Notes under the pieces: model-generated
Told to the model about the DNA's origin: nothing
Seen by the model: only the letters and a program-made list of their open reading frames with translations
The model's database searches: none
Shown: in pieces, positions 1 through 64,000 of the stretch
Layout: every line of letters starts with the position of its first letter
Position numbering within the stretch: position 1 is the stretch's first letter
Program-made: the position numbers and the translations under genes
NCBI GenBank assembly: GCA_963768705.1
Contig: CAVYJE010000028.1
Location: 4,523 to 68,522 of the forward strand
Source: an uncultured Chloroflexia bacterium
Lineage (GTDB): Bacteria; Chloroflexota; Dehalococcoidia; DSTF01; WHTK01
DNA length: 64,000 nt
Direction of reading: 5' to 3'

Positions 1-18442: not shown

Positions 18443-19744
18443 TCAAAGCGTGTGAGGCTCAGGCATCACCGCGTTCGCCCTGCGAGGTGTCGAGAACATC
18501 AGGCCGATGCTGGCAACGACGCAGCAAAGCCCAAAGACGATGAAAATGCCAACATAGCTGCCGCGCTGGTCGAACGCAGACGCCACAATGAGGGGCGCGA
18601 CCGCGGCTGCCAGCGTTCCTATCGCTGATGAGTAGCCCACGAGCGCTCCGACGATCTCGCGGCCGAAGTAATCCGGGTACGCCTGAGCGCGGAACTGCAG
18701 TGAGCCGGCGACCGCAATCCCCAGCAGGATGGTGGTGGCATAAATCGCGATCAGCGACGAGGGCAGTGCATAGGCAATGATGCTGATGCCGTACAGCATC
18801 GCCCAGGCTACCAGGGCCTTCTGAAGTCCCGTGCGGCCGACCCAGAAGCCCCAGACAAAGCGCCCCATGACTGCTCCGAAGCCGTAGATGCTCACGGCAA
18901 TGGCCCCTTCATCCAAAGAATGTCCCTTGCTCTGAACGTAAGAACTCATGTGAATGAAGATCGAGGAGGCGGGGAGCATGGTGAGGGTGAACCCTGCGGT
19001 AAGGAGCCAGAAAGACCTGCTCCTCAGCGCTTCGGCGAGTGTCCAGTCGTCTGAGCCTGCCTGCTGATTGGGATCGGTGCCATCAGTAGGAGAGGCGTCA
19101 TCGTCCGTGAGTCCATCAGGCTTCAACCCGAAGTCCTCTGGACGTCGCCGGACCGCCATCCAGGCAAGCGGAGCAACCGACCAGGCCAGAAAGCCCATGA
19201 CCACCCATACTGCACGCCATCCGAACTCGTTGGCGACAATAGCCATCGTGGGTGCGAGGACAAGGCCGGCTGTCGCTCCGCCGAAGGTGTAAGTGACGAT
19301 CGCCCGGGTCCGGTGCCTGATGAACCAGGCCGAAATGGCAGCCACGGGTGCCACCGTCGAGAGTCCGGGGAAAGTCAGGCCAAAGACCGCCCAGATCACG
19401 TATGGCTGCCAGGCTGCCTGAACGAAGGCCAGAGCGAACAGGCTGGTCCCCGCCACTGCCGCGCTCAGCGTCATGAGCAACCGAGCACCGTGCGTATCGA
19501 TGTAAGGTCCGGCGATGGCGCCCGCGAGCCCACCTGAAAGGCGCGCTACCAGCAGGACGCCGACGATGGCCGAGCGGCTTGCTCCCAGGTCGTCTTGCAT
19601 TGGTATGAGGAGCACACCGAAAACCCAGCCGCTCGCGCCCGTAGAGCTGAACTGCGAGAGGTAGGCCGCCGCGACGATCCACCAGCCTCGATACACAGCA
19701 GTCCCTTTCGTGGCACCACTGTAAGGAGTGGGCGCGAGTTGCAC
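18443..19744 (-). CDS. MFS transporter
   Basis: 433 aa with about 12 TM helices and a central hydrophilic loop (RRRPEDFGLKPDGLTDDD). Confidence 0.75.
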   Translation of the reverse strand: MQLAPTPYSGATKGTAVYRGWWIVAAAYLSQFSSTGASGWVFGVLLIPMQDDLGASRSAIVGVLLVARLSGGLAGAIAGPYIDTHGARLLMTLSAAVAGTSLFALAFVQAAWQPYVIWAVFGLTFPGLSTVAPVAAISAWFIRHRTRAIVTYTFGGATAGLVLAPTMAIVANEFGWRAVWVVMGFLAWSVAPLAWMAVRRRPEDFGLKPDGLTDDDASPTDGTDPNQQAGSDDWTLAEALRSRSFWLLTAGFTLTMLPASSIFIHMSSYVQSKGHSLDEGAIAVSIYGFGAVMGRFVWGFWVGRTGLQKALVAWAMLYGISIIAYALPSSLIAIYATTILLGIAVAGSLQFRAQAYPDYFGREIVGALVGYSSAIGTLAAAVAPLIVASAFDQRGSYVGIFIVFGLCCVVASIGLMFSTPRRANAVMPEPHTL

Positions 19745-20123
19745 TATCGGGCGTCAGTCTGCCCTCGTGGGCCACGCTGATCATCTCCAGCTGCGACGTC
19801 GTTGGTTCAGCTTCCAGTCGCTAGGTGACGTTGCTGATGATTTCACCGTTGTCTTTCGCGGAGTGTTGGATCGCCAGCATCGTGAGCAGGGTGAGGATAC
19901 CTCTTGCGTACTCGCATGTTTCATTTGTGTTACTGTTAGTTAGGTCCTCTTGCACTGGCTGCCCTCGTGCCGATTCAAGAGTCCCACCGACAAGAACCTA
20001 AGCCTTGCGATTTCCTCCGGATTCAGTCGTCTTTTCGCCTCTCCCCGGGACCTCGTTGATGCCCCTGGTCTCCGACATCGGTACCGGAAAGCGTCCCTTT
20101 GGGACTATGAGAGAAGAGAATAC

Positions 20124-20435
20124 TTGAACATTTACGTTGGAAATTTGAGCTTCGATACGAGTGAGAGCGACCTGCAGGCGGCATTTGCCAACTACGGCGC
20201 TGTCTCAACCGCTCGAATCGCTACAGACCGCGACACCGGTCGTGCCCGCGGCTTCGGCTTCGTCGAGATGGCCAGCCAGCCTGAGGCCCAGGCGGCAATC
20301 GCCGGCCTCAACGGCACCGAGCTTCAGGGCCGCACGCTGACCGTAAACGAGGCCAAGCCTCGTGAGGATCGCAGCTCCGGTGGCAACCGTGGCGGCGGTT
20401 ACGGCGGTGGCGGTGGCGGCGGCAACCGCTGGTAA
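20124..20435 (+). CDS. RRM-type RNA-binding protein with Gly-rich tail
   Basis: (M)NIYVGNLSF (RNP2) and RGFGFVEM (RNP1), with the tail RSSGGNRGGGYGGGGGGGNRW. The in-frame TTG at 20124 gives the canonical MNIYVGNL start. The upstream part of ORF 19950 is probably a 5' leader. Confidence 0.8.
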   Translation: MNIYVGNLSFDTSESDLQAAFANYGAVSTARIATDRDTGRARGFGFVEMASQPEAQAAIAGLNGTELQGRTLTVNEAKPREDRSSGGNRGGGYGGGGGGGNRW

Positions 20436-20482
20436 GCGCTCCCCAGAGCGGCCGAGCGCCGCACTAAACCAATCGCAACGAG

Positions 20483-20520
20483 GAGGCCGGCATCAGAGGG
20501 AGCCGGTCTCTTCGTTTGCT
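20483..20520 (+). terminator. intrinsic terminator after the RRM gene
   Basis: GAGGCCGGC-(10 nt)-GCCGGTCTC forms 9 bp including one G.U, followed by TTCGTTTGCTT. Confidence 0.55.
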
Positions 20521-20757
20521 TAGCGCTATCAGCTCAGTCCGGCGCCATCCTTGCACGTGATCGGTAGAGAACCAGGGTCGCCGTCCGTCCTGCGGAGGGC
20601 CAAGGCCCTACACCTGCTATGCTTGCAAAACTAAGGCACAGGCGATCGATGGTCTGCCTCAGCCCAGCTTGTCAACGGATCAACCTTGCTTTCGATTTTC
20701 CCTTTCGCTTGCACTGACTGACCTGCCTATCACTTGACCCAGGAGGTCAGTAGAAGA

Positions 20758-22254
20758 ATGACGTCGCGTACCCCTACCAACCAACCCCGAACTCGAACAG
20801 ACGGCGGCGCCCGGCAGGGCCGGCAACGGCGACCGTCGGTGAGGCATGCGGGTATATGCGCCGGCTGTGGCGCGTCGACCACGCTTCCCTTCAAGCCGAC
20901 GGCCGAGCGGCCCGGCTACTGTTCTCCCTGCTTTGCAGACCGGAAGCCGGCGCCCGCCAGGCAGCGGCAGCTGGAGCAGACACCCAGGCCTGTAGTGGCA
21001 CGCTCCCGCCCGGAGCCGGTGGAGGAAGAACACCCCGAGGTGTTCGCCGGGCTCGAGCTGCGCCCGCACACACGATCGGCGCTGAACCGCATGGGCATCA
21101 CTTTGCCTACGCCGATCCAGGAGCAGGCCATACCCTGGCTACAGGAAGGCCGTGATGTCGTCGGGCAGGCACAGACGGGCTCGGGCAAGACACTCGCCTT
21201 CGGCATCCCACTTATCGAAAATTGCACGTCTTCGGCGAGAGGTGTGCAGGGCCTCGTGCTGGTGCCCACCCGCGAGCTGGCGATTCAGGTCGCCTCGGTG
21301 CTGGAGGCTGTGTCGGAGCATCGCGTGACGATCACGCTGCTGTACGGCGGCCGCACTTTGGGTGGCGAGAAACGTGCCCTTCAGAAGGGCGCCCAGATCG
21401 TCGTCGGAACGCCCGGCAGGACGCTCGATCACTTGCGGCAGGGCAACCTGTCGCTGCGTACGTTGCGTACGCTCGTGCTCGACGAGGCGGACGAAATGCT
21501 CGACCGCGGTTTCGCGCGAGACGTGGAGTCGATCCTCGCGGAGACGCCGACCGAGCGTCAGACGGTGATGTTCTCGGCGACGCTGCCTGAGTGGGTGGCC
21601 AAGACCTCCGACAAGCACTTGCGGGACCCGAAGACGGTACGCGTGATCGCCGATGAGGCCGACGCGCTGAAGATCGAGCACCTTATCTACAAGATGAACA
21701 CGGAAACAAAGATGCCGGCGTTACGCACCTTGCTCGATCAGCGCGGCGACGCACCGATTCTGGTTTTCGGCAAGACCAAGCACGGCGTCAAGAAGCTCGC
21801 GCTGCAGCTTGGAGGGTTTGGTTACCCCGTGACGGCGCTCCAGGGCAACCTGAGCCAGAATGCCCGGGAAAGGGCGATGGAGACTTTTCGCTCCGGTGCG
21901 ACACCTGTACTGGTGGCGACCAACGTCGCGGCGCGCGGCCTGGACGTCGATGGCATCTCCCAGGTGATCAACTACGACTTGCCGGACTCCTTACAGTTGT
22001 TCACACACCGTGTGGGCCGCACGGGCCGCATGGGCAAGAGCGGCGAGGCGATCACCTTCGTCACGCCGGACGATGAACCGAAGTGGCGTGAGATTGCTCG
22101 AGGACTGGATAAGCAAATCGCGATCCGGCGTTGGGGCCCGAATGGGCCGGAAGAGGCTGGGCCTTCGCGGTCGTCTGGTGCGGTCGCAACTGCGACCAGA
22201 GACTCACGCCCGGCGACGGCCTCGACGGCAGAACGCCGGCCGAGACCCTGGTAA
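20758..22254 (+). CDS. DEAD-box RNA helicase with N-terminal CxxC...CxxC zinc-ribbon-like segment
   Basis: CAGGAGG then ATG 20758. Motifs: PTPIQ (Q motif), AQTGSGKT, PTRELA, TPGR, DEAD, SAT, ARGLD, HRVGRTGR. The N-terminus has CAGCGASTTLPFKPTAERPGYCSPCF. Confidence 0.88.
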   Translation: MTSRTPTNQPRTRTDGGARQGRQRRPSVRHAGICAGCGASTTLPFKPTAERPGYCSPCFADRKPAPARQRQLEQTPRPVVARSRPEPVEEEHPEVFAGLELRPHTRSALNRMGITLPTPIQEQAIPWLQEGRDVVGQAQTGSGKTLAFGIPLIENCTSSARGVQGLVLVPTRELAIQVASVLEAVSEHRVTITLLYGGRTLGGEKRALQKGAQIVVGTPGRTLDHLRQGNLSLRTLRTLVLDEADEMLDRGFARDVESILAETPTERQTVMFSATLPEWVAKTSDKHLRDPKTVRVIADEADALKIEHLIYKMNTETKMPALRTLLDQRGDAPILVFGKTKHGVKKLALQLGGFGYPVTALQGNLSQNARERAMETFRSGATPVLVATNVAARGLDVDGISQVINYDLPDSLQLFTHRVGRTGRMGKSGEAITFVTPDDEPKWREIARGLDKQIAIRRWGPNGPEEAGPSRSSGAVATATRDSRPATASTAERRPRPW

Positions 22255-22523
22255 TCGAAGAAGAGGCGGCCCGTCGCGTGGCGGACCCGCATCCCGCACG
22301 ACTGCCACGCCGTCAACGGACGCATCGGCGTCCTCTCGGCCGAGGTTCAGGCGCTGAGATTAGGGTTGACCTCGAGCTGGCGCTAACTCAGGGCGCACGC
22401 TTCAGCGGTACACATTGGCTTCATCCTGTCACTCGACGCCTCCTTCCACTCGTGAGGCTATAATCCGGCCAACCTGGGCAGGCGACCAAGTGCGCCAGGG
22501 TTAGGTATCGGAGGAGGCGAGAG

Positions 22524-22910
22524 ATGCCGGCGTACACCTACGACCACATCCATCTACGTACGCGCGACCCACAGGCGATGGCGGACTATTTCCACCGCGT
22601 GTTCGATGCGAACATCCTGGAGTCCGTGCAGTCTGATGGACGACCCAGAACCGACCTCGATCTGGACGGCTTGCTGATTTTCATTGCGCCTGTTGCGGCC
22701 GATGCGGATATCGAGTCCAGCCCACGCGATCCTTATCTCGGCCTGGATCACTTCGGGCTGCGAGTTGCGAACGTCGACGATACTGTTGCCGAACTGAAGC
22801 GCCGGGGCGCGGAGATTGTCGACGAGCCGAGGACCATACGGCCCGGTGTGCGGATCGCCTTCGTTCGCGCGCCTGACAACGTTCGAATCGAGCTCCTGGA
22901 ACGGACCTAA
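22524..22910 (+). CDS. VOC/glyoxalase-family protein
   Basis: YDHIHLRTRD...GLDHFGLRVANVDDTVAELKRRGAEIV...RIAFVRAPDNVRIELLE. GGAGGAGG RBS. Confidence 0.7.
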   Translation: MPAYTYDHIHLRTRDPQAMADYFHRVFDANILESVQSDGRPRTDLDLDGLLIFIAPVAADADIESSPRDPYLGLDHFGLRVANVDDTVAELKRRGAEIVDEPRTIRPGVRIAFVRAPDNVRIELLERT

Positions 22911-23233
22911 TGTGCCACTGGCATATCGTCAGGAATAGGCTGACTCGCCTTTCGCGGGCCTCTGCCTAGCGCACGCTCTCCCGCCGCCGCCTCTTCATCT
23001 ACTCGAAAGGCCGGATGGCGAGCCACGCCATCATGAGCGAGCCCTCATCTCTTCCTTCGATGCGTGTGAAAGAATACGGAGGTCATGCGAACAGCAGACC
23101 TCAGCGTCGAAGGTGCGGTGCCGGCGAGGCGTTCTGGCCGCCCGACCTTCTCGAAGCTCGTGCCGGAAGCCCCTCTGGTGGTCCGCGAACCACGACTGGC
23201 GTTTTCTCGATCCGAGATTGGTGACGCGGACCC

Positions 23234-23680
23234 GTGATGAGCGAGTCGGCACGCGTCCGCATGCGCCGGATCGTGTTCGTTGGCGTGATCGTCCTCCAGT
23301 TGGCGTTTGTCGTCCGTGCTTATTCGGCGCCGCACAAGGAGTTCGGGTTCCAGATGTTCCCGGAGGCGAGTTCCTGGCAAGCCCAGATCGTGCGGGTGAC
23401 GGCGGACGGCGACAGAGTGCCGGTTGACCAGCCATGGTTCGGCTATGAGTGGAACGTGCTCGTGCCCGATCGGGGGCTGTCGTCGCCCTGGCGTCGCCAT
23501 CACGCGGACGCGGGGCTCGACAACCAGCTTGCGTTCCTGAAGGAGGCGCTTGCCTGGGTGGCGGAAAACACACCCCGCGACCCGGAAACTCGCTACTTCG
23601 AAGCGACGGTGACGACGTGGTTCAACATGCGAGAACCCACCACCACGGTGTTTCGCAGCCCTGACCGAGACTTGCCATGA
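23234..23680 (+). CDS. membrane-anchored hypothetical protein, partner of the HTTM gene
   Basis: N-terminal anchor RRIVFVGVIVLQLAFVV. Its stop overlaps the HTTM gene start (ATGA). No motif recognised. Confidence 0.5.
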   Translation: MMSESARVRMRRIVFVGVIVLQLAFVVRAYSAPHKEFGFQMFPEASSWQAQIVRVTADGDRVPVDQPWFGYEWNVLVPDRGLSSPWRRHHADAGLDNQLAFLKEALAWVAENTPRDPETRYFEATVTTWFNMREPTTTVFRSPDRDLP

Positions 23681-24590
23681 TCGAGCGCTTCGATCGTTTT
23701 CTCGGCCAGCAGGTCAGCATGCGCTCGCTGGGCATCGTGCGTGTGCTCGTCGGCATGGTCGCCCTGATGCACCTCAAGCCGTTTGTCACGGATGCCCTGC
23801 GCGGCTACACCTACCAGGATCATTTTCATCATGCCTACGTCGCGTGGTACCCGGACCTACCCGAAGTCCGCATACGCAGGCTTGCTGGTCATCGGCTGCC
23901 TCGCGGCCGTCGGGATGAGTCTCGGGTTGTGGTCAGGCCTGACGACCAAGGTGACGTTCGGCGTGGTCGCCTACAACCTGTTCCTCTCGACAACCCACAT
24001 GCACAACAACCGCGCCTATCTGGTGATCGTGCTGGCGCTGCTGGCGGTGGCGCCATGCGGACGAGCGCTGTCGGTCGATTCATGGCTGCGAAGACGGCGA
24101 GGGCAGGACGCCGGGGTCCAAACCAGCGCTGCATGGCCACTCTGGCTCCTTCGCTTCGAGTGCGCGGCGGTGTACGGTGCGTCCGGCTTCAGCAAACTAG
24201 TCGACCCGGACTGGTTCAGCGGGACCGTGACGTGGGGGAGGATGATCGCTCAGGAGGCAGCGGTACGCAGCTCCGTCTTGCCGGCTTTCGCTGCCGACCT
24301 GCTCCTCGACCGGTCTTTCCATACTGTGGCAGCGAAACTGATTATCGGCACAGAGCTGTTCATCGCTGGCGGACTGTGGTGGCGACGGACGCGGCGGTTC
24401 GCCATCCTGGCGGCCGTTGTCTTCCACGTTTCGATTCAGCTCACCGCCCAGGTTCAGGTCTTCTCCTATCTCGCTCTTGGCGGTGCTGTTCGTCTGGGCG
24501 GACCCGGCAGTGCCGTGGCTGCGGATGCCGACTCGCAGGTCGCCACGCATTCAGGATGACCTCTCGAACGCCGCAGATGCGCCTACATGA
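23677..24590 (+). pseudogene. HTTM-domain (vitamin-K-carboxylase-like) membrane protein, frame break about 23857 and probably a second about 24479
   Basis: ORF 23677 (FDRFLGQQVSMRSLGIVRVLVGMVALMHL...HHAYVAWYPD) continues in the +1 frame as ORF 23783 (YPKSAYAGLLVIGCLAAVGM...HMHNNRAYLVIVLALLAVAPCGRALSVDSWL...). The hydrophobic tail LAVLFVWADPAVPW reads in the next frame again, ending at TGA 24588-24590. Confidence 0.6.
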
Positions 24591-24822
24591 CGTGACGAGT
24601 ACGAGACGCAACGCTGGTGCCCTCTGACGCCCACGGTGGCCTCGGAGGCGCTCGGTCACTCCGTTGTGCAGGCCGTCGTCCGTGGTTGTACCTGCGTCAT
24701 CAAGGGCTGCCGCGAGCCCTCAGGCTGCCCAACAGGCGTCGCGTCGTCCTCGTAGTCTCTTCCATCCGACTTTCTCCTCGGCCGGGAAGCCCTCACAATC
24801 GACAGGAAAGTGAGGCAGAAGC

Positions 24823-25107
24823 ATGCCGAAGATCACCATCCGCAATATGGACGACGTTCCGTCGCCGAACCACGCCACAAAGGCTGTCCGCGAAGCACAG
24901 ATGGAGTACGAAGGGTTCCTCCAGGCGATCAATAGCGATGTTGGTGAGCTGGAGCTTTCGCCTGCCGAGCAAGTCCGTGGCGTAAAGGTCAGGCTTCGCC
25001 GCGCTGCGACACGCCTGGGGAAGGACATCGACATCTGGGACGTCGACGGCCGTGTCTACTTCCAGCACGTGACCAAGCGTGGACGGCCAAAGAAGACGGA
25101 CGAGTAG
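24823..25107 (+). CDS. hypothetical protein (94 aa), basic C-terminus
   Basis: MPKITIRNMDD...YFQHVTKRGRPKKTDE. Balanced composition. No motif recognised. Confidence 0.4.
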   Translation: MPKITIRNMDDVPSPNHATKAVREAQMEYEGFLQAINSDVGELELSPAEQVRGVKVRLRRAATRLGKDIDIWDVDGRVYFQHVTKRGRPKKTDE

Positions 25108-25202
25108 CCTAGCCAGGCACGAGACCCGACTCTCAGCTGTGACTGAAGAGCGTACGTCGCCAGTTAGGGAGACGGAGCGCGCCCATTGCTACTACGGACT
25201 CG

Positions 25203-26162
25203 CTAGTGCGAGTCGTAGTACTTCTTGGCGCCGGGGTGAAGCGGAAGGCTAAGGCCCGCTTCACCGGATTTTGCCGTCAGATCTGCCAGACGACCGCCAT
25301 CGAACACGTCCAGGTGGTCGTACAGGTCAGCGAGTGTCGCCTCTACGACTTCATCCGGAACACCTTCACGCGCGACTAGCGTCGCCGTCACGGTCACCGT
25401 CGGCACGTCACTTTCGACGCCCGCGTAACTGTTAGCCGCGATGACACCTTCGCTGTAGAAGCTGTACTTGGCGAGGAGCTTTTGCTTTGCATCGCCATCC
25501 ACCGGCACGAAGGCCAGGGCCTGCTTGGTCGCGAGGTCGTTGATCGCCGGCGTGCCGAGGCCGAAGGTGAAGAAGGCCGCGTCGATGTCGCCCGTGCCGA
25601 GGGCGGTGACCGCATCGGCCGCGCTGAGGTGCTCGACCCGACCGAGGGCGTCCATGCTCAAGCCCGCCGCCTCGAGGATCTGGCGGGCGTTTTCCTCGGT
25701 GCCCGAGCCTGCCGCGCCGACCGCGACGGCCTTGCCCGAGAGGTCGGACAGGGAAGCGACGCCGGAATCAGCCAGAGCCACGATCTGCACGTATTCGGGG
25801 TAGAGCGCTGCCAGACCGAGGATCTGGGGGATCGGCTTCTCGAAACCGAGGGTGCCTTCGCGAGCATACTGGGCGATATCGCTCTGGATGAGGGCGAAGT
25901 CCGCGCTGCCGTCGGCGAGGGCTCGTGCGTTCTCTGTGGACCCGCCTGAGGTCTTCACGGTGATGCTGAAGCCGTCCTCTGCCTTGTTCGCAAGCCCGGC
26001 GATGGTCTGAGCCGTGGGGTAGTAGACGCCGCTCTCTCCACCGGAGAAGAAGACGTACTCGTCAGGGTCGTCACTGCCACAGGCGCTGATGAGCGCGGTG
26101 ACGACTAACGTCATGCCCATCATCGCCGTGAGAAACAGGGCCCGCTTCGAGATTCCTGGCAT
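25203..26162 (-). CDS. TAXI-family TRAP-type solute receptor lipoprotein
   Basis: Lipobox LISACGS. GGESGVYYPTAQTIAGL...TSGGSTENARALADGSADFALIQSD...PEYVQIV. Confidence 0.75.
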   Translation of the reverse strand: MPGISKRALFLTAMMGMTLVVTALISACGSDDPDEYVFFSGGESGVYYPTAQTIAGLANKAEDGFSITVKTSGGSTENARALADGSADFALIQSDIAQYAREGTLGFEKPIPQILGLAALYPEYVQIVALADSGVASLSDLSGKAVAVGAAGSGTEENARQILEAAGLSMDALGRVEHLSAADAVTALGTGDIDAAFFTFGLGTPAINDLATKQALAFVPVDGDAKQKLLAKYSFYSEGVIAANSYAGVESDVPTVTVTATLVAREGVPDEVVEATLADLYDHLDVFDGGRLADLTAKSGEAGLSLPLHPGAKKYYDSH

Positions 26163-26387
26163 GTGTTCTCCTACGTCTTTGCGATGCGGCTAACAATCGA
26201 GCGCCGGCATCTGGGTACGGAAGCGTCTGGGTACCCTAATGTTGTCGGCCGTACGCAAGCGCCCGTGTAGGTTCGCGCAGTCGAGCCGCCGCGTCAGTGA
26301 ATGAGGTCTGCGAAGAGCAGGCACGCTCGGGACAGTCTGACCGCACAATTTCGTCACGGCGTGACTTGAGCACGGAGGTGTCGCCAG

Positions 26388-28697
<2,310 letters not shown>

Positions 28698-28776
28698 TTC
28701 AGCATCAATTCTTCTGCATCGATTCTAAGGTAGTGTCGGCTTGCGAATGCGGCTGACGAGGCGCTGGCTTCGAGGC

Positions 28777-29094
28777 TCATTCAGGCTCCAGCGAGCACTT
28801 GAGGGGATACTCGTACTCGCGCGCCAGGGAGTGGACCTGAGAGATCTTGGCTTCGGCCGTCTCGAACGGGAACAGCCCGGCGATGCCGATGCCCCGCTGA
28901 TGGACGTGCATCATGATCTGGAAGGCCGTTTCGTGGGGGTGGCGAAAGATGTTCTCGAGGATGAAGACGACGAACTCCTGGGTCGTGTAGTCGTCGTTAT
29001 GCAGGAGAACCTTGTACAGCGGCGGCCGCTTCGCCTCATCGCGCGATTCGGTGGCGACATCGCCTTCCTGCTCCTCCGGCCGTCTCTGAGTCAT
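28777..29094 (-). CDS. clpS: ClpS adaptor protein
   Basis: PPLYKVLLHNDDYTTQEFVVFILENIFRH...AFQIMMHVHQRGIGIAGLFPFETAEAK. Start taken at MTQRRPEE (29094). Confidence 0.88.
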   Translation of the reverse strand: MTQRRPEEQEGDVATESRDEAKRPPLYKVLLHNDDYTTQEFVVFILENIFRHPHETAFQIMMHVHQRGIGIAGLFPFETAEAKISQVHSLAREYEYPLKCSLEPE

Positions 29095-29170
29095 AAACCC
29101 TTCTTCGACTGTATTCGCTGGCTTCGGCGCTCGCAACTGAGGTGAGTCTGACGGCGTTGCAGTCGGCGCG

Positions 29171-29915
29171 TTAAGGCGATGCAAGCTCCGAAGCGCGAAG
29201 CTCGTCGAACCGCGCCGTCCACGATCCGGGCGGAGCCGGTATCGCCGTGAGCTGCTCGACCAACGCCGTGAAGTCCTGGCGGGGCATTCGCTCGGCGCCG
29301 AGGCTCATGAGGTGAGGGTTCTCGACTTGCGCGTCGATGAGGGGATAGCCCCATTGGGCGAGTGCGCGCGCCAAACCCGCCAGAGCGACCTTCGAGCCGC
29401 CCGATTCGGCGCTGAACATACTCTCCCCGAAGAACATGTGCCCGATGGCGACGCCGTAGATCCCGCCGACGACGACGATCGCCATCGAACACCTCGACCG
29501 AGTGCGCGTGGCCCAGGCGATGCAGCTCCACGTAGGCTGCCTGCATCTCCAACGTGATCCAGGTCCCGTCTTGCCCTGCCCTGGGGATGGACGCGCAGGC
29601 TGCGATGACGGCATCGAAGGCTGTATCGGCTCGCACCGTCCAGGTTGAGTTGCGCAGGGAGCGGCGGAAGCGGCTCGATAGCCTCATTGCGTCGGTGCGG
29701 AAGACAACGCGAGGATCCGGTGCCCACCAGAGGATCGGTTGGCCGTCCGAGTACCAGGGGAAGACGCCGTGCTGATAGGCGTTGAGAAGCCGAGTTGGCG
29801 AGAGGTCGCCGCCCACTGCCAGCAAACCGTCCGGCCAGCGCATCGCCCGGTCGACGGGAGGGAATGGAGCTTCGGGGTCCTCAGGCAGCAGGTGGAGGCG
29901 CCGGTTCATGACCAT
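29171..29915 (-). pseudogene. aat: leucyl/phenylalanyl-tRNA-protein transferase, frame break about 29483
   Basis: ORF 29091-30245 (from MVMNRRLHLL at 29915) carries LLNAYQHGVFPWYSDGQPILWWAPDPR...HSVEVFD. The protein continues in the next frame as ORF 29171-29614 (AIVVVGGIYGVAIGHMFFGESMFS...PLIDAQVENPHLMSLGA). Confidence 0.8.
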
Positions 29916-29950
29916 AGCGTAGCTTGCTGCCGCGACGTTGTAGCTGCCTG

Positions 29951-31336
29951 TTACGGAGCGGAGGCTGAACCGGGAGCAGGCAGGCTGTCCATGACCACCC
30001 GCAGGGCTCGGACGACGTCTTCGTCTTGCTCGGGATGGACGGTGCGCGGGTCCAGCAGCAGTCTGGCGTGCTCGATGCGGCCGACAACCGACGGCGTCCC
30101 CAAACGCAGACGGCGCGCCACTTCGTCGAGGTCGGGGGCCTCGATGGCGAGGACGAAGGTCGGGAGGCTCTCTTCCGGCAGCGAGCCTCCGCCGATCATC
30201 GAGCGCCCTTCCATCACCTCGCCCCAGCCGACGGCCTGGGCCCATTGCGAGGCGCGTCGTTCGGTCTCTGCTGCGGTGAGAGCGATCATGCGCCAGACGG
30301 GCACACTACGTTCGGCGTCCCCGCGTACGTAGTGCATGAGGGTGGCATTGAGCCCCGCGATGGTGGCCTTGTCGAGGCGCAGTGCCCGCGCGAGGGGGTG
30401 GCGCTTCAGGCGATCGATCAGGCTCTTGCGCCCGGCGATGATTCCGGCCTGCGGTCCTCCGAGCAGCTTGTCGCCGGAGAACAGGACGAGGTCGGCGCCG
30501 GCCTCGATGCTCTCCTGGGGCCTCGGCTCTTCCACGAGGCCGTAGCCACGCGTGTCCAAAAGGCAGCCGGAGCCTACATCGTCAATCAGGACCAGACCGT
30601 GGGCATGGGCCAGCTCGGCGAGCCCTCCGAGGTCAGGCGACGCTGTGAAGCCGATGATGCGGTAGTTGCTGGTGTGCACCCGCATCAGGGCGACCGTTGA
30701 TTCGTTCAGCGCCGCCTCGTAGTCCCGCAGGTAGGTGCGATTGGTGGTGCCGACCTCGACGAGCCGAGCACCGCTCTGGGCCATGACGTCCGGGATGCGG
30801 AAGCCTCCGCCAATCTCGATGAGCTGCCCTCGGGAGATCACGACCTCTGCGTCCTGGGCCAGCGCTGAGAGCGTGAGGAGCAGGGCCGAAGCATTGTTGT
30901 TTACGGCCATCGCCGCTTCGGCGCCCGTGAGCCGGCACAGAAGCGTTTCGAGATGCACGTATCGACTGCCGCGTTCGCCGGTGTCGAGGTCGTACTCGAG
31001 GTTACTGTAGCCGCGGCTCACCTCTGCCATTGCTGCGATAGCGGATTCGGCGATCGGCGGCCTGCCCAGGTTGGTGTGGATGATCACGCCGGTGGCGTTG
31101 ATCACCGGTCGCAGGCCGACACCCAACGAGGCATAAGCTCGCCGGGCTGCTGACTGGGCAATCTCGTCGTGCGAGGCGATAGCTCCACCTTGCGCGATGG
31201 CGGTGCGGCGGACATCGAGCTCATCCCGGACGGCCTGGGTAACGCTACTGGTGCCGAGCTCACTGACAGCCTGCTCCAGGCGCGAATTGCGCAGCACGCG
31301 GTCGACCGACGGGAGCTGTTCGTAGCCGTTGCTCAC
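29951..31336 (-). CDS. selA: L-seryl-tRNA(Sec) selenium transferase
   Basis: 461 aa. MSNGYEQLPSVDRVL..., NATGVIIHTNLGR, FSGDKLLGGPQAGII (PLP-Lys region). Confidence 0.88.
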   Translation of the reverse strand: MSNGYEQLPSVDRVLRNSRLEQAVSELGTSSVTQAVRDELDVRRTAIAQGGAIASHDEIAQSAARRAYASLGVGLRPVINATGVIIHTNLGRPPIAESAIAAMAEVSRGYSNLEYDLDTGERGSRYVHLETLLCRLTGAEAAMAVNNNASALLLTLSALAQDAEVVISRGQLIEIGGGFRIPDVMAQSGARLVEVGTTNRTYLRDYEAALNESTVALMRVHTSNYRIIGFTASPDLGGLAELAHAHGLVLIDDVGSGCLLDTRGYGLVEEPRPQESIEAGADLVLFSGDKLLGGPQAGIIAGRKSLIDRLKRHPLARALRLDKATIAGLNATLMHYVRGDAERSVPVWRMIALTAAETERRASQWAQAVGWGEVMEGRSMIGGGSLPEESLPTFVLAIEAPDLDEVARRLRLGTPSVVGRIEHARLLLDPRTVHPEQDEDVVRALRVVMDSLPAPGSASAP

Positions 31337-31366
31337 GTCCAGATTCTACGACGCCAGAGACTCACG

Positions 31367-31463
31367 TGGCGGGAGTGCGAGGGAGTCGAACCCTCCCATC
31401 CTTCCGACGGAAGGACGCAACGATTTTGAAGACCGCGAGAACCACCGGGCCCCATCCACTCCC
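31367..31463 (-). tRNA. selC: tRNA-Sec (UCA)
   Basis: Minus strand reads GGGAGTGG...anticodon loop CTTCAAA (TCA). It has a long variable arm TCCTTCC-GTC-GGAAGGA, a T-arm GAGGG-TTCGACT-CCCTC, and the 3' end GCACTCCC-G-CCA. It lies 30 nt upstream of selA. The 8th acceptor pair would be a G.G mismatch. Confidence 0.85.
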
Positions 31464-31534
31464 GCTCAGGAGCTTACAGACCAAGGCGGTCTAAGTCACA
31501 TCTGCCGTCTTCGACGCGGGCCTAGAATGGGGAC

Positions 31535-33427
31535 ATGTTCGTCCTCGGCACCGCGGGCCACGTCGATCACGGCAAATCGACGCTCGTACATGCGCTCACC
31601 GGCATCGACCCGGACCGGCTCCAGGAGGAGAAGGACCGAGGCCTGACCATCGACCTCGGATTTGCCTGGCTGACGTTGCCGGGCGGCACCGAAGTCAGCA
31701 TCGTCGACGTGCCCGGTCACGAGCGCTTCATCAAGAACATGCTCGCGGGCGTCGGCGGGATTGACCTTGCGCTGCTCGTCATCGCTGCAGACGAAGGCGT
31801 CATGCCGCAAACCCGAGAGCATCTCGCGATCCTCGACCTGCTTGGCGTCGAAAACGGCGTAGTTGTCATAACAAAGAGTGACCTCGTGGACCCGGATTGG
31901 CTGGATCTGGTTTGCGCTGAGGTCGAGGACACAGTGAAGGGCACGATTCTGGAGGGAGCGCCGCTTTTACGCTGCGCGGCGACGACCGGCCAGGGGCTCG
32001 ATGAGCTGCTCCAGGTCATCGAGGCGAAGTTGAGCGTCACGGCCCCAAAGCGCAACCTCGGCCGGCCTCGATTGTCCATCGACCGGGTCTTCACGATCTC
32101 GGGATTCGGGACGGTGGTGACGGGCACGCTCATCGATGGCGTCCTGCGCACCGGTCAGGAGGTCGAGATCGTCCCCGCCCTGGGCGTCGGCAACGCCGAA
32201 ACCCTGACGAGCCGAGTGCGCGGCCTGCAGAGCCATCGCAGCAAGGTGGAGGAGGCGCAGCCCGGTACGCGCACGGCGATCAACCTCGCAGGCGTTGAGC
32301 CAGCCGACCTCGCACGCGGGCAGGTCGTGACGACGCCGGGCTGGCTTCGGCCGACGATCGCTGTCGACGTGAGGCTGCGGGCGCTTCGCGACCTCTCGCA
32401 TTCCCTACGGCACAACCTGCAGGTGAGCTTCCACAGCCTGGCCGCCGAAGCGCCTGCTCGGCTGCGACTGCTGGAGTCGGATGAGCTTGCGCCGGGCGAA
32501 GAGACCTGGGCGCAGGTCCGATTGCTGAGACCACTTGCCCTCTCGGCGGGCGATCGCTTCATCATCCGTGACGCCAACGACACTGTCGGCGGCGGCGTCA
32601 TCGTGGCCACGCACGCCAGGCGTCACCCCCGGCGCCGCGAGGGCGTCATCTCGGCGCTGGAGCGCCTGGCCGGCGGCGACCCAGCCGAAGCTCTGGCTGC
32701 CGTGATCGCTGAGGCGGAACCGATGGCTCTACAGGATGCAGACAGTCGTGGCGGGCTCTCCTCCGAGGTCGCCGCCGAGGCCATGCAGCGCCTGAGTGAC
32801 GAGGGCCGCATACGCATTCTGGGAACGGGCGGCAGACGCTTCGCCTACACGGCAGACGGTTTCGAGCGCCTACAAACGGCAGCGCTTGCGGCCGTCGAGG
32901 CCTACTTGAAGGACCAGCCCTTGCGTCGCGGCCTGGGCAAGGAGGAGCTACGTAACCGCCTGGGCCTCGCGGCGTCCATCTTCTCGCCCGTGCTTGAGGC
33001 GATCGTCGCTGGCGGGCGTCTCTTCGACGCCGGCACTGTCGTGGCACCCGAGGGTTGGGCGCCGGTGCTGTCGGTCGAGAACCAGCGACAGGCAGAACGC
33101 TTCCTTGCAGACCTGCGGGCCAACCCGTACTCACCCAACCTGGAAGGGCGACCCGCCGATGACCTCCTGGGTTATCTCGTCGACCGTGGGGATGTCGTCG
33201 ATTGTGGTGGTGGGATTGTCTTTACGAAGGCGGCATTCGAGGAAATGACGCAACGCATCGAGACGTTAGGGAGAGAGAAGCGCGCCTTCACGATGGCGGA
33301 CGTCCGCGACCTCCTGGGCAGCTCCCGGCGCTACGTCCAGCCGCTGCTCGAAGAGCTGGACCGGCGCCGCGTCACCTTGCGCCGCGGCGACGAGCGCGTG
33401 CTTGGCCGCGACGAGCCGGGAAGCTGA
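31535..33427 (+). CDS. selB: selenocysteine-specific elongation factor
   Basis: 630 aa. [23 protein letters not shown], then long C-terminal winged-helix-type extensions. Confidence 0.88.
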
Positions 33428-33440
33428 CCCGCCGGGCTGT

Positions 33441-34484
33441 CTAGGGTTGGACCGTGAGGCCTTCGCCTTCCTGGACCTCGCCGACAATCGCAGCGTTGTA
33501 TCCGTCACTCCGCAGTCGCGCTAACAGCGCATCGGCCGCGGCCGTATCGACGGCCATGAGCAGGCCGCCGGAGGTCTGGGGGTCGAAGAGCAGACGCTGC
33601 ATCTCGTCTCCCAGGGCATCGAGCCCGCGCACACGCTGACCCAGGTAATCGCGGTTGCGGTTGACGCCGCCGAAGTCGACGCCGTCCTGGGCGTAGCCAA
33701 GGGCGCCCGGCAACAAAGGCAGCGCCGATGCCCTCAGGGCGATCCGGACGTGGCTGTGGTCGGCAATCTCGAGGGCGTGGCCGACGATGCCGAAGCCTGT
33801 GACGTCGGTGAGGGCGTGAGCGCCGGCTTCTCGTGCCAGGTGTGAGGCGTGGCGGTTGAGCAGGAGCATGCTCGCCACTGCTGCATCGAAGTGCTCGGGC
33901 GTGACCAGATCGCGTTTTGCCGCCGTGAGCACGAGGCCCGTACCGAGGCCCTTGGTCAGAACCAGCGCGTCGCCGGGCCTTGCTCCTGCCTTCGACATGA
34001 CCTGCTTGGGGTGCACGATGCCCATGACCGAGAGCCCGTACTTGGGCTCGGCATCGATGACGGTGTGGCCACCGGCGATGATGCCGCCGCCTTCCGCGAC
34101 CTTATCCGCGCCGCCCATGAAGATTTCGGCGACGACTTCGTTCGGGAGGTCTTCAGGGAAGCCGGCTATGTTCAGGCACAGCACTACCTCACCCCCCATG
34201 GCGTAGACATCTGACATGGCGTTGGCGGCGGCAATCGCGCCGTACGTCCATGGGTCGTCTACCACGGGAGGGAAGAAGTCCACGGTCTGGACTATCGCCG
34301 TCTCATCGTCGAGCTGGTAGACGGCAGCGTCGTCCGTGACGCCTACCAGGACGCGGGGATAGTCCTGCGGCCGGAACTTCTCGAGCAGTGGGCGCAAGAC
34401 CTGCGCCAGCGTGCCGGGTCCGGCTTTACCGGCTCAACCCGCGCAAGACGCTAGCGAGGTCAATCGGACCTGTTCGCGGCTCAT
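33441..34484 (-). CDS. selD: selenide, water dikinase (SelD), selenocysteine-containing (in-frame UGA at 34434-34436)
   Basis: The ORF track starts at 34397, but the frame stays open upstream apart from one TGA: ATG 34484 gives MSREQVRLTSLASCAG-U-AGKAGPGTLAQVLRPLLEKF... The TGA sits where SelD has its Cys/Sec of the G(C/U)GxK loop. AAGGGGG RBS. The rest is canonical SelD (AAVYQL, DFFPPVVDDP, MGG, GGHT). Confidence 0.85.
34391..34407 (-). other. candidate SECIS hairpin for selD
   Basis: On the mRNA, GGCGCA-GGUCU-UGCGCC forms a 6 bp perfect stem starting 29 nt after the U of UGA. The GGUC-containing apical loop resembles the E. coli fdhF SECIS apex. Confidence 0.45.
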
Positions 34485-34647
34485 GGTCACCCCCTTCGTT
34501 GAGATGCTGCCAGTCTAGCAGCGGGCCTCGACTCAACGGCGGGACGAAGCAGTCACGACGGCAACCAATTACGGAAGAGTGGACGATCCGTCCAGGCTGT
34601 AGGAGAATCTCCGCAACGTAAGTCTCGATCTACGCTGGGAGCCAGTC

Positions 34648-35913
34648 TTGGTCCGTCTCTCCGACCTGCCGCCCGAATACGCTGAAAGCCTGCGCAAGGT
34701 GCCGATGCCGGTGTTCGAGTCCACACCGTGGACGCCGGCCCCGGACCTCAAGTCCGCGCGAGTCGCCATCGTCTCCACCGCGGGCCTGCATCTGGCGGAT
34801 GCCCCCAAGTTTTCGGGCGGATCGGGCGACTACCGCCTGCTGCCTTCCGACCTCGACTATGCCGACCTGACAATGAGCCACGTCAGCTTGAACTTCGACC
34901 GCAGCGGCTTCCAGCAGGACGTCAACGTCGTCTTCCCGCTGGAGAACCTCAAGCACCTGGTCGCACAAGGCGAGGTCGGTTCCGTCGCCCAGTGGCACTA
35001 CTCCTTCATGGGCGCCACGGACCCCACCCGCATGGCCGATACGGCGCCGCAGGTTGCAAAGTTGCTCAAAGAGGATGGCGTCGATGCGGTCATCCTCGTC
35101 CCTGTCTGACCAAACTGCACGCGCGCCGTTGGCGGGCTCTCGCACTACCTGGAAGCAGAAGGCCTGTCGACGGCCAGCATCAGCCTGATCCGAGAGCACA
35201 CGGAGCAGATCAAGCCGCCGCGCGCCCTCTGGGTGCCCTTCGAGCTCGGCCGTCCTTTCGGCCCGCCGAACCACCAGGAGTTCCAGCTCGACGTCCTGCG
35301 CTCCCTGCTGGACCTTTTCAGGCGTGAGTCTGGTCCCGTACTCGAAGACTACCCGCACGACTCGCCGGTCACCGAAGACACGGACGCCGTTTGGGCCTGC
35401 ACCTTGCCGCTGCCGCCTCTCGAGCCGGCAGCCACGCCCGAGGAGGCGCTTGTGCAGTCGCTCCAGCAGGAAATCGGCAGCCTGGCGCCCTGGTACGCGG
35501 AGTCGATTCGCCGTCGCGGCCGCACGACCTTCGGTCTGAGCGGTCTAACTGCTGACGCGATGCCTGAGATCGCCGAGTTCCTGGCGCGGATGTCCTGTGG
35601 CGAGAACCCGGAACCCCCGGAGGGGCTGTCGGACCCGCTGCCGGGCGCGATTCGCTTCATGGTCGACGACGTGAAGGCGTACTACATGGAGGCGGCGAAC
35701 GAGCAGCCCGGTGCGCCACCACCCGGCGGTGCGCGCATGTGGCAGTGGTTCTTCCACGAAACCCGCATGGGTGCCGTGCTTTACGACCTGCGAGATCGTT
35801 TCAACGCGGAACGCGAGGAAGCAACGAAGGCGAACGGTGGCCAACCGCCACCTGGCCCGCCACCGCCGAACATGATCTCGACCCGGTTCGCCCAGCGACC
35901 GCCGTCCCATTAG
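34648..35913 (+). CDS. GrdB/PrdB-family (glycine/sarcosine/betaine/D-proline reductase selenoprotein B-like) protein with in-frame UGA at 35107-35109
   Basis: ORFs 34648-35109 and 35233-35913 are in the same frame, and the gap between them is open: ...EDGVDAVILVPV-U-PNCTRAVGGLSHYLEAEGLSTASISLIREHTEQIKPPRALWVPFELGRPFGPP... Family hallmarks upstream are VAIVSTAGLH, NVVFPLENLKHLVAQGEVGSVAQWHYSFMG. TTG start with a GGGAG RBS. About 200 aa of C-terminal extension is of unknown function. Confidence 0.75.
35121..35137 (+). other. weak candidate SECIS hairpin for the GrdB-like gene
   Basis: GCGCGCC-GUU-GGCGGGC forms 6 bp plus one G.G mismatch. The apical GUU loop sits 22-24 nt from the U of UGA. Read by eye only. 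Confidence 0.25.
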
Positions 35914-35961
35914 TCGAGCACGGCAGGCCGGCGGCGCATAAGCGTCTGGCGATTATGAAAA

Positions 35962-35999
35962 ACGAGGGCCAGGTCTCGAATCCGAGACCTGGCCCTCGT
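35962..35999 (-). terminator. intrinsic terminator (17 bp stem) serving the minus-strand SOD-like gene, possibly bidirectional
   Basis: ACGAGGGCCAGGTCTCG-AATC-CGAGACCTGGCCCTCGT. On the minus strand it is followed by TTTTTCATAATC. Confidence 0.75.
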
Positions 36000-36022
36000 G
36001 AATCTACGAGACGAGCCCGCGC

Positions 36023-37156
36023 TTACTCAGAAGCTCGAGTACTAGTCGAGAGGTAAAACGCACCCAGGGCCAGGACGCCCACGAGCGCGAGGAACGCGCC
36101 AGGGCCGCTGGCCGAACGGTCGGCGGCGAGGCCGGCGCTTCCGGTGCTGGGAGGCGTGATCGGAGCTACTGGCGTTTCTGAGACCAGCGACAAGCATGCC
36201 AGTCGGGCGCCGGCACCGCCGGTGGCGTTGGTCGGTTCGGCGTGAATCACCAGCGACTGCGTGGCACCTTCGGGGATCAGGAAGGGGACGGTTGTGCTGG
36301 AATGGGCTGAGCCATCCGCAAGGATGGTGAAGTCCAGCCAGATCTCGGTCTGATTGTTCACAACCTTGGGGTCCGAAGTAGTGATGTTGTAGTGGGGCCC
36401 CGCGGCCGCGCCATCACCTGCTGCACATGCACCCACGTGCAAGTGAGCACCGAACGTCATTCCGGCGTCCGCGGCGGCCAATCCTTCGACATCCAGGACC
36501 ACGGTGGTGGTGTTGTTGGAGCTGGAGGCGACTACCTGTGCGGTTGCGCCGTCCGTTGGGTCATTCGATGTGGGCTGCAGGTCCACCAGGAGCCCTGAGC
36601 CTGCCGGCACGGCGATGGACGATGTGGTTACGCGGAGGCAGGCGAGTCGAGCTCCGGCGGCGCCTGTTGGGCTGGTCGACATGGCGTGGACCACCAGAGA
36701 CTTCGCTGCACCGTTAGGAATGACAAACGGCACAGTCGTGCTGGAGTGGGCGGTACCGTCCAGGCCGATTGTGAAGTCGAGCCAGACTTCGGTCTGGTTG
36801 CTCACAACTTTGGGGTCCGCGGTGCTGGCGTTGAAGTGTGGCCCTGCTGCTGCGCCGTCACCCAGCTGGCATGAGCCGACGTGCAGGTGGGCGCCTAATA
36901 CTGTCCCAGCGGCACTCGTGTCGAGACCGGCGATGTCGAGGTCGACTGTCGTGGAGCCGTCGGATGTGGTGGAAACAACCTGGGCCGTCGCGCCATCGGT
37001 CGGGTCATCAATGCCTCGCTGGAGGTCAACCAGTGGCCCGGAGCCTGCGGGTCCGGACACGTTCGCTGGGGCCGCCTGAGCGAGTGCTGCCAGTCCGAAG
37101 AATAGTGTGGCGATGATCGAGAAGGGGATCAGTCCCCGAATGGCTAACTTGCGCAT
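36023..37156 (-). CDS. secreted tandem Cu,Zn-SOD-family protein lacking the zinc loop (Cu-only SOD-like x2) with C-terminal membrane anchor
   Basis: Signal peptide MRKLAIRGLIPFSIIATLFFGLAALAQA. There are two repeats of about 140 aa, each with GAHLHVG(S/A)C...GDGAAAGPH(F/Y)N...SLV(V/I)HA...G(A/G)AGARLACL. These match SOD1 H46/H48, C57, H63 (GPHFNP), H120 (LVVHE) and C146 (SRLACG). No H-x8-H-x2-D zinc loop is present. The tail PPSTGSAG...GAFLALVGVLALGAFYLSTSTRASE looks like a sorting/anchor signal. Confidence 0.7.
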   Translation of the reverse strand: MRKLAIRGLIPFSIIATLFFGLAALAQAAPANVSGPAGSGPLVDLQRGIDDPTDGATAQVVSTTSDGSTTVDLDIAGLDTSAAGTVLGAHLHVGSCQLGDGAAAGPHFNASTADPKVVSNQTEVWLDFTIGLDGTAHSSTTVPFVIPNGAAKSLVVHAMSTSPTGAAGARLACLRVTTSSIAVPAGSGLLVDLQPTSNDPTDGATAQVVASSSNNTTTVVLDVEGLAAADAGMTFGAHLHVGACAAGDGAAAGPHYNITTSDPKVVNNQTEIWLDFTILADGSAHSSTTVPFLIPEGATQSLVIHAEPTNATGGAGARLACLSLVSETPVAPITPPSTGSAGLAADRSASGPGAFLALVGVLALGAFYLSTSTRASE

Positions 37157-37411
37157 CTTTCCTCCTTTAGAGGTGGAACTACGAAATAAGCGGGAGAAGG
37201 TGTGCGGGCAATCGGGTGAATGCCGGGCACCTTCTTATGGGCTCGAACCCGTTTGTAGTCAGCTTAAATCAAGGCTTCCGAAGTGAATGAAAACTCGCGG
37301 AGCCTTTACATGTGAGCGCCTCCTAGTCGCCTAGCAGTACTGCCGCTAGAAGTAAGCTCAGCCAGAGGGTTGGAATAGAATCGACCGCCTTGAGGGTCTC
37401 GTTGGCCCGAT

Positions 37412-37660
37412 TCATGTTGGGGGCCTGGTAGTTGAATGAGCGTCAGGTTCGACCAAACGTACGTTGACTGCTCGCGTCTGACCCGAATCTCTATGGTCGG
37501 ACTGGTGATCGAACTCGACACGCATGCCAACCTGGAGCTGTTCCAGACTGCCAGCCTTCACCGCCGACCAGTGGAACTCGAACTCCTGCCGAAGACCTTC
37601 TTCCCGAATGAAGCCGACACCTTGGCGGGTCAATATCCGGCTGATTTGCCCGTACGTCAT
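37412..37660 (-). CDS. cold-shock-domain-like small protein
   Basis: MTYGQISRILTRQGVGFIREEGLRQEFEFHWSAVKAGSLEQLQVGMRVEFD follows the CSD pattern (G.I......GfGFI......veFh.s......L..G..VeF). Confidence 0.5.
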   Translation of the reverse strand: MTYGQISRILTRQGVGFIREEGLRQEFEFHWSAVKAGSLEQLQVGMRVEFDHQSDHRDSGQTRAVNVRLVEPDAHSTTRPPT

Positions 37661-37664
37661 TGCC

Positions 37665-37895
37665 TCAAGAGTCCGAGGCCTCCGACCCGTCAGACGGTCC
37701 GGTTGGGGTGCCGACGACTCTTTCGAGCCAGCTTCTGACGCCATCGCAGACTGCATCGATGTTCGACAGTATCAGATCGCTATCGAAATCGCCCTCCACG
37801 TCAGACGTGGCGCGCAGATGAGCACGCAGGGGACGGCTTGAGCCTTCTTCCATCCAGGCGTGGACGATCAGGAGTGCGCGCTTCTCAGGAGGCAT
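37665..37895 (-). CDS. hypothetical protein (76 aa)
   Basis: Lies between the diiron gene and the CSD-like gene on the same strand, with 4 nt spacing to the latter. No motif recognised. Confidence 0.3.
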   Translation of the reverse strand: MPPEKRALLIVHAWMEEGSSRPLRAHLRATSDVEGDFDSDLILSNIDAVCDGVRSWLERVVGTPTGPSDGSEASDS

Positions 37896-37936
37896 GGACG
37901 AAGAGTACGTTGCCGCTCGTTACCCCCGCGTGACGG

Positions 37937-39052
37937 TCACGCGGGTTGCGGATGAGGCTCTCCGAGTACGGTCTGTGCCGGTGGCGGCAATCGATCGGCA
38001 ATCCAGTCTCGGAGCAAGGCTCGCACCTTCTCGTGTATGCCGCTGTATGCCGCGAAGCTCGAGTCCTGCTTGCCGGAGGGACGGTTGAACATGTAGCCGA
38101 GGCCGGCGCGCTGGAGGGCAGCCTCGCCGATGATGCCGTAGCCCGGGCCACCCATCCGCCGTAGAGAGGCGTCGAGCACGCGCCCCGACACGGGACCGAG
38201 CATGATGTTCTTGGCCGCCGCGAGTCGCAACACGAGTTGACCGGTGAGTCGAACGTTGCCGAGGATTTCCTGGACGTAGCGAAACAGATCGCGAAAGTTG
38301 CGCTCGAAGTCGGCACCCATCGATTGCTGCCACTGCATGCCATGAGCCTGGAGCTCCGGTACCAGCGACATGCTCGGCATGTGGAACTCGTGAGCCTGAT
38401 CCGCGATGGCATCGACGAAACGAGGGTTGGCTTCGACCTGCAGTGCAGTCATGTCCCGGTACCAGACCGCGTGCAGGGTCTCGCGCCGCTTGATCTTGCG
38501 CACGACGGAGGCGGCCCCCGGCGCTGAGCCTTGCAGCAGGTTGCCAATCAAGCCATGCCAGTTGTCCGTGAGGTACTCCTGGATCATGCCGAAGGTCGTC
38601 ATGTGGACGGGTGTGGAGCCGCCGTAGTGGATGTACTGCCGCTCGCGAGTCTCCTTGATGTCCCGGTCCAGCTCAGCCTCATCCAGGCCGAGGCTCAGGA
38701 GGATCAGCTTGTACGGCAGGTAGTGTGTGTCCTCGTCTGGCGCCCAGACCTTGTCGGTGAAGCGACGAAGCCATGCCGCATCGTGCCGGTCTGCACAAAC
38801 GTCAATGGCGGCCGCGTAGGTGTCGGTGGCGCATTCGGTCAGGAGAGCGAGCTTGAGAATGCCCACGAAGTCATTCTCCGTCACCGTCGACGGCAGGTGG
38901 GTCAGCATCGCCGTGACGTCCAGCGAGCCCTGGTGATCGAGAAGTTCCTTCGGGTCAATGAGGTCGCCTGGCCTGGCTTCGATGCGGTCTACCAAGGCGT
39001 CGAGGGCGCGCTGACCCTCTCTAGGGACGGAGTATGCGGCTTTGTCAGTCAA
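37937..39052 (-). CDS. ferritin-like diiron-carboxylate protein (acyl-ACP-desaturase-like fold)
   Basis: 371 aa. The E...EXXH...E...EXXH pattern is present: TECATDTY, PDEDTHYLPY, IQEYLTDNWH, KRRETLHAVWY. Confidence 0.55.
   Translation of the reverse strand: MTDKAAYSVPREGQRALDALVDRIEARPGDLIDPKELLDHQGSLDVTAMLTHLPSTVTENDFVGILKLALLTECATDTYAAAIDVCADRHDAAWLRRFTDKVWAPDEDTHYLPYKLILLSLGLDEAELDRDIKETRERQYIHYGGSTPVHMTTFGMIQEYLTDNWHGLIGNLLQGSAPGAASVVRKIKRRETLHAVWYRDMTALQVEANPRFVDAIADQAHEFHMPSMSLVPELQAHGMQWQQSMGADFERNFRDLFRYVQEILGNVRLTGQLVLRLAAAKNIMLGPVSGRVLDASLRRMGGPGYGIIGEAALQRAGLGYMFNRPSGKQDSSFAAYSGIHEKVRALLRDWIADRLPPPAQTVLGEPHPQPA

Positions 39053-64000: not shown

Follow-up and report, generated by a model that had tools for sequence, protein, structure and literature searches.

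A canonical selenocysteine-insertion locus from an uncultured Chloroflexota bacterium, with two predicted selenoproteins, SelD and a PrdB-like protein

Introduction

The locus described here raises the question of whether two adjacent genes, each interrupted by an in-frame TGA codon, are decoded in full by the selenocysteine (Sec) machinery encoded next to them, or end where gene calling ends them. It lies in a 64,000-nt stretch of DNA (the window) from an uncultured Chloroflexota genome. In the standard ORF list, selD is shortened to 33441–34397 and a gene that faces away from it is broken into 34648–35109 and 35233–35913, a failure of ORF calling that a preliminary description of the sequence had already recognized. 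We find that the region is very probably a real and ordinary bacterial Sec-insertion locus of the canonical kind, judging from its sequence. Its biology is already known, it provides a new member of known families, and it leaves the current understanding of Sec decoding unchanged.

Results and Discussion

Organization of the locus

The following features were assigned (coordinates are those of the window):

29951–31336, minus strand: selA, L-seryl-tRNA(Sec) selenium transferase, 461 aa (TIGR00474, 553.6 bits, cut-off 267.9; PF03841, E = 4e-136)
31367–31463, minus strand: selC, tRNA-Sec with anticodon UCA and encoded CCA end (ARAGORN; Rfam RF01852, 66.6 bits, gathering score 47)
31535–33427, plus strand: selB, Sec-specific elongation factor, 630 aa (TIGR00475, 316.8 bits, cut-off 242.25)
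33441–34484, minus strand: selD, selenophosphate synthetase, predicted Sec form, 347 aa from ATG 34484 (TIGR00476, 363.9 bits with the TGA read through, cut-off 125)
34391–34407, minus strand: putative selD SECIS hairpin, GGCGCAG-GUC-UUGCGCC (conservation among relatives)
34434–34436, minus strand: predicted selD Sec codon, UGA (sequence; alignment to Cys17)
34648–35913, plus strand: PrdB-like gene for a predicted orphan selenoprotein, 421 aa, TTG start, motif PV-U-PNC-TRA (PF07355, 43.6 bits, gathering score 22)
35107–35109, plus strand: predicted PrdB-like Sec codon, UGA (sequence; homolog alignment; conserved TGA)
35121–35137, plus strand: putative PrdB-like SECIS hairpin, GCGCGCC-GUU-GGCGGGC, after an 11-nt spacer from the UGA (covariation)

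All elements were found where the preliminary description had placed them, and the complete Sec-decoding set that it had proposed was confirmed, with tRNA-Sec, selA, selB and selD each scoring above its curated cut-off. The genes for tRNA-Sec and SelA run in the same direction and are separated by exactly 30 nt (31337–31366), as described earlier; selB is divergent from them and converges on selD, whose stop at 33441 lies 13 nt from that of selB, and the PrdB-like gene is divergent from selD. The covariance model and ARAGORN both identified selC as a tRNA-Sec with the long variable arm and UCA anticodon, and it is the only tRNA with this anticodon in the window. Its acceptor stem, including a G.G eighth pair, is identical in a sister species (L001), where the variable arm carries compensatory changes. 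SelB contains the GTP_EFTU, SelB beta-barrel, SelB-wing_2 and SelB-wing_3 domains (with matches to PF09106 and PF09107). Frameshift-like defects are frequent in the draft assembly (they affect nuoD, nuoM, moeB, amt and aat, among other genes), and single-base errors are common.

From established knowledge of these families, the tRNA-Sec would receive serine, and the resulting Ser-tRNA-Sec would be converted to Sec-tRNA-Sec by SelA, with selenophosphate from SelD. SelB, expected to be a GTPase of the EF-Tu type with winged-helix domains at its C-terminus, would bind Sec-tRNA-Sec together with a short hairpin of the mRNA directly after the UGA, and would bring Sec to the UGA in place of termination. 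The same four components make up the E. coli system (selC, selAB, selD), and each of those found here scores as an equivalog. The gene order is different, with codirectional selC and selA, divergent selB and convergent selD, and SelD, which has Cys17 in E. coli, would here be a selenoprotein itself. No Sec-type formate dehydrogenase was found in the assembly, in which both molybdopterin oxidoreductases lack in-frame stops.

The selD gene

The ATG at 34484 is the likely start of selD, rather than the in-frame GTG at 34490, because it gives an N-terminus (MSREQ...) like that of the relatives and is preceded by GAAGGGGG. With this start, the predicted Sec is residue 17, as for the corresponding Cys in E. 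coli. The preliminary description had put the TGA codons of both genes at the catalytic Cys/Sec position of their families, and alignments agreed in both cases. In selD, comparison with E. coli SelD (3U0O; E = 1e-63) aligned U with Cys17 and the following K with Lys20 (GUAGK vs GCGCK). By replacing the catalytic Cys17, the U would make the first enzyme of the pathway dependent on the pathway itself.

Sec-containing SelD is known from other bacteria, for example Aquifex aeolicus (PDB 2ZOD/2YYE, solved with Cys for Sec). The protein shares with them both AIRS domains, N-terminal and C-terminal, and the U site that corresponds to Cys17 in the N-terminal glycine-rich loop (SCAG-U-AGK here), and there is no essential difference. 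Among 81 related genomes, selD was found in 64, mostly with exactly one in-frame TGA and in some cases with none. Closely related genomes alternate between the Sec and the Cys form.

The PrdB-like gene

In the PrdB-like protein, U aligns to the invariant Cys of the PVCPNCTR motif in full-length homologs (U-P-N-C vs C-P-N-C). The TGA was present at this codon in all of the best 80 genomic relatives, 75 of which read through as single ORFs of ≈390–425 aa. These relatives span Chloroflexota, Alpha-, Gamma- and Betaproteobacteria, Desulfobacterota and others, with a locus GC content of 43–72%. The closest database homologs are C-terminal fragments of 235–265 aa, annotated as “hypothetical protein”. 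An AF2 model of the read-through product forms one compact fold (pLDDT 91.5), in which the N- and C-terminal halves make up a single domain (pTM 0.90) and the U-P-N-C redox motif is placed at a strand-to-helix junction. Structure comparison revealed no solved structure similar to this model.

Hairpins downstream of the UGA codons

We looked for SECIS-like structures after both UGAs and found a conserved 17-nt hairpin after each, its 7-bp stem closed by a G-U-N loop, in line with the recoding proposed in the preliminary description. In an alignment of 81 sequences, the PrdB-like hairpin, which was specified by hand from these same sequences, showed both-side (compensatory) changes in five of its seven pairs; none of 500 shuffles reached the observed values. 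The proportion of paired cells was 86.6%, compared to at most 56% for slid controls. Synonymous sites within the stem are nearly frozen: third-codon positions had an entropy of 0.24–0.52 bits, against 1.1–1.8 bits for most flanking third positions. RNAalifold gave another, weak register for this element, and single-sequence folding of either region 3' of the UGA did no better than shuffled sequence (z = 0.08 and −1.97).

The selD hairpin occupies nt +30 to +46 from the U of the UGA, leaving a 26-nt gap, unlike the 11 nt of the PrdB-like element. All 19 of the TGA-form relatives examined retain it, and in four of five TGC-form relatives it is clearly disrupted, even though similar peptides (LAQVLRP-like) are encoded at this position in both forms.

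In the fdhF SECIS of E. coli, too, the UGA is followed by a short hairpin that has G-U in its apical loop, and the loop sequence GGUC(U) is common to it and the selD hairpin. Liu, Reches and Engelberg-Kulka reportedly described, in 1998, a minimal fdhF SECIS of 17 nt that starts 11 nt after the UGA, which the PrdB-like element matches. The elements of the present genome differ from the E. coli one in their 7-bp stems, which mostly carry a 3-nt GUN loop and show no obvious bulged U, and in the longer distance of the selD hairpin from its UGA.

Reading of the in-frame TGA codons

Could both TGAs be real stops, pseudogene lesions or assembly errors, so that SelD starts at TTG 34397 and the segments 34648–35109 and 35233–35913 encode small proteins? 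The draft assembly is indeed rich in defects (in nuoD, nuoM, moeB, amt and aat, as listed above), and public gene calls treat the C-terminal piece of the PrdB-like gene as a separate protein. However, an error at these two codons is unlikely because both are conserved in relatives, the PrdB-like TGA at 80 of 80 independent loci across phyla and the selD TGA in most selD genes of related genomes. A SelD starting at 34397 would be without the glycine-rich loop that bears Cys17 and Lys20, the Cys-form homologs are full length, the two halves of the PrdB-like protein are predicted to form one domain, and both TGAs are followed by conserved hairpins. We therefore regard termination at these codons as very improbable. 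It is still more improbable that they are read through as Cys, Trp or Gly, by a variant code or by a Sec-like tRNA carrying Cys. Cys forms exist in both families and are presumably functional, but TGA ends 475 of the 1,414 long, high-GC3 ORFs in the genome, about a third, and is thus an ordinary stop, which makes the two in-frame TGAs exceptions and not a codon reassignment. Moreover, the UCA anticodon occurs in the window only in a standard tRNA-Sec adjoining selA, SelA, SelB and SelD are intact and equivalog-scoring, and the loss of the selD hairpin from most TGC forms is as expected for SelB-dependent decoding. The evidence favors insertion of Sec at both UGAs.

Family and possible function of the PrdB-like protein

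The preliminary description had assigned the gene to the “GrdB family”. At the superfamily level this holds: the protein scored above the gathering score of PF07355 and has a UxxC motif with Cys-form homologs, which places it in the GRDB superfamily and corresponds to the orphan “PrdB” UxxC proteins. The narrower assignment does not hold, as the best curated match was PrdB and every GrdB and PrdB equivalog and subfamily cut-off was missed. The PrdB equivalog TIGR04483 gave 110.9 bits (cut-off 300), and the protein B models TIGR01917, TIGR01918, NF040794 and NF040795 gave 40.4 (602.2), 49.8 (65.45), 57.1 (800) and 56.2 (775) bits, respectively. True GrdB or PrdB identity was rejected on these scores.

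Shared domain, motif and habitat suggest that the protein belongs to the orphan “PrdB” UxxC family of marine metagenomes. This family, abundant in metagenomes of the oxic surface ocean, has been known since 2005 from surveys of the Sargasso Sea and GOS data (Zhang et al. 2005; Zhang and Gladyshev 2008), whose tables give UxxC as the motif for PrdB and GrdB. The PrdB-like protein and this family share the PF07355 domain, the UxxC motif, the occurrence of Sec/Cys pairs and abundance outside Stickland fermenters, whereas the copy described here belongs to a Chloroflexota genus that is uncultured and has selD as its neighbor.

Homology to clostridial PrdB and GrdB covers ≈200 residues including the Sec site, and a Sec nucleophile with a resolving Cys is probably common to these proteins. 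Unlike them, the PrdB-like protein has an extra helical C-terminal half of ≈200 aa, outside the 238-position PrdB model. Compared to GrdB, it lacks ≈200 N-terminal residues, and its match is confined to PF07355 profile positions 205–345. The clostridial partners (PrdA/GrdE, GrdA) or others were detected neither in the genome nor among conserved neighbors: PF09338 (PrdA/GrdE) had no match in this genome (68.7% complete) or among the neighbors of 80 family members, PF04723 (GrdA) had none in this genome, and no partner gene recurred near the 80 family members. Of the 20 relatives searched, two that belong to the same genus have GrdA (PF04723) with a TGA, and these two also carry GrdE-like genes.

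The PrdB-like protein is most likely a stand-alone selenol/thiol oxidoreductase, in which Sec154 would attack the substrate and Cys157 would resolve the adduct, giving a selenenylsulfide that would then be re-reduced by a thiol system. A role as a subunit of a proline or glycine reductase of the Stickland type is improbable. A B subunit of a true D-proline or glycine/betaine reductase, with the genes for PrdA/GrdE, GrdA and GrdC/D in the unassembled 31%, would be consistent with PrdB as the best curated match, with the PF07355 domain, with the incomplete assembly and with the GrdE-like and Sec-type GrdA genes of the two congeneric genomes. We nevertheless consider it decidedly unlikely, given scores far under the PrdB/GrdB cut-offs, the lack of PF09338 or PF04723 matches in this genome and in 18 of the 20 relatives searched, the absence of a recurring partner near the 80 family members, the ≈200-aa helical extension beyond the PrdB model and the abundance of the family in oxic surface waters. 

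It is also unlikely, if conceivable, that this stand-alone selenoenzyme has a fold new to the PDB and a function linked to SelD or to the handling of selenium. At 6 of the 80 loci, in three phyla, sel genes occur within 6 kb of the family member, where fewer than one such locus would be expected by chance (a rough estimate). The family member is immediately adjacent to selD, in tandem or divergently, not only in this window but also in L001, L002 and L072 and in about seven genomes of the genus. If such a role existed, the protein might supply or recycle reduced selenium for selenophosphate synthesis, or the PrdB-like gene and selD might share a selenium-responsive regulation. The family is widespread and abundant and has a confident structural model, yet it is without a solved structural relative or a conserved partner gene.

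Selenoproteome of the genome

The preliminary description had suggested a very small selenoproteome, which did not stand up to a genome-wide TGA scan. Four further candidate selenoprotein genes were found, encoding a rhodanese-like protein, a DsbA-like protein, a UGSC-domain fusion and a glutaredoxin-like (Grx-like) protein, for a total of at least six; this is a minimum because the assembly is only 68.7% complete. SelD, “PrdB” (UxxC), UGSC, DsbA-like and rhodanese proteins are established selenoprotein families in the literature. The selenoproteomes of uncultured Chloroflexota are systematically under-called, because selD is shortened by ORF calling here and, among metagenome-assembled genomes of this lineage, the nearest PrdB-like entries are C-terminal “hypothetical protein” fragments; gene callers cut both ORFs at the UGA.

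Orthologs of all four further candidates in sister genomes have one in-frame TGA each, and the four genes have similar hairpins, with a GUN, GGUC or AGUUG loop, 13–16 nt after the UGA. The hairpins suggest a compact and testable SECIS rule for the lineage, namely a hairpin of 17 nt that starts 11–26 nt after the UGA and whose 7-bp stem is capped by a GUN or GGUC loop, and use of this rule recovered the six candidate selenoprotein genes from a single draft genome.

The Selenocysteine Locus

Family models recovered the elements of the selenocysteine (Sec) locus at the positions where the preliminary description had placed them, and the observation of such a locus is correct and well supported. 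The elements and the recoded neighbour gene are:

29951–31336, minus strand, selA (equivalog model, 553.6 bits against a cut-off of 267.9)
31367–31463, minus strand, tRNA-Sec with anticodon UCA (ARAGORN and the Rfam tRNA-Sec model)
31535–33427, plus strand, divergent, selB (316.8 bits against a cut-off of 242.25)
34391–34407, hairpin of selD
34648–35913, plus strand, PrdB-like gene

The tRNA-Sec scored 66.6 bits with the Rfam covariance model (gathering score 47), upholding its assignment, and selA lies downstream of it after a gap of 30 nt. The selB product contains the SelB β-barrel and two winged-helix domains. TGA is the stop of 475 of the 1,414 long, high-GC3 ORFs in the genome, and the codon has not been reassigned. 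The remaining ORFs of this set end in TAG (704) or TAA (235); TAG as the commonest stop is unusual for a genome of 65% GC.

The eighth pair of the tRNA-Sec acceptor stem is a G·G mismatch (GGGAGUGG/GCACUCCC). Since a sister species (L001:2654–2750) has the identical acceptor stem together with compensatory changes in the variable arm, the mismatch is a feature of the lineage and no assembly error. One alphaproteobacterial tRNA-Sec (locus L076) has A·C at this pair.

Recoding of selD

The standard ORF list shows selD as 33441–34397 only, the truncation that had been pointed out beforehand. When the in-frame TGA at 34434–34436 is read as Sec (U), a SelD of 347/349 residues results, which scores 363.9 bits against TIGR00476 (cut-off 125) and matches E. 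coli SelD (3U0O) end to end (E = 1e-63). In this alignment, U falls on Cys17 and the next Lys on Lys20, placing the TGA at the catalytic Cys/Sec site of the family, as had been proposed. The likely start is the ATG at 34484, which has GAAGGGGG just before it and opens a sequence (MSREQ...) shared with relatives; from this start, Sec is residue 17.

Of 81 genomes drawn from its genus, family and order, 64 have the gene; most of these copies contain a single in-frame TGA, and a minority contain none. Among the 24 loci in which the site could be located (19 TGA forms and 5 TGC forms), a hairpin, GGCGCAG-GUN-CUGCGCC, occupies nt +30 to +46 (counting the U of UGA as the start) in all 19 TGA forms. 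Of the five TGC forms, four have this hairpin clearly disrupted while still encoding LAQVLRP or a similar peptide. Such dependence on UGA is the signature expected of a SECIS element. Sec-type SelD is well known.

A Probable PrdB-Like Selenoprotein

The neighbour of selD is likewise split in the standard ORF list, into 34648–35109 and 35233–35913, as had been noted; reading the TGA at 35107–35109 as U joins both pieces into a 421-residue protein. Its proposed membership of the GrdB family held in part: the product matches Pfam GRDB (PF07355) above threshold (43.6 bits against 22; residues 17–151, profile positions 205–345 of 347), but it missed every GrdB and PrdB model cut-off. The top NCBIfam match was PrdB, at 110.9 bits and thus below the cut-off of 300, and none of the thresholds for GrdB, GrdF, GrdH or the subfamily was reached.

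In a large protein collection, close homologs (52–83% identity) are 235–265 residues long, cover the part after the TGA and are mostly named “hypothetical protein”; full-length homologs of ≈370–436 residues share 38–52% identity. The U aligns with the invariant Cys of PV-C-PNC-TR, which bears out the claim that the TGA occupies a conserved Cys column. With each species represented by one genome, a scan yielded at least 571 related loci, and the best 80 of these all have TGA at this codon, inside PV-U-Px-C-TRA, with a single read-through ORF of ≈390–425 residues in 75 of them. They belong to Chloroflexota/Dehalococcoidia, Alpha-, Beta- and Gammaproteobacteria, Desulfobacterota and others.

A confident AlphaFold2 model based on 60 of these sequences (pLDDT 91.5, pTM 0.90) shows one compact fold with strands drawn from both sides of U. 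In the model, U is predicted to lie between strand 147–151 and helix 155–170, a placement typical of a CxxC/UxxC redox motif. A sequence search of the PDB with the protein gave zero matches, and Foldseek of the model against the PDB gave none below E = 0.01, with TM-scores of at most 0.22.

A Conserved Hairpin in the PrdB-Like Gene

When 81 PrdB-like sequences are aligned without gaps from the UGA onwards, positions 15–31 (35121–35137 in the window) read GCGCGCC-GUN-GGCGGGC. The hairpin is thus 17 nt long and separated from the UGA by 11 nt, reportedly the geometry of the minimal E. coli fdhF SECIS. In this register, which was set by hand from the same sequences, 86.6% of the cells are paired, against at most 56% for slid partners; five of the seven pairs have changes on both sides, and none of 500 shuffles reached the observed values. 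Across loci of 43 to 72% GC, third-codon entropy is 0.24–0.52 bits inside the stem, compared with 1.1–1.8 bits at most flanking third positions and 1.5 bits at the third base of the loop. This pattern reflects selection on the RNA as well as on the protein. A conserved hairpin is thus present 3′ of both UGAs, in keeping with the SECIS-like structures that the recoding had led one to look for.

Other foldings of the region fared less well. Single-sequence folding 3′ of the two UGAs yielded energies that did not improve on those of shuffled sequences, and a long 14-bp stem that it proposed for the PrdB-like region is not kept in relatives and gave way to the 17-nt hairpin, which is conserved. 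From the 81 aligned sequences, RNAalifold returned a weak register (pairs 11–31, 12–30 and 14–16 with 26–28) with one compensatory pair only; because column 16 co-changes in all cases, the hand-set register is preferred for the changes in column 30.

Genome-Wide Scan for Selenoprotein Genes

The assembly comprises 4.14 Mb in 28 contigs and is 68.7% complete. Every in-frame TGA was evaluated by codon-usage scores in six frames on both sides, followed by a hairpin filter. The UGA recoding described beforehand stands, but the very small selenoproteome suggested with it does not: the scan, which can miss Sec genes with an atypical hairpin or with Sec very close to either end, adds four candidates to selD and the PrdB-like gene, for at least six selenoprotein genes rather than two. 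The candidates, all with TGA in orthologs, are:

C14:174881–175702, two-domain rhodanese (PF00581), U at the catalytic Cys, CY-U-QGGGRS
C4:78227–78874, DsbA-like candidate (PF01323), V-U-PWC
C8:302412–304070, 553-residue candidate with an N-terminal UGSC-family domain (PF24696, NF041046), GH-U-STC
C1:42607–43365, glutaredoxin-like candidate with a C-terminal extension, PG-U-SSC, assigned from the motif alone

In all four, a hairpin whose loop is GGUC, AGUUG or GUU begins 13–16 nt past the UGA, and all four have sister-genome orthologs with exactly one in-frame TGA; Cys-form relatives are known for three of them. Existing catalogues of selenoproteins include the rhodanese, DsbA-like and UGSC families and list glutaredoxin as well. 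No Sec-type formate dehydrogenase was seen, both molybdopterin oxidoreductases in the assembly being without an internal stop.

The rhodanese and UGSC genes have an identical 15-nt SECIS core, CGGCGGUCGCCGUGC, that codes for A-V-A-V in both. Judging from these sequences, the RNA element would dictate the peptide in unrelated proteins.

Several other TGA-interrupted genes (nuoD, nuoM, moeB, amt, fecCD, an amidase, a GNAT protein and a GT2 protein) were set aside, as they look like frameshift artefacts or same-frame adjacent genes. At minus-strand scan position 114718 of C1, one in-frame TGA connects a lipoprotein ORF to a GT32-like glycosyltransferase ORF; neither a hairpin nor a Cys-aligned site was seen there, and the pair was left out of the selenoprotein count. 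Defects were located in nuoD (C8, ≈689.7 kb, minus-strand scan), moeB (C8, 243.5 kb), nuoM (C21), amt (C9) and the fecCD permease (C1). In these housekeeping genes, short stretches are out of frame while the sequence on either side is in frame, and an in-frame TGA is often present; they look like paired indel errors of a draft, possibly long-read, assembly. Before a lone TGA in this genome is called Sec, it should be backed by comparative evidence. Just downstream of selA, aat (Leu/Phe-tRNA-protein transferase; 29091–30245, minus strand) is frameshifted near 29470–29480, with Pfam positions 1–106 of 171 in one frame and the conserved GGIYG...GESMF part in the ORF 29171–29614.

Proposed Pathway and Relation to Known Families

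SelD supplies selenophosphate, with which SelA converts Ser-tRNA-Sec to Sec-tRNA-Sec. SelB would bind Sec-tRNA-Sec and, through its winged-helix domains, the mRNA hairpin, and would decode the UGA. With SelD among the selenoproteins, the pathway would feed back on its own first enzyme. Sec154 and Cys157 of the PrdB-like protein probably take part in a selenol/thiol redox cycle.

Sel genes occur within 6 kb of the PrdB-like gene in 6 of the 80 loci, in excess of the rough chance expectation, a fraction of one locus. The gene adjoins selD in ≈7 genomes of the genus and in none of the more distant genomes sampled, and clustering with sel genes is not universal for the family. Co-regulation, co-transfer or a functional tie to selenium metabolism could each account for the linkage; the last of the three we consider quite improbable. 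Neighbour clustering across the 80 loci found zero recurring partner genes.

In the Sargasso Sea survey, “proline reductase PrdB” with UxxC was the third most abundant selenoprotein family, with 42 sequences, and the GOS survey listed 235 Sec forms and 110 Cys forms. The protein in the window fits this orphan UxxC family, and does not fit the clostridial PrdB/GrdB enzymes. Searches for PF09338 (PrdA/GrdE-type) and PF04723 (GrdA) found neither in the genome, at 68.7% completeness, nor in 18 of 20 relatives searched. The biology is established, and the locus adds to known families a member from a Chloroflexota lineage that is uncultured; it is chiefly of value for annotation, and it again flags a widespread PrdB-like selenoprotein family of orphan function.

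Within the genus, a genuine glycine-reductase-type cluster occurs in two genomes (G005:C1:3561–8077 and G006:C2:8819–13380) and consists of GrdA with one TGA and a PF09338 GrdE/PrdA-like gene. P0042, a 708-residue protein from an alphaproteobacterial MAG, is a Cys-form PrdB-like member fused to a TauD/TfdA dioxygenase domain, at most a hint of small-molecule catabolism and a possible pointer to the substrate class of the family. A 2.6-kb contig labelled Nitrosopumilus sp. MAG (L036) holds a bacterial PrdB-like gene with a bacterial-type coding-region hairpin; an error of binning probably accounts for its place among archaeal contigs. In the window, the PrdB-like gene is convergent with 36023–37156 (minus strand), which encodes a secreted protein of 377 residues containing two Cu/Zn-SOD-like domains in tandem (Pfam Sod_Cu, two stretches).
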